Source of the DNA: TPA_inf: Saccharomyces
Taxonomy: Eukaryota
Length of the DNA stretch: 64,000 bases
Direction of reading: 5' to 3'
Assembly (NCBI GenBank): GCA_000146045.2
Contig: BK006938.2
Span: 64,001-128,000, forward strand
In this document: piece after piece, positions 1 through 64,000 of the stretch
Numbering within the stretch: the stretch's first letter is position 1
How the letters are laid out: every line of letters starts with the position of its first letter
Translations under genes and position numbers: made by a program
Notes under the pieces: model-generated
What the model saw: only the letters and a program-made list of their open reading frames with translations
Database searches by the model: none
Told to the model about the DNA's origin: nothing

Positions 1-1018
1 ACGCGTTCGGACTGTGGAAAGAAAGCTTTCTCTTCCTCTTGCTTCCGGAATCATCATCGTGCCAATTATTTGGTACGCTTGTTTTCCTTTCAGGTGTCTG
101 TGACTGGATGTAGGATTTTGAGCTGAAATATTTCCCGGTAGAGGAGGTAGTTGAGGAATCTGAATCCTCAATGGGATCTGCGCTGTCATGCATTTCCTCT
201 CCCATGTTGCTTATATCTGTGGTCGGTTCATCTACATTAAGCGTCATAAGCTGCGAGTTGAATTCGTTTTGGGATTCAATGTAAGGTATCCCTAGTCTAT
301 TTGGCACAAAGAAAGGATTAATTGCTGCGGCTTTTGATTTCTGCGATAATACCTTTTGTTGGTCTTGAACGAACTTTTTTAGTTCTATATCGTAGTGAAT
401 CAACTTTACAAATTTAAACCTGTTTTTCTCGTCTCTATTCATTTCTATTAAATTGTTGAAGATATCCACAAGTGAGTTGTTCAAATCACATTCTGAAATA
501 AGTTCTGATGACGAATGCTTGCTGCTATTTGTCGATTTTGTAGATATGGTGCTTATCACACTTACCAAATCCAACGGTTTTATGTCCTCTAAGAATAGAG
601 TATAGTTCCCGTGTTTTGATACATATAAAGCTTTACAACTTGAAAAACATAACCTTTCAAGGTGAATATCTCTCAGTATTACTGTTGGGGATGCGCCTGA
701 GTCAGAATCTAAATCTGGCAGTTCAATATCAAAGTATTGGCAAAGTAAGGAAATAGTGATCCGGGCTAACCTCTCCGAGCCCCTATCTTTGAACTTCAGT
801 TTGATTAAATATTGATCTTCTTGGGATTGATCTCCTCGCCTCTCAAAATTAGAAAAGCCTAGCAAACATTTTGTTTCAGTCAGGTGTATTGAGGTTAAAA
901 GCGCCACGAATTGCACGGGAACTATTGCTTTGCTGGGATAGCCTTCAAAATCTTTACTCGAGCTCACAAAAATACGATTTTTATGTGGAGGACACTCAGG
1001 CTCTTCTAAGGTATCCAT
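1..1018 (-). CDS. CDC13: CDC13 (YDL220C), 5' portion of the gene, covering about the N-terminal 339 aa. It is cut off by the window edge, so it is absent from the ORF track. It encodes the telomere single-strand DNA-binding protein.
   Basis: The reverse-strand translation from the ATG at 1016-1018 reads MDTLEEPECPPHKNRIFVSS...FERRGDQSQEDQYLIKLKFKDRGSERLAR. The window edge translates to ...WHDDDSGSKRKRKLSFHSPNA. Both stretches are recognised from memory as Cdc13. Confidence 0.88.
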   Translation of the reverse strand, partial: MDTLEEPECPPHKNRIFVSSSKDFEGYPSKAIVPVQFVALLTSIHLTETKCLLGFSNFERRGDQSQEDQYLIKLKFKDRGSERLARITISLLCQYFDIELPDLDSDSGASPTVILRDIHLERLCFSSCKALYVSKHGNYTLFLEDIKPLDLVSVISTISTKSTNSSKHSSSELISECDLNNSLVDIFNNLIEMNRDEKNRFKFVKLIHYDIELKKFVQDQQKVLSQKSKAAAINPFFVPNRLGIPYIESQNEFNSQLMTLNVDEPTTDISNMGEEMHDSADPIEDSDSSTTSSTGKYFSSKSYIQSQTPERKTSVPNNWHDDDSGSKRKRKLSFHSPNA

Positions 1019-1241
1019 TTTTAGGCGATAGTTTCCACGGTCATTCGTATCCAAAGAGAAACATATATGAATATATTCTTAAATTTCCATTTTGAATTAG
1101 CATTTCGCATCTCACTAGGCCTTCGCGTCTCTTATGACGTTGAAAAATTTGGATATCAAAGGTTTAAAAAGTATAATCACGTTAATCAAGGCTGCATGTA
1201 CATATTAAATAATCCACATATTATTCAGCAGCGGATTTACA

Positions 1242-1765
1242 ATGAAGATTGTCTTACAAAAAGTCAGCCAAGCATCTGTAGTCGTCGATTCAAAAGTTAT
1301 TTCAAGGTATGTTACCGGTTTTTTCAGCTTCGTTAGTGCACCAATTTTTTTTACTAACACCTCTATCTATGTGACAGTATTAAACATGGTTATATGCTCC
1401 TAGTAGGTATTTCCATTGATGATTCTATGGCGGAGATAGATAAATTATCGAAAAAGGTTCTTAGTTTGAGAATCTTCGAAGATGAATCCAGAAATCTATG
1501 GAAGAAGAATATTAAAGAGGCCAATGGTGAAATTCTATCCGTGTCTCAATTCACTTTGATGGCAAAAACCAAGAAGGGAACTAAACCCGATTTCCATTTG
1601 GCCCAAAAGGGTCATATAGCTAAAGAACTTTATGAAGAATTCTTAAAATTACTAAGAAGTGATTTGGGTGAGGAAAAAGTAAAGGATGGTGAATTCGGCG
1701 CAATGATGAGTTGCTCTTTAACTAATGAAGGGCCCGTTACAATCATTCTTGACAGTGACCAATAA
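1242..1765 (+). CDS. DTD1: DTD1 (YDL219W), D-aminoacyl-tRNA deacylase. It is a spliced CDS: join(1242..1306,1378..1765), 150 aa.
   Basis: Exon 1 encodes MKIVLQKVSQASVVVDSKVISS. A GTATGT donor lies at 1307, a TACTAAC branch point at 1352-1358, and the acceptor AG at 1376-1377. Exon 2 continues in frame, giving ...ISSIKHGYMLLVGIS.... The ORF-track ORF 1394..1765 is the part of exon 2 downstream of an internal Met. Confidence 0.9.
1307..1377 (+). other. DTD1: Spliceosomal intron of DTD1 (71 nt).
   Basis: It has the canonical yeast signals GTATGT...TACTAAC...AG. Removing it restores the DTD1 reading frame. Confidence 0.88.
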
Positions 1766-2492
1766 GATTGACCTTATAGATATATACGAGAAGAAAATAA
1801 AAAGCAAACATTATTTGCAATCTTTCTTTCGCAAGATAAAGTACCAAAATCTTTCCATGTTATGTTCTCAGTGAAGTTGAGTAGAGCGGAGAGGAGCCCT
1901 CCCCAAAAAAATGAATACAAAATATCTGTGATGGATTTTTGAATTCACGCTTCCTTCAATAACCTTCGCCAAGAAAGTCTAGAATTGTTTTATATTCTTT
2001 ACATAAAAGTAAGTAAATCAACTTTAAAAAACTTTAAGGGCGAAAATGAAAAAAAAAAAATGTAAAAGTGAAAAAAGGGACGGCGAAGCGATGCCCTGCC
2101 AGTCTTACTAATCCAGAGGGCTAAAAGCATGTTTACAGTGTATTTCCAGTCATAGGAGAGTATTGACCTGGCATGGAAAAAGAAACGCACAATGAGAAAG
2201 GGGATATATACCCTTAAATTGACGATAGTTAAGGAGATTTTGAGGTTTGTGTTACTAATAAACCAGTAAGCATACTCGTTGATGACTTTAACGTATATTT
2301 GGTTTCCAAGGGATATTGAAACCGTATCTTAAGGGATGACGATGGTTGGTTAACATTCCCTAAAAGACAACGTATAAAAAGGTTCAACAAAGCGTCCGTT
2401 ACCATTATGCTTTGATGTTCTCAGTACGAAAGTTTACGGTTTTTTTTTTCAATTGAGGAACATAAACCAAATAGATATATTATATCAACGTT

Positions 2493-3446
2493 ATGAAACG
2501 AGTTACTGGAGTTTTCTTAACACTTTTGAGATTTTCTCAATTTGCATCATCGGTTTTGGTGATGTCACTTTTGGCGTATGCCATCCACGCCTATGGAAAT
2601 AGAGGTAATAAGAAAACCAACTTCACATTGGCAACAGGTGTCATTAGTGTGTTTTATCTGATTGCCTTAGGTATTTTGTGTCTGGCCCTACCCACATTGA
2701 TCTACATAGGAATGTACTTCTGTGCCGAATTGATCGTTTGTATGCTATGGCTAGCAGCTTTCGTTGTTCTTGCCAAAGCTCAAGGTGAACGTAGCTGTAG
2801 CAACACTAATGCAGACGGATTATACTATAATCCGTACAGTGGCCAATATACTGCTGACAGTCATAGAAGAGCATGTAATTCTTCTCAGGCGGCAATCGCC
2901 TTTTCTGGCCTTTGCTTTGTACTGTTTTTGATCAGTGTGATATTACTGGGAATTAATGTCTTAACACCTATCAGGAAGCGTTATCAAACCCAAGGAATGT
3001 GGAGAAGCGGCGCTTCTATGGGTACAAAGCTCCATAGGTGGAGCGGACTAGCTTTAAGCGAGCCTTTTGAAGAAACAGCTGCTTACGATAACACCAATGT
3101 TAGGACCGGTGATGTCGAAGCAGGTGCAGGTGATAATGCTGCTTACACATCTGAACCGAATGGCGACGCACGCTATGCAACTAATGACCCCAATGGGCAG
3201 TACCATACTACCACCACCAACACACGTTACACCACAACAACAGCGGACCCTAAGACGCGTTACACCACCAACGATCGTAATCCTGGTTCTGCGAATGTCG
3301 CTAACAGTGCAGTGGACCAGCACGCTTACTCTACGGATGAGTCAGGTGATCGGTCTTATCAAGAAAAGGTCACAGAAGGAGCTCACTCTGGCGCTATGAG
3401 TGGTAGCACTGCAGAACCAAACAGGAACGTCAATCAAATGCCATAA
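2493..3446 (+). CDS. YDL218W, a predicted membrane protein with four N-terminal TM helices and a Thr/Asn-rich C-terminal tail, 317 aa.
   Basis: The ORF is intact. Hydrophobic segments are visible in the first ~160 aa. The position between DTD1 and TIM22 matches chromosome IV gene order. Confidence 0.8.
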   Translation: MKRVTGVFLTLLRFSQFASSVLVMSLLAYAIHAYGNRGNKKTNFTLATGVISVFYLIALGILCLALPTLIYIGMYFCAELIVCMLWLAAFVVLAKAQGERSCSNTNADGLYYNPYSGQYTADSHRRACNSSQAAIAFSGLCFVLFLISVILLGINVLTPIRKRYQTQGMWRSGASMGTKLHRWSGLALSEPFEETAAYDNTNVRTGDVEAGAGDNAAYTSEPNGDARYATNDPNGQYHTTTTNTRYTTTTADPKTRYTTNDRNPGSANVANSAVDQHAYSTDESGDRSYQEKVTEGAHSGAMSGSTAEPNRNVNQMP

Positions 3447-3982
3447 ATTCAATGATTTCCTTTTTGTTCGTCTATACCCTTCACATACTTTTTCTTTTTC
3501 TTTTTCTTTTCTTTGCTTAACGATTTGAATTGCTCCTGTTCTAATAATGGCGTCGTCTTTTAGAAAATCCTTATCAGGTGTGAATAATGCTTAATTTTTT
3601 TTATATATAATGATTTACTTTTATTACTTCTTATTTTTATATTTTCCTCTGTCAAATATGTGACTGAAATCTTCCAATTTATTAATATTAAAGTGTGACT
3701 ATCACTTGAGTTTAGCGACAGTCTCTAACGCCTCGAATTCATCGACATGGGAAAATTGGAAAGGGTATCGTTTTTACACTTCCCATTTTCTTCCAGCAAA
3801 AATGATCGGCCCAGAGTCTAGTTAAAGCATGATTAATTCTCCCAGGGAATTTTTTTGCTTTACTAGTAACAGTAGTTCTGGAAATTATTAAGCGTTCTTA
3901 AATTCTGGGACGGTCGTGCAGAATATTAAGATAGGTGATATTTACAAATATAAAACATTCATCGTTCGTCGAAATTGGCTAT

Positions 3983-4606
3983 TCATTCTTTAAAATCGTT
4001 TTGAGGTGGTCTACCATCCTCACTTTTCATATACAAATCAATTGCAGCTGAAAAGGCAGCAAACCCGGCACCACCCATTAAGGCAGCTTGTGGTCCAGCT
4101 TTGTATGCCAGCCCAGCACCGGTAAAAAACCCTGCGGTTACTCCGTTGTAAATATCATTTTTAGCTCTAAGTGACTCTATGACACACTCCACCCCAGCAT
4201 ATATCATACCAATGTAGCCAAAATTCTTAGCACTAGAGTAGGATTTTTTACCCATATCGGTAAATTGAAGTTTCATTTGCTGCCGGAAAGGTAAATCAGA
4301 TATTTGCTGAACTGTTCTTGATATTCCACCCACACCTATATTTCCCGCAGTTGCAGTTGCTGCTGTATTTGCAGGTGTAGGTGTATGAAGAGGTGTATCA
4401 TATGCCATTGACGCCATGAACAGGCCTAAAACACCACCCAGTGCAAACCCTGTTACACCACTCACAACTGATTTTCCAGGACAGGAAGTCATGAAGTTCA
4501 TGATCATTTCAGCACCCCGTTCACCCTGTTCTTCCGGAGTTAGTTCATTATAAGGTTTCTTTTGAGCTGGACTTATCTGCTCCAAACCAAATCCTGTGTA
4601 CACCAT
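3983..4606 (-). CDS. TIM22: TIM22 (YDL217C), the mitochondrial inner-membrane carrier translocase subunit, 207 aa.
   Basis: The ORF is 207 aa and belongs to the Tim17/Tim22/Tim23 family; it has a Gly/Ala-rich TM core (GxxxG-like). Confidence 0.9.
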   Translation of the reverse strand: MVYTGFGLEQISPAQKKPYNELTPEEQGERGAEMIMNFMTSCPGKSVVSGVTGFALGGVLGLFMASMAYDTPLHTPTPANTAATATAGNIGVGGISRTVQQISDLPFRQQMKLQFTDMGKKSYSSAKNFGYIGMIYAGVECVIESLRAKNDIYNGVTAGFFTGAGLAYKAGPQAALMGGAGFAAFSAAIDLYMKSEDGRPPQNDFKE

Positions 4607-4996
4607 CTTCGTATAAAGTATTTAAAATCACAATTTCTTGATCTTATTTGGCAGCTATCTCTACTATCCCGTTTAGTACTATCCCGTTTAGTAGTGACAG
4701 AAAAATAGTATTTTGTCCTGAAAAGCTTCGGATTTTATATGTACGAAATGGATCCGAGGAAATGCTGTCTGTTTTATTAGAGAATTAAGTTGACTGATGC
4801 ATCGTCTTTCTCTTCAGTTGTAAGCTCGATGCCATTTTATCAGTAAGACCAAAAACCAACACATAACGGCGTACGAAAATATCAAATTGTCACCCGGTAT
4901 AGATATACTTATAGAGATTCAAGAAGGAATAACTATTAAAAGTACGTTGCAGATAAACATAAGCTATTGCAGCGTCATTGGAGCAACGTTAGGAAT

Positions 4997-6364
4997 TCAT
5001 AATGTAAAGGTGTCCTTGTAAAAACGTAACCGCTCATATTGTTTTATCTTTGACGCAAGTATTCGATTTTTTGCTCTTGCATAATCTGTCTCCAAGACAT
5101 TTCTCTGTAACATATCATTGCCCTCATCATGACATCTTTCCTGATTGCTGTTCATGCGTTTTTTAGAATTGTGAAAATTGTCGGTAGACCTGCTGCTTCT
5201 TTCCACGCGATTTACATGAATGCTCGGTTCGCCGTTTATGCACAGACTAGTGTCAGTACTGTCGAACTCGGTAAGGTTTCTATCTTCCATATCTACGTCA
5301 CTAGTATTATCACCTGAAAACATGCTTCCAAAGGAGCTTGTTTCAGTGCTATCCCCCCTTTGCGTATTGAGGCAGAACTGAGACCTTGTTGAACGGTTTT
5401 GATAGTCAATGTTTTTTTTATTTTCGTTGCTAACACGTTCACTGGTAGTAGCCAACTTAATCCTTGTTCTAACATTTTTGGAATCCATCAAATAGCTATA
5501 CTGCTTCATTGAATCGATCAATCTATTTAATGATATTTGTTCTGACTCATCATCCTCTATTACGCAATGTAAGTTTAACTTTGTTTCAAATAGCGCTCGG
5601 TTCAATTCTGAATCAAATATGATTGTTTCTAGTTCATAGTATGAAGTGGCACTATTATCATCACTTTTACTTTCTATTGTCCTAAATGCACCCATTCTTA
5701 AAATTTTATCTTCCAGACTTTTCAAGGGATCGACCACAATTGCGACATATGGATCTTGGAATCTCTGGTTCAAATCCTGGGTTTGGATATCTATATTACT
5801 TAACCAACAGTCGTAACCAGGATGTGAATGGAACCAGCCAACAACATTCAGTTTAGCGCCCTTGTAATCTCGCCCATCACCACCGTCATTATGATTATAC
5901 ATCTCGTCGATATATTGAACCATATATTCGTATGACTCCAATTGTGCATTTACGCGAGTTTCTGTCCCTACTACGGGAAGATTGAAACAATCCATTACAA
6001 CAATATTATCTTTTAATGTGAACCCCATTAATATGCCCATGATTTCAATATTTCCTCCACGAACTGCATAATGGGTGATCTTTTCACATGATAATTTTGA
6101 TATAAGTACGTGGGTGTAACTCGGAATATCTGTACTACTTTGTTGTTTTAGTTTAGTTTTGAGCAAGGAAGATTGGCTTAGCGCATGAAATTCAGGTTCT
6201 TGCGACGGCTTGAATCGCATACTTGATAGCGCTATAGATTCAGTTAGTTCATCTTCCACGGTGTACCTTTCCTTTAGTAGTTGTCGTAATTCCTTTACAG
6301 TCTTATTTGAAAGTGACATGCTGCCTCCTGCAGTTTTTATTGATTTTCGATCGTTGTTATTCAT
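4997..6364 (-). CDS. RRI1: RRI1/CSN5 (YDL216C), the COP9 signalosome JAMM metalloprotease. The open frame is 455 aa. The start I remember for the protein is probably the internal Met at 6319 ([13 protein letters not shown]..., 440 aa).
   Basis: The JAMM/MPN+ motif [18 protein letters not shown] is present. Which ATG is used is an inference from the protein length I remember. Confidence 0.88.
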
Positions 6365-6639
6365 TTTTAGTTTATTTGAAAAACCCTTTAATAAGAGCGC
6401 TTCCTGCGTAGCGCGCCTTTCCTAAAGTTTCAGCTGAAGCATGGCTCCCTGAGGAGAACTGCCTAGTATAATGGATAACTCGAAGGAAAAAATATCAAAT
6501 GCTTTTTTTAGATTAAAAATAATGGACATATAAACAACTTTACTTAGTACACAATAAAACGCTGAGAAGAACATACACATATGTTTAATTTTCTTTTCTG
6601 ACGGCAGAACTAATTTATACAAAACAATTTTATTGAAGC

Positions 6640-9600
6640 TCAAGCACTTGCCTCCGCTTCTCTTTTTAACCCACCAATAAATTCCAAGAATTTTCCAATG
6701 TTAACATCGATACCGTTCTGGTAAACAAAAGTGCTTGATAAGTAACTCGACAGAAGAACTTTCAAATAGCTCTCTGGAATGTTTTCCAATACGGACTGAG
6801 GCCCAGCAACATCAATCAGAATTTTTGGAATTATTTTATCCAACAATAGGTAGTTTCTTAATTTTAGATCATTGAGCCACAACTCTTGAGAAGCAACTAG
6901 ATCGTCGTTCAATTTGTTTATAGTGAAGGACAATTGGTTTGAAATTTCTGAAATGTGGGTTCCATTTAGTTGATTCAAATTCCATAACTGACCAAACTCT
7001 AATTCAGCATTTTTCTGAATTCTTGACTGCACTTCTACAACGTACGACTTGTACAACGCAGACCTCTCACCACTAACATCTCCAATAAATTTGTGCACGA
7101 AGTCGTTATCGTTAAGCGCTAGTGAGGCCAACACTTCCATTGATGAAGATGTGACACCACCTTTGTTTGCAGAAGCATCTTTGAACAGAATACAGCCATG
7201 TTCCTCCAAAGCATTTTTAGCAGGTTGCGTTATAAATAGATTGGCACCCTCCACAATATATGGAATTTTACATTTCCCAGTCTTTTCGTCAACAAAATAA
7301 TGTAGATTATTTAGAGTAATTGAGTTTGGTCTACCACCGCATGGAACAAAAATGTCGACATGATCCACAAATTTGAAAATTTGAGTATGAAAGGTGTTTC
7401 TGAAGGTTGTGCCGTTAGCTACAATTGTACCATTTGGTAGCATGATATCCATTGCATCCACAGAAACAAAAAATCCGTTGTTTGATAATTTGGAAGTGTC
7501 GAAATCGGAAATCATTTTCCTTTCATGTGCCAAGCGGCATAATTCATCTTTATCTAAACCTTTAGGATCACACAGGACACCTGAACCGTCCAGAATTGCC
7601 AAATAACATTCGTTTGGCGAAGATAAAAGAATTTCATTGGATCCCAAATCACCATCCGGACCACCAGTTTGGAATTTGTAAACAGTAGAATTTGTCAAGT
7701 TTAAAGTTTCGTAAATTTTATTAACATAAGCACGAACACCCAGAGAAGTCATACCATATTCGTCATGGGGAATACCACCCAAAGATGGGGATTTTCCAGT
7801 CAAAAATGATTTCCACCATGGGCAGTTCCTCACACGAGCATGGTTAGTTGCCCAATCCACGAAACCAGCAGTTCCTTCATCTGGGCCAAAAAATAATATT
7901 TCCTCCTTTGGTAAAAGGTTGACATAGTTTTCCTTTAATGGATCGTTGATTAGAATGTCAATCATTGCATCCACATATTGGGAAAAGGCGACAAATGTCT
8001 GGTCATGTTCTACCAATCCTGGGTTCAATAAGATGACACCTTTAGAGCCACCCTCTGGAATATCCTTATTTTTACGTTGCTGAGTAGAGGCCAATTGATA
8101 GTTCTCATCAATAACGTTCTTGGAATTCAAATCATAAATATCCTGATTCCTGGAACAGACTATACGAATACCGCCCCTTGCGATATCTCTGAACCTGATA
8201 TGGAACCCTTTGAAAGTATTACCAACGACAAAAAATATACCATAGGGTGTCTCTGGATATTCGAATTTTGTCATCACCAGGGAAGGATCTAATCTGAATG
8301 ATATTGCTACTTTTCTTGTAATAAAGAAATTTGTCTTCAAAATAGACTTGTTGAAGATGTTCAGTGTTTTCAGGATCAACAAATCAGGTGAATCATTTGG
8401 AATGAATTTATTCAAGTAAGCTTCGAACTCTTGGTCATTCTTAAAAGGCTCCACTTTTTCCAGTCTTTGAAAAGATAATGTCTTCTCCATATCTTTAGTA
8501 CTATTATGATAATAGTGAATTTGAGCAAAATTTTTATACAACTTGGAAATTATAGTGTAATGCTTCGACATGATGTTGATAATAGTTTGCTGAGTTAAGG
8601 TTTCATTTCTTAACTTTCTTTTTAGGTTTTCTACAATCTCCAAAAGAGTAGTATCATTACGCTTAATGGTGATTTGAGATAAAAGGTTTTGATAATCAGA
8701 GCCTAAACGATTAACAAAATGGTTAATGAATATAGCACCAATATGAGCATATATAGCTTCTTTGGGCGAGAATTGACGTCTCTGGTAAACCTCATGGAAA
8801 GAATTGTTTGGGATAGCGTATAGCAATGAAGCTTCTCTTTCAACCTGTTTCAATGCTGCCTCCACATCGTGAAGTAGAACATCTTCCAATTGCTGGTTCT
8901 CGTTCAAATAAACGGAAAAGATAATGATGTCATCATCCTTAACATTAAACGACTCTAAATAGAACTTAGAAGGTTTCAACTTGTAATAGTGGAACAAAGA
9001 GTTCAAAGCAGAGTAATAACGCTTAGTGGTGAATCGCTTGTAAGCGACTAATAACCTAATTTCATCCTTATTTTCTACGGAGCGAGTAGTCTTAATGACA
9101 GGACCTTCTCTTTCTTTAACCAACTTAAGTAAGAGACCGTATAGTTTTTTATTTTCGTTCGACGAAACTTTGTACATGGTCTTATCACTAATCGATTCAA
9201 TATCACCTTTCAGCAAATCCTGAGAGGAAATATCTACGCCGGCTGGATCATCATTAGGGTAAACACTCTCATAAACAAAAGTTAGCTTTAATTCGCTTTC
9301 TGGAGCCCAAAAAGAAACTAATCTGCAGTTTTTTTGAGACTTGTTATCCAGGAAAAGGTCATCAATTTCGGAATCTAATTCATAAGGTGGACAAGAATCA
9401 TCCATTTCAATCCTATTTTTTTTGATGGTATCCTTACCATGCTCCAAAGTATCGTTTCCGACGGCGTCACTAGCAAATTTAAAGTTTTTTTGCTGAGAAT
9501 CGCTTATGCTGACACCAGTATTAGATTCCATAAAGATGGCATGATTATCATTAGTTATAATTTTGTTTTTAATGCTGAATAGCCTTGGCTGAATTCCGTT

Positions 9601-9918
9601 GAATTTGGACTTCGCAAAGAAATCTAGCTTTGAAGCATACAAAGAATGTATGATATTCGAGATTAATTGGGGAGATTCTCTCGAGAAGAACAAATCGTCA
9701 ATACCCAATGAGTTATAAAACCAATCTACTTCTTGTTCGATCAAATCGTCGGGAATAAACCCTTGCTGATCTAGCAAATCTATCACTTCCTCTCTCTGCA
9801 GGTCCTTACCGGGAAAATCAAACACGTGATAGTCCGACATGGATGATATTGATAAAGAAGCAATATCTGGTGTGTTCAGTGAGTTTAAAGCACCGCGATT
9901 TTTGTTATCAAAAAGCAT
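6640..9918 (-). CDS. GDH2: GDH2 (YDL215C), NAD-dependent glutamate dehydrogenase, 1092 aa.
   Basis: The ORF is 1092 aa and belongs to the large NAD-GDH family. Its length and sequence are recognised from memory. Confidence 0.93.
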   Translation of the reverse strand: MLFDNKNRGALNSLNTPDIASLSISSMSDYHVFDFPGKDLQREEVIDLLDQQGFIPDDLIEQEVDWFYNSLGIDDLFFSRESPQLISNIIHSLYASKLDFFAKSKFNGIQPRLFSIKNKIITNDNHAIFMESNTGVSISDSQQKNFKFASDAVGNDTLEHGKDTIKKNRIEMDDSCPPYELDSEIDDLFLDNKSQKNCRLVSFWAPESELKLTFVYESVYPNDDPAGVDISSQDLLKGDIESISDKTMYKVSSNENKKLYGLLLKLVKEREGPVIKTTRSVENKDEIRLLVAYKRFTTKRYYSALNSLFHYYKLKPSKFYLESFNVKDDDIIIFSVYLNENQQLEDVLLHDVEAALKQVEREASLLYAIPNNSFHEVYQRRQFSPKEAIYAHIGAIFINHFVNRLGSDYQNLLSQITIKRNDTTLLEIVENLKRKLRNETLTQQTIINIMSKHYTIISKLYKNFAQIHYYHNSTKDMEKTLSFQRLEKVEPFKNDQEFEAYLNKFIPNDSPDLLILKTLNIFNKSILKTNFFITRKVAISFRLDPSLVMTKFEYPETPYGIFFVVGNTFKGFHIRFRDIARGGIRIVCSRNQDIYDLNSKNVIDENYQLASTQQRKNKDIPEGGSKGVILLNPGLVEHDQTFVAFSQYVDAMIDILINDPLKENYVNLLPKEEILFFGPDEGTAGFVDWATNHARVRNCPWWKSFLTGKSPSLGGIPHDEYGMTSLGVRAYVNKIYETLNLTNSTVYKFQTGGPDGDLGSNEILLSSPNECYLAILDGSGVLCDPKGLDKDELCRLAHERKMISDFDTSKLSNNGFFVSVDAMDIMLPNGTIVANGTTFRNTFHTQIFKFVDHVDIFVPCGGRPNSITLNNLHYFVDEKTGKCKIPYIVEGANLFITQPAKNALEEHGCILFKDASANKGGVTSSSMEVLASLALNDNDFVHKFIGDVSGERSALYKSYVVEVQSRIQKNAELEFGQLWNLNQLNGTHISEISNQLSFTINKLNDDLVASQELWLNDLKLRNYLLLDKIIPKILIDVAGPQSVLENIPESYLKVLLSSYLSSTFVYQNGIDVNIGKFLEFIGGLKREAEASA

Positions 9919-10445
9919 TCTTTATTCTTTTTATTGTTGTGAATTTAATATCCTTGTTTTGTATGTTTTGTTGAGATCGTGACAATCACAAAAAGGATTA
10001 TACCAAAAGGTAATGTATTTTTTAGAAACCGGTTGTTCTTATATAACAAGAATTCTGACTAAACAGCAGCAATGAGTAAACGCTTGTCAGTGTTGATGTC
10101 GACAGTATAACTTTTGTTATTGTTATTGATGCCGCCGTTGACTCGTAGTTACTTGTCCTACTCAACTATTAATGTGTATTTTTACCCCAATTGCTCCTTG
10201 TTGTGGCACGCCGTCAGGCAGTATTAAATTCGGTCCTGCGGAATCGCCGCACACATAGCCGCCAGATGGGTAACCCTTTTCAAGCGGACTTGGTTTTCCG
10301 ACGGTAAATAAATAAATAAATGACAGATTAGATTAGATATAGTCGTATTTTCACGTATATGTACCTATGGTTACAGTGCTGTAAGTATTACTTGCGTAAG
10401 TAAAAGCTGGAGCATATGGCCAGTATGACATTGCTATTCTTCCAG

Positions 10446-12548
10446 TTACGTTCGCTGATGCAGGCCGCCAATGTGGGCGTATCGTTGATCGATGTTTGTA
10501 TGTATGTGATTACCTTTGTTTATTATTCGAAGCGATGCCTCATTTGGGCTTGCCGCGCCCACAACTTGACACGTTTCTATTTCTTTGATCCAGCCATCTT
10601 GTAATATTCCGTTTATGGTAATTCTTCTGAAAGGTGAAACTTCCAGTATACGCCTCATTATTTTGTGAGTTTCTTCTGGTAGTCTGTGCAGAATGAAATT
10701 GGGACCCATATCAATGACTCCTTCTTCGTAGCCATCATTATCATAATTATTGCTGTCATCGGTAGCAGGCCGTGTCACAAGATCTTTAAAAGATGACACA
10801 CCTCTTCCGGAACAAAATGCCTTGAATTGAACATCTTTCACTTTGGGATATTTCCAAGGAAATCTTCTCGTTATCATACAAAAGAATATTATCCCCACGG
10901 ACCAAACGTCAAGTGCTCTTGGATCGTACTCATTGAAATAAAAGACTTCGGGTGACAAGTAGGGGTCGCTACCAACAATTCCATTTGCTTCAATCATCTG
11001 TGAAGACAATGGATAGTGGAAGACACTGGAAGCGCCAAAATCAATCAATTTCAAGATTCCCCTTCGTGTTACAACGCAGTTGTCTAGCTTCAAATCACGA
11101 TGAGAGAGACCGATGTCGTGCAAATATTTTACGCCGTTGATCAGCTGTTTAAAAAGACAGCATATTTCCTCGTAATGCATCTTTTCACTCATAACCAAAG
11201 AAAATAAATCATATTCGCAATACTCGAGAATTTGGAAAATTTTACCTTTCTCATACAGTATTTCCAATGTTTCACAAATATTTGGGTTCTTCAATGTGGA
11301 GGCAATACAATATTCAGAAATTATGTTCTTGATGTATTTTCTCTCAGATTCCCTTTTTTTCTTTGACCTGTATTCCTTTAATGCAAAAACTTTATTATCC
11401 AGGACCCTTTGGACCAGTTTCACTTTACCACCAGAACCTTCGCCGAGAACAACGTCGAGATCTCTATATTTCCTGGAAACCAAGTCAGTGGATGCTTCAA
11501 TATTACTATATAAAGCCTGAATAATCTGATCTCTATCGCTGTCTTCATTCTCGATCATGAGAGAGAATGATCCAGTTGAGACTGGCGAAGAAGTTGTTTC
11601 CTTCAATGATGATGATATAGCGCAATCATCTGCAACTGTGCTTTCCTGGTGATCGCATGAGTTACTGTTGTTATTGCTAAAAGACGTTATTTTGAAGAGC
11701 CTTTTGATACTTGACAATGACGTAGTATAGGAGTGTTTTCTTATATGGGCCGTGCTTTCAGTGTCCTCGATATGTCTTGTATTTACTTGCACTGCTTCTG
11801 AATACGTGTCGTCGAGAGGATTCGTGGACAGTGAAGAGACCGAATCTTCTAGAGAATATACACGAGTAGTGAACATCCTCTCTTCCTCATAAACATTATA
11901 TTCATGTTCTGTGGAGGTGCATGCAATCTCATCACATGTCGCCGTGGCTGTCGTGACTGGAATATTGTGACCGATAGTATTAGAAGAATTGTTGTTATGC
12001 TTGTTATCACTGATATCATTCGCTAGATTTTTTTTGGTACTACTGCTGTTTTTCTTTGATGTAAAGAAAATTAATTTGCCATAACTTTTGGGTAAACTTA
12101 ACGAGTTTGAGAAAGATGACGTAAAATCGGTAGAATTTTTCCTCAATCTTCCTTTAGGAACAATAAATCTTGCTTCAACCTTACTGACCATGGGAGAGGA
12201 AATAATATTAGAGTCGATTTTAGATATGTTTTCGGGCATCTTCGTGTCAATTTTCTCCATCCAGGAAGTGGTCAGCTTTTGCACGTCCGTGTTTTCATCA
12301 TCCCGGGAAGATGCAGTAAAGTCTGTCCGAGGTACACTATCTGCAACAGGGAGAGAAGAAAAAACGGAATCATATGATTTATTTAGCGCCTCACCCGTCT
12401 TAGCAGCCATATTCACACCAACACTAGTGGGATCGCCTAACGAGACGGAATATGCCCAATTATCGGAATAGGCGTGTTCTGCAGTCAAGGAAGCTGTAGT
12501 TTTGTTATTTCTCTGATTATATCGCAGGATTCTAGACAACGACATCAC
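10446..12548 (-). CDS. PRR2: PRR2 (YDL214C), a Ser/Thr protein kinase of the NPR1 family, ~700 aa.
   Basis: The C-terminal kinase domain carries GxGxxG (GEGSGGKV), HRDLKLDN, DFG and SPE motifs. The N-terminal region is long and Ser-rich. Confidence 0.88.
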   Translation of the reverse strand: MMSLSRILRYNQRNNKTTASLTAEHAYSDNWAYSVSLGDPTSVGVNMAAKTGEALNKSYDSVFSSLPVADSVPRTDFTASSRDDENTDVQKLTTSWMEKIDTKMPENISKIDSNIISSPMVSKVEARFIVPKGRLRKNSTDFTSSFSNSLSLPKSYGKLIFFTSKKNSSSTKKNLANDISDNKHNNNSSNTIGHNIPVTTATATCDEIACTSTEHEYNVYEEERMFTTRVYSLEDSVSSLSTNPLDDTYSEAVQVNTRHIEDTESTAHIRKHSYTTSLSSIKRLFKITSFSNNNSNSCDHQESTVADDCAISSSLKETTSSPVSTGSFSLMIENEDSDRDQIIQALYSNIEASTDLVSRKYRDLDVVLGEGSGGKVKLVQRVLDNKVFALKEYRSKKKRESERKYIKNIISEYCIASTLKNPNICETLEILYEKGKIFQILEYCEYDLFSLVMSEKMHYEEICCLFKQLINGVKYLHDIGLSHRDLKLDNCVVTRRGILKLIDFGASSVFHYPLSSQMIEANGIVGSDPYLSPEVFYFNEYDPRALDVWSVGIIFFCMITRRFPWKYPKVKDVQFKAFCSGRGVSSFKDLVTRPATDDSNNYDNDGYEEGVIDMGPNFILHRLPEETHKIMRRILEVSPFRRITINGILQDGWIKEIETCQVVGAASPNEASLRIINKGNHIHTNIDQRYAHIGGLHQRT

Positions 12549-13288
12549 TCCGTATGATAAGTAAAAGGATTACGTACGCTATTGTGAACGTTTTTGCAAT
12601 CTATCTAGTTTTTCCTATTAACTTTTTTCTTTTCAAAAATTCATAAAGGCAAGGAAATATGTTCCGATTGACAATAAGTTCAGTGAGTGAATGAATGTTA
12701 ATGAAAAGAATTCAATTTCCAGATTTTCGTATTTATTTTTTTTTTTTGCACCTTTCCTTATTGTGTGACCACAGCCGAAGGTGACGAAGGGATGGAGACT
12801 AGCCAAAGAGAGCCGGCTGTTAGACAAAAAAAAAAGCGGAGATTGTTTAACGGATACGTCTTAATAAGCAATCCGGCAGCACCGAGAATGTTTTTACCCT
12901 CTGTCCTTTTTCTTGGCGTTCCTATAATTCAAATAACCCCCAATATGCTAACAGCCGTAACCTTAAATGTTAGACATGTTACCCCTGTACGTCATTGCGG
13001 GGGGAGTGCATTGATTAAGGGGTAGTAGTAAAAATTCCCACCGGACTTGAAGTGCGGAAAAGTAGCTCCGATTTGGGGAAAAAAAAGTACCAGCCGTCTC
13101 GTCTTTCATGATAAAGTGAAATAGAGCAGCGGTAATAATGCGGCGCTATTGCTTCCGGAAGAGTTTACGTATTGGGCATCTTTGCCATTTCTTTTTTTGG
13201 CAGTAGCATGATTCTGCACGATTATTTATGTTTTTCCCTTTATTTTCTTTTTGTCTAAGATACATGGCGTATAAAATTAAATTTGTAC

Positions 13289-13987
13289 TCATTTAAGTAG
13301 TTTGGCTCTATCAGGATGAATTCCTGCAGGAACAGGCTTGTTGTCTGTTCCAGAGGTTTGAGCTGCAGTGGCGGTAGTTTTGGCGATTTTCTTTTGGTTG
13401 CCGTCGTTAATCATCTTTGTCAACCTCTCTTTACGTTCTTCATCCAACTTGATGTTTTTGTTTTTCAATTTTTCTAGACGCTCTTGACTGTTACCACCTC
13501 CGCCAACAGTTAGCTCGACATTGATCTTCTTCTCTTTCAGTAAGGTCCCATGTTGTAATAAGGCAATGTCCATACGTCTTTGAATGCCGGTGCGATCTTT
13601 GTCAGCATCGAATTCCAAAAATGCAATACCTTTGTCAGCTCTGAGGCGGATCTGGTCGGGTGAACTATTTTTAAAATGGTTTTGCAATTCAACAGCAGTG
13701 ATGTCTCTAGGTAAGCTACCGACAAAGACAATAAATCTGTTGCCCTTTTTACCATTTTTGCCCTTACCACCACGGCCTCTACGTGTTTTTCTTTTTTTCT
13801 TCACGGGTTCTTCACCATCATTTCCGGCTGCACTGTTGGGTCTTTTTCCTTCTGGTGCTTGCTCTTTTTTTACGTCTTTCTCTTGATCTTTTTCCTCCTT
13901 ACTTTTTCTAAACTGCTGAGCTTTGAGCTGCTTCTTGGTCAACTTTTTATCTTCCTCGGACCCCATTTTAGCTGTAGACGTCTTCAA
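13289..13987 (-). CDS. NOP6: NOP6 (YDL213C), a nucleolar RRM protein. The open frame is 232 aa. The start I remember is probably the Met at 13966 (MGSEEDKKL..., 225 aa).
   Basis: An RRM is present (RFIVFVGSLPRDITAVELQNHF) and is flanked by Lys-rich regions. Confidence 0.8.
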   Translation of the reverse strand: MKTSTAKMGSEEDKKLTKKQLKAQQFRKSKEEKDQEKDVKKEQAPEGKRPNSAAGNDGEEPVKKKRKTRRGRGGKGKNGKKGNRFIVFVGSLPRDITAVELQNHFKNSSPDQIRLRADKGIAFLEFDADKDRTGIQRRMDIALLQHGTLLKEKKINVELTVGGGGNSQERLEKLKNKNIKLDEERKERLTKMINDGNQKKIAKTTATAAQTSGTDNKPVPAGIHPDRAKLLK

Positions 13988-14425
13988 TCTCTATCCTGTC
14001 CTCTACATTAGATTACTTTCTCATTTTCTCAGAAAACCTTTTAAGCTCATCGATTAAGAAGAAAAAAATCTTAGAAAATTTTCAGGAATGCCGGGTAAAC
14101 GTATGGGGAAAGGACTTGGTGAATCGAGTTAATGTGGAGTTCGTAATAATAGTACTCTCATACCAAGTTTTCCATCCATAATTGTTTTTGGTTGCCGTTA
14201 CTTTACACCATCACCTTTCGCCAATGTAATTGGTGGCTCTTTCCCTCTCCATCTTTTTTTATAATGTACTAAAATTAATACACGATAACAATTTTTTCGG
14301 GTTGTGTAAAAACTCTGAAAAATATAAAAAGTTGATGAAAGGACAGATTTAAGTATTTTGGAAGACAGCCGTAAATTCATTGGACTACAGAGCATAAAAT
14401 CCCGTGATACGATAAAACTCTAACG

Positions 14426-15058
14426 ATGTTCTCATATTCAGATTTCTGTTCTATCGGTACGGCCATGATCTTATCGGCCACAACGTTCCTAATGGGTGTT
14501 TTCTTCAGTAACATGCCATACGATTATCATCTTTTATTTAATCCTAACTCTACTCAAGAGCATTTCGATTTGGCACTGAGACATTACCAAATTTTACATG
14601 AGACTCCATTGCCGGTGATTGTTACTTTGTGCGTTGTTGCCGGTATTGGCTTAGTTGGTGGTACAATTAAGGTTTTCAAGCCAAACCCTGAACTGCAGAT
14701 GTTTGAGTATTGTTCATTGGGGTTGTACGTGTTGGCTATCTGTGTGTTTCTCACTAATGTGAAAACAGGTATCGACTGTTCTGTGAGCCATAATTGGGGA
14801 GAAGTTACGGAAAATCAGGGTTTGGCAGTTATTGCTTCCTCCAACATAATTTTATTAGTTATGTTTGCCGGTGTTATCATCCTACAAATTGGTTTGTGGT
14901 ACAGTAACTGGGATTTGCAAAAAAGATTAAAGGAGTTTTATGCTCAAGAAGAAAGAGAAGCTGCCAATGCCGGTAAAAAGACTGAGAAAGTTGACAATGC
15001 GAAAAAGAATGATAACAAATCTAAAGGTGCTCAAAAGAGGAAGAACGCCAAAAAATAG
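14426..15058 (+). CDS. SHR3: SHR3 (YDL212W), the ER membrane-localised chaperone for amino-acid permeases, 210 aa.
   Basis: The ORF is 210 aa, with four TM segments followed by a Lys-rich hydrophilic tail. Confidence 0.88.
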
Positions 15059-15293
15059 GCCATAATATTTTTAACATTTTCTCTTTTTGTCCCTCTTTTC
15101 CCGTCTGTGACGAAACAGACGATTATACGAATCTAGTTGTATAGTAAGATCAATATTTATTATATAAATACTGTTGAATAAATAAAACTCTATCTGCTTC
15201 GTGCATAAATTTACAAATAATTCCAAAGAAATAGCAACAAGTACCAGCCTTGTTTAGAAGTACGAAAATCTTGGAATCCACTTTTTTCTATTT

Positions 15294-16427
15294 TTAAATA
15301 ATTTCTCTCAAAAAGCTATTGGTTTGCTGAATATTTGGCCGAGTAATAGTAGACGCACTGGAACTTGTTTCTTCAATGGATGACTCCGCAGATTCATTGT
15401 ATGACGATACGTATGAAAATCTCCCGGATTCGTGATCCGCCATCCCATAATAAGGATGTGCTATATATATACCGTCTGAGGAACTAGCTCTGTGTAAATC
15501 TCTACCATTTTCAAAGGAATCTCGTTTGCCCTCGCCGTTGGTTGTTACTTTATAATTAAGGACATTTAGGAACGGATTTGACGGTGCTTCTGTTTCTGTT
15601 ACCTCATCACAACTTACCCTCTTGCCAATATCATGGCTAAAGCCCTTTTTGCTGTGATTTTTCACGTTTCGTCTGTTTCTAATAATTATGAATCCGATAA
15701 AAATTACTATTACAACTCCAATGACAACTCCAACCGTAGAACCGACAATAACTCCGGTCCTTCTATTATTGGCATCTGAGGTATCTTGAGTGTTTAGTGC
15801 ACCAGATAGATATTGATAAAGTTTAGCATCCCCGGTAATGGTATTGGATGGAATGGTGAAAGTTAACGGAGGATTTGATTCTTGAAGCACAGTTGTTTGG
15901 GGAAAGTGGGTGTTAAATGTTGTCGATCGCTCTGTAAATTTGTATTCTTGGTCATAGATGATATAAACTGAGTTCTCGCTGGTGAATACGGAGTATATTT
16001 CCGATGTAGAGGTTGAGGTAAATGTTGTAGATAATGGTGTTGTTAGTTTAGTCGTCGAAGGCTCTATGGTTGGCACCTGTGAAGTAGTGAAAGTCTTCAA
16101 TGTACTTAACAGTCCTCTATCGATAGTGATATTGCTTTGAACAGAGGAAGTGCAATTGCTAACCAGATATTGTGGACTTGAAGTGTTGTTGCGGAAGGAA
16201 GTCGTACCATATGCGGTTGATATGGGGACCTGAATCGAACTTTCTAAACCCTCAATGAGGTTCGTCGTAATTGAGGATACAACCTCAGTGGATAATGCAA
16301 AAATGTGGTCTGTAGCTGATGATAAGCTGGCGGTTTCTGACGTGTCAATTTCACTCAGACTTCTGGATTGAGGTGTGCTTATGTATTGCGAAGACGTTAC
16401 ATTTAGTAGCATGGCGAAGTATCGCAA
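15294..16427 (-). CDS. YDL211C, a Ser/Thr-rich type I membrane protein reported to be vacuolar. The open frame is 377 aa, and the annotated start is possibly the Met at 16412.
   Basis: It has a long S/T-rich N-terminal domain, a single TM segment (GVIVGSTVGVVIGVVIVIFIGFIII) and a cytoplasmic tail. Confidence 0.75.
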   Translation of the reverse strand: MRYFAMLLNVTSSQYISTPQSRSLSEIDTSETASLSSATDHIFALSTEVVSSITTNLIEGLESSIQVPISTAYGTTSFRNNTSSPQYLVSNCTSSVQSNITIDRGLLSTLKTFTTSQVPTIEPSTTKLTTPLSTTFTSTSTSEIYSVFTSENSVYIIYDQEYKFTERSTTFNTHFPQTTVLQESNPPLTFTIPSNTITGDAKLYQYLSGALNTQDTSDANNRRTGVIVGSTVGVVIGVVIVIFIGFIIIRNRRNVKNHSKKGFSHDIGKRVSCDEVTETEAPSNPFLNVLNYKVTTNGEGKRDSFENGRDLHRASSSDGIYIAHPYYGMADHESGRFSYVSSYNESAESSIEETSSSASTITRPNIQQTNSFLREII

Positions 16428-19281
16428 TAGAAAGAATTATCAAGATGCCTCGCGCCTTTTGAGGATGTAAAAATAAATCTTAACGTTCTATGAATTACTT
16501 TATTATCTCGAGCAGAACCATCTGAATTTTGTTTACGTTTAATCTATGAGAAATTTCTCTGACGCGAAATCTTTCACGTATTTTTAGAGCGCCCGCCCAA
16601 GGTAACATACAATACGGTTGATATCTCCTAGTTTGATGCGGTTAGTGAAATTAATATAATGAACTAATATACTCTTTTTTTTGTAAAATATGTACTTGAG
16701 CTGCTGCATTCTTCTTCCATCGTCCAGTGATATCGGTAAACCGGTAGCTTTTTCTTAACTTTGAACAAAGAAGAGATAACTACGGACCCTTCTCCACGTT
16801 TCGATCTTTGGCTTCACTTCCTCATAGCCTGTATTTGAATCTAGCAGGTGTAATATTGTGGAAGAATGAAAACAGTATTTTTAATGGATTACTAAGGCAT
16901 ATTTAATGCGTTGTCAAGGAGGATGCTTGCACTGCAAAAACGATACATAAGTTAGCATGGGAATTTCATTAATGAAAGAATAAATGCACCGAAACAAAAT
17001 CATGAATTAATTGTGGTTTCAGAATAATGAAAAATCCATTGGCTGTTCCTGTTCCTATGTGAATGGTTCATCTCTGCCATAATAATTACTATTTTGTTTA
17101 AAGAGTCTTTACTAGATATTGCCGTTCACCTTTTGCCTACGAGCTAGCGATAGAGATTTCTGTATGGTATCTGACTTGACATAATGTCCGACATCCCGTT
17201 GAAGATATCAAACAATACATGACAAAGGTCGGGCATTAATCTGCTCAAACATTAATTCTTTAAACCTATCTCGATCATATCTAAGAAAGAAAAAAAACTG
17301 GCTTTTCGGTTCCTAGTGTTAACTCCAGTACCTGGTGTTGAGAAAAATTTACTATGTGGCCCGGCTAAGTAGTGCAATATTCTGGTACCATACTTCTAGA
17401 AATTTTTGCGCGATAACCTAGTGTTTTCTGACGAAGATTTTGGTGTCATTTGTATCTTCGTCGGTACAAAATGGTAATCATAGTATGTTTCCATGTTTTT
17501 GGACAAAAAAAAGAAGAAGGTAGCCAAAGAGCTGAATTTGCTATTCTTTTGTGATTATTGTGCGCAAAATAGTGACATTTTCTTTCTCAAATTAGTTACA
17601 CCCCGGATCCTAACCTTTACTGGCCTGTTGACGTTATTTGTTACGGGCTCAGCCCATCTGAGTAAATTTGGCAATTGTGTTCAAGTCAACGCCTGGAATC
17701 ATTCCCAGCGTTTTATTATGGACTGGGACTCTTGCAACTGTTCTACTGGCACAGTGGATTTATAGTGAACTGGATTTTTCAAAAATGGCTTCACTTTGAG
17801 AAACACTATTTACTATGTTTGTTAACTTCTTAACAGTGTGTATTACTTTTTTGCCATATTGATATTAAAAAAGTCATTTCGACTGCTGACAGAGAATACA
17901 ACTAGTAACTGGAGAGATAGCTGGTGCAGTGAGTGATTCCACATAATGCCAGACTTCTACTCGTCAGCCAGTTCGATTGTTGAGGAAACATAGCAAAGCA
18001 GTTAAGCTGTTTTATTTGTTGGCGAAATCGAACTTGTGAAAGTTGTGGGCTATCCTCGCTTTGATTACATGAGTAGAACCCAAGGATTTATGGAAAATTT
18101 GACTGGCTTCAAGATTTTTAAGGCAGTTCTATGAGATCACACACTTAATCCGCTTCCAGAATTTATTTTCTTTTTTTGATGATTTATGCTCAAGGAATTT
18201 ACCTGTTCTCAAGAATATGTTTTTAATTCGAAGCTTTGCGTATATGATGTTTATCAATAACGTGTGCATCGTCGATATCTCTTCGCTAACAAAAAGCAAT
18301 TTAAGTACCAAACAAACAGTAGTAATAGAGTGGGTCTACTTTGTCGATTGCCGTAGCAGGACATTTAACGCAAACGCTTCGGTAATCTGGTGAAATGATT
18401 GGATTAGGTGTTTTGTAAATTTTTTTTTTTTTTAGAAGATATTAATGCTGCATAGGGGAGAGATAAACGTCGCGGGAATTTGTGGCGGTGGAGCCCAGGT
18501 ACGTATTAATTTTGAATGGCGCAAATCTACTAAGTACGGTATCATTTTGATGTCGGAATACGGATAGTCAGTCCATAACTGCACCACCAATATTTTTCTT
18601 GCCGTTCTCATTTCCTGCACAGTTTCTTTGATTATGTTTGCAGAAGAATTTCTTTATCGTTTAGTCTAAACAAAGAATTCGTTGTAAAGAATTTGAGAGC
18701 GGATCTTGCATTTTTTATTTATCATGCTTATGTTTTTTCTTTGATGTAAGAAGAAGCAAGTAAGATATGTGAATATCTTATCACTAATTCAAATAACTAA
18801 GAGAGCTCACAACGACAATTTGTGACAGCATGCGAAGCAAAGAGCAGTGATACCAGTATCTTTCATCCAGTAATAACATACGACTGATGTTATAGTTAAA
18901 TGTTACATTTTGAGAGACTTCAACCTCTCGAAACCAAGAGGTTGGTTTTAACTCTGGTGACTTCAAGAAGGGTGGGTACCTTTTACAAAGCTTGAGACGA
19001 AGCAATAGTCAGTCTCTGTATAACAAGGAGACCACCTCATTTTCCAGTAACTCTTGAGGCATGTCGGATGGTTTGCCTTGAATAAACCGCAGTCATTATA
19101 ATGAATGGCCTGTACTTTCAAAACAGTCTGGAAACAGAAATCCATTGCTGAGGTACCTTTTAGTAGCACTTTCGTTAGTGAAGGTTTAAGGTTAGTTCTT
19201 ATTTACTGCACAAGAGTTTACATTTAACCACTCTAATAGTAACTGTTAGAGTGGTTTAACTGTTAGGTGATCTGTTCATTC

Positions 19282-19524
19282 CATTTTTCGTGTTGTATCT
19301 CAAGATGAGATAGCTTAGCGTTGCTACATACATAAATCTAAACATATAAACACCTGTGTAACTCGTTAACGTCTGGGCTTCCATGCTTCTACCATTTAGA
19401 ATGATGTAGACCATTTATTCCAAGAGGATAAGCACCCTCTGTGATTCAAAATGATAATAAGTGTTGACGACAAGTTACTCTCGCAGAATTGTTGTCAACA
19501 GTCTTGTATTAGTTGTTATCCAAC
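19282..19524 (+). mobile_element. Candidate degenerate Ty3 sigma-like solo LTR remnant. It would end ~23 bp upstream of the tRNA-Gly gene.
   Basis: The segment begins TGTTGTATCTCAAGATGAGATA, which resembles the sigma 5' terminus TGTTGTATCTCAAAATGAGATATG. It lies upstream of a Pol III gene, where Ty3 integrates. The interior is diverged and shorter than a 340-bp sigma. The identity is a judgement from memory. Confidence 0.3.
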
Positions 19525-19547
19525 GCTCCCGTTTTCAAGTTCACTTA

Positions 19548-19618
19548 GCGCAAGTGGTTTAGTGGTAAAATCCAACGTTGCCATCGTTGGGCCCCCGGTT
19601 CGATTCCGGGCTTGCGCA
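19548..19618 (+). tRNA. tG(GCC): tRNA-Gly (anticodon GCC), 71 nt, with no intron.
   Basis: The sequence is GCGCAAGTGGTTTAGTGGTAAAATCCAACGTTGCCATCGTTGGGCCCCCGGTTCGATTCCGGGCTTGCGCA. The A-box TGGTTTAGTGG and B-box GGTTCGATTCC are present. The acceptor stem GCGCAAG pairs with CTTGCGC. The anticodon loop is TTGCCAT. Confidence 0.95.
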
Positions 19619-19625
19619 AGTTTAA

Positions 19626-19633
19626 TTTTTTTT
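19626..19633 (+). terminator. RNA polymerase III terminator T-run immediately downstream of tRNA-Gly.
   Basis: A T8 run begins 8 nt after the tRNA 3' end. Confidence 0.8.
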
Positions 19634-19831
19634 CTTTTTCCACATTGTTTTCCACTTTGCACTCATTTCCAGTGTTTATTGTGAATGACAATTTCTTCAA
19701 TCATTGAAATGATTGATTTTTTGGGATCTATTTTTCTCTTTAGTGGTTACTGATCAGGCAACTCTATATCATTGTTTAACCGCGGCTTGCGTATCTTATT
19801 TTCTTTTTCCTAGGCATCTTACTAAGGTACT

Positions 19832-19859
19832 CTTATCGCTAATCGCTTATCGCTTATCG
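19832..19859 (+). promoter_or_regulatory. Cluster of four GATA-factor sites (CTTATC / CTAATC, i.e. GATAAG on the bottom strand) in the UGA4 promoter. This is the UAS-GATA bound by Gln3/Gat1/Dal80.
   Basis: The sequence CTTATCGCTAATCGCTTATCGCTTATCG lies ~420 bp upstream of the UGA4 ATG. Tandem GATAAG cores are typical of nitrogen-catabolite-repression promoters. Confidence 0.8.
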
Positions 19860-19865
19860 TGCGCC

Positions 19866-19884
19866 AAAAACCGCCGGCGGCAAT
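19866..19884 (+). promoter_or_regulatory. UAS-GABA, the Uga3 zinc-cluster binding site, in the UGA4 promoter.
   Basis: The sequence is AAAAACCGCCGGCGGCAAT. It contains the everted CCG-N4-CGG core characteristic of the GABA-responsive element shared by UGA1, UGA2 and UGA4. Confidence 0.8.
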
Positions 19885-20269
19885 TTCGAGATGTTTTATG
19901 TCATGTTGGATTTTGCAATCTATTACCATGGAGGTGAGGGCCTTCGATGGTCCAATACCGGTGCACGTACCCATGTACGTTTATCGAATAAGGGGAGAAC
20001 CTACTAATTTTAAGTCGGATAACGCGGCTTGGCACAGTAATCAGTTCCTTCTTTGGGTTAGAATCTTGATGTGAGATTGTGCTCAGTGATAATGATAGCG
20101 AATACGGCTTACTCTTGAATAACAAATGCATATATATTAAGAAGTAGTTCAAACGTATTCTGTTGACTGGCATGGTCCTTTCCTTCTTGTTGTGATTATA
20201 TAAAACAGTATAAGCTGTTTACTTCAGTTGTGAAGTGTAACAAGGTCTTATAATTTATTATTACTAACA

Positions 20270-21985
20270 ATGAGTATGTCAAGCAAAAACGAGAATAAGA
20301 TATCAGTAGAACAAAGAATATCCACTGATATCGGTCAGGCTTACCAGTTACAAGGCCTTGGGTCTAACCTAAGGTCGATTCGCTCCAAGACTGGTGCCGG
20401 TGAAGTGAACTATATCGATGCTGCTAAATCTGTAAATGATAACCAACTGCTTGCAGAGATCGGTTATAAACAAGAATTAAAAAGACAATTTTCAACATTA
20501 CAAGTTTTCGGTATTGCGTTCTCCATTATGGGTCTATTGCCCTCCATTGCATCTGTGATGGGTGGTGGGCTCGGTGGTGGTCCAGCAACATTAGTGTGGG
20601 GTTGGTTCGTTGCTGCGTTTTTCATTTTACTGGTGGGTATTACCATGGCTGAACATGCAAGTTCCATTCCTACCGCTGGTGGTTTGTACTACTGGACGTA
20701 TTACTATGCTCCAGAAGGTTATAAAGAGATTATTTCTTTTATTATTGGTTGCTCAAACTCCCTAGCGTTGGCAGCCGGTGTGTGTTCCATTGATTACGGT
20801 TTGGCTGAGGAAATTGCTGCTGCTGTCACATTAACCAAAGATGGAAATTTTGAAGTAACGAGTGGGAAACTTTACGGTATATTTGCTGGAGCAGTGGTGG
20901 TTATGTGTATTTGTACATGTGTTGCTTCTGGGGCCATTGCTCGTCTGCAGACGCTAAGTATATTTGCCAATCTTTTCATTATTGTTTTATTGTTCATTGC
21001 GCTACCGATTGGTACCAAGCATAGAATGGGAGGTTTCAATGATGGTGACTTTATATTTGGGAAATATGAAAACTTAAGTGACTGGAATAATGGTTGGCAA
21101 TTTTGTCTTGCTGGTTTCATGCCTGCTGTCTGGACTATTGGTTCCTTTGATTCATGTGTCCATCAATCTGAAGAAGCCAAAGATGCCAAGAAATCAGTCC
21201 CCATTGGTATAATCTCATCTATTGCTGTTTGTTGGATTTTAGGTTGGTTGATTATTATTTGTTTAATGGCCTGTATCAACCCTGATATTGACAGCGTTTT
21301 GGACTCCAAGTACGGCTTTGCTTTGGCTCAAATAATTTATGATTCGTTAGGAAAAAAATGGGCCATTGCATTTATGTCATTGATCGCATTCTGTCAATTT
21401 CTAATGGGTGCTTCCATTACCACAGCTGTTTCTAGACAAGTTTGGGCATTTTCCCGTGATAACGGTTTGCCCCTATCAAAGTATATTAAAAGAGTGGATT
21501 CTAAATACTCGGTCCCTTTTTTCGCTATTTTGGCTGCCTGTGTAGGTTCCTTGATTTTAGGATTGTTATGTTTGATTGATGATGCCGCCACTGATGCATT
21601 ATTTAGTCTGGCTGTTGCAGGAAACAATTTGGCATGGAGTACCCCTACAGTTTTCCGTTTAACATCAGGTAGAGATTTATTTAGACCTGGTCCATTTTAT
21701 TTGGGTAAAATCTGGTCTCCAATTGTTGCTTGGACAGGTGTTGCTTTCCAATTGTTCATTATTATTTTGGTTATGTTCCCCTCTCAACAACATGGTATTA
21801 CTAAATCCACAATGAATTATGCATGCGTTATTGGTCCCGGTATCTGGATCCTTGCAGGTATCTACTACAAAGTTTACAAGAAGAAATACTACCACGGTCC
21901 AGCAACCAATTTGTCGGATGATGATTATACTGAAGCCGTTGGTGCTGATGTTATCGACACAATTATGTCCAAACAGGAACCATAA
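20270..21985 (+). CDS. UGA4: UGA4 (YDL210W), the vacuolar GABA / delta-aminolevulinate permease, 571 aa.
   Basis: It is a 571-aa polytopic APC-family permease. Its promoter carries UAS-GABA and GATA elements. Confidence 0.92.
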   Translation: MSMSSKNENKISVEQRISTDIGQAYQLQGLGSNLRSIRSKTGAGEVNYIDAAKSVNDNQLLAEIGYKQELKRQFSTLQVFGIAFSIMGLLPSIASVMGGGLGGGPATLVWGWFVAAFFILLVGITMAEHASSIPTAGGLYYWTYYYAPEGYKEIISFIIGCSNSLALAAGVCSIDYGLAEEIAAAVTLTKDGNFEVTSGKLYGIFAGAVVVMCICTCVASGAIARLQTLSIFANLFIIVLLFIALPIGTKHRMGGFNDGDFIFGKYENLSDWNNGWQFCLAGFMPAVWTIGSFDSCVHQSEEAKDAKKSVPIGIISSIAVCWILGWLIIICLMACINPDIDSVLDSKYGFALAQIIYDSLGKKWAIAFMSLIAFCQFLMGASITTAVSRQVWAFSRDNGLPLSKYIKRVDSKYSVPFFAILAACVGSLILGLLCLIDDAATDALFSLAVAGNNLAWSTPTVFRLTSGRDLFRPGPFYLGKIWSPIVAWTGVAFQLFIIILVMFPSQQHGITKSTMNYACVIGPGIWILAGIYYKVYKKKYYHGPATNLSDDDYTEAVGADVIDTIMSKQEP

Positions 21986-22206
21986 ATGTTCAAACCTTTA
22001 TAAAGATTTTATATTCAGAGTTTATAAGGTCTAGCTTATATAGTCAGTATTTTTAATTTAATTATATTATAGTTTATCCTATCTCACCGTTTTAGCTTGT
22101 TTTCTGCGCCCAAACATAAAAATCAAGAAGCGCGGATAATTTATGATCAGCTCAGCGGGAATGTTAATGGCAGATACTTAGAATTTGGTGGAAACGATTT
22201 TCTTCT

Positions 22207-23241
22207 CTAATCCTCATCAGAGGAGAGGTAATCGAGCAAGGGACCACCAAGCTTACCAACAGATGGCTTTGATGAAATATTTTCTCTACTGATATTTTTT
22301 TTCACTTTCTTCAATTTTTCTATAAAATCATCACTCTCCATTCCATTATCTAATGGCAATAGTCTTTTCTTGACATTATCAACACTTGCTTCTGGAAATG
22401 TCCTGTCTAACCTTTCATTATTCTTATTATTAACCTCAGTGCCAGCACTATTGGTATTGTTATTGATTAGATGCACCATCATGTTTAAAGACTCTAACTT
22501 CAGTTCTTCTTGCAGTCTTTTCTGTGCAGCGGGGTCTGGATCTTCATTTGCCCATTTCACCAATAGTCCAGTACCCTCCCTTCTATCATCCCATTCTTTA
22601 TCGCTGGGTAGCAGCAATGTCTGATTGCTCATGGCTTCTTTGGCAAATTCTGCATTAGCTTGATATTTAAACTTCACAAATCCACAGTTTTTGCTCTCAA
22701 CGTATCGTATTCTATCAATATCACCCAATCGAGAAAATACAAATCGAATTCTGCTTTCTATCTGAGCTGGCTTCAAATGCTTGCTATTCAATGCTCCATC
22801 AATACCACCTACATACAATGTCTTGTTTTTCTTCCTAAATGAACCGATCCCGCCCATATCCTCTCTATAGTCAGCAAATTTTTCTCTACCAAAACAGTCC
22901 AATACCTCTGTCCTCAGGGCCAGTTTACCTATATCTTCTTCGTCTGGTATATGATGCAGATATTCACATTTAGGGCCAAGGCAACACATACCCTTTGCAA
23001 AAAATAGACAGAAGAACAACTGGCCATCATTATCGCCCCTAGTCTTCCCAGAATGAAGTTGCGGCTGCAAAGCAAATGGACTAACAAATCGTGTATTCCC
23101 CGCAAACCCTTGGGACCATTTATTATACCATATATTAAACGTCAATCCAGTCTGCGCCGGTATAGAGGAGGGCAGTTCTGACTCCTTCACTTGCACTTTC
23201 GCGGATTTATCCCTCCAAGATGTCATCCAAATTTCTATCAA
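22207..23241 (-). CDS. CWC2: CWC2 (YDL209C), a spliceosome (NTC-associated) protein with a CCCH zinc finger and an RRM. The open frame is 344 aa, and the annotated start is probably the Met at 23226 (339 aa).
   Basis: A CCCH zinc finger (CCLGPKCEYLHH) and an RRM (KTLYVGGIDGA...) are present. Confidence 0.85.
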   Translation of the reverse strand: MIEIWMTSWRDKSAKVQVKESELPSSIPAQTGLTFNIWYNKWSQGFAGNTRFVSPFALQPQLHSGKTRGDNDGQLFFCLFFAKGMCCLGPKCEYLHHIPDEEDIGKLALRTEVLDCFGREKFADYREDMGGIGSFRKKNKTLYVGGIDGALNSKHLKPAQIESRIRFVFSRLGDIDRIRYVESKNCGFVKFKYQANAEFAKEAMSNQTLLLPSDKEWDDRREGTGLLVKWANEDPDPAAQKRLQEELKLESLNMMVHLINNNTNSAGTEVNNKNNERLDRTFPEASVDNVKKRLLPLDNGMESDDFIEKLKKVKKNISRENISSKPSVGKLGGPLLDYLSSDED

Positions 23242-23511
23242 TGCGTATACTGTCTTACTAACGTCGTTACTACCTTAAGGCCCATCGCCAGTAGTCTTTA
23301 TTATGATCCAGCCTTCAATACATAATGGAAAATTTCATCATTACCCGCATATGTACGTATGTAACGATGGAATGCTCAAAAACTGAAAAAAATTTTTCTG
23401 AAAAAAAGTGATGAGGAATAAAGAAAAGTAAAAAACGAATGCATGATATAGTAGTAGTAAATGGTCAATGGATCATTGGGTAGCAGAGAAACGGAAACAA
23501 GTGCAGTAAAA

Positions 23512-23982
23512 ATGGGTAAAGACAACAAGGAACATAAGGAAAGCAAAGAAAGCAAAACCGTAGACAACTATGAGGCCAGAATGCCTGCTGTGTTGCCATT
23601 CGCTAAACCATTGGCCTCTAAGAAACTAAACAAGAAGGTCTTGAAGACCGTGAAGAAGGCTTCCAAGGCCAAGAATGTTAAAAGAGGTGTCAAGGAAGTT
23701 GTCAAGGCCTTAAGAAAGGGTGAAAAAGGTTTAGTCGTCATCGCCGGTGACATTTCTCCAGCTGATGTTATTTCCCACATCCCAGTCTTATGTGAAGATC
23801 ACTCTGTCCCATACATCTTCATACCTTCAAAGCAAGACTTAGGTGCCGCTGGCGCTACAAAAAGACCTACCTCAGTTGTCTTTATCGTCCCAGGTAGCAA
23901 TAAGAAAAAAGATGGAAAAAATAAAGAAGAAGAATACAAGGAATCTTTCAACGAAGTTGTCAAAGAAGTTCAAGCTTTATGA
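23512..23982 (+). CDS. NHP2: NHP2 (YDL208W), an H/ACA snoRNP protein of the L7Ae family, 156 aa. The open frame extends upstream to an ATG at 23461 (+17 aa).
   Basis: The protein reads MGKDNKEHKESKESKTVDNYEARMPAVLPFAKPLASKKL...GLVVIAGDISP..., which has the L7Ae fold signature. Confidence 0.88.
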   Translation: MGKDNKEHKESKESKTVDNYEARMPAVLPFAKPLASKKLNKKVLKTVKKASKAKNVKRGVKEVVKALRKGEKGLVVIAGDISPADVISHIPVLCEDHSVPYIFIPSKQDLGAAGATKRPTSVVFIVPGSNKKKDGKNKEEEYKESFNEVVKEVQAL

Positions 23983-24247
23983 AAAAAGTTCGCTTCTTAA
24001 CCATATTAGAAATCTAGAAGAAATAAAAAAAATCTGGCATTAGATATATATTTTGACTGTAGGCCTTCTGTATATTATATAATACTACTAATAACATCAA
24101 ATGTTTGTGACTTTTCGGGTAACCGGGCTTCGTTCTACTGTTCCACTTTTTGTATGTTTAATGAAAATATCATCAAAGAAATAGGTATATAATTGATAAC
24201 AAGAGAATCGCGGGCCGTTGCTACAGGATATTCTGCAGAGTCGAAGA

Positions 24248-25864
24248 ATGAGATTTGTGTTCGATGAGGTTTTCAATTCAGATACTGATTCTCCAGAATT
24301 TGAGGAAACATGTTCTACAACATCTTCTACGTCATCGCAATGCCCTACACCTGAGCCGAGCCCAGCAATAAAGTTACCTTCATTCACGAAAGTTGGCACG
24401 AAGAAATTGGTAAATGAGTCGGTAGTTATTTTAGATCCTGCTCTAGAAAACGCCTTGCGCGATTTGAACCTTCAATCGAAACTGATCCCCATTAATGAGC
24501 CCATTGTAGCCGCGTCATCGATAATAGTACCGCATTCAACCAATATGCCACTACCGAGAGCATCGCATTCGTCATTGCTAGATAATGCTAAGAACTCAAA
24601 TGCGACAGCACCCTTACTCGAGGCAATAGAAGAATCTTTTCAAAGGAAAATGCAAAACTTGGTGCTTGCCAATCAGAAAGAAATTCAATCTATTAGAGAA
24701 AATAAACGTCGTGTTGAAGAGCAACGTAAGCGAAAAGAGGAGGAAGAGCGCAAACGTAAGGAAGCTGAGGAAAAGGCCAAGCGGGAGCAGGAATTATTAC
24801 GTCAAAAGAAGGATGAAGAAGAACGTAAACGCAAAGAAGCTGAAGCAAAGCTAGCGCAGCAGAAACAAGAAGAAGAAAGGAAGAAAATAGAAGAACAGAA
24901 TGAAAAGGAAAGACAATTGAAAAAAGAACATGAAGCCAAATTATTGCAGCAGAAGGATAAATTGGGTAAAGCAGTTACAAACTTTGATAAAATCTCCAAA
25001 ATGTTTTGGCATTATAAAGACAAAATTGCTCAAATAAAGCAAGACATAGTTCTGCCTATAAAAAAAGCTGATGTGAATGTAAGGAATTTGCTCTCACGTC
25101 ATAAAAGGAAAATTAACCCGAAATTCGGACAATTAACTAATAGCAACCAGCAACTTTTTAAAATACAGAATGAACTAACTCAATTGATAAATGATACTAA
25201 AGGCGACTCTCTAGCATATCATTGGATTTTAAACTTTATTGCCAAAGCCGTAGTACATCAGGCGGAAACAGAAGTCAGGGTAAAACCAGAGTCTGCTCTG
25301 CCCCTAGGGAAATTGACTTTATATTTGTTAGTCCAATTCCCAGAGTTACAGGAATTGTTTATGGCAAGACTTGTCAAGAAATGCCCCTTTGTGATAGGAT
25401 TCACGTGTGAGATTGACACAGAAAAAGGCCGTCAAAACATGGGATGGAAAAGAAACAACGAGAATAAATGGGAAGATAACACATCCTACGATGAGAGAAT
25501 GGGCGGGATCTTATCATTATTTGCCATAATAACGAGATTACAGTTACCTCAAGAATTTATCACCACCACGAGTCATCCTTTCCCCATCGCATTATCGTGG
25601 CATATTTTGGCTAGAATATGTAATACGCCACTAAATTTAATAACAAATACCCATTTTGTCATACTCGGTTCGTGGTGGGATGCCGCTGCCGTACAGTTTC
25701 TTCAGGCGTATGGGAACCAAGCCTCTAAATTGCTAATCTTGATTGGTGAGGAATTGACCTCCAGAATGGCTGAAAAGAAATATGTGGGTGCTGCGAGATT
25801 AAGAATTTTATTAGAGGCCTGGCAAAATAATAATATGGAGTCCTTTCCGGAAATGTCTCCTTAG
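24248..25864 (+). CDS. GLE1: GLE1 (YDL207W), the nuclear pore-associated mRNA export factor that activates Dbp5, 538 aa. The open frame extends to an upstream ATG at 24218.
   Basis: The protein begins MRFVFDEVFNSDTDSPEFEE. It has a central charged coiled coil with K/R/E repeats and a C-terminal Gle1 domain. Confidence 0.88.
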   Translation: MRFVFDEVFNSDTDSPEFEETCSTTSSTSSQCPTPEPSPAIKLPSFTKVGTKKLVNESVVILDPALENALRDLNLQSKLIPINEPIVAASSIIVPHSTNMPLPRASHSSLLDNAKNSNATAPLLEAIEESFQRKMQNLVLANQKEIQSIRENKRRVEEQRKRKEEEERKRKEAEEKAKREQELLRQKKDEEERKRKEAEAKLAQQKQEEERKKIEEQNEKERQLKKEHEAKLLQQKDKLGKAVTNFDKISKMFWHYKDKIAQIKQDIVLPIKKADVNVRNLLSRHKRKINPKFGQLTNSNQQLFKIQNELTQLINDTKGDSLAYHWILNFIAKAVVHQAETEVRVKPESALPLGKLTLYLLVQFPELQELFMARLVKKCPFVIGFTCEIDTEKGRQNMGWKRNNENKWEDNTSYDERMGGILSLFAIITRLQLPQEFITTTSHPFPIALSWHILARICNTPLNLITNTHFVILGSWWDAAAVQFLQAYGNQASKLLILIGEELTSRMAEKKYVGAARLRILLEAWQNNNMESFPEMSP

Positions 25865-26175
25865 AAAATTCTGAACTTATATATGCACATTATGCTAATA
25901 CACTTTATAATGACTTTATTTTAAACGTCGCCATTTTTAGTTTTATTTTCGGCTCGATATCAAGGGATGGCAGAAAATACGTCATGAATATTAAGCCGTA
26001 AGTGGGAAAAGTTAAGACAATCTCCCACTCAAATATACGTACGTGAAATTGACATTTGAACTACCGCTCATAATATCTTATTCGATCAAGCAGAATATTC
26101 ATTCTTTTTCCGGCGCCTATCTCCTTACCTTTATTTGTAAATGCTACTCTTCATTTATCAAATTTTTTAAAGCAG

Positions 26176-28464
26176 ATGCATAAACCTTTAAGATGGCTAA
26201 TAACGATAGCCTTCTACGTTTCGAACGTTATATTAATAGGCTATTCCCTTTCTAGTAATGGCTCAATATCTGAATTTTATCTGCATTCTGTTGTACTTAT
26301 TGAATGCTTCTCTTTACTAGGAGTGGTTACCTCTGACTGCTTAACACCATCTTTGTCATACATTTCCAGTAACATATTCCATATTTCCGATAGAGTATCC
26401 GGCATGACTTTATTAGCATTGGGGAATGCACTTCCTGATATTACTAGTACTTACCAGTCGATGAAATCTGGCGTGACTTCCTTGGCCATTGGTGAGTTAT
26501 TTGGTGGCATATTTTTTCTGTTAACCGTTGTGATTGGACTAATGGGCTGCGTAGCCACTATTCAATTTCAACATGACAAGTCTATTGAAACTTACACAGA
26601 AGAAAGCTTTGACCAAAATTTATCGTATGATAGAAGCAATTATATATTGGATGTCGGAATATTCACTTTTATGCTCTTAGTTTCGGGCACTTTTCTAGCA
26701 GATGGAAGACTGTACTTTTGGGAGTGTATTGTCATGGTTTTAACCTACTGCTGTTGTGCTGTCTATTTAATAAAAAGCTACAAATATCCCTGCGAAATCA
26801 ATGATGCTTTAGAAAGAGAGGTAGAAATAAAAAAAACTGTACTTGCAAATAATCATATCACTGTTCCAAATCGATTTACATTAACGACTACCAGTGACAT
26901 TACATCCACAGACGATGGAATAAGATATGTAAGGCCTTTGGGGGATACACAGATTGATGAGGACAACGCTATTAGTTTAGATCCAACTCGTTTACCAAGT
27001 AAATCCCTGGATAACATTTCGAGATTTAATCAAGGTATACCTGAAAGAAGGGATTTAATAAGACGTAGAATACGGGGATATTTACGGTCGCATTATCATG
27101 GCTGGGTAAGAATGACGTTACAAGATCTTTTGAATATATGGGAGAAGCAGAATCTTTTTAACAATACAGTAAAATCGTTGTCTTTACCCTCCGATGATAC
27201 TCATTTATTTACTAAAGCTTCTTTAGATGAAGAAGGGAGGCCTTTAATAAGAAAAAGGATGAATTCATTACAACCTAAGGATTTTTACAAATATTTGTCC
27301 CTACGGAATGGGGAAAATTCAAATGCGCTGGATACTGCAATCTCTGCTCCCCAAAACGAGTATCAAACTTACTATAATGAACCCACAAGTTTGTTTTTGA
27401 CTGTGCCACAAAAAAAAACCTCCAAGAAATCATTAAGCTGCGATCGCATTCCAAACTTGGTCCGGAGTAATAATATTATATTAAATGACGAGGCTACACG
27501 TACACAGGAATCTACCAATGCCTTGAACAGCATATCAGATGTTATCGACAACTCTCTCTTACAGTATGAGAGAGATGATATAATTCTCGATAGAACACTA
27601 TCTCTCTGTTCAACAAAGAGTAGAACCGCTTGGCATAGTTTCCAACTTTACAATTACTTAACAGATGTGTCCTTGGAAATTGGTTTCTTTGAGTTCTTGT
27701 CATTATTAGTCACTACGCCGGTATCAATAATTCTTTATCTTTCAATACCATCAGAGATAAGTCAAACAGACCATGACTTACCCCTTTCATACCTACAGAA
27801 TATTCAATTGATTGCTTCGCCAATAATTCTCAACCAACTCATCACAAATAACTTTTCATTTTGGTTGCTCATCTTATCGCTGGTGATAGCCATCTTATTA
27901 TATTTTAAAACTAGGACCATACCGAACAAGTTCAACTCTGATATAATCTTTACAGTAGCATTTTTATTGTCATTGGCCTGTCTTTCGAAAGCTGTCCACA
28001 TAATTGTAGTCACGTTAACGCATTGGATAAATGTGTTTAATATATCGGAAACAATACTAGGTTTAACCATTTTTACATGGGGTAATTCGATTGGTGATTT
28101 AGTGTCAAATATTACATTCGTCAAAATAGGTGTTTTAGAAATCGCGATAGGAGCTTGTTTTGGCAGTCCACTTTTATATTTCTTATTTGGCGTCGGATTT
28201 GATGGAATTATGATAATGCTAGGCGACAAAACTGGAAAAATAGTGAGTGGCAGAGATAGTAATATTTTAATGCATCATATTGATTTTAAAGTGGATAAAA
28301 ACTTAATCAATACTGGAGTCGGAATTCTGATCGCGTTTTTGATATTTACGGTTTTGATACCATTAAACGACTGGAAAATTGACAAGAAGATTAGTATTGC
28401 ACTTCTTACGTTGTATATAGTTGTCACATGTATTAGTGTTTTTTTAGAAGTTCACCAAGTGTAA
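26176..28464 (+). CDS. YDL206W, a putative cation/Ca2+ exchanger of the CaCA (Na+/Ca2+ exchanger) superfamily, 762 aa.
   Basis: It contains two alpha-repeat-like motifs. One is N-terminal (LGNALPDITSTYQS) and one C-terminal (WGNSIGDLVSNITF). Each lies within a TM cluster, and a long hydrophilic loop separates them. Confidence 0.8.
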   Translation: MHKPLRWLITIAFYVSNVILIGYSLSSNGSISEFYLHSVVLIECFSLLGVVTSDCLTPSLSYISSNIFHISDRVSGMTLLALGNALPDITSTYQSMKSGVTSLAIGELFGGIFFLLTVVIGLMGCVATIQFQHDKSIETYTEESFDQNLSYDRSNYILDVGIFTFMLLVSGTFLADGRLYFWECIVMVLTYCCCAVYLIKSYKYPCEINDALEREVEIKKTVLANNHITVPNRFTLTTTSDITSTDDGIRYVRPLGDTQIDEDNAISLDPTRLPSKSLDNISRFNQGIPERRDLIRRRIRGYLRSHYHGWVRMTLQDLLNIWEKQNLFNNTVKSLSLPSDDTHLFTKASLDEEGRPLIRKRMNSLQPKDFYKYLSLRNGENSNALDTAISAPQNEYQTYYNEPTSLFLTVPQKKTSKKSLSCDRIPNLVRSNNIILNDEATRTQESTNALNSISDVIDNSLLQYERDDIILDRTLSLCSTKSRTAWHSFQLYNYLTDVSLEIGFFEFLSLLVTTPVSIILYLSIPSEISQTDHDLPLSYLQNIQLIASPIILNQLITNNFSFWLLILSLVIAILLYFKTRTIPNKFNSDIIFTVAFLLSLACLSKAVHIIVVTLTHWINVFNISETILGLTIFTWGNSIGDLVSNITFVKIGVLEIAIGACFGSPLLYFLFGVGFDGIMIMLGDKTGKIVSGRDSNILMHHIDFKVDKNLINTGVGILIAFLIFTVLIPLNDWKIDKKISIALLTLYIVVTCISVFLEVHQV

Positions 28465-28682
28465 TTTAATAAATCAAGATTTCATTTTTTATATACAAGC
28501 TATAATAAATATATTAACAACGAAGCTTGTATGAATAGTATAAAATAAACAAAGGTAGGAATTACATATTCTAATTGACAAAATATTTATGCAGTGGTCA
28601 TTTGAAAATGGTCATTAAATTAAACAAGTAATATGAGAGGAATGAGAGGGAAATAAATAACTGAAAGATAAAGGAGATAAGG

Positions 28683-28708
28683 AAAAAAAAAAAAAAAAAA
28701 AAAAAAAA
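28683..28708 (+). repeat. Poly(dA) homopolymer tract of 26 A in the 3' intergenic region between YDL206W and HEM3.
   Basis: Counted directly in the sequence. Confidence 0.95.
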
Positions 28709-28761
28709 GGGAACTTTAGTTAGTAATAATAGAGTTTTTGGACTGATCAAATTAATGGTGT

Positions 28762-29745
28762 TCATTTGATTCTGTCTAAATTAATTTCATCCAGAATTTT
28801 CTTTGCGCCATCGGCAATCATTCTTTCAGCTAGTATCTTACCACACGCCATGGAATCTTCTTTAACATTTTCTATTAGCATTTCAATTTCGTCTTCTACT
28901 GCTTCTGTGCCTTCAACGTCAACTACAATGGCCTTTAATAGTAATTTTTTAGTCTCTTCATTGTATTTAGATTCCACACCAATAGGAACGGAACAACCCC
29001 CCTCTAAAGTTCTCATCAAAGCACGCTCCGAAAGGCAACATATAGTTGCATTTAGATCGCAAATTTCGTCAAGAATCTTCATCATCTTGGTGTCACCCTT
29101 TCTAATTTCTATACCCAGGGCGCCTTGTCCAACTGCATGGTACATTGTATCCGAATGGAATCGCTGCGTAATTCTGTTTTCCAACCCCATACGCATCAAC
29201 CCAGCAGACGCCAAGATGATGCATTGGTACGGAGATTTTGGGTCGTCTAGTTTTTGTAATCTAGTTTGTATATTTCCTCTGACACTTTCAAATTTCAAAT
29301 GTGGGTATTTTCTTTTTAGCTGAGCAGATCTTCTCACGGATGAGGTTCCCACAATCCCCCCGTCTGGAAGGTCATCCAGAGACTTATAAGCAGAGTAAAA
29401 GGGCATGACAAGACAATCTGTTGGATCGACCCGCTTAGTGATACCCCCCAGCTCGAAACCCTCTGGTAGTAAAGTGGGCATGTCCTTCAGAGAATGAACG
29501 ATCAAGTCAAGCTTCTTTGAGGGATCGTCATGGTAAAGATGGTCTTCCAACTCCTTTGTCCATAAAGCTTTACCGCCAAATGAGTACAAAGGTTTGAATT
29601 GAATCTGGTCACCAAGAGTTTGCAAAGTGAAAACCTTGCAGTCGTAGTCCGGATACTTTTCTTCGATCAGTTTTAAAACATGGTTGGATTGTATTACCGC
29701 CAATTTCGATTTTCTCCCACCAATATGTAGAGTTTCAGGGCCCAT
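28762..29745 (-). CDS. HEM3: HEM3 (YDL205C), porphobilinogen deaminase (hydroxymethylbilane synthase), 327 aa.
   Basis: PBGD-family motifs are present ([30 protein letters not shown]), as is the cofactor-binding Cys region. Confidence 0.92.
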
Positions 29746-30604
29746 AGTACGTGTGTATTTACCAACTACAAATTTATCTAGATTTTCTTCGCTTTTCTTT
29801 TTTTCTATTGTTCTAGATATTAATACGGGATGAGAAGAACAGAATATTCAAAATCTAATACAGCCCTGTACCATGCAAACACGAGCGTCAATCTGCCAAT
29901 GACCTTGAATTCAGGCTATGTGTAGCAATAATACAGATAGTTAGTAGCCTCGTTTATATAAAGCGTTCCTTTACTTTTTCATTTTCTTTCTTTTTTTATG
30001 TTTGATTTTTTTACTTTTTCACTTTAAAAAATTGCTGAAATTTTCGTAGCCAAAAAAAAGACCTTCATTGCTTACTCATCGGTTTCTTATTGGTCAGACG
30101 CTCCCCAGGGTCAATTGACAAGGAGAGAAGGAATGTTATATGGGAATTGCTGCGTAAAGATGGTCAAAAATCCTGGACTGCCGTACGAACGACAATGTAA
30201 GGATGACTGCATTAGCCAGAAAGACATCTTTACCCCCGGTGCTGCCAGGGAGCAAAATAATTACGAAAAGTGGACGCAAAGTTAACTTAAACTACAAGGG
30301 TAGCAGCAGAATGTGTCGGTGGTACCGGTGTGATAATGCCCCATTTGAGATGCTTGTAATTGTGGCCTAGCAATAAGAACGCAAGGCGTTTTTGTTGAAA
30401 GGAGAACAAGGTTAGACGGTGACGTTTAGGCGCATAGGCAATCTCCCCTTATTGTTCACCCTTATTTCCACCCTCAAACGATAAAGCTTGCTACTTTGAT
30501 GAAAAAAATATATAAAAGGGATTGAAAAGCAGATCAATTATGTAGCAATAGTAGTAATAACTTGTTCAATTGCTTGTCTCAACTTGCCACAAACTATCAT
30601 CAAC

Positions 30605-31786
30605 ATGAATAGGAATACGACTACCAATAAGAACGCGAATTTGAATAACAGTAGAAATGCTAACGCTCCCGGTGAAGCAGGTCATCAGAACAAGACGGGA
30701 TTGATATACTGGACTAACCCTAGCAAGTCGGGTGCGAGCTTTGCTGCGACTCTGGTGAGTTTGCTGATCCTCAGAAATGTCAATGTTATTTCTGTTTTAC
30801 TTAAGATCGGATACATGGTGTTGTTCACGAGTTTTGCGGTGGAGCTTTCTACAAAGGTGCTATTTGATAAAGGAGTAGTGTCTAGGTTTGGCATGCAAGA
30901 GTCTCCGGACCTTGTTGGCGTCTTAAAGCCTCATATCGACCGCGAATTGGATCGTCTGCCTGCGTTAGAGGACAGAATCAGAAAGTTAGTGTTTGCACAC
31001 AGAACAAGAAACAATTTTACCATTGGTGTTTCCCTCTATTTCTTGCACGGCCTATTTGCTATATTCTCTATGAACACTGTTTTGATAATGACCACCATCT
31101 TTTTGTACACTGTGCCTTTAATCTACGATAGAAAGCAGGCTAGAATTGACCGTGCTATCGACAGGATGAAGGATCTAGTTATTCATAGGTTTCACAAAAA
31201 TTACAACAAGGTGGTTGAAAAGACTGAACCATACATTGACAAGATTATCCCACCCCAAACCGATGAAGGCAGCTACTCAACCTCTATCAGTAACGAAAAC
31301 AAATCTTCTACTTCTCAACGTAACAAGAGCGGCCTTTCCTCTTCTGAGTTTGACAACATGAACGACACGTCAGCCTCCAAAAGTGGCAAAGACAGCTATT
31401 CTACCTCTCAATATAACCGAGCCGAATATCCAGTTTCTCAGAATGAGAATATTGGCACCTTAAAATCTGGGAAGCAGGAAATACCAACAGAGAAGGATTT
31501 CAACAACAGGCATGAAAACTTCAGTAAACCAGATGTCAAGACATATGATCCAAGAACAGTTGATATTGAAGAAGAATTAGCAGCTCATCAGCGTGAACTG
31601 GAGCAAAACCTAAAAGATGGTGATTACAATCTGGTAGGAAGCAAGGAAATCCCAGATCCAATCACCGTTCCAGCTCCAACTAGACACACCACTAAACCCG
31701 CCGAAAGCCAATCGATTCCCATCAAGAATAATGAAACCTTACACAAAACCACGCACGGCCTAAAGCAAAAATTGCAACACGCATAA
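30605..31786 (+). CDS. RTN2: RTN2 (YDL204W), a reticulon-like ER membrane protein, 393 aa. The open frame extends to an upstream ATG at 30584.
   Basis: An N-terminal reticulon homology domain with paired hydrophobic hairpins is followed by a hydrophilic S/N-rich tail. Confidence 0.85.
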   Translation: MNRNTTTNKNANLNNSRNANAPGEAGHQNKTGLIYWTNPSKSGASFAATLVSLLILRNVNVISVLLKIGYMVLFTSFAVELSTKVLFDKGVVSRFGMQESPDLVGVLKPHIDRELDRLPALEDRIRKLVFAHRTRNNFTIGVSLYFLHGLFAIFSMNTVLIMTTIFLYTVPLIYDRKQARIDRAIDRMKDLVIHRFHKNYNKVVEKTEPYIDKIIPPQTDEGSYSTSISNENKSSTSQRNKSGLSSSEFDNMNDTSASKSGKDSYSTSQYNRAEYPVSQNENIGTLKSGKQEIPTEKDFNNRHENFSKPDVKTYDPRTVDIEEELAAHQRELEQNLKDGDYNLVGSKEIPDPITVPAPTRHTTKPAESQSIPIKNNETLHKTTHGLKQKLQHA

Positions 31787-32081
31787 TCTAGTTTTTTTTT
31801 TTTTCTCTCTTCTTTCTAGCTAGTAGTTCATTTCCTTTTCTTTTTTTCAAAGAGGTCATATTTATCACCAACTATATATTTTTTTGAAGAAAAGATATCA
31901 TTACAACGATAAGTAGTTACAATATTTTTTTTATTTAGTTTAAAATAATGAGTAAATGACGTCGCATTTCTTCGCTTTTGTTATTTTTATTCTCCTCTCA
32001 TTTTTGAGGAGAATGTTACAATATTTTACTAATGTCCTGAATAATATTTGATTTATGGCATAATAAAGAAATGCGAATTCG

Positions 32082-33953
32082 TTAATTTGTCAAACTTCGA
32101 AGAGCATCAACTGCCTTCCTGAATCCCATTCTTGCAGCCCTCTGATAATATTGTTTGGCCAGATCCAAATCAACTTCACAACCGACACCTTTTTCGTAAT
32201 AAAATCCTAAGGCAAATTCAGTGCGGGCTAATTTACCGTCTGAACACTTGCTGCTCTTCAAGGCCCAGTTGAATGCCTCTTTATTGTTTGGTTTCAAAAT
32301 ATTTGGTGCTCCCGTTAAGTACCATCCACTTAAGGATAACATTGCCATCGGATTCCCCTTCGGCTGAGCAGCAGCAGCTTTGGAATACCAATATATGGAT
32401 TTTTTGGCCACCACTGGCAACCCTAGGTCTCCAAACTCATAACAATTTCCTAATTTCCATTGCGCTAAAGGGTACTCAAAATCTTTGGCACATTGTTGGT
32501 AGTATTTTATTGCCAGTTGAGAGTCTTTTCGTATGCCGTTCGCAAATAATAGGTTCTGGATTTCTGGCGGCAAAACACTGAATTCATATATTTTACCTAA
32601 CTCATATAATGTTTGTGGAGAGTCACCCTTTTGGGCAGCTTTATCAAACCATTTAATAGCTAGCAATACATCAGTCTTTTGCATGTTCAGACCGTATAAA
32701 TGGCTCATCCCTAATTTATACATACACGCAGAATTTGAACAAACTTCTGCGCCATGCTGGTAGTATTGGAAGGCCTTTTTTATGCATTGTTCTTTGGTTG
32801 GTGATGGATCCAAAGAAGAGGTGCCCCTTTGGTATTCAAAGCATACACCTGCACGGTAGCATGCATCTGAATTGTTCAATTTCGCAGCTTTACAATAATA
32901 TTCCAGCGCCTTTTCATCATTTTTAATAACGATGTTTTTGTTCTTTATAGGTAAATAGGGTTGGTGTGAATACAGCGTCCCCATTAAATACATGGCAGGT
33001 GGCCATTTTAAAGTTATCAATTTTGTGAGCACCTTGAATGAATGTTCCAAAATGACTTTCTGGTTTTTGAGCATTTCCTCAGGCTTTAAGCTTCTTTTGA
33101 GCTTCTCCGCGTTTATGTTATATTGCGATATGAAATCCTCATTAAAGGCATATGTAAGTAATGTTTCACACCATTGCATTTGTATCTCGGGGGTGAATTT
33201 TGAAGAGTCAGTAATTGTCTTCTTGTACACTTGATAGAAAGCCAATGCCTCTGGTGAATAGGAAGACAGTTTGTCCTCACCACCTGAGGACCCATTATCG
33301 TCTGTCTTCGCGCTCCCAGTGGGTGGTTGGTTGATTTTTTGTGGTGGAACAGGATTATTATTCAAAGGTCGTATTGGAGCTTTTTCCTCGGTTCTGTAAA
33401 CTTTTTCCTGCAGTATCCTAGATTCAGATTCCTCATAGGGTGGTGGCGCTGAGTTGTCCCTTACAGACTCTGATATTCGATTTCCACTGCTTATTGATGC
33501 ATCTTGTACAGCTGGTGAACCCAAACTCTCTTTTGTAGAACTAAAATTGAAAGGAAGTTCATACCTACTACCAGTACTGTTGGTGCCATTATTGGCATAT
33601 CCTATTTCACCTGTTGGCTTGGAATTAAAAATGTCCATGCCGTTATTACTATTTATGGTTACTGGAGTGCCTAATTGACCACCATCAGCATTCCCGTCTG
33701 TGAAATTCAGCGCACTCAAAGGCAGCGATAATGATGAGGAAGATGAAGGGGATGTAAAAGGAATAGCTGGTGTGAGTTCAACGATAGAGTCATCCACTGG
33801 ATAGGGTGCAGGCACTATATTTTGAGCTGGCAAACCATGCCTATCCGAATTGGCATTTCCCAATTTATGCGAGGACTCCCGCGCCCTTGCTGGTGGAAAC
33901 ATGTTAATGTGTTTGTCATAGAGGTTAGGTTGCGGTTGGCCCTGATTAACCAT
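32082..33953 (-). CDS. ACK1: ACK1 (YDL203C), a Sel1-repeat (TPR-like) protein, 623 aa.
   Basis: The C-terminal half contains multiple Sel1-like repeats (repeated ...A...YY..AA..G...A...LG..Y..G patterns). The position on chromosome IV fits. Confidence 0.85.
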   Translation of the reverse strand: MVNQGQPQPNLYDKHINMFPPARARESSHKLGNANSDRHGLPAQNIVPAPYPVDDSIVELTPAIPFTSPSSSSSLSLPLSALNFTDGNADGGQLGTPVTINSNNGMDIFNSKPTGEIGYANNGTNSTGSRYELPFNFSSTKESLGSPAVQDASISSGNRISESVRDNSAPPPYEESESRILQEKVYRTEEKAPIRPLNNNPVPPQKINQPPTGSAKTDDNGSSGGEDKLSSYSPEALAFYQVYKKTITDSSKFTPEIQMQWCETLLTYAFNEDFISQYNINAEKLKRSLKPEEMLKNQKVILEHSFKVLTKLITLKWPPAMYLMGTLYSHQPYLPIKNKNIVIKNDEKALEYYCKAAKLNNSDACYRAGVCFEYQRGTSSLDPSPTKEQCIKKAFQYYQHGAEVCSNSACMYKLGMSHLYGLNMQKTDVLLAIKWFDKAAQKGDSPQTLYELGKIYEFSVLPPEIQNLLFANGIRKDSQLAIKYYQQCAKDFEYPLAQWKLGNCYEFGDLGLPVVAKKSIYWYSKAAAAQPKGNPMAMLSLSGWYLTGAPNILKPNNKEAFNWALKSSKCSDGKLARTEFALGFYYEKGVGCEVDLDLAKQYYQRAARMGFRKAVDALRSLTN

Positions 33954-34471
33954 TGCCTACTGTATTAAAACAAAGTATTAAAACGTGGTGGTACACTCTG
34001 TACAAAAGAATAGAAGGAAATGAAAAGAAAACGGAGTTAAAATCTACTTCATAAAAAGAGACGCTTCCAAATCCAGTCTCTACCACGTTCTTGTATATAA
34101 TTTGAGCAACTCAAATTAAATTACCGGGATATCTGCTTATTCTACAAGCCATAGCATCCAGTGCTAAGGTTCATCTCAAGCCATCTTCAATACACTTGAT
34201 AATTAGTCGTCAATTTTAAAATTAGGTTTCGTTCTTGAAGGCACTTAACCTAAGCTTTTTACTATATGACCTATTAAACAAGTCTTTTTCATAGTGTAAC
34301 CTAACGTTTATACACTAATAACCCTAGGGCTTAGTAGAGATTCATACAGAAAAAAACGTAGAGTTATAGCAGTAAACTGAGAAAAGAAAGAAGGTTAGTA
34401 CAATTGAAGAGTAAGGAAAACAAAAGCTTTAGACCTTATTGGAAGTGCTTGGGCGCGGAGTGTGATTATAA

Positions 34472-35224
<753 letters not shown>

Positions 35225-35536
35225 AAAGAAAATGCCCGTAATTCGACAAGTTTTATAAAGGTTTTACTATTCAATCATGTACATACATCATCAAAAAATA
35301 AAAAGACAATGAAGCAATAACGGTAAATATACTTTAGTCTATGTATTGACGTCAAAATTACCTTTCTTTTACCTTTCTTACCTTTTTACATATCTCAGCG
35401 ACCGTTGAAAAAAAAAAAAAATGAAAAATTTTGGTGATGACTTCAGCAAAAAATTTCAGGATATTTCTGACATTTCACTTTATTAAAGCGCCACAAAAGC
35501 TGGATTAGTATAGATTCAGCAGTTCCCATAGGATAA

Positions 35537-36421
<885 letters not shown>

Positions 36422-36500
36422 CATAGATGTATAACTAGAACAATTTACCACATATACATAACTATTTCTTATGTTTATTTTCCTAAAATCCTTTATCCAA

Positions 36501-37121
36501 CTACAATCTACTAAGGCTTAAGCTATTTTCCTTTTCATTATTTAATAACTGTTCTTTCAGTTTACAGCTCCATTTATATCCGGTTAATTTTCTATTGCTA
36601 CCAACGATTCTATGGCAAGGTACTAACAATGCCAGGTTATTTGAGCCGCAAGCTCTTCCGACAGATCTTGCGGCAGTTGGCTTCCCTATTCTCTTTGCAA
36701 TATCACCATATGTTACGACGTGGCCGTGTTCCACGTTTAAAAGCTCATTCCAAACTTTACGTTGAAAATCTGTTCCAAACAGGAACTCAAAGGGAATAGC
36801 GCCCGATGGTAATGGCATTTTGTTTTCTAAACATATTGTATAATTTTCGATTGATTTCTTATATGTTTCTGCCTCTTTTAGTTCCTGTAAATCGTACATT
36901 GTATCCTGTTTCTCATGTTTCTTCAAGAAGCCTTCCACCTTTCCCAATAAAAAAAGCTTATCATTACCTAACGAGGCAAAAACAAGGTTTTGAGTCTTTT
37001 CCCTAAACACCAAAAATGCACCAGTCACTTCAGTTTCAATGAATGTATAGTAAAGCAGTTCCTTCATCGTTGGTCCATTTAGATCAAAAATGCGACCGTT
37101 TTCAATTTTTTTTTTGTGCAT
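36501..37121 (-). CDS. MGT1: MGT1 (YDL200C), O6-methylguanine-DNA methyltransferase. The open frame is 206 aa. The start I remember is probably the Met at 37067 (MKELLYYTF..., 188 aa).
   Basis: The active-site PCHRIV motif and the helix-turn-helix DNA-binding region are present. Confidence 0.88.
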   Translation of the reverse strand: MHKKKIENGRIFDLNGPTMKELLYYTFIETEVTGAFLVFREKTQNLVFASLGNDKLFLLGKVEGFLKKHEKQDTMYDLQELKEAETYKKSIENYTICLENKMPLPSGAIPFEFLFGTDFQRKVWNELLNVEHGHVVTYGDIAKRIGKPTAARSVGRACGSNNLALLVPCHRIVGSNRKLTGYKWSCKLKEQLLNNEKENSLSLSRL

Positions 37122-37289
37122 ATGCTATATCATTACTTGATTAATCTTCCTTGTTTCCACCGCATTTTAAATGCCCTGCCAGGCCAATAGCGCCGTGCCT
37201 TTTTTCTAATGACTATAATAAGAATATGTATGTAGGATAAAACTAAACATTTATACTTAGGATGAAGCAAATATTTTTATGAGGCCATA

Positions 37290-39353
37290 CTAGGCAACTG
37301 CCATGTCTCCAGGCGAATTCTGGCCTCCACCTGAACTGGGTTTATTCGCAGCAATGTTGTCGCTGATATTTGGATCGGTTCTGTTATGAAAACTGAAAAA
37401 TTCTCCAGTCCTTGATGGTCCTGAATCAGATGTAATGAAATAAACATTTTGTGCAGAACCGTGTGTCTGGTTCGATAAGTTTCCGTTTTTGGGTAGAATC
37501 TGCTCATTTTGAATAGATGAATAGGCTTGATTATTTTGTTTGATACTACTTCCTAGAGTGTTTATCTGATACGCGGAAAAAGATGGTGAGGAGGAGAATT
37601 CAGAACCGGTATCGTCAAAAACATCATCATGGTTACCGCTACCGTTTCCGGTAGAATCATCATCAGAATCTAACCTTTCGTCACGGGTTTCTATAGGAAA
37701 AATCTTCAGCACAAATATAATGGAAATAAAGGAAGATAAAGATGGAATAAGATAAAACTTCCAAGACAGACGGTCAATAAGTATAGGGGTTATTAAGCTG
37801 ACGAACCACTTAAAAATCCAATAAAAGTTTGAGACTAGTAGTATCACTGGGGCCTGTGACAAGTGAGGTAGAAGCTCAATGGTCATAACCCATCCTATAG
37901 AATCCCAACTGATGAAGTGCGTAAAAAGAAAAACAGCAAATAGTATTGATATATACCTCGTTGTGCTCTTGGGAAACCAGTCTGTAAAAGATATGGTAAA
38001 TAGCAATGCACACATCACAATCGAACCTAAGAGTACATTCGTTTTCTCTTTACGTTTCCGTAACACCAAGGGAACATATGCTAATATTACGATGCTGTAA
38101 ATTAAAGCATTAAGCCCCGTTAAATAGATAGATTTTCTTTCTCCTCTCCCCATTTGTTGTAATATTAACGGTGAGTAATACAAGAAAGCATCCACTCCAT
38201 TTGTTCGTGTGAGAAGTTGGAAACCTATCAACAATTTTATTATTGAAGAAAAATCCTTTAAGATATACGCATATGGATAGGAGTTTTTTTGAAGGTGTGA
38301 CTTTAATAATATGTCTCGTTTCAGGACCCTAAATTTCAACTGAGTTTGGTTTTCTTCGAAATTTCCATCATCGAAAACATTCGATATTAAAACCAATGCC
38401 TCTACGTCGTTCTTTTGCTTCAACAGCCACGAAGGGGACTCTAAAATAAGATAGAACGACATTAGGTTTAGTATTATTCCAAGTGCCACATGTGTTGACA
38501 AAGGGTATCTCCATGCAAAGCCCAAATATCTGAAAGCACAATTAATCCATATTCCGAATGAATACGCAATGACACTAGAGACGCATTGAATGGAAATTAA
38601 TGTCCGTTTTCTTATACAGGGAAGGGGAAACTCGAATTGATAAATTATTACCATAGAAAAGGCAAAGCCCATACCTACTCCGAGTAAGAATCTACCCAGT
38701 AGTAAACACCATTGGTTTAGAGCCAAGACCTGAACAATGGCACCCAAAGAGTATATCATTGTGCTTATTTGGAGCATTTTTTTCCTGCTACAAGGCTCCA
38801 GGATGCCAGAATAGACAAATAACGACGCCATGAACGCACCCAGATTAACAATGCTCACTATATTGCCCAGCGGAGAAGTAAGTGGGTAATGAAAATACTT
38901 CTGGAACGACAAAGTCATAACGTTACCAGATATGAGGCCTTGGTCCAACCCTGACAGCGAGGAAACTAGCACCACAAAAGATATAAACGAAGTACGCAAA
39001 ACTCGACTGGAATGCCTTTTTTTCTTACTTCGTAGTTGTGAGATTTCAGCCTGTTGTAGTAATTGGCGGTATGGATCATCCATTGATAATCTAGGGGTAT
39101 GTTCAGAAAGCGGCAAAACCACAGTAGCATCGCTGTCTCTATATAGAGAACCACGACGCGAGCTATGAGCTGTGATGTTGTTCTCAAATCTGAATATGTC
39201 GGGGTTCTTGTGGGGCAGTGAAGTTAGTGCGGTATCATCCTGTTTACTGTTAAAATCCTGTGCTAGCTGATGTGCCCTATCAATATGCGCCGAACTATTA
39301 GCTTCCTGAGTAAGTGGTTTATTTGAACGTGACATGTTTAACGGAGGTTTCAT
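37290..39353 (-). CDS. YDL199C, a putative MFS sugar-porter-family transporter, 687 aa.
   Basis: It has a 12-TM MFS architecture, a long hydrophilic N-terminus and an MFS loop motif. Confidence 0.82.
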   Translation of the reverse strand: MKPPLNMSRSNKPLTQEANSSAHIDRAHQLAQDFNSKQDDTALTSLPHKNPDIFRFENNITAHSSRRGSLYRDSDATVVLPLSEHTPRLSMDDPYRQLLQQAEISQLRSKKKRHSSRVLRTSFISFVVLVSSLSGLDQGLISGNVMTLSFQKYFHYPLTSPLGNIVSIVNLGAFMASLFVYSGILEPCSRKKMLQISTMIYSLGAIVQVLALNQWCLLLGRFLLGVGMGFAFSMVIIYQFEFPLPCIRKRTLISIQCVSSVIAYSFGIWINCAFRYLGFAWRYPLSTHVALGIILNLMSFYLILESPSWLLKQKNDVEALVLISNVFDDGNFEENQTQLKFRVLKRDILLKSHLQKNSYPYAYILKDFSSIIKLLIGFQLLTRTNGVDAFLYYSPLILQQMGRGERKSIYLTGLNALIYSIVILAYVPLVLRKRKEKTNVLLGSIVMCALLFTISFTDWFPKSTTRYISILFAVFLFTHFISWDSIGWVMTIELLPHLSQAPVILLVSNFYWIFKWFVSLITPILIDRLSWKFYLIPSLSSFISIIFVLKIFPIETRDERLDSDDDSTGNGSGNHDDVFDDTGSEFSSSPSFSAYQINTLGSSIKQNNQAYSSIQNEQILPKNGNLSNQTHGSAQNVYFITSDSGPSRTGEFFSFHNRTDPNISDNIAANKPSSGGGQNSPGDMAVA

Positions 39354-39648
39354 TTTCTTGAAAAAGCTGAGATAGTAACAGGTTCCTCTGTAGTATTAAA
39401 TTTAGCGCTCTTCTTTATGTTCATTCTTTTTGTCCTGAAGTGGCCCAGAAGCCCTTCAAAGCAATCCTTTATTTTTTTAGAACTACGCGGCTGACGTCCT
39501 TACCTCGGTACGGTGATACAGCTATTACATTGGAAAAAGTAGTTAGTCAAAAAACAGGAAATAATACATAAAGTACAAACTCATATTGTTATACATTTTA
39601 TATTCACAAGCTGAATGCCAAGGAAAATAGACAAGAAGTTCATGTACT

Positions 39649-40551
39649 TCATTTGCTCAACAGGTTATCGAATCTAGGTATCAAAGATTGAGCTAACGCA
39701 AATGAGAAAACCAGTTTTGGACCCGTTGTTAGTAATTTAGGTGTTAAGCCCTTGAAAAACGCAGTTACACCTTCATTTTTCAGAGTGTTTTTGACGATTC
39801 TCAACCCGCTTTCAGGATTATCAAAATTCCTATTTTGAATTCTTGTCTTGATGACATCTAATGGAGCAGAAACGATCAGAGAGGAGCAAGCACCGACGAT
39901 GGAGGAGATGAAGTTTTGGGACCAAGTAGCTTGAGAATAATCTTTCAAACCCAAGATATACTCCTTGGCGAATGCATTACCACCAAAAAGGGCGAATGAA
40001 CCGGGAGCATTTCTGGCAGCCGTCCACCCCCAACCCCTATATAAGTTGAACAGGCCTTCGTCTCTCAAAATCTTGATGAAACCTCTACCTTTAAACGATT
40101 CGGGATTGGTCTGTCTCTTAATCTTCAACACGTCCAGCGGCAAAAGAACAATTTCACCAATACCAATCAAAGATCCAGCAGCGGCGGATCTCATTGCCTT
40201 ACCAGTCTTTTCACCGAAAAGATTATCAAAATCCTTTTTGTAGTGCTTATTCAAAAACTCGTTAGCAAAAGGCTGACCACCATATTTATACACTCTTTGA
40301 AGAACTTTGTATGATGCAGCGTAACCGAGACCCGGGAACAAGGTAAACAAACGTTTGCCCAAAGGTTCGCTGAAATGATCACGAAAAATAACACGATTCA
40401 ATTCCTGGCCAGAGGTTATTTTGGTGTGGTTGGACATCAGTCTTTTGGAAATGGTGTCCACAGGATGGAAGACGGCAATTTCCATTATGCCTGCAGAGGC
40501 GGACCCCAAAAGACGAGCTAATCCTGATTGTTTCTTATCGGTATGAGGCAT
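39649..40551 (-). CDS. GGC1: GGC1 (YDL198C), the mitochondrial GTP/GDP carrier, 300 aa.
   Basis: Three tandem mitochondrial-carrier repeats are present with Px[DE]xx[KR] signatures (PVDTISKR, PLDVLKIKRQ, PLDVIKTRIQ). Confidence 0.9.
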   Translation of the reverse strand: MPHTDKKQSGLARLLGSASAGIMEIAVFHPVDTISKRLMSNHTKITSGQELNRVIFRDHFSEPLGKRLFTLFPGLGYAASYKVLQRVYKYGGQPFANEFLNKHYKKDFDNLFGEKTGKAMRSAAAGSLIGIGEIVLLPLDVLKIKRQTNPESFKGRGFIKILRDEGLFNLYRGWGWTAARNAPGSFALFGGNAFAKEYILGLKDYSQATWSQNFISSIVGACSSLIVSAPLDVIKTRIQNRNFDNPESGLRIVKNTLKNEGVTAFFKGLTPKLLTTGPKLVFSFALAQSLIPRFDNLLSK

Positions 40552-40916
40552 ATTTCCCTTTTCTAATACTTTGGAAGATGCTTTGTTTGATATATGTCTA
40601 AAGGCTAAATATTAACCATCAAAAGAGATACACGATTTATATAGTCACCTCTATATATCTATGTCGTCGCTTTGTAGAAAATGTGACAGCAAATGCACAG
40701 TGACTCACGAGTTTTTGTTTTCTCGAGCTTTATCAAGAATTGCGATCGTTCTTTAATTTTCATTTTCTTTTTTTTTCGGGCAGTGGCGGCGGTGCTACAT
40801 GCCATTGGTCTACAAGGAAACTGTGGCAGCGAAGATTAACGGTGGTATGTTTGCGATAGAGCTTCCTTTGCAGATAGGCGGATGCCGTAGTGATCTCTAC
40901 CGCTTCGTATTTATAT

Positions 40917-42500
40917 TTATTTATGTAGTCCTGAACAATGCTTTGAATCCGCCAAGCTTTGTGCCACAGGAGGAGTTGATGTGTCTAGTGTGACTGGTTC
41001 ATTTGCCACCAATTTTGGCCGATCGTCTTTCTTTGCAGTCTCTTGAGATTTGTCTTTTGAAGGAAGTTGAGGACTGTCCGTGGGCACCCTTGGCAGAGTT
41101 TTCAGAGTCAAAGACTTCAGGTTGGCTATATGTGGTGGTTGTAGTCTTGATAAGTAGGATTTCCTTGATGAGTAATCAAGGTTTAGTGTTGTGCTCTTTT
41201 CGGAATATGACTGCCCGTCTGGAGCCGCTAATAGAAGCCGTTGAGGGGTGTTGTCAATTTCTTGATGGTTCGAATGCTGGGATAAGAGTAGAAGAGGCGC
41301 ATATGTACTTGCCACAGCGGGGGCGAGTGGACACGATTTTTCGCTACCAAGTTTTTGGAATATGCCCAAATGGTGTTTGCGCTGGGCTGGTGGTAGCCGT
41401 TGAATTAATGATTGCACGTAACTCTGCAGTAGCTTGATGGTATTATTTTTTCTTTCTAAATGCAAGTGGGTAGTTCGGCTCCTCTCATCGGCCATTTTCT
41501 TATGCAACCTTAGATCTTGCAATTCCTGTTCCTGGATAGCGAACAAATCCTCTGGATTGTTTTCCTCAAAGGGGTCCACCAAAGTCACATTGGTGGGGAT
41601 TTGTACTTGATTTTGTGTTTCTGTTTCTATTTGCCCCTTTGTTTCTGATTGTTGCGATAGTTCTGCTTGTAATGCTTCGATAGTCTCCCTCTGGTTAGCG
41701 ATGCTTTTCTTGTAGGATAACATCGTGAGATTGGCTTTGTCGACCAGCTCAGGAATACATTTAAGATAGTCATCCTTTGCTTTAGCCTGCTTCTTCAAGT
41801 GCTCCAGTGATTTGGTTGCTTGTAGCAGTTGCATTTTCAAGTTATTCACTTTGATTTCGGAATTTTTTCTCACGTTATTCAGTTCTCGCCTCACTTTGGC
41901 CAGCTCTTTTGAGCTTTCTGCATCAAACACCTTGCTGTCTAAACTTAGTTCTAGTCCTTCGTAGTATTTTTCATGGAACGTGTGAATCTCATCTAACTTG
42001 GTGTTCACCGTGTTCTGGACGTTTTTGTAGTCCTGTAACTTGGCGCAGATTTCCTTCTTGAGATTAACAAGCAAAGTGTATTCATCGTAGTTGCGTTCTT
42101 CTTTGCTAGAGGGAAGTCGAACAAGTTCGATTCTCTTTTCAGCAGAGCTCTTGTGCGTTTCCTTTAACGCGTTGTTCTCATCCAGGATACTTTTCATTTT
42201 TCCATGTAAACTAGCCATCTTAATTTCATAGCCTATGATCTCGCCGGACAATAACTTGGCGCTAGACACTAAAGCGGCTTCATTTTCTCGGTAATGATTC
42301 ACTAAAGATTGAAGCTCCTTGACTTTGCTTTTCATCTGCCTTAAAGATGACTTCTTTTGTACTCTTGAGCTGCTGAGGCCCTTCGTCACAGCCGCATATT
42401 CCTTGTCCGAGTTGAAAGATGAGCTCGACTCCTGATCACTACCATCTATCACACTGCGAGTGATGGCATCCAAGACACCACGATTTTTTGGCATAAGCAC
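40917..42500 (-). CDS. ASF2: ASF2 (YDL197C), anti-silencing function protein, ~525 aa.
   Basis: It is a coiled-coil-rich ORF. The assignment rests on position and on the sequence I remember. Confidence 0.75.
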   Translation of the reverse strand: MLMPKNRGVLDAITRSVIDGSDQESSSSFNSDKEYAAVTKGLSSSRVQKKSSLRQMKSKVKELQSLVNHYRENEAALVSSAKLLSGEIIGYEIKMASLHGKMKSILDENNALKETHKSSAEKRIELVRLPSSKEERNYDEYTLLVNLKKEICAKLQDYKNVQNTVNTKLDEIHTFHEKYYEGLELSLDSKVFDAESSKELAKVRRELNNVRKNSEIKVNNLKMQLLQATKSLEHLKKQAKAKDDYLKCIPELVDKANLTMLSYKKSIANQRETIEALQAELSQQSETKGQIETETQNQVQIPTNVTLVDPFEENNPEDLFAIQEQELQDLRLHKKMADERSRTTHLHLERKNNTIKLLQSYVQSLIQRLPPAQRKHHLGIFQKLGSEKSCPLAPAVASTYAPLLLLSQHSNHQEIDNTPQRLLLAAPDGQSYSEKSTTLNLDYSSRKSYLSRLQPPHIANLKSLTLKTLPRVPTDSPQLPSKDKSQETAKKDDRPKLVANEPVTLDTSTPPVAQSLADSKHCSGLHK

Positions 42501-42680
42501 TCAGTCTTGGCCTTTTTCCCTCCTTTCTCCACTGATCGAAGCTGTGTGCAAAAATCGTCCCCGGTGTTTATTTATTTGTCCTATGGATAGATATGTTACT
42601 CACGCGTCGCGTCGCTCCTAAAGACATGAAAAGCGCTTTTACATCTTTGCTAATACTAGCATCGCAGAAGATCTTCTCCA

Positions 42681-43070
42681 TTGCTATGCAACATACCTGC
42701 CTTGGTAGTTGGTTTCATAATTTACAATATACAAAGTTATATGCCCTCCGAGTCAAGGAAAAGATTGTCTTCCAAAAAAGGTGCAACTGTGCGTTTAGAA
42801 TTGGTGGAGAATTATGTGATATGCTTCTTCACCGTCCTCTGCTTCTGCCTAATACCACACTCATCAATTGACTGGAGATCTGGCCTATCTTGCTACTACT
42901 TCATAGATTTTTTTTTTTTTCATCTATCCCCTTCCATCCCCTTCTGGTTCTACCCCTTCAGCGTGAAAAATCACCATACACGATCAATCCGCCCGAGAAC
43001 GAAAAGTGAAAAGAACAAACAAGTCGTGTCAGATCCATTCCTCTATTCCTGTAGTCGGGTTGCATTCTGA
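42681..43070 (+). CDS. Small ORF in the ASF2-SEC31 intergenic region that probably corresponds to the dubious ORF YDL196W. It is unlikely to be a real gene.
   Basis: It has no recognisable domains, is hydrophobic and low-complexity, and overlaps promoter DNA. Confidence 0.25.
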   Translation: MLCNIPALVVGFIIYNIQSYMPSESRKRLSSKKGATVRLELVENYVICFFTVLCFCLIPHSSIDWRSGLSCYYFIDFFFFHLSPSIPFWFYPFSVKNHHTRSIRPRTKSEKNKQVVSDPFLYSCSRVAF

Positions 43071-43207
43071 ATTTACACGTCACGAACCAGCACTATTTCG
43101 CTACTGTAGGTGTAGAACATTAGGACAAGGCAAGCTTCTGCGATAGACACTTTACTCACACATATTTCCCTTTGTTCCCGTTTGCTCTCCCTAATTGAAC
43201 AATAAAG

Positions 43208-46200
43208 ATGGTCAAACTTGCTGAGTTTTCTCGAACAGCCACGTTTGCGTGGTCACATGATAAAATTCCATTATTGGTCTCTGGTACCGTATCTGGTACG
43301 GTGGATGCTAATTTCTCCACTGATTCATCTCTAGAATTGTGGTCATTGTTGGCTGCTGATTCGGAGAAGCCTATTGCTTCCTTGCAAGTGGATTCCAAAT
43401 TCAATGATTTGGATTGGTCTCATAATAACAAGATTATTGCTGGTGCTCTGGATAACGGTAGTTTGGAATTGTACTCCACCAATGAAGCAAACAACGCTAT
43501 CAACTCCATGGCCAGATTTAGCAACCATTCTTCCTCTGTGAAGACGGTAAAGTTTAACGCAAAGCAAGACAACGTTCTTGCTTCGGGTGGTAACAACGGT
43601 GAAATTTTTATTTGGGACATGAATAAATGCACTGAATCGCCCTCCAATTATACTCCATTGACACCGGGTCAATCGATGTCGTCCGTTGACGAGGTCATTT
43701 CCCTAGCATGGAACCAATCTTTGGCCCATGTTTTTGCATCTGCCGGGTCGTCTAATTTCGCATCTATTTGGGATTTGAAGGCTAAGAAGGAAGTCATTCA
43801 TCTAAGTTACACTTCACCTAATTCAGGTATCAAGCAACAGCTGTCCGTTGTTGAATGGCACCCAAAAAACTCCACAAGAGTGGCAACGGCTACTGGTAGC
43901 GATAATGATCCATCTATCCTGATCTGGGATTTAAGAAACGCCAACACACCATTGCAGACTTTAAATCAAGGCCATCAAAAGGGTATTTTGTCATTAGATT
44001 GGTGTCATCAGGACGAACATCTATTATTGTCCAGTGGTAGAGATAATACCGTTCTTCTATGGAACCCTGAGTCAGCCGAACAACTGTCCCAATTCCCAGC
44101 TCGTGGAAACTGGTGTTTTAAGACCAAATTTGCACCAGAGGCTCCAGACCTATTTGCTTGTGCCTCCTTTGATAACAAAATTGAGGTACAGACTTTGCAA
44201 AATCTCACAAACACTTTGGATGAGCAAGAAACCGAAACTAAGCAGCAAGAATCTGAAACAGATTTTTGGAATAATGTTTCCCGAGAGGAATCAAAAGAGA
44301 AGCCAACTGTTTTCCATTTACAAGCCCCAACTTGGTATGGGGAACCATCTCCCGCAGCTCATTGGGCTTTCGGTGGTAAATTGGTTCAAATTACTCCAGA
44401 TGGTAAAGGTGTATCTATAACAAACCCAAAAATTTCAGGCTTAGAATCAAACACTACTTTGAGTGAAGCGTTGAAAACTAAGGATTTCAAACCATTAATA
44501 AATCAAAGACTGGTCAAAGTTATTGATGACGTTAATGAAGAAGATTGGAATTTATTGGAAAAGTTATCAATGGACGGTACTGAGGAGTTCTTGAAAGAGG
44601 CTCTTGCATTCGACAACGATGAATCAGATGCACAAGACGATGCCAACAATGAGAAAGAAGACGATGGGGAAGAATTCTTTCAACAAATTGAAACCAATTT
44701 CCAACCCGAGGGCGATTTCTCCTTGTCTGGTAATATCGAACAAACTATTTCCAAGAACTTGGTTTCTGGCAACATTAAGAGCGCTGTGAAAAATTCTCTA
44801 GAGAATGACTTACTAATGGAGGCCATGGTGATCGCATTAGATTCAAATAACGAAAGATTAAAGGAAAGTGTCAAGAATGCCTATTTTGCGAAGTATGGAT
44901 CTAAATCATCGCTCTCGAGGATACTATACTCCATTTCTAAGAGGGAAGTAGATGATTTGGTTGAAAATTTGGATGTCTCTCAGTGGAAGTTTATCTCTAA
45001 AGCAATTCAAAACTTATATCCAAATGATATCGCCCAGAGGAATGAAATGTTGATTAAATTGGGAGACAGGTTAAAGGAAAATGGTCATAGACAAGATTCT
45101 TTGACTTTGTACTTGGCTGCCGGATCATTAGATAAGGTGGCTTCAATTTGGTTATCAGAATTTCCAGATTTGGAGGATAAATTGAAGAAAGATAATAAGA
45201 CAATTTATGAAGCTCATTCCGAATGTCTAACTGAGTTCATTGAAAGATTCACCGTATTTTCCAACTTCATTAATGGAAGCTCTACCATTAATAATGAGCA
45301 ATTAATTGCCAAATTTTTGGAATTTATCAACTTAACTACTTCCACAGGAAATTTCGAACTAGCCACTGAATTCTTAAATAGTTTACCAAGTGACAATGAA
45401 GAGGTTAAAACAGAAAAGGCACGTGTCTTGATTGCTTCCGGCAAATCATTACCGGCACAAAATCCTGCGACAGCGACGACCAGCAAAGCCAAGTATACAA
45501 ACGCCAAGACAAATAAGAACGTTCCTGTACTACCAACTCCTGGAATGCCTTCTACTACTTCTATTCCTAGTATGCAGGCACCATTTTATGGTATGACACC
45601 AGGCGCCTCTGCAAATGCTCTACCTCCAAAGCCGTACGTTCCAGCAACCACCACTAGTGCTCCTGTTCATACAGAAGGTAAATATGCGCCACCAAGCCAA
45701 CCTTCGATGGCGTCACCTTTTGTTAACAAAACAAATAGCTCGACCAGATTGAATTCTTTTGCTCCTCCGCCTAACCCATATGCCACTGCAACAGTTCCTG
45801 CAACGAACGTATCTACAACGTCGATTCCGCAAAACACTTTTGCTCCTATACAACCTGGTATGCCTATTATGGGCGACTATAATGCTCAATCTAGCTCTAT
45901 TCCTTCACAACCTCCAATTAATGCTGTATCGGGTCAAACGCCACATCTCAACCGTAAAGCCAATGATGGTTGGAATGATTTGCCTTTGAAGGTCAAAGAA
46001 AAACCATCTCGTGCCAAGGCTGTATCTGTTGCCCCTCCAAATATCCTATCGACACCAACTCCATTAAATGGTATCCCTGCAAATGCTGCTAGTACCATGC
46101 CTCCGCCACCTCTTTCCAGAGCTCCCTCTTCTGTGTCAATGGTATCACCACCTCCTCTACACAAAAATTCTAGAGTCCCATCCTTGGTTGCAACTTCTGA

Positions 46201-47029
46201 GTCACCAAGGGCATCCATATCAAATCCATACGCTCCTCCTCAATCATCACAACAATTCCCAATAGGTACTATTTCTACAGCAAACCAAACGTCAAACACC
46301 GCTCAGGTAGCTTCATCGAACCCCTATGCTCCACCACCACAACAAAGAGTAGCAACCCCATTATCTGGAGGCGTGCCTCCAGCTCCGTTGCCAAAGGCCT
46401 CTAATCCATATGCTCCAACTGCAACCACTCAACCCAACGGTTCCTCCTATCCTCCAACCGGTCCGTATACTAATAACCATACCATGACCTCTCCTCCTCC
46501 CGTTTTTAACAAACCTCCCACTGGCCCCCCTCCGATTAGCATGAAGAAGAGAAGCAACAAGTTAGCTAGTATAGAACAAAACCCATCTCAAGGTGCTACT
46601 TATCCTCCAACCCTTTCCAGCTCGGCCTCTCCATTGCAGCCTTCTCAACCGCCAACTTTGGCTTCTCAGGTTAATACCTCCGCTGAGAATGTCAGTCATG
46701 AAATTCCAGCTGATCAACAACCCATTGTCGACTTCTTGAAAGAAGAACTGGCTCGCGTAACACCATTGACCCCAAAGGAGTACTCCAAACAATTAAAGGA
46801 TTGTGATAAACGATTAAAGATTCTTTTCTACCATTTGGAAAAGCAGGATTTATTAACCCAACCAACAATCGATTGTTTACATGACCTCGTCGCATTAATG
46901 AAGGAAAAGAAATACAAAGAAGCTATGGTCATCCATGCTAATATCGCTACAAACCATGCTCAAGAGGGTGGTAACTGGCTGACAGGAGTGAAGAGGTTGA
47001 TTGGCATAGCTGAAGCGACTTTGAATTAA
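43208..47029 (+). CDS. SEC31: SEC31 (YDL195W), the COPII outer-coat subunit, 1273 aa.
   Basis: It has an N-terminal WD40 beta-propeller, an alpha-solenoid, a long Pro/Ser-rich linker and a conserved C-terminal helical region. Confidence 0.93.
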   Translation: MVKLAEFSRTATFAWSHDKIPLLVSGTVSGTVDANFSTDSSLELWSLLAADSEKPIASLQVDSKFNDLDWSHNNKIIAGALDNGSLELYSTNEANNAINSMARFSNHSSSVKTVKFNAKQDNVLASGGNNGEIFIWDMNKCTESPSNYTPLTPGQSMSSVDEVISLAWNQSLAHVFASAGSSNFASIWDLKAKKEVIHLSYTSPNSGIKQQLSVVEWHPKNSTRVATATGSDNDPSILIWDLRNANTPLQTLNQGHQKGILSLDWCHQDEHLLLSSGRDNTVLLWNPESAEQLSQFPARGNWCFKTKFAPEAPDLFACASFDNKIEVQTLQNLTNTLDEQETETKQQESETDFWNNVSREESKEKPTVFHLQAPTWYGEPSPAAHWAFGGKLVQITPDGKGVSITNPKISGLESNTTLSEALKTKDFKPLINQRLVKVIDDVNEEDWNLLEKLSMDGTEEFLKEALAFDNDESDAQDDANNEKEDDGEEFFQQIETNFQPEGDFSLSGNIEQTISKNLVSGNIKSAVKNSLENDLLMEAMVIALDSNNERLKESVKNAYFAKYGSKSSLSRILYSISKREVDDLVENLDVSQWKFISKAIQNLYPNDIAQRNEMLIKLGDRLKENGHRQDSLTLYLAAGSLDKVASIWLSEFPDLEDKLKKDNKTIYEAHSECLTEFIERFTVFSNFINGSSTINNEQLIAKFLEFINLTTSTGNFELATEFLNSLPSDNEEVKTEKARVLIASGKSLPAQNPATATTSKAKYTNAKTNKNVPVLPTPGMPSTTSIPSMQAPFYGMTPGASANALPPKPYVPATTTSAPVHTEGKYAPPSQPSMASPFVNKTNSSTRLNSFAPPPNPYATATVPATNVSTTSIPQNTFAPIQPGMPIMGDYNAQSSSIPSQPPINAVSGQTPHLNRKANDGWNDLPLKVKEKPSRAKAVSVAPPNILSTPTPLNGIPANAASTMPPPPLSRAPSSVSMVSPPPLHKNSRVPSLVATSESPRASISNPYAPPQSSQQFPIGTISTANQTSNTAQVASSNPYAPPPQQRVATPLSGGVPPAPLPKASNPYAPTATTQPNGSSYPPTGPYTNNHTMTSPPPVFNKPPTGPPPISMKKRSNKLASIEQNPSQGATYPPTLSSSASPLQPSQPPTLASQVNTSAENVSHEIPADQQPIVDFLKEELARVTPLTPKEYSKQLKDCDKRLKILFYHLEKQDLLTQPTIDCLHDLVALMKEKKYKEAMVIHANIATNHAQEGGNWLTGVKRLIGIAEATLN

Positions 47030-47579
47030 TTCAGTCTCAAAACTTTCAGTACAAAAAGTGGCGTATTGGCCTTGTTTTTTTCTTATTATGTCTTATAGTA
47101 TTATATTTATATATTTATGTACTTATCCTTTTATGTTTAAACCTAATCAAGATCACAATTAGAACTAGCTTAACATTACTTCTCAAAACCAACCAATACC
47201 TCTTATATCTTTTTTACAGCCTTTCCCTTATGTTTTTACCATGTACACCTCGAGCGGCAAATCTCCGGGGAAATTTTAAACTTGCCGCATCGCACATTCT
47301 AAAGAACAAAAGGAGGAGGAACTGTCAATTATTCTATAATCTGGGGAAATTCAGTCATACTGAGAAAAACTAGACAATAGTCCTATCCTCGGCAAATTGC
47401 ATTGATAGTACTTACACATCGAGAGATCATAGGACAGATAAGAAGCATTTTATTGAAGAAAAACAGAGAGAGTCACTATAAGTTGACCTCACTATAGAAA
47501 TTAAAACAGAAAAGTTTTACTGAGGACCTTTTTAAACAGAAGGATATGCCTTTGTTGGCATAGAAAGAAGAATTTATAA

Positions 47580-50234
47580 ATGGATCCTAATAGTAACAGT
47601 TCTAGCGAAACATTACGCCAAGAGAAACAGGGTTTCCTAGACAAAGCTCTTCAGAGGGTGAAGGGCATAGCACTGCGACGAAACAATAGTAACAAAGATC
47701 ATACAACAGATGATACGACAGGTAGCATACGAACCCCTACGAGCTTGCAGCGGCAAAATTCTGACAGGCAATCTAATATGACATCCGTGTTTACGGATGA
47801 CATTTCTACCATAGACGACAACTCAATTTTATTTTCAGAGCCTCCTCAGAAACAATCTATGATGATGTCTATATGCGTAGGTGTTTTTGTTGCAGTTGGC
47901 GGATTTTTATTTGGTTATGATACAGGTCTGATCAACAGTATTACATCTATGAACTATGTGAAGTCACACGTAGCACCTAATCACGATTCATTTACCGCCC
48001 AACAAATGTCCATTTTGGTGTCATTTTTGTCATTGGGAACTTTTTTTGGGGCTTTAACTGCACCATTTATATCTGATTCGTATGGCAGGAAGCCTACTAT
48101 CATTTTCAGTACAATTTTCATCTTCTCTATCGGAAATTCTTTACAGGTAGGTGCTGGAGGAATCACATTATTGATTGTGGGAAGGGTCATTTCAGGTATC
48201 GGTATAGGCGCAATTTCAGCGGTTGTTCCATTATACCAAGCAGAAGCTACACATAAATCATTAAGAGGTGCTATTATTTCTACTTACCAATGGGCCATTA
48301 CCTGGGGCTTGCTCGTGTCAAGTGCAGTGTCGCAAGGGACACACGCAAGAAACGACGCATCTTCGTATCGGATTCCCATAGGGTTGCAATATGTCTGGTC
48401 GTCATTTCTCGCTATCGGGATGTTCTTTCTCCCTGAGAGTCCACGCTATTACGTTTTGAAAGACAAGCTAGATGAAGCAGCTAAATCTTTATCGTTTTTA
48501 AGAGGTGTACCAGTCCATGATTCTGGGTTACTGGAAGAACTAGTTGAAATAAAGGCAACATATGATTACGAGGCATCTTTTGGTTCTTCGAACTTCATTG
48601 ATTGTTTTATTTCAAGTAAAAGTAGACCAAAGCAAACTCTAAGGATGTTTACGGGAATTGCCCTTCAAGCATTTCAACAATTTTCAGGTATCAACTTTAT
48701 ATTTTACTACGGTGTCAATTTCTTCAATAAGACAGGAGTCAGTAATAGTTATCTGGTTTCATTTATAACCTATGCTGTTAATGTTGTCTTTAATGTTCCT
48801 GGTTTGTTTTTTGTGGAATTTTTTGGTAGACGTAAGGTGCTGGTTGTTGGGGGTGTTATCATGACTATAGCCAACTTTATTGTGGCCATTGTTGGGTGTT
48901 CCTTAAAGACTGTAGCGGCCGCAAAAGTTATGATAGCATTTATATGTCTATTCATAGCTGCCTTTTCTGCTACATGGGGTGGTGTTGTTTGGGTTATTTC
49001 AGCAGAACTGTACCCATTGGGTGTGAGATCTAAATGTACGGCTATATGCGCTGCTGCTAACTGGCTTGTAAACTTTATTTGTGCTTTAATTACCCCTTAT
49101 ATTGTAGATACTGGGTCGCATACATCATCATTAGGTGCAAAAATATTCTTCATTTGGGGCTCCTTAAATGCGATGGGGGTGATAGTTGTTTACTTGACCG
49201 TTTATGAAACGAAGGGTTTGACATTAGAAGAGATTGATGAATTATATATTAAGTCATCCACTGGTGTCGTGTCACCAAAATTTAATAAAGATATTAGGGA
49301 ACGCGCACTTAAATTCCAATACGATCCTTTGCAAAGATTAGAAGACGGAAAGAACACTTTTGTTGCTAAAAGAAATAATTTTGACGATGAAACACCAAGA
49401 AATGATTTTCGAAATACGATATCGGGCGAAATAGATCATAGTCCCAATCAAAAAGAAGTTCATTCTATCCCAGAACGTGTTGATATTCCTACTAGTACAG
49501 AAATTCTTGAAAGCCCGAACAAAAGTAGTGGTATGACAGTCCCTGTGTCACCTTCTCTGCAAGACGTTCCAATCCCGCAAACAACAGAGCCTGCTGAAAT
49601 TCGAACCAAATATGTGGACCTAGGAAATGGGCTTGGTCTTAATACGTATAATAGAGGGCCTCCCTCACTCTCAAGCGACTCAAGCGAAGATTACACAGAA
49701 GATGAAATAGGCGGGCCCTCATCTCAAGGCGACCAAAGTAATAGAAGTACTATGAATGATATTAATGATTATATGGCACGTCTCATTCACAGTACTTCTA
49801 CTGCAAGTAACACGACAGATAAGTTCTCCGGTAACCAAAGTACCCTTCGTTACCACACGGCTTCCTCACATTCGGATACAACTGAAGAGGACAGCAATTT
49901 GATGGACCTGGGAAACGGGCTTGCCTTGAATGCTTATAACAGAGGTCCACCTTCAATTTTAATGAATTCCAGTGATGAAGAGGCAAATGGTGGTGAGACG
50001 TCTGATAATTTGAACACAGCTCAAGACTTGGCTGGTATGAAGGAACGAATGGCGCAGTTTGCGCAGAGCTATATTGACAAGAGAGGCGGTCTGGAACCTG
50101 AAACTCAATCTAATATTTTGAGCACTTCTCTCTCCGTGATGGCTGACACTAATGAACATAATAATGAAATCCTCCACTCAAGCGAAGAAAACGCCACTAA
50201 TCAACCTGTAAATGAAAATAATGATTTGAAATAA
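47580..50234 (+). CDS. SNF3: SNF3 (YDL194W), the plasma-membrane low-glucose sensor (an HXT-like non-transporting receptor), 884 aa.
   Basis: A 12-TM hexose-transporter-like core is present with the PESPR motif. The long C-terminal tail carries two copies of a conserved ~25-aa motif. Confidence 0.93.
49617..49975 (+). repeat. Two copies of a ~25-aa signalling motif in the SNF3 C-terminal tail, spaced ~96 codons apart.
   Basis: The first copy is [30 protein letters not shown] (from 49617). The second is [26 protein letters not shown] (from 49905). Confidence 0.85.
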
Positions 50235-50671
50235 TTAATTTAATGTTATTCGATGTATTAATTAAGCGGACGTGCATTATAATTTTAATCATGTGAAAGA
50301 AATAATTGTAACTTGAGATACTACTCAACTTTTATAGATACACAATGTTTATCTTGACACACATTCAATTACATTACTTGATTTAATGCCTTTCCAAAAT
50401 TATGATCTTTTCTTCTATAACACTTTTGGATACTTAGCCGCCGACGGATACCATCTTCGGTCAACGTCGGAAGTCATTATAAACGAAAAGGTTTCCCAAT
50501 AGAAAAGTCCTGCAGGAGCCACGTATAACACTGGCTTGAATTATCAACAACTCTCGAAGGCGCTGGAAGAGAATTTTTACGCAAGTTAGTATTCGCATAA
50601 CATTAGTTGGCAAATTACACAATTTTTTGATACAATATATATACATATATTTTCCCCATTGTTTTTCTTAG

Positions 50672-51799
50672 ATGCCCACGATGATCAAAAAGGATGATAA
50701 AGCAATGGAGCCCCCTAATGAAAAACCGCATAGAAAGATCGAAAGAGATGATGTTCCAGAATCTTCCAATCACATCCCACCTCCAGAATCTGGTGTTTTA
50801 AAGGGCGGTAAAGTTAATTCAAAAACCAGAGCTTTAAAGGCCGTTACAAGTATCATTGCAGACGCCGATGAGAACCCTCAGAAGAAAGTGAACAATGAGA
50901 CGAATGGAGTCCAAAAGCAAAAGACAGAAGATTTGAGTAAAAGAATAGGTAAATTTGAATACCTTTTTTACAAGTTTTTACTTGTGTTGTTATACATCTG
51001 CTTCGGGTTGTTTCGGTACGGTCAATACCAATATAATAAAATGAAACTAAGAATATTCAGTATCATCTACAACCATGCATATACACCACAGTTGATTAGA
51101 CAGGACGTTATTCCTCTGAAAAAAATTCCTAAAAGGTTGGCCGCTATCTTGGAAGTCAAGCCAGTTGGCGACGTTGGCGGCGGTGTGACAGGTTTATTAA
51201 ATGACGCGAGTGAAATTGTTTGCTGGACTGTTTCAGCTGGTATAAAACATTTGATGTTGTACGATTACGATGGAATATTACAAAGAAATGTTCCAGAGCT
51301 GAGAATGGAAATTCATTCCAACCTGGCTAAATATTTTGGGCCAGCTCATGTTCCAAACTACGCTGTTAAAATACCTCATTCTAACAAGATATTCTACAAT
51401 CTAGACGGAATTGAAACCGAGACTGATGTAGGCAATGAGATAGAAGCTAACCAAGAAAAGGACAAAATTGCTATTGAAATTTCTTTATTGTCTAACAGAG
51501 ATGGTAGAGAAACGATTGTCGATCTGACCAAAACTATGGCTGAGTTATGTGCGGTTAACGAATTGAGCGTTTCTGACATCACAATGGATTTAGTTGATTC
51601 AGAACTGAAACAACTAGTTGGACCCGAACCAGATTTACTGTTATACTTCGGGCCTTCGTTGGATTTACAAGGGTTCCCACCTTGGCATATTAGATTAACC
51701 GAATTTTATTGGGAAAAAGATAACAACGAAGTCATATATTCGGTTTTCATCCGCGGCCTAAGACAGTACGCAGGATGTAAAGTGAATGTTGGTAAATGA
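50672..51799 (+). CDS. NUS1: NUS1 (YDL193W), the Nogo-B receptor homologue and cis-prenyltransferase (dehydrodolichyl diphosphate synthase) partner subunit, 375 aa.
   Basis: It has an N-terminal TM region and a C-terminal cis-IPTase-like domain (the NgBR family). Confidence 0.88.
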   Translation: MPTMIKKDDKAMEPPNEKPHRKIERDDVPESSNHIPPPESGVLKGGKVNSKTRALKAVTSIIADADENPQKKVNNETNGVQKQKTEDLSKRIGKFEYLFYKFLLVLLYICFGLFRYGQYQYNKMKLRIFSIIYNHAYTPQLIRQDVIPLKKIPKRLAAILEVKPVGDVGGGVTGLLNDASEIVCWTVSAGIKHLMLYDYDGILQRNVPELRMEIHSNLAKYFGPAHVPNYAVKIPHSNKIFYNLDGIETETDVGNEIEANQEKDKIAIEISLLSNRDGRETIVDLTKTMAELCAVNELSVSDITMDLVDSELKQLVGPEPDLLLYFGPSLDLQGFPPWHIRLTEFYWEKDNNEVIYSVFIRGLRQYAGCKVNVGK

Positions 51800-52320
51800 T
51801 ACTTAAGAGCTAAACGAAAAGATAAGTATCTCGCTCAACCTTTTAATTTTGCACAGTTGAATTCTCGTCTGATACTTAAGAAAGTCATTGCCCACATATA
51901 TAACAGTAGTAATAATGATAATGATAGCAATAGTTTTAAGCTAGCTACTTAGTTGCATTTTTCAATAGTTTAGTAAAAAAAGTCACGCAATAAGCTCTCA
52001 AGAAGCCACTAATACCGTAATGATAGCAGTTTATTGTAGAAAAACCATGTTATTACCCTTCCCTTTTTATTTCTTTTCGCGTTGCAAATCACATATAACG
52101 AGGTGGCTTGTATTTGTCAAACCAAAAAAAAAAATGAAAATCGAAAAATGGAAAAACAGAGAGAGAAACGGAATCTTTGACACGTTCTCGATCCACTTGT
52201 TTATCGAGGTGGTTTTTATAAGTCTTACTAGATAGAAAGTTCATTTTGTTTTGAAACTTTTTGGAACCTCTGGCATTGAAGGTATAAGAAAGAACTCAAA
52301 CAGGTTTAATAGAATTAAAA

Positions 52321-52866
52321 ATGGGTTTGTTTGCCTCTAAGTTGTTCAGTAACCTTTTTGGTAACAAAGAAATGCGTATTCTTATGGTTGGTCTTGATGG
52401 TGCTGGTAAGACCACCGTTTTGTACAAGTTGAAATTGGGTGAAGTTATCACTACCATTCCAACAATTGGTTTCAACGTTGAAACTGTCCAATATAAGAAC
52501 ATTTCATTCACTGTCTGGGATGTCGGTGGACAAGACAGAATTAGATCTCTATGGAGACACTACTACAGAAACACTGAAGGTGTTATCTTTGTTGTCGATT
52601 CTAACGATAGATCGCGTATTGGTGAAGCTAGAGAAGTTATGCAAAGAATGTTGAACGAAGATGAATTGAGAAACGCCGCTTGGTTGGTGTTCGCTAACAA
52701 GCAAGATTTGCCAGAAGCCATGTCTGCTGCTGAAATCACTGAAAAACTAGGTTTACATTCTATTAGAAACCGTCCATGGTTTATCCAAGCCACGTGTGCT
52801 ACCTCCGGTGAAGGTTTGTATGAAGGTTTGGAATGGTTAAGTAACAGTTTGAAAAACTCAACTTAA
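52321..52866 (+). CDS. ARF1: ARF1 (YDL192W), ADP-ribosylation factor GTPase, 181 aa.
   Basis: The protein begins [32 protein letters not shown]..., which includes the myristoylation Gly2 and the P-loop [14 protein letters not shown] and NKQD motifs are also present. Confidence 0.97.
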
Positions 52867-53369
52867 AAATTCTAGAATATGGATCAAATACGCTTGTATA
52901 AACTAAATGAAACATAAAGATTAAGAACTTAAGAGGCCAACGTCGATGGATTTATTGACGATCACCAGCCAACACATATAGATTTTAGTGTAAAAGCAAT
53001 AAAAACCAAGATAATAAAATAAAAAAATACTGAAGAAGCCTAACTAGTATAAACTACTTTAACTAATAATGGCAATTTGATATAGAAACAAAGAAACATG
53101 ATATATTTAGGATATTATACAACGCATTTTCATTTGTTTTACAGCACCCCTGCGTGAATCATATATTGACGTTTCGCTCTCAGGTCCACCGTGTTCTCAA
53201 AAGATACTTTTAAAACCTAAAACACACGAAATCATATTATGATAATTCAGAATGATAGTGTGGTACTGTGTCAATTGACTGTTCAAGACTGAAGAGGATC
53301 TTTGATTTGTTGTTACTCAACAAATAATCTTCACGAAAACTTTCTCAATCTGGGGACTGTATTAATCTC

Positions 53370-53399
53370 AGACCCATACATATCTACACCCATAACTTT
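53370..53399 (+). promoter_or_regulatory. Two tandem Rap1-binding-site-like elements in the RPL35A promoter, ~270-295 bp upstream of the ATG.
   Basis: The two sequences AGACCCATACATA and ACACCCATAACTT match the ACACCCRYACAYM family. Paired Rap1 sites are typical of ribosomal-protein gene promoters. Confidence 0.65.
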
Positions 53400-53663
53400 T
53401 TACATTTAATTTTTTATCACATAATAGGTAGCTTAAATTGTAAAGTCGCAAAAAAAAATGGCAGCGCAGCCTCTCCGGGTGAACCCCACGACAACTTACC
53501 TGGCACTCCATGCACTAACGGGCGGGTTTGGGCAGGATTCCAGCATCAATTTTGCAAAATTCACACCTGAGTAATTCATATATGTAATATAATGTTAAGC
53601 ATACGCTGTCGATTAGCACTATTATTGACCGTAGAATAGGTACAGTGAGACAGTATATTCGAA

Positions 53664-54517
53664 ATGGTATGTTTGAGATGAACAAAATAATAAAGACTGA
53701 CAACTGCAGAACAGAGAGGATCATAGCAACCTAGTGCAAGAAAGAGCCTCGAAGCGTTAAACTTTTGGAACGTAATTCATCCGTTGGCTATGTCTATTCA
53801 ATACAGTTAGAATACGAAAGCTGTAATCAAGTATATCGGATTATTCGCAAGCAAAGAATCAAGGAAAAGAAAGTGAAAATAGCATACATCTTTAAATTCA
53901 GAGGTTTTGCTGAATTTTAATAGGGAAGTTTACGTTATGATTGTTGGCCGTAGATCGCCTAGCGTTTGACCAAATTTAATTCTCCTAATTTTTTTATTGT
54001 AAAAAAGCCTTCCAACGAAATAAATTAGTTATTGGTTTTTTTTCTCTGTTACGAGGGATATATGATGCCTGTGCTTGTTAGTTCATTATAAGTGCTAATA
54101 AAATACTAACGTTAATAAAAATTTGGAATATTATTTCATTTTTTATCCTATTAATAGGCCGGTGTTAAAGCTTACGAACTAAGAACCAAATCCAAGGAAC
54201 AATTGGCTTCTCAATTGGTTGACTTGAAAAAGGAGTTGGCTGAATTGAAGGTCCAAAAGTTGTCCAGACCATCTTTGCCAAAGATCAAGACCGTCAGAAA
54301 GAGTATCGCCTGTGTCTTGACCGTCATCAACGAACAACAAAGAGAAGCTGTTAGACAATTATACAAGGGTAAGAAGTACCAACCAAAGGACTTGAGAGCC
54401 AAGAAGACCAGAGCTTTGAGAAGAGCTTTGACCAAATTCGAAGCTTCCCAAGTTACCGAAAAGCAAAGAAAGAAGCAAATCGCTTTCCCACAAAGAAAGT
54501 ACGCTATTAAGGCTTAA
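53664..54517 (+). CDS. RPL35A: RPL35A (YDL191W), ribosomal protein L35 (uL29), 120 aa. It is a spliced CDS: join(53664..53666,54158..54517), and exon 1 is the ATG alone.
   Basis: The ATG is followed immediately by a GTATGT donor at 53667. A TACTAAC branch point lies at 54104-54110 and the acceptor TTAATAG ends at 54157. Exon 2 encodes AGVKAYELRTKSKEQLASQLVDLKKELAELKVQK...KYAIKA. Confidence 0.88.
53667..54157 (+). other. RPL35A: Spliceosomal intron of RPL35A (491 nt).
   Basis: It has the GTATGT ... TACTAAC ... AG signals. The distance from branch point to acceptor is ~47 nt. Confidence 0.85.
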
Positions 54518-54706
54518 TTGGAAGTTCAATTATATACTATCATTATCTATAGTTCCAACTTTTCTACGTTTTTCTAGCACCTTTTAAATAATTGTTAAAT
54601 TAAAACATTTTCATCGAAAATCTTCAAAATATAAGACACATTGAGCGATGAAATAAGCCTTATTTGATTAGGGTCAATTTTGCAATTTATTCTATCACTT
54701 ATTCAT

Positions 54707-57592
54707 TCACTCGCTTGCTTTATGTTTTGCTTCTTCCTTTTTTTGTTTTTTGAAACAAAGAATCTTTTGCCTTAACTCTTCATTAGGTGTTACATCCTCT
54801 AGTTTTAAAGGCATTCTATTAAACGGGTCAGTAGAGTCACTAAGCAGATGTGCTTTGATCGTGCTTCTATCAATATTCATCTTGGATGCTGGTAAAATGA
54901 CAGGATCCTTCATAATTGTGTACATCAAAGGATCTAAGAACTCGTCAGGAACATCACCATACTCAAGATCTTCCTCTTCATCAGCCTTTCTTTGCTCTTC
55001 GGCTTTATTGGCAAAGTTCAATAGTTTTTCGATGAACTCTGGAGATGCTAAACCAGTTTTTCTACCAAGAATATCAACTGCGCGAACAAAGAGATTTCTA
55101 TTAAATGATCTTTCATCTTTAGCGACAGCACTGATGAACTCTGATTGCTCGGAAAGATTGATATAAACAGTTGTTAAGGCTTTCAACAAATCTTTTGGGT
55201 TGAATGAATAACTTTGTGGGTCTTTCACTTTTAGTTCCCCGCATTTGGGACCGACAAGTGACTCTAAGTTATAGTTTAGCATACTTGCCAGTCTATATAC
55301 GATTTCTGGTGTGACAAATGCAGCCGGTATATCCTTCGAATAGATTTCGAACAGTTTCATCGATTTATCGGCCAATCCACACGAGGACTTAGCTTGCCTG
55401 GAAGCAGACGCCAATCTTGTTTGTAGTTCTTTGTCCTCTTCCTCTCTTGTTGGTGGCGCGCCCCTTGCACGATTATCCAGCTCATTTTGGATATTATGCA
55501 CCTCAGCCAAATTACTTAGGCCTTCATCCAACAGGAAAGTCAAGTCATTCAACATACGAGCAACGAACCTCACAAAAAAGTCAGCATTGTTTTGAGACTG
55601 CCAGATCAATTGGTTTTTATAAGATGGTATCTTGTAATAAAGCTCCTCCAAAATTATTGATATGCTATATCTGCTGTTGAATTTATCGTAAAATTGTGAA
55701 GAAGAGCCTGTTTTTTCAACAATAACATAAAAGTCTAGTAGAGCATATAACAGATTCTTGTTAACTAATTCGTCGTGTTCGAATATATCCATCATGAATC
55801 CGGGGGAATTGTCTGTTAGAGGCATAGCACCAACGCTTAATAACTGCACTAATTTACCTTTTAAATGTGGGTTGGAAACCAATTCAGGACAACGGAGGAC
55901 CATTGTTGTAAACTCAACAAACGATCCCAGACGTGGATTTCTGAAGATTGGAGAGGTCTGGTACTTCGAAATGTATAGAGAATAGTTAACTGGACCTTCT
56001 ACAACAAATTCTGGATAGTATTTAAAAGGCACTGGAGCATGCGCTCTCAAAAAATCAGCGTTGTCCACGTTTTCAACACCTATTTGGTCCGGAATTAATG
56101 GCAATTTAATTTGTTTAAACGGAAATTCGTGTTCAGGATCCACAACACGAATCAAGAACGTAGATGCACCACAAATAAAGTCGAAAACCTCTAGTTGAAG
56201 AGATCTATGAGCGAAGAACCCTTGAAGAGCAAATCGCAAAGATTCTGTTGTTTTCAACGCCTTCTCCATCTTGGATAATTGTGCTGTAATGAATCTGGCA
56301 AAGACATCGTGGTTCGCAGCTATTTTCTTTACTTTTTCAATTTCTTCCTTTAACGCTTTGATTTCAGATCCCATCTTCTCTTCAAATGATAATGTACCTC
56401 CCAGACCATAATGCAAATAGGTTAATGTCAAGAAAAAGCAATCAGAGATGAAGTTTGGCTTAGAATCTGCTGTTTTTCTGTTCTTGTCATAAAATGCATC
56501 TGCCTCTTTAAAATCAGAATTTAATCGTGTTTCCCCTGATAAATCAATAAATAAACTTGGGTTGTTGAAGTAATTTGCGTCGATCTTGTCGATTTTCTTA
56601 TATGAAATATCTAGAAATGGTTGAGAAAATCTAACCAATAACAAAGTGATATTGGACATAAATCCGTTAGAGGATAGTTCTTTGAATGGTGGATGATCGG
56701 CTCTACGTAAATGGTTTTTATTAGCGATATGGGCAAAATAACTAATCATATCAGTCCTTGAGTTTAAGGAGCCACGAACAAGCTTATCGACAATAAAAAA
56801 GAGTCTATCTATGACAACTTTATGCTCAGCTTGTAGAGATTCATGGATCATGGCTGTCTGTTGTTTGGAACGCAAAAGGTTATCGCCGTAGTTCCGGATT
56901 GCCACAGCAGCTTCTATGGGAGAAAGAGATAAAATAGGCCCCAATATCGTTTTCCTTTCAAAATCCTGTGGTTTACAGCTATAGTCTGCAAAAAAACCAT
57001 CTATTTTAGTGAATATTTCTGCAATAGGTTTAAATGTAACAAATAACTCAAAAATGGTAAGAACGTTATTGTAAATTACAGATTCGTTCAAATCAAAATG
57101 GCTGACATGTTTATTACAGTATTCTAATAATGTCGGGAAAACAGCGTTAAGTAAATCCAAAGCGGTACCTTCTAATATGGCTCTTTGAATGATTTGGGAA
57201 AGGAAATCAGTATATGAGTTAACGTTAGAAACAATTCCAGTGATATAATTGATGAAAGCACCATTCATGCAAAAGTTTTCTATTTGTAAGGCAACGACAC
57301 CATAGCCAATGACAAGACGATCAATCTCTTGGAAAGTGGAATGTAATGACTCAGCATTTGGCTTGTTTTTGGTGATTCTTTTTTGTTGCTGATTACGGCG
57401 AAAGCAATCGTTCAAATATTCAAACGGTTTATCCAACTTCTCATTCTCGGTGAGTTGATATAATAGTAGCGTATCAATAAAATCAACTCCAAGAGTTGAG
57501 CCTTGAGGCACTTCCTCGGACTTCAATAGAGAGTAGCCACGGGTATCGGAAGGATCGGTGGTGATTTGTAAAATATCTTCTATGGCGGTCAT
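54707..57592 (-). CDS. UFD2: UFD2 (YDL190C), the E4 ubiquitin chain-elongation factor (U-box), 961 aa.
   Basis: The ORF is 961 aa, with a Ufd2 core domain and a C-terminal U-box (...DPVILPASKMNIDRSTIKAHLLSDSTDPFNRMPL...). Confidence 0.92.
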   Translation of the reverse strand: MTAIEDILQITTDPSDTRGYSLLKSEEVPQGSTLGVDFIDTLLLYQLTENEKLDKPFEYLNDCFRRNQQQKRITKNKPNAESLHSTFQEIDRLVIGYGVVALQIENFCMNGAFINYITGIVSNVNSYTDFLSQIIQRAILEGTALDLLNAVFPTLLEYCNKHVSHFDLNESVIYNNVLTIFELFVTFKPIAEIFTKIDGFFADYSCKPQDFERKTILGPILSLSPIEAAVAIRNYGDNLLRSKQQTAMIHESLQAEHKVVIDRLFFIVDKLVRGSLNSRTDMISYFAHIANKNHLRRADHPPFKELSSNGFMSNITLLLVRFSQPFLDISYKKIDKIDANYFNNPSLFIDLSGETRLNSDFKEADAFYDKNRKTADSKPNFISDCFFLTLTYLHYGLGGTLSFEEKMGSEIKALKEEIEKVKKIAANHDVFARFITAQLSKMEKALKTTESLRFALQGFFAHRSLQLEVFDFICGASTFLIRVVDPEHEFPFKQIKLPLIPDQIGVENVDNADFLRAHAPVPFKYYPEFVVEGPVNYSLYISKYQTSPIFRNPRLGSFVEFTTMVLRCPELVSNPHLKGKLVQLLSVGAMPLTDNSPGFMMDIFEHDELVNKNLLYALLDFYVIVEKTGSSSQFYDKFNSRYSISIILEELYYKIPSYKNQLIWQSQNNADFFVRFVARMLNDLTFLLDEGLSNLAEVHNIQNELDNRARGAPPTREEEDKELQTRLASASRQAKSSCGLADKSMKLFEIYSKDIPAAFVTPEIVYRLASMLNYNLESLVGPKCGELKVKDPQSYSFNPKDLLKALTTVYINLSEQSEFISAVAKDERSFNRNLFVRAVDILGRKTGLASPEFIEKLLNFANKAEEQRKADEEEDLEYGDVPDEFLDPLMYTIMKDPVILPASKMNIDRSTIKAHLLSDSTDPFNRMPLKLEDVTPNEELRQKILCFKKQKKEEAKHKASE

Positions 57593-58212
57593 GATCTATG
57601 GAATGAGGGTTCTACTTTCAAAGTTAACTTTTCCCCTTAAACAACTTGTGGTCAACTTTACCTTTCTATTGGCTGACACAATTCTCAAAGATATAATTAA
57701 CGTTTACTGTGGCAACAGCAAGTGGTTGAGTCTAAAAATGTGAATAAAATGGCAATTACTTAATGATTAACAATGATTGCGGCGTACACCTCTATTATTT
57801 TGTTGCCAATGGTTAGAATCTACCTTTGATCTTCAATTCACCTTTTGTAATAAAGACAGACTATCGCCTCTGACGAATACTGACAAAATAGCGTCCTCGA
57901 CGAAAGGATGAATCGTTAAGCGCAAAATAATATTGATATAATAAGAATATCGATTAAGAAGCGTTGGCTAGTGTCATATGCGGGTTAGCCTATCTGTTTC
58001 TTCTTTCTTTCACATACAACTCGACAAGTTTTGGCGTAGGCAATTGAGCCATATTGTACCAGCAAGCCGTGGTGACAGTATGTTGAAACGTGCATCTTAT
58101 AATGGGCGCACGATTTATTTTATTTTAATTAATTTTTTAGTTATTTCGTATCGTACTAACAACTAAGATATTCAAGTCTCTTCAAGTATATAAGGAGTTA
58201 GGGCAGAAGTAG

Positions 58213-59589
58213 GTGATGACAGCACTAGATTCTCGAAACTGGGGATTGACACCCGCTATGGAAACGGGCTTGTTCCAGAAACCACAGGACCGTATCTTTA
58301 TAATAGAGCTGGAAAATTCCATAGTGTCATTCATAAACTCAAACACAGAATCATTTCAGCTAAGACCGATGAATTCATATTATAGGCTTCTATCGCACCA
58401 AATAGCTGAGTACCACAACTTGAACCATGTTTTGGCAAGAACTCAAGATAGTTGTGTGATTCTTTTCAAAGGTGAGAATTTCCAAAAGATTGAAGGAAAG
58501 CCACTCTTACAAGAGTTGCAGCTGAACAAAAAACCGGAAGAGTGTGCTTCCTCAAGTGAGAGTATTGAAAAATCGAACAATAACAGAATATTTCGAATCT
58601 TAAAGCGGAAAGAGGTAGGTAACGAGTGCGATTATAAAATCGATGGCAATACACGTACACCAAATAGCAATTTGACAGCCAATTCAAATAAGGACCAAAA
58701 AATCGAAATCGATGATAAATCTAGTACTGATTTGGAACAAGAAAGAATTGAGAAGGAAAGACTTTATGAACAACGTAAACAAGAAATTTTTGATAAGCTC
58801 AACAAGAGTGAAGACGATGTAAAGTCAACCAACAGTAGCGGTAGTAGTGATAGTGACAATGAATGGAGTGATTGGTTGAACGGAGATGACTCTAACACAC
58901 AAACTAGTAACGGTTCAGTTAGCTCTTCATCACCATTCAATTCATCTGTGACGACGATACAAGTAAACAAACCTCAACAACAATTTTATGATAGTCGAAG
59001 AGGAAGAGGAGGAAGAAGAAGAGGAACAAACAATTACAAAGATGCCTATAGAGGCCAAAGTCGTCGGAATAAAGAAAACGGCGGTTACCAATCGGGATAT
59101 TCTTCGCCATATCTTGTGTATCCTCCTCCCCAAATGGGTGGCAATAGTCTGCCAACCTACCCTCTAATGTATAACCCCGCTGGTCCTGCCCCCGGTCCTG
59201 CACCTTCACCCATGGTAATGGGCAATAACACAGTCTTCATGAACCCTTACATGTACAATATGAATCCCCAAGGGTCCTGTTCGTTTGGCACCCCAATCCC
59301 TATGTATCCCCCATACCAATATCAATATCAATACCAATATAACACTCAGTATCACAGCGGGCCATATAGCAATACACCAAGCTATAATTCTAACAATTAC
59401 ACAAGATCCTCAGCAAATAAGTACCACCATTTTCAAGGAAAAAATTCATATTCTGGTGCGATTCCGAAACGTAGTGATGACAGTAACAGTAATAAGAATG
59501 AGGGAATTCGTAGGGCTAGTGTTGAGGGTTCGCCGTCATCTAGGGATACTGATTCGGTAGAGATGAAATTTGATAAATTAAACATTTAG
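58213..59589 (+). CDS. RBS1: RBS1 (YDL189W), an R3H-domain RNA-binding protein with a low-complexity Y/Q/N/P-rich C-terminus, ~457 aa.
   Basis: An N-terminal R3H/SUZ-like region is followed by Ser/Asn-rich and YQYQYQYN low-complexity segments. The position on chromosome IV fits. Confidence 0.82.
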   Translation: MMTALDSRNWGLTPAMETGLFQKPQDRIFIIELENSIVSFINSNTESFQLRPMNSYYRLLSHQIAEYHNLNHVLARTQDSCVILFKGENFQKIEGKPLLQELQLNKKPEECASSSESIEKSNNNRIFRILKRKEVGNECDYKIDGNTRTPNSNLTANSNKDQKIEIDDKSSTDLEQERIEKERLYEQRKQEIFDKLNKSEDDVKSTNSSGSSDSDNEWSDWLNGDDSNTQTSNGSVSSSSPFNSSVTTIQVNKPQQQFYDSRRGRGGRRRGTNNYKDAYRGQSRRNKENGGYQSGYSSPYLVYPPPQMGGNSLPTYPLMYNPAGPAPGPAPSPMVMGNNTVFMNPYMYNMNPQGSCSFGTPIPMYPPYQYQYQYQYNTQYHSGPYSNTPSYNSNNYTRSSANKYHHFQGKNSYSGAIPKRSDDSNSNKNEGIRRASVEGSPSSRDTDSVEMKFDKLNI

Positions 59590-59864
59590 CGTGAGGAGTG
59601 AACTATACATAGCGAAAAAATTACGTAACGGTTTATAGAAATTCTAGTATGAGAACAGTAATATATGAGAAAAAGTTGTTTTCACTTTGTGTTCGAAAAA
59701 ATAAGTATTTGAAAACGAAAAAATAGTTTGTATGTTTGTATATAAGTTGTTATTATCAAAAATTAGAGGGAAAAAGTAACTAAATATATATTAAAAAAAA
59801 AAAAAAAATAAATGTATGTTGGAATGAAATAGCGTAGTAAGGATAAAGGTGTAATAGATATATA

Positions 59865-60998
59865 TTATAAGAAATAATCCGGTGTCTTCCTGGTGACGGT
59901 TGGTTCACCGGGTCTCACAGATGGATCGTATTGTAAGAATTGCCTATTATGGTTTTCATCCACCTCCATAATAGCGGCCTGGTTACCACATCTATAACAA
60001 TAATTTGGAGCACTGAAAATGGTGACAACATTTTGCTGGTGAGACCAAGAATATCCTTCCATTACCAATTGGTGAGCTCTTGCTATTAGTGATAGGTCAT
60101 TAGTGTGATTGAATTGCTCACTGATGTCTTGACCAAAAGTGAAGCCTGCACCTCTCGGACTGATTCCCCATCCGCCTCTATCATCAGGATCGGACCATAG
60201 AAGGTCACACATTGGACCTTCGTGAGGCACTTCCTGTATTCTATTTAAATCTCTAACTTGATCTATTGTCTCTATCATGGGTGAGAGACCTCCATGCAAA
60301 CAGAAGATTTTATTATCCACCAAGGCAGTAACGGGGAAATAATCGAATAGATCGGTAAACATTTTCCACACGTTCGCACTGCCGTACTTTCTCAAACATT
60401 CGTCATAAAACCCATATACTTGGGTAATCTGCCTAGACTCGTGATTGCCCCTAAGTATAGTAATTCTATGTGGATATCTGACTTTCATGGCAACTAGGTA
60501 AGATACGGTCTCAACAGAATAATATCCTCTATCCACGTAATCACCCATGAAAAGGTAATTGGTGTCAGGACAAGGACCACCAATCTTGAAAAGTTCTAAC
60601 AAGTCATGGAATTGACCGTGTACGTCACCACAAATGGTAACAGGCACGTTAATTGGTTTAACATTCTCCTCGAACTGCAACACGTCCACCGCCATTTTAC
60701 ATAGTCGTGCTACATCGTCTTCTGATAGTGGCTCGCATTTACTCAAATGCTCAATCCATTGGTCAAGCTGATTTATATTTGTATTGGTCAGTTTTAGTGG
60801 TTTGGAGGATTTATGATCTGCTATACCCGAGGACCCCGGTTTAAAATTAAAATCTTCCAACTCTTCATCTGTGTCTTCGTCATTAGAACGCGCCTTCGTA
60901 TTATTTTTGCCGTCATCACTATTCATGTCTTCGTCGAGAGTCGGTGATAATTGATCTTCATCTGAACCATGCATAGGGTCATCAATTTCCATATCCAT
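59865..60998 (-). CDS. PPH22: PPH22 (YDL188C), protein phosphatase 2A catalytic subunit, 377 aa.
   Basis: PPP-family motifs are present (GDVHGQ, GDYVDRG, RGNHE, SAPNYC) with a C-terminal ...TPDYFL. The acidic Asp/Glu-rich N-terminal extension is typical of Pph22. Confidence 0.95.
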
Positions 60999-61508
60999 TT
61001 TTTTCGAATGAAAGCCAGTTATACAGAAGTGCCAATAATATAAAATTCAAAAAAAGACGTAACAGGAACAATAACCGGAAAGGAAAGAGAGCAGGTAGGA
61101 CAAGAAGTAAACGGGTTTGCGTGTTCTTGTTCGAACACTGTTTTGCAGCGGGCTGGTACCTTAAGAAGTTTGCTCTAGTTACAGCCCTTCAATTGGTTTT
61201 ATAAAATGGGGATGTCCCTTTGAAACTTTCCACGACTCTTTTCCACAATTCAGCGGAAAAGAAAATAATAACCTCTTCTAGATTACCCGGTCATGTCAGG
61301 GTAATACACGATTGTATTTCAAAGTGCACAACGACTATTGTTGTCGTATAAGCTTTTGGATTAATCTTAGCATTAATTGATACATAATTCCGCAAGAAGA
61401 AGTTTTAGGAGAATAGAGTTTCGCTTCTTTTATTAATATTCTGTCCTGTGTCACAAAATATTGTAATAATTTGGTGCGGTGTATGGGTTCAAGTTCCCAA
61501 AAAAACAA

Positions 61509-61856
61509 CTAATTTGCGACACTTCGTAGTTCTGTGCTTTTATATGGAATATACTTGTGGACTCTATTCCTGGATGTAGATTTGCTTACAGATAGCCAAG
61601 AAATATTAGAAAAATATGCAGTGTAACACAAGTATAGAAGATGGTTTAGATGGGGGCGACATAACTTTCCCATCCTACAGCCCTGAAGCGGAGGCTCAAA
61701 ACAGATTCTTACCAAGAAGTGAGTTCCCCTCTGTGAGGCAACTCGTGATTTCGAAACAAAAAAGCAGAAGAAGAAGAGAAGAAAATGTATTTGTGGGAAA
61801 AATGGAGGACGTACTTGTAAAATGGAGGCCACCTGCATCTTCACATCGTGGCGCAA
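61509..61856 (-). CDS. Small antisense ORF overlapping the 5' end of YDL186W. It corresponds to the dubious ORF YDL187C and is probably not coding.
   Basis: It overlaps a longer ORF on the opposite strand and has no recognisable domain. Confidence 0.2.
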
Positions 61857-62449
61857 TTGAAGCTATTAATGGCACGCATCCATATCAGCTTAGCACAGCA
61901 CAATTCAACTCGAGAAGATCGGATCCATTTGGTTCAACAAAGAGAGATGAATCCGTGCGTTCCATTGTAGAATCGTTTACCGATTGGTGGAAACGCAATT
62001 CCAAAATGTTTTTTCGTGACGAGGAAGAAGGTGTACGAACCGAACACAGTGCGAGTCAAGATGACCAAGAGTTGCAGCTTTTCGAAGAAGATCTCTTCTC
62101 ATTTCACCTAAGCCCAAATGATATGTCAACCAGGAACAGCGAACATCAAGTGCAAACACCGGTGCTTTTCCCGTACGAAGCTCCTACTCGAACAAAACAA
62201 AACCCAGCAGAAAGAAAAGTCATTGAAATTGGGGACGGCGAAGAACTCTCTATCTATCGAGATGTTTATTCCAATCCTATTCCTGTCAGCTACCTAGATA
62301 CCTTAAACTTGAACCACTCCATGTCTGTACGGCAAACACAACAGCAACAACAACAGCGGCAACAGCAGCAGTATGTAGACTCTTCATCGGCATTTCAATG
62401 CTGTACAGACTCCAATTGGGCGAGAATATTTTTTTGCCACCACGATTAG
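61616..62449 (+). CDS. YDL186W, a protein of unknown function, 277 aa.
   Basis: The ORF is intact. It has a Gln-rich C-terminal stretch ([10 protein letters not shown]) and no recognisable catalytic motifs. Confidence 0.7.
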
Positions 62450-62537
62450 ACTCCACTTTGCTTCTATAGTCCTATCTATTGTTCTTTTTATTCCTAGCAT
62501 AACCTTATTGTATTGTTCTTTTTCTTTTTCCTTTTTC

Positions 62538-62565
62538 TTTTTTTTTTTTTTTTTTTTTTTTTTTT
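62538..62565 (+). repeat. Poly(dT) homopolymer tract of 28 T, ~220 bp upstream of the VMA1 ATG.
   Basis: Counted directly in the sequence. It also generates a spurious poly-Lys ORF on the minus strand. Confidence 0.95.
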
Positions 62566-62786
62566 CACATCTTTTTCCACGGCCGCTCAAAGGGGTCTCA
62601 CACTGGATTAAAAGCTGAAAACAAGAAATGGCTCTTTCGATAAGGTTGCAACATTTTGATTACTACGTTGATTAGAATAAAAAGTACCAAACACATTTCT
62701 CAAAGCATATAGATATCTAAGATTATAACGCAGGAGTCGTTCTTTCATTCTTAGAGTTAAAAAGCAAATAGAGAAGAAAAGAAACA

Positions 62787-64000
62787 ATGGCTGGTGCAAT
62801 TGAAAACGCTCGTAAGGAAATAAAAAGAATCTCATTAGAAGACCATGCTGAATCTGAATATGGTGCCATCTATTCTGTCTCTGGTCCGGTCGTCATTGCT
62901 GAAAATATGATTGGTTGTGCCATGTACGAATTGGTCAAGGTCGGTCACGATAACCTGGTGGGTGAAGTCATTAGAATTGACGGTGACAAGGCCACCATCC
63001 AAGTTTACGAAGAAACTGCAGGCCTTACGGTCGGTGACCCTGTTTTGAGAACAGGTAAGCCTCTGTCGGTAGAATTGGGTCCTGGTCTGATGGAAACCAT
63101 TTACGATGGTATTCAAAGACCTTTGAAAGCCATTAAGGAAGAATCGCAATCGATTTATATCCCAAGAGGTATTGACACTCCAGCTTTGGATAGGACTATC
63201 AAGTGGCAATTTACTCCGGGAAAGTTTCAAGTCGGCGATCATATTTCCGGTGGTGATATTTACGGTTCCGTTTTTGAGAATTCGCTAATTTCAAGCCATA
63301 AGATTCTTTTGCCACCAAGATCAAGAGGTACAATCACTTGGATTGCTCCAGCTGGTGAGTACACTTTGGATGAGAAGATTTTGGAAGTTGAATTTGATGG
63401 CAAGAAGTCTGATTTCACTCTTTACCATACTTGGCCTGTTCGTGTTCCAAGACCAGTTACTGAAAAGTTATCTGCTGACTATCCTTTGTTAACAGGTCAA
63501 AGAGTTTTGGATGCTTTGTTTCCTTGTGTTCAAGGTGGTACGACATGTATTCCAGGTGCTTTTGGTTGTGGTAAGACCGTTATCTCTCAATCTTTGTCCA
63601 AGTACTCCAATTCTGACGCCATTATCTATGTCGGGTGCTTTGCCAAGGGTACCAATGTTTTAATGGCGGATGGGTCTATTGAATGTATTGAAAACATTGA
63701 GGTTGGTAATAAGGTCATGGGTAAAGATGGCAGACCTCGTGAGGTAATTAAATTGCCCAGAGGAAGAGAAACTATGTACAGCGTCGTGCAGAAAAGTCAG
63801 CACAGAGCCCACAAAAGTGACTCAAGTCGTGAAGTGCCAGAATTACTCAAGTTTACGTGTAATGCGACCCATGAGTTGGTTGTTAGAACACCTCGTAGTG
63901 TCCGCCGTTTGTCTCGTACCATTAAGGGTGTCGAATATTTTGAAGTTATTACTTTTGAGATGGGCCAAAAGAAAGCCCCCGACGGTAGAATTGTTGAGCT
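62787..64000 (+). CDS. VMA1: VMA1/TFP1 (YDL185W), vacuolar H+-ATPase catalytic subunit A, 5' part. It continues past the window edge, and an intein begins at 63636.
   Basis: The protein begins [54 protein letters not shown] and includes the P-loop GAFGCGKTV. The sequence then switches to the intein ([14 protein letters not shown]...). Confidence 0.95.
63636..64000 (+). mobile_element. VDE: VMA1-derived endonuclease (VDE / PI-SceI) intein, N-terminal ~121 codons. It is an in-frame protein-splicing element with a homing endonuclease, and it continues beyond the window.
   Basis: The in-frame insertion begins at the Cys codon TGC at 63636, right after ...IIYVG. The sequence [60 protein letters not shown]... 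is recognised as PI-SceI. The host V-ATPase A-subunit sequence is interrupted just after its Walker A region. Confidence 0.92.

Follow-up and report, generated by a model that had tools for sequence, protein, structure and literature searches.

The gene-free tract and its neighbours

The window, that is, the whole stretch of DNA that was analysed (64,000 nucleotides), corresponds to S. cerevisiae chrIV 64001-128000, as given by its gene order and protein identities. Adding 64000 to a window position yields the chrIV coordinate, in exact agreement with the positions of Carr et al. 2012. An ORF-free tract of 3135 bp (16413-19547) lies between YDL211C, whose start codon is at 16412 on the minus strand, and the tRNA-Gly(GCC) gene followed by UGA4. 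It contains no ORF longer than 90 codons, also when GTG and TTG starts are allowed, and no other gap in the window comes near it in length. The other gaps between ORFs of at least 150 aa measure 0.08-0.84 kb, with the interval 52867-54706 as the sole exception. That interval contains a split RPL35-like gene. The preliminary description of this DNA had pointed to the long ORF-free tract and to the shorter spacing elsewhere, and both observations hold.

The tRNA-Gly(GCC) gene occupies 19548-19618 on the plus strand (ARAGORN; Rfam, 60.3 bits). It is 100% identical to the S. paradoxus copy, and its position is kept in 6/6 species. As a tRNA gene, it attracts Ty integration. Its 5' flank (19526-19547, plus strand), about 22 bp between the inferred end of an LTR and the mature tRNA 5' end, contains the expected Pol III start region and is the target of the Ty3 family. 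The tRNA is the only Rfam family in the tract region, at both the gathering and the E <= 1 thresholds.

We found no literature on this tRNA gene or on the intergenic region. The sole publication on the tract came via YDL211C. In it, one laboratory used the site for insertion and called it a 'nontranscribed intergenic region', which is the wording of one paper on its insertion site. Non-coding transcription units had been suggested for the tract. Neither an Rfam family nor a conserved RNA structure speaks for them, and the one paper describes the site as nontranscribed.

Next to YDL211C, a seven-species alignment with a scan for invariant blocks delimits the proximal promoter (16413-16650, minus strand). 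The element TGACGCGAA at 16560-16568 is invariant in 7/7 species. TGTTTAC at 16530-16536 is conserved and reads GTAAACA on the YDL211C strand. By resemblance to consensus motifs, the former would be MCB/SCB-like and the latter of the forkhead type.

Beyond the promoter, spacer A (16651-18380) is ORF-free, colinear in all Saccharomyces species and devoid of LTR, Pfam and Rfam matches. Its identity between S. cerevisiae and S. paradoxus is 0.736 (1683 ungapped sites). The neutral benchmark, from 1402 four-fold degenerate sites of the flanking genes, is 0.744. Judged by this comparison, spacer A evolves at the neutral rate of synonymous sites. S. uvarum and S. eubayanus miss about 450 bp within it. 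Across six species, the gap between YDL211C and UGA4 ranges from 3.45 to 4.71 kb.

Closer to the tRNA gene, spacer B (18701-19291) forms the outer part of a turnover zone. It aligns only with S. paradoxus (identity 0.705). In blastn, similarity to S. kudriavzevii, S. arboricola, S. uvarum and S. eubayanus ends at about 18780. The equivalent zone of these four species carries different LTRs.

The Ty3p solo LTR and Ty turnover across species

The element beside the tRNA gene is located at 19292-19525 on the plus strand. Similarity searches identify it as a degenerate solo LTR of the Ty3 superfamily, most closely of the Ty3p family and not Ty3 sigma. Using blastn, we matched positions 1-75 of the Ty3p LTR (79%, E 3e-12) and positions 152-308 (66%, E 1.6e-10). 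The similarity to Ty3 sigma is weak (E 1e-3) and limited to positions 1-73. In the whole 64 kb, the significant LTR matches are to Ty3p and Ty3 only, and all of them fall within 19291-19482. The 5' terminus, TGTTGTATCTCAAGATGAGATA, begins at 19292 and agrees with the 5' end of the Ty3/Ty3p LTRs at 21/22 positions. The canonical termini are 5' TGTTGTATCTCAAAATGAGATA and 3' ...GTAATACAACA. At the 3' end the element is decayed, and the best candidate is TTATCCAACG against the canonical GTAATACAACA. It is a truncated member of the family, with a length of about 234 bp against 340-365 bp for a full LTR. The missing part covers about 104 bp, approximately Ty3p positions 45-148. At a divergence of about 35%, a recognisable 5-bp target-site duplication is not expected, and none is seen on the flanks.

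This LTR is already known. Carr et al. 2012 list it as chrIV_s51+_TY3_1p at chrIV:83292-83483 (window 19292-19483), solo, inactive and fixed in 23/23 strains. We also found it in 8/8 further strain assemblies. Beyond that annotation, the decayed 3' part probably runs to about 19525, as the alignment suggests. The decay is too strong for exact placement of this end. By alignment, it lies about 22 bp before the tRNA gene, whereas the published RepeatMasker annotation ends 64 bp before it. The distance of about 22 bp fits the position expected for the Ty3 family, as taken from a review.

The preliminary description had placed a Ty3 sigma-like LTR here. A solo LTR does stand at the expected position, but its family is Ty3p (E 3e-12) and not sigma (E 1e-3). 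Likewise, the LTR-like 5' terminus is present, although it begins at 19292 and not at 19282. The suggested end about 23 bp before the tRNA gene is close to our alignment, but the 3' end is decayed and the published annotation stops earlier.

A three-way alignment shows that S. paradoxus carries the orthologous LTR with the same internal deletion of about 104 bp. Moreover, the LTRs of S. cerevisiae and S. paradoxus have 28 derived sites in common, against 6.9 expected (overlap P = 2e-6). Because the S. paradoxus element has the same deletion, the insertion appears to be older than the split of the two species. The identity between the two LTRs is 0.654, which is below the neutral benchmark. This high divergence may be due to alignment error in the decayed 3' part. 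In S. kudriavzevii, the candidate orthologue was rejected, as it is a different, Ty3-like 3' fragment. The shared Ty3p LTR and its deletion argue for the presence of Ty3p already in the common ancestor of S. cerevisiae and S. paradoxus. Such a presence bears on the horizontal-transfer scenarios left open by Carr et al. A term search in the main text of Carr et al. 2012 returned no mention of orthologous or shared insertions or of a common ancestor.

We searched for other families in 16413-19547 with one representative LTR per family, so very old LTRs, or families that S. cerevisiae lacks, would escape. For Ty1, Ty2, Ty4 and Ty5, the best E value was about 8. The same queries detect clear LTRs in the loci of other species, which indicates that the method works. 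From 8420 to 359317 on chrIV, the RepeatMasker re-annotation of Carr et al. 2012 lists no further fragment of a Ty element. Several decayed LTR footprints had been proposed for the tract; only one LTR was found.

The same locus in other species presents different remains. S. kudriavzevii has Ty1/2, Ty4 and Ty3 fragments near the tRNA gene. Two fragments occur in S. arboricola, one of Ty1/2 and one of Ty3/3p in inverted orientation. S. uvarum presents one Ty1/2 LTR and S. eubayanus a Ty4-like LTR. In six Saccharomyces species, all LTR debris lies at most 1011 bp from the tRNA gene and is lineage-specific. This zone agrees with the integration window of about 1 kb given in a review for Ty1/2/4, and with the preference of Ty3 for the transcription start site. 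The remaining 2.1-3.0 kb of the spacer have no LTR match or conserved ORF in 6/6 species. The locus is a clear example of how Ty turnover is kept within about 1 kb by a tRNA gene, with neutral drift in the remainder of a long spacer.

Ty3 is not supported as the cause of the tract length. S. uvarum is reported to be without Ty3, and yet it has a syntenic tract that still measures 2.8 kb. Over most of the tract, the lack of LTR similarity and the synteny with a species without Ty3 thus refute the LTR reading of the preliminary description by its own standard, but they do not do so at 19292-19525.

The hairpin insertion and the conserved island

Just upstream of the LTR, an inverted repeat is combined with a direct repeat (19226-19266). 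The arms, AACCACTCTAA at 19226-19236 and TTAGAGTGGTT at 19246-19256, form 11 perfect base pairs with a 9-nt loop. The inverted repeat had been described as perfect over 12 bp. The 9-nt spacer is correct, but the twelfth pair is a T/T mismatch. The interleaved direct repeat is confirmed, with copies of AACTGTTAG at 19241-19249 and 19258-19266. The 64-kb window contains one such hairpin against 1.0 expected in first-order Markov simulations (0.055 expected per 3.1-kb tract). At the scale of the window, the hairpin is no more than chance.

The whole arrangement goes back to one insertion of 17 bp (about 19240-19256). S. paradoxus does not carry this insertion, nor do two divergent assemblies of S. 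cerevisiae (L008 and L009). Six other S. cerevisiae assemblies have it, and one of them (L015) carries a SNP in the 9-nt loop. These eight assemblies replaced the SGRP alignments, in which the allele gave 4 exact matches, with gaps or Ns as the probable reason. Within the insertion, AGTGGTT repeats the upstream AACCACT in inverted orientation and is followed by a direct copy of TAACTGTTAG. From this composition, we infer that the insertion arose by template switch. A special role for the palindrome is not supported: it is a young, strain-polymorphic insertion with no sign of function.

A different pattern appears at 18381-18700, where we observed a conserved non-coding island. The identity between S. 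cerevisiae and S. paradoxus is 0.86, and it reaches 0.93 in the core (18440-18560), against the neutral 0.744 (P = 8e-8). The nearest ORF is about 2 kb away, and the island is kept genus-wide. Its motifs are AGGGG at 18454-18458, an invariant AGATAAA at 18461-18467 and GCGGGAATTT at 18472-18481. Each species has a single copy of the combination AGATAAA-N3-5-GCGGNAATTT, at a distance of 1.5-2.05 kb upstream from the ATG of YDL211C. Its first part, AGATAAA, is invariant and its second, GCGGNAATTT, conserved, so that motif-sized blocks stand above neutral conservation. It means that at least a part of the tract is under selection for function, and the island is probably a cluster of transcription-factor sites.

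No ORF in the island is conserved across the aligned species. No conserved RNA structure is present either: the RNAalifold consensus for 7 species is -4.4 kcal/mol, with a covariation term of +0.94 against the fold. Several candidates were rejected. One was a tiny spliced ORF (ATG at about 18446, GTACGT, TACTAAG, AG, stop at about 18672), whose ATG and frame are lost in S. kudriavzevii, S. uvarum and S. eubayanus. The small ORFs 18217-18393 (plus strand) and 18432-18620 (minus strand) are open in S. paradoxus only, with about 50% amino-acid identity, and broken elsewhere. The island is not a duplicate of the UGA4 UAS, as the local alignment score of 16 compares with a shuffle mean of 13, and 9/200 shuffles reach or exceed it. 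The assignment of GCGGGAATTT to Uga3 or Dal82 was also dropped. No usable motif was found for it in the literature, so that it is speculation.

Tentatively, the island could be a long-range regulatory module in which GATA sites are combined with sites of the zinc-cluster type. Its target might be YDL211C or, across the tRNA gene, UGA4, or it might drive an unannotated, condition-specific transcript. We consider this role possible but rather doubtful. If true, the 'silent' spacer would be silent in rich medium only. The island also offers a concrete and cheap deletion target.

Origin of the tract and comparison with known systems

We compared the gene order with two genera outside Saccharomyces. 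The YDL211C homologues of N. glabratus and N. dairenensis (E 3e-18 and 4e-9) are adjoined upstream by an AMPK1_CBM gene, which is of the CRP1/MDG1 type in both Nakaseomyces and Naumovozyma. Beyond it follow DCD1-like and RPC10-like genes in N. glabratus, and an RPC10-like gene and CHS7 in N. dairenensis. No tRNA gene was found upstream of the YDL211C homologue in these two species. We take CRP1, DCD1, RPC10 and CHS7 to lie together on S. cerevisiae chrVIII. CWC2 is not adjacent to UGA4 in N. dairenensis, and the CWC2 side was seen in this one outgroup genus. In Torulaspora (pre-WGD), a YDL211C-like gene was not called beside SHR3, which is uninformative.

Since Nakaseomyces and Naumovozyma have a CRP1/MDG1-type gene upstream of YDL211C, the tract marks an old break in synteny, one that was already implicit in the published order of ancestral genes. 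The relevant part of Gordon et al. 2009 gives this order as Anc_2.79, 2.80, 2.81. It assigns Anc_2.79 (YDL211C) and Anc_2.81 (YHR146W) to neighbouring genes in S. castellii and C. glabrata. The same pair is on different contigs in S. bayanus and on different chromosomes in S. cerevisiae. YHR146W is CRP1, the one of these genes that appears in that part of the source.

Taken together, the tract is quite probably a composite spacer of four layers (a junction, a Ty landing zone, drifting DNA and a recent insertion), and does not form one functional unit. In the lineage of Saccharomyces, an ancient rearrangement would have parted YDL211C from its CRP1/MDG1-type upstream neighbour, and the same event would have brought the tRNA-Gly gene and UGA4 next to it. 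This rearrangement may also account for the length of the tract. The tRNA gene would then draw Ty elements into the last 1 kb or so upstream, as the Pol III machinery tethers the integrases of Ty elements. These elements would insert, be reduced to solo LTRs by LTR-LTR recombination and decay, and therefore the debris differs from species to species. In S. cerevisiae, the one survivor is the Ty3p LTR. It would have integrated at the Pol III start before S. cerevisiae and S. paradoxus separated, lost about 104 bp internally and drifted since. The other 2.4-2.9 kb are unconstrained in sequence and drift at the rate of synonymous sites, except for the core promoter motifs of YDL211C (<200 bp) and the island of about 300 bp, about 2 kb upstream. 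The palindrome and the direct repeat go back to the recent insertion of 17 bp, probably by template switch.

About 2-3 kb of seemingly useless DNA keeps its approximate length genus-wide in a compact genome. Neutral drift and the rearrangement do not explain this genus-long retention of the spacer length.

The retained length speaks for an alternative reading, an extended regulatory region of the FLO11/HO/IME1 type. In it, the island would serve YDL211C or UGA4 as a distal UAS, or act as promoter for a condition-specific ncRNA, and the length would be maintained for regulation. Two further points go in the same direction: the conservation of the island core, and the GATA core that every species keeps together with a CGG-type motif at much the same distance to YDL211C. 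The UGA4 promoter uses four GATA sites beside a CCGCCGGCGGCAATTT element, so such a pairing exists locally. However, some 85% of the tract shows neutral drift, and a deletion of about 450 bp is tolerated in the S. uvarum and S. eubayanus spacer. The searches for Rfam matches and for a conserved RNA structure were negative, one paper calls the region nontranscribed, and a Pol III gene stands between the island and UGA4. Judged from these sequence data, we find this reading unlikely. The proposal of the preliminary description, that the whole tract is a graveyard of many superimposed and decayed Ty LTR footprints, is less probable still. A review describes tRNA genes as Ty hot spots, and two to five LTR fragments lie at this tRNA gene in other species. 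Spacer B matches S. paradoxus only and drifts slightly above neutral, as old insert DNA would. In addition, one contig of a third species (L002) stops about 2.5 kb upstream of its YDL211C orthologue, and its similarity to the window is lost near 18786; a repeat near 18786 would be expected to break such an assembly. Nevertheless, 16413-19290 has no similarity to Ty1/2/4/5 LTRs (best E about 8), and the published re-annotation is without another Ty fragment. From 16413 to about 18780, the tract is colinear in species with an entirely different LTR content, and the recognisable debris of all six species lies within 1 kb of the tRNA gene.

Two further readings have an even lower probability. A replication origin (ARS) would keep the tract gene-free, and the literature places origins often near tRNA genes and evolutionary breakpoints. 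The tract has six 10/11 matches to the ARS consensus and a T14 run at 18420-18433. Nevertheless, a perfect WTTTAYRTTTW is absent between 14329 and 40909, with all 7 copies of the window located elsewhere. The near-matches are all outside the invariant blocks, and the T tract is unconserved and varies in length among strains. The origin suggested earlier thus finds no 11/11 match in the tract, and we regard it as very improbable. The least probable reading sees the tract as what is left of a protein-coding gene that was lost with the rearrangement or later. A length of about 3 kb would fit one or two genes, and a breakpoint could have disrupted one. However, a six-frame Pfam scan of X-masked translations gave 0 hits at E <=1, and none of the ORFs of 50 aa or more stays open throughout, with breaks already in S. 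paradoxus or in the more distant species. There is no ORF here in 6/6 species, and the ancestral neighbour CRP1 survives elsewhere.

The composite spacer is the preferred reading, and the tract is ordinary and largely known: mostly neutrally drifting DNA, a rearrangement junction and one catalogued LTR. Yeast biology is little changed by it. The LTR was catalogued, the breakpoint was implicit in the published order, and the spacer has already served as a neutral site for insertions.

Compared with known systems, the element beside the tRNA gene is the same as chrIV_s51+_TY3_1p (Carr, Bensasson and Bergman 2012). Coordinates, sequence start, strand and family are identical, and there is no difference. 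It resembles Ty3 sigma, the 340-bp LTR of Ty3, in its 5' terminus (21/22), its position just upstream of a tRNA gene and its orientation with the tRNA. In contrast with sigma, it measures 234 bp and not 340 bp, and its similarity is limited to the first 73 bp (E 1e-3). The decay leaves no recognisable terminus on the 3' side, and a target-site duplication cannot be read either. Like the FLO11, HO and IME1 promoters, the locus presents a gene-free upstream region of about 3 kb and a conserved distal element. On the other hand, this tract is mostly unconstrained, and the sole publication found on it, via YDL211C, handles it as transcriptionally silent. [quoted passage not shown]

The tract and its solitary LTR

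The gene-free tract measures 3135 bp, from the start codon of YDL211C (16412) to tRNA-Gly(GCC) (19548-19618), its downstream boundary. Translated, the ORFs of the window form a series of proteins from the left arm of S. cerevisiae chromosome IV. The minus-strand ORF flanking the tract at 15294-16412 encodes a 372-aa Ser/Thr-rich membrane protein, with YDL211C of Saccharomyces species as closest database relatives. We take YDL211C to encode an uncharacterised vacuolar membrane protein. Beyond the tRNA, the plus-strand ORF at 20270-21985 encodes a 571-aa amino-acid permease with the sequence of UGA4, whose orthologues carry AA_permease domains. The longest ORF of the tract has 90 codons, with GTG and TTG starts included. 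ORFs of 150 aa or more are spaced 0.08-0.84 kb apart elsewhere in the window, with one exception, 52867-54706, so the unusual length noted in the preliminary description holds. This second-largest gap (1.8 kb) contains RPL35-like peptide matches on the plus strand at ~54167 and ~54296, as in a split gene. Hence, it probably houses an intron-containing ribosomal protein gene and is not empty DNA.

We searched the entire window by sensitive blastn with reference LTRs of Ty1, Ty2, Ty3, Ty3p, Ty4, and Ty5, taken from the supplements of Carr, Bensasson and Bergman (2012). Two segments match the Ty3p LTR: 19291-19366 (positions 1-75; 79%, E 3e-12) and 19340-19482 (positions 152-308; 66%, E 1.6e-10). 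They are the only significant LTR matches in the window. The LTR-like terminus reported earlier is present as TGTTGTATCTCAAGATGAGATA, but it starts at 19292, ten bases past the position first given. Alignment to the consensus suggests that the decayed 3' part runs on to ~19525, ~22 bp short of the tRNA, which fits the expected Ty3-type position. Thus, one Ty3-superfamily LTR does lie at the classic site, but its family is Ty3p; Ty3 sigma itself matches weakly over the first 73 bp (E 1e-3).

Carr et al. (2012) annotated chrIV:83292-83483 as chrIV_s51+_TY3_1p, opening with the same sequence as window position 19292, which places the window at chrIV 64001-128000. This solo element is inactive, has no SGD name, and proved fixed in each of the 23 strains that could be scored. 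From 8420 to 359317 on chrIV, their list contains no other Ty fragment. Ty1, Ty2, Ty4, and Ty5 LTRs gave chance-level blastn matches in the tract. The idea of several decayed LTR footprints is not sustained by either result.

In both S. cerevisiae and S. paradoxus, the Ty3p copy is missing the same ~104 bp relative to the consensus. Of the 238 columns aligned three ways, 36 are derived in both copies (20.6 expected, P = 2e-6). The derived state is common to both in 28, against about 7 expected under independent divergence. Given the common deletion and the excess of shared derived states, insertion and internal deletion are older than the split of the two species. A term search of the main text in Carr et al. 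(2012) for orthologous or shared insertions, or for a common ancestor, gave no match. These authors left undecided whether Ty3p of S. cerevisiae came by transfer from S. paradoxus or was inherited from the common ancestor. The chrIV_s51+_TY3_1p element favours the latter.

Variation among strains and species

Eight further S. cerevisiae assemblies were compared. All eight retain the LTR and a YDL211C-UGA4 gap of 3842-3857 bp, and no presence/absence polymorphism of the tract, considered in the preliminary description, was found among them. Two assemblies, GCA_903819155.2 and GCA_947370715.1, show 109 differences from the window per ~3850 intergenic sites (2.8%). The other six show 0-21 SNPs in this region.

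The inverted repeat described upstream of the LTR exists with its 9-nt spacer, but the perfect arms are 11 bp (19226-19236 / 19246-19256) and not 12. The direct repeat AACTGTTAG is present as claimed. First-order Markov simulations predict 1.0 perfect 11-bp hairpins (loop up to 30 nt) per 64 kb. The window contains one, so there is no excess over chance at this scale. The 17 bp at 19240-19256 are missing from the two divergent assemblies, which read ...AATAGTAACTATTAGGTGATCTG..., and from S. paradoxus. These two assemblies hold the ancestral state of the indel. Within the insert, AGTGGTT repeats the upstream AACCACT in inverted orientation, and a second TAACTGTTAG comes after it. Hairpin and direct repeat therefore arose together in one insertion. 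Template switching during replication may have produced it. The insertion is of recent origin, and nothing points to a function.

Orthologous regions were fetched with YDL211C orthologues as anchors in S. paradoxus, S. kudriavzevii, S. arboricola, S. uvarum, S. eubayanus, and one further species represented by a short contig. tRNA-Gly(GCC) and UGA4 are arranged identically in all of them, with a YDL211C-UGA4 gap of 3.45-4.71 kb. S. paradoxus and S. cerevisiae are colinear over the entire interval. The more distant species are alignable in the tRNA-to-UGA4 promoter (72-76%), a patch near 16530-16590, and ~18230-18780.

The same LTR library was run against each interval. LTR debris is recognisable in every species, is lineage-specific, and never lies more than 1011 bp from the tRNA. 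The Ty3p LTR of S. cerevisiae recurs in S. paradoxus. Fragments in S. kudriavzevii are of Ty1/2, Ty4, and Ty3 type, and S. arboricola combines a Ty1/2 fragment with a Ty3/3p fragment in inverted orientation. S. uvarum and S. eubayanus carry a Ty1/2 and a Ty4-like LTR, respectively. The S. kudriavzevii cluster (~6030-6976 of its locus) holds at least four fragments, Ty1/2-like, Ty4-like, and Ty3-like, less than 1 kb upstream of the tRNA, and is the source of the extra ~0.9 kb in that gap. Confinement to ~1 kb is as predicted by the published Ty1/2/4 integration window of ~1 kb at tRNA genes. LTR turnover explains the variable part of the tract, not the 2.1-3.0 kb adjoining YDL211C, where this library gave no match in any species. 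S. uvarum, reported to lack Ty3, still has a tract of 2.8 kb. The length is thus not owed to Ty3, although the Ty3p match itself stands. A stretch of ~450 bp (16863-17313) has no counterpart in S. uvarum and S. eubayanus, so part of the spacer nearest YDL211C is dispensable.

A conserved island in drifting DNA

Four-fold degenerate sites of eight flanking genes (1402 sites) served as neutral benchmark between S. cerevisiae and S. paradoxus, with an identity of 0.744. The spacers on either side of the island have identities of 0.736 (16651-18380) and 0.705 (18701-19291). The island itself (18381-18700) reaches 0.86, its core (18440-18560) 0.93 (P = 8e-8 versus neutral), and the tRNA-to-UGA4 promoter (19619-20269) 0.87. 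The orthologous LTR copies (19292-19525) diverged beyond the four-fold sites (0.654 vs 0.744, P = 0.001). Misalignment of the decayed 3' part, or a higher mutation rate beside the tRNA gene, could account for this excess.

Only two blocks of at least 7 bp are invariant across seven species, TGACGCGAA (16560-16568) and AGATAAA (18461-18467). The former lies in the proximal YDL211C promoter, beside a TGTTTAC conserved in the seven species (region 16530-16568). By consensus, we take the two to resemble MCB/SCB and forkhead sites. On this reading, YDL211C would be under G1/S (SBF/MBF-type) and forkhead control. In the island, AGATAAA is followed by GCGG-N-AATTT; each species has a single copy of this pair, located 1.5-2.05 kb upstream of the YDL211C ATG. 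Just upstream of the core, a T14 tract (18420-18433) differs in length by 1-3 bp in six of the eight other S. cerevisiae assemblies and is not conserved in other species. The UGA4 upstream element has four minus-strand GATA cores (CTTATC, CTAATC, CTTATC, CTTATC; 19832-19858), matching those in the published literature, and then AAAAACCGCCGGCGGCAATTT (19866-19886).

Other contents were weighed against the same DNA. For a gene relic, X-masked six-frame translations of the tract had no Pfam match at E <=1, and ORFs of 50 aa or more are all broken in S. paradoxus or the next species out. Non-coding transcription units had been suggested in the preliminary description. Rfam returned nothing but the tRNA, at gathering and E <= 1 thresholds alike, and no conserved fold was found in the island (consensus -4.4 kcal/mol over 279 columns). 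Within the neighbouring YDL211C ORF, the RNAz screen of Steigele et al. (2007) reported conserved RNA secondary structure with compensatory codon changes. The suggested replication origin has six 10-of-11 ARS consensus matches in the tract and no perfect one. Comparison with the UGA4 promoter ruled out the island as a copy of it. By the tests run, the tract outside its LTR is neither decayed LTR sequence nor an origin, and neither an RNA gene nor the remains of a protein-coding gene. Apart from the island, 2-3 kb of DNA that is otherwise unconstrained have been retained.

A junction of ancestral synteny blocks

Outgroup gene order was read by anchoring on SHR3 in other genera. YDL211C has homologues in Nakaseomyces glabratus (BLASTP E 3e-18) and Naumovozyma dairenensis (E 4e-9). 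An AMPK1_CBM-domain gene lies upstream of them, at 1.7 kb and 0.63 kb, respectively. Beyond it are DCD1-like and RPC10-like genes in N. glabratus, and RPC10-like and CHS7 in N. dairenensis. Neither upstream region has a tRNA gene. Upstream of SHR3, on its opposite side, N. glabratus has a 4-kb stretch without a called gene (6027-10000 of its locus), tract-like in size. CWC2 in N. dairenensis is followed by unrelated genes, not UGA4.

In the entries for these loci, the ancestral table of Gordon, Byrne and Wolfe (2009) gives Anc_2.79 as YNL176C/YDL211C and Anc_2.81 as YNL173C/YHR146W. Their copies are neighbours in S. castellii and C. glabrata, on separate contigs in S. bayanus, and on separate chromosomes in S. 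cerevisiae. Together, the outgroup order, this table, and the N. dairenensis CWC2 place the tract, the tRNA gene, and UGA4 at a junction of two ancestral synteny blocks, which is older than the divergence of Saccharomyces species. The tract is best described as old junction DNA in neutral drift, bounded by a normal promoter on the YDL211C side and a Ty landing zone on the tRNA side, and with a conserved island between. As such, the locus is an ordinary example of a breakpoint beside a tRNA gene.

Follow-up and report, generated by a model that had tools for sequence, protein, structure and literature searches.

The VMA1 intein (VDE / PI-SceI) at the end of a 64,000-nucleotide stretch of Saccharomyces DNA

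In the 64,000-nucleotide stretch of Saccharomyces DNA analyzed here (hereafter, the window), the last 365 nt (63636–64000) are almost certainly the first part of the 1362-nt S. cerevisiae VMA1 intein (VDE / PI-SceI), inserted in frame at the conserved VMA-a site between Gly283 and Cys(+1), with the splicing and homing mechanism of that element. The data presented below establish the identity and the exact boundaries of the element and show that its catalytic residues are intact, that the mature chain lacks it, and that it is present or absent at a precise site, the target being intact where it is absent. The VMA1 intein has been known since 1990. An earlier note, made from the window sequence, had named the element and called it already known and not novel; its identity to PI-SceI over the visible part agrees with this, and wherever it is visible the copy shows no departure from the known Sce VMA intein.

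The VMA1 reading frame and the visible part of the intein

An ATG at position 62787 (+) opens a reading frame that continues to the window edge. Translation of 62787–63998 gave 404 stop-free codons, and the remaining five frames were shut by 4 to 31 stops each (63200–64000, both strands). The VMA1 ORF comprises 3216 nt overall, the first 1214 nt of which lie inside the window. In a PDB sequence search, all of the encoded residues (404/404) matched 9cop_A, a 1071-residue chain described as “V-type proton ATPase catalytic subunit A” (E=4e-274), and residues 1–283 were identical to the 617-residue yeast V-ATPase A chains 5bw9_A, 6o7v_A and 3j9t_A. After the sequence ...IIYVG, the 617-residue PDB chains read CGERGNEM, whereas the window reads CFAKGTNV. 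Pfam analysis of residues 28–291 detected ATP-synt_ab_N (PF02874), ATP-synt_ab_Xtn (PF16886) and the start of the ATP-synt_ab nucleotide-binding domain (PF00006). By the identity to 5bw9_A and 6o7v_A and by these three domains, codons 1–283 (62787–63635, +) represent the VMA1 N-extein. The Walker A motif GAFGCGKT (codons 257–264; 63555–63578, +) precedes the insertion point by 20 codons. The insertion point is the VMA-a site, which has been described previously (PMC8966425, PMC5784728). The earlier note had stated that the reading frame of the V-ATPase A subunit runs without a stop from the host sequence into the N-terminus of the intein, and both the identity of the host and the open frame, including the residues that were quoted, were confirmed by these results.

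The intein begins at position 63636, as originally placed, which is the first base of a TGC codon (63636–63638, +). Translation and the PDB match identified this codon (codon 284) as Cys284, corresponding to Cys1 of the intein; this block A residue acts as the nucleophile when splicing begins. Window residues 284–404 were identical to PI-SceI residues 1–121 in chains 1dfa, 1vde, 1lws and 1lwt (121/121, E=2e-74; PDB sequence search), thereby supporting the identification as VDE / PI-SceI. When these 121 residues alone were submitted to Pfam, the homing-endonuclease-associated domain Hom_end_hint (PF05203) was found on 284–404 with an E-value of 2e-45 and a score of 156 bits, compared to a curated cutoff of 32.1. 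The match spans profile positions 1–115 of 228 and its first residue is residue 284, so that the N-terminus of a Hint domain, which had been proposed for this point, does start at Cys284. The block B histidine (His362, intein His79) is encoded by a CAT codon at 63870–63872 (+); this position was computed, and the numbering was checked against complete inteins. A catalytic role of the block B histidine is established for class 1 inteins.

The difference in length between the two kinds of PDB chain (1071 − 617 = 454) equals the length of the PI-SceI chain. The window thus holds intein residues 1–121 plus 2 nt (63636–64000, +), or 365/1362 nt (27%) of the element, and position 64000 is merely the edge of the window and not a boundary of the element. 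PI-SceI is a 454-residue protein with an accessory DNA-recognition region inserted in its Hint domain (PMC8966425). The 121 intein residues in the window cover the N-terminal Hint/splicing lobe and, judging from the structural literature, probably include the beginning of the DNA-recognition region.

The region between VMA1 and its upstream neighbor (62450–62786, +) is intergenic and contains the 5′ leader and, as suggested by its position, a putative promoter. It includes a pyrimidine tract (about 62517–62566) with a run of 28 T (62538–62565), the length of which ranged from 14 to 35 T across six conspecific loci. A 277-residue ORF (61616–62449, +; coding part, 61616–62446) is located between a PP2A-type phosphatase gene and VMA1. 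Its product has the same sequence in all six conspecific loci and is without a Pfam domain on record. A 115-residue ORF on the opposite strand (61509–61856, −) overlaps the 277-residue ORF and is probably spurious. The identity to PI-SceI and to the yeast V-ATPase chains assigns the window to S. cerevisiae, and we take the gene order PPH22 / YDL186W / VMA1 to be that of chromosome IV. Elsewhere in the window, a tRNA-Gly gene (anticodon GCC; 19548–19618, +) was the sole RNA gene found window-wide by ARAGORN and by Rfam at the gathering threshold, and a search for the end motifs of Ty delta LTRs across the window found none.

The complete element and the empty site in conspecific chromosomes

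Six conspecific loci (L001 to L006) were found by means of the exact product of the neighboring 277-residue ORF (61616–62446). An identical 1071-residue protein was not among the best 120 matches of a large protein search, which were mostly 617-residue intein-less orthologues. The six loci share a common gene order (an Arf-family GTPase, an L29-family ribosomal protein, a U-box Ufd2, an R3H protein, a metallophosphatase, the 277-residue ORF and the ATPase gene) and showed 99.3–99.6% identity to the window over 12.4 kb. In L001, L002, L003, L005 and L006, the ATPase gene was called as a single 1071-residue product, in which Hom_end_hint and two Hom_end matches are located between two ATP-synt_ab matches. 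The expectation that an automated annotation would report one long CDS was therefore correct. The product of the L004 ATPase gene, in contrast, has 617 residues and is free of intein domains.

In 5/5 occupied loci, the insert was 1362 nt (454 codons) long and stop-free, starting with CFAKGTNV and ending with ...LLANQVVVHN, followed by CGERGNEMAEV. The C-terminal His-Asn and the subsequent Cys+1 (VVHN/CGERGNEM) are thus present in all five of these loci and lie beyond the window. The in-frame insert of ~454 codons, ending in HN before CGERGN, that had been predicted for the downstream sequence was found in these five conspecific loci and not in the window's genome itself; in these near-identical chromosomes, the frame returns to the V-ATPase sequence and contains no stop. 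When the insert was removed in silico, the resulting 617-residue protein was identical to the L004 product in 4/5 loci, and the protein from L003 carried one extein substitution.

The closest counterparts of the window were L001 and L005, which differed from it at 1/849 nt of the N-extein and 0/365 nt of the intein. The insert of L001 (L001:12020–13381) encodes an intein identical to PI-SceI at 454/454 residues. In this complete intein, the splicing residues Cys1, His79, His453, Asn454 and Cys+1 are all intact, and the LAGLIDADG motifs LLGLWIGDGLS (from residue 211) and FLAGLIDSDGY (from residue 318) are present together with D218, K301 and D326. Considering that 0/365 nt differ from L001 and L005, the C-terminal junction and the endonuclease domain of the window's genome are likely to be as they were read in these conspecific genomes. 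On the window's own chromosome, the intein would then end at about 64997, with the sequence ...GTCGTCCATAAT/TGCGGAGAAAGAGGT, and the 1071-codon ORF would terminate near 66002.

The DNA of the empty allele, L004, reads ...ATTATCTATGTCGGG/TGCGGAGAAAGAGGTAATGAAATGGCA (with a longer left flank, ...GCCATTATCTATGTCGGG/TGCGGAGAAAGAGGTAATGAAATGGCA), and that of the occupied alleles reads ...TATGTCGGG/TGCTTTGCCAAG...GTCGTCCATAAT/TGCGGAGAAAGAGG. The 1362-nt difference is exact, with TGC at either boundary. The alignment of the window to L004 ends exactly at 63638, because TGC is also the first codon of the C-extein. We take the PI-SceI recognition sequence to have the extent at which it is placed here. 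Its left half, ATCTATGTCGGGTGC, is located at 63624–63638 (+) in the window, where the intein parts it from the right half. The contiguous target, ATCTATGTCGGGTGCGGAGAAAGAGGTAATGAAATGGCA, is intact in L004, whereas the window has the left half only, and the full homing site was absent when searched for across the window with up to 3 mismatches. Since the two halves are separated by the intein, the window allele is uncleavable. The endonuclease is described as making a staggered cut with 4-nt 3′ overhangs at a long degenerate site (PMC7282813).

The presence of the insert in five loci and its absence from one (L004), at a precise site in chromosomes that are >99% identical, show that the VMA1 insert is polymorphic, as expected of a mobile element, and the precise empty site of L004 upholds its earlier description as a bona fide mobile element. 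[quoted passage not shown] Super-Mendelian inheritance was reported by Gimble & Thorner 1992, as cited in PMC7282813. The intein is absent from about 90% of wild strains and is carried by most domesticated lineages (PMC7925643).

Intein haplotypes and related elements

In comparison with the Sce VMA intein (VDE, PI-SceI; VMA1/TFP1; PDB 1VDE, 1DFA, 1LWS, 1LWT, 1JVA), the visible residues (121/121), the host gene and the Gly283/Cys site are the same, and the 454-codon length and the boundaries are the same in the conspecific loci. There is no detectable difference; the window merely stops after residue 121. Two haplotypes were distinguished among the five occupied loci, one in L001 and L005 (the window type, which is the PI-SceI type) and the other in L002, L003 and L006. 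They share the site, the 454-codon length, the catalytic residues and the species, but their inteins differ at 50–51/1362 nt (3.7%) and at 11 residues, with 10–11 of the differing positions falling in the 365 nt visible in the window. The exteins around them are near-identical, with 0–5 nt differences per segment among the occupied loci. By the Nei-Gojobori method, dS between the intein haplotypes was 0.14 and dN was 0.011 (dN/dS 0.08), compared to a dS of 0.017 in the exteins. The dN/dS value indicates purifying selection on the intein. The divergence of the inteins relative to the exteins fits separate histories of the intein and its host gene, and suggests that the two haplotypes were acquired separately. 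They match the “two subfamilies of VDE” that PMC7925643 cites from Okuda et al. 2003. A thorough intraspecific survey of VDE is still to come (PMC7925643).

Inteins at the VMA-a site of other fungi (Metschnikowia P0003, yeast P0001, and Coemansia P0024 and P0067) are inserted at the same point, ...Y[VI]G/CF[AE]KGT..., and have a Hom_end_hint N-terminal domain. With about 50–55% identity to the intein residues of the window, they are relatives at the orthologous site but different copies. The two Coemansia sequences (P0024, Coemansia furcata; P0067, Coemansia sp. S3946; NCBI names) are VMA1 fragments with a Hom_end_hint intein at ...YVG/CFAKGT that is about 55% identical to the N-terminal part of the window's intein. 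Coemansia is, as we understand it, a non-Dikarya fungal genus. A 2018 survey of eukaryotic inteins listed VMA1 inteins from four Dikarya subphyla only. The 668-aa VMA1 of Sungouiella intermedia (P0092) carries a 91-residue insert at VMA-a, CFAKGTEVYMADG...MLANTALVHN/CGERGN. At this length, the insert lacks the endonuclease domain and a large part of the Hint domain; P0092 represents a decayed remnant or, alternatively, a gene model in which the middle of the intein was spliced out as an “intron”.

The closest protein relatives of VDE are HO and WHO, which have intein-like Hint and LAGLIDADG domains and act through a double-strand break and gene conversion (PMC7282813). They differ from VDE in being free-standing genes without exteins, in having a C-terminal zinc-finger domain and in having no C-terminal intein motif. 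The element of the window, in contrast, is embedded in VMA1, in frame with both splice junctions. Membership in the HO / WHO group was rejected, since V-ATPase exteins flank the element in frame at either end and a zinc-finger domain was not reported for it.

Alternative explanations and mode of action

Since the window reaches no further than intein residue 121 and the endonuclease domain lies beyond it, we considered a decayed intein, which would still splice, as the essential function of the host gene demands, but would have lost its endonuclease activity through a lesion past the window end, as in a late stage of the homing cycle. Papers cited in PMC7925643 and PMC7282813 describe degenerate VDEs from other yeasts, and the insert of Sungouiella intermedia P0092 at the same site has only 91 residues. 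However, over the visible 365 nt the copy does not differ from L001 and L005, both of which have complete inteins, and the L001 intein is identical at 454/454 residues to PI-SceI, an active and crystallized protein. Moreover, 5/5 intein-bearing conspecific loci are intact, with a dN/dS of 0.08, and the 404 residues of the window are those of the 1071-residue PDB precursor, all of which makes decay of this copy extremely improbable. There is a negligible probability that the read-through is an artifact, in which the frame would be open by chance, or the insert would be an intron or another element lost from the RNA and not from the protein. The sequence by itself is silent on the level at which the insert is removed, and no tool lent support to such a reading. 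It is contradicted by the 404 open codons next to closed alternative frames, by the Hint domain with which the insert opens (E=2e-45), by the intein boundaries (Cys1, His-Asn and Cys+1), by an insert length divisible by three, and by the first report of the element, which found the “spacer” in the mRNA but not in the protein (PMC5784728).

It is also very unlikely that the element is a domesticated protein that serves the host, in the way that HO derives from VDE, and is retained for a cellular role such as the regulation of GSH11. Such a role would be compatible with the strong purifying selection on both haplotypes, with the near-fixation of the intein in domesticated lineages (PMC7925643) and with a VDE-dependent effect on GSH11 expression, as cited in PMC7925643. 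Purifying selection is, however, also expected for a homing endonuclease that is still spreading or moving between lineages, and a conspecific allele, L004, lacks the intein and has an intact target. The absence of the intein from about 90% of wild strains (PMC7925643) implies that it is dispensable, and the domesticated relatives of the HO type have no exteins (PMC7282813), whereas the window copy sits between exteins. Partial co-option of the excised VDE by its host, within domesticated S. cerevisiae, is improbable as well. If true, it would help to explain the strong purifying selection on both deeply diverged haplotypes and the near-fixation of the intein in domesticated lineages together with its rarity in wild ones. 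Continued homing together with repeated horizontal acquisition accounts for the haplotype and distribution data just as well.

As a whole, the element is best regarded as the VMA1 intein. The chemistry by which class 1 inteins splice in four steps, the cleavage of the target and meiotic homing are established in the literature (for homing, PMC7282813 and PMC2241902), and splicing and cleavage activity of the window's copy is expected from its identity to the characterized protein. VMA1 would be transcribed and translated as one 1071-residue precursor, from which the Hint domain, with its N-terminal half inside the window, would catalyze its own excision. An N-S acyl shift at Cys1, assisted by His79, would be followed by trans-thioesterification to the +1 Cys, by cyclization of Asn454 with the assistance of His453, and finally by an S-N shift that would yield the 617-residue Vma1 protein. 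The released 454-residue protein would be a LAGLIDADG endonuclease. During meiosis of heterozygous diploids, this endonuclease would cleave VMA1 alleles that lack the intein, at their uninterrupted target; with the intein-bearing homologue as the template for repair, the element would be copied into the cut site (homing).

No new biology is added by this copy, and its relevance is to annotation only. A gene caller reports a single 1071-residue product at this locus, where one ORF would give rise, by protein splicing, to the 617-residue V-ATPase A subunit and a 454-residue homing endonuclease.
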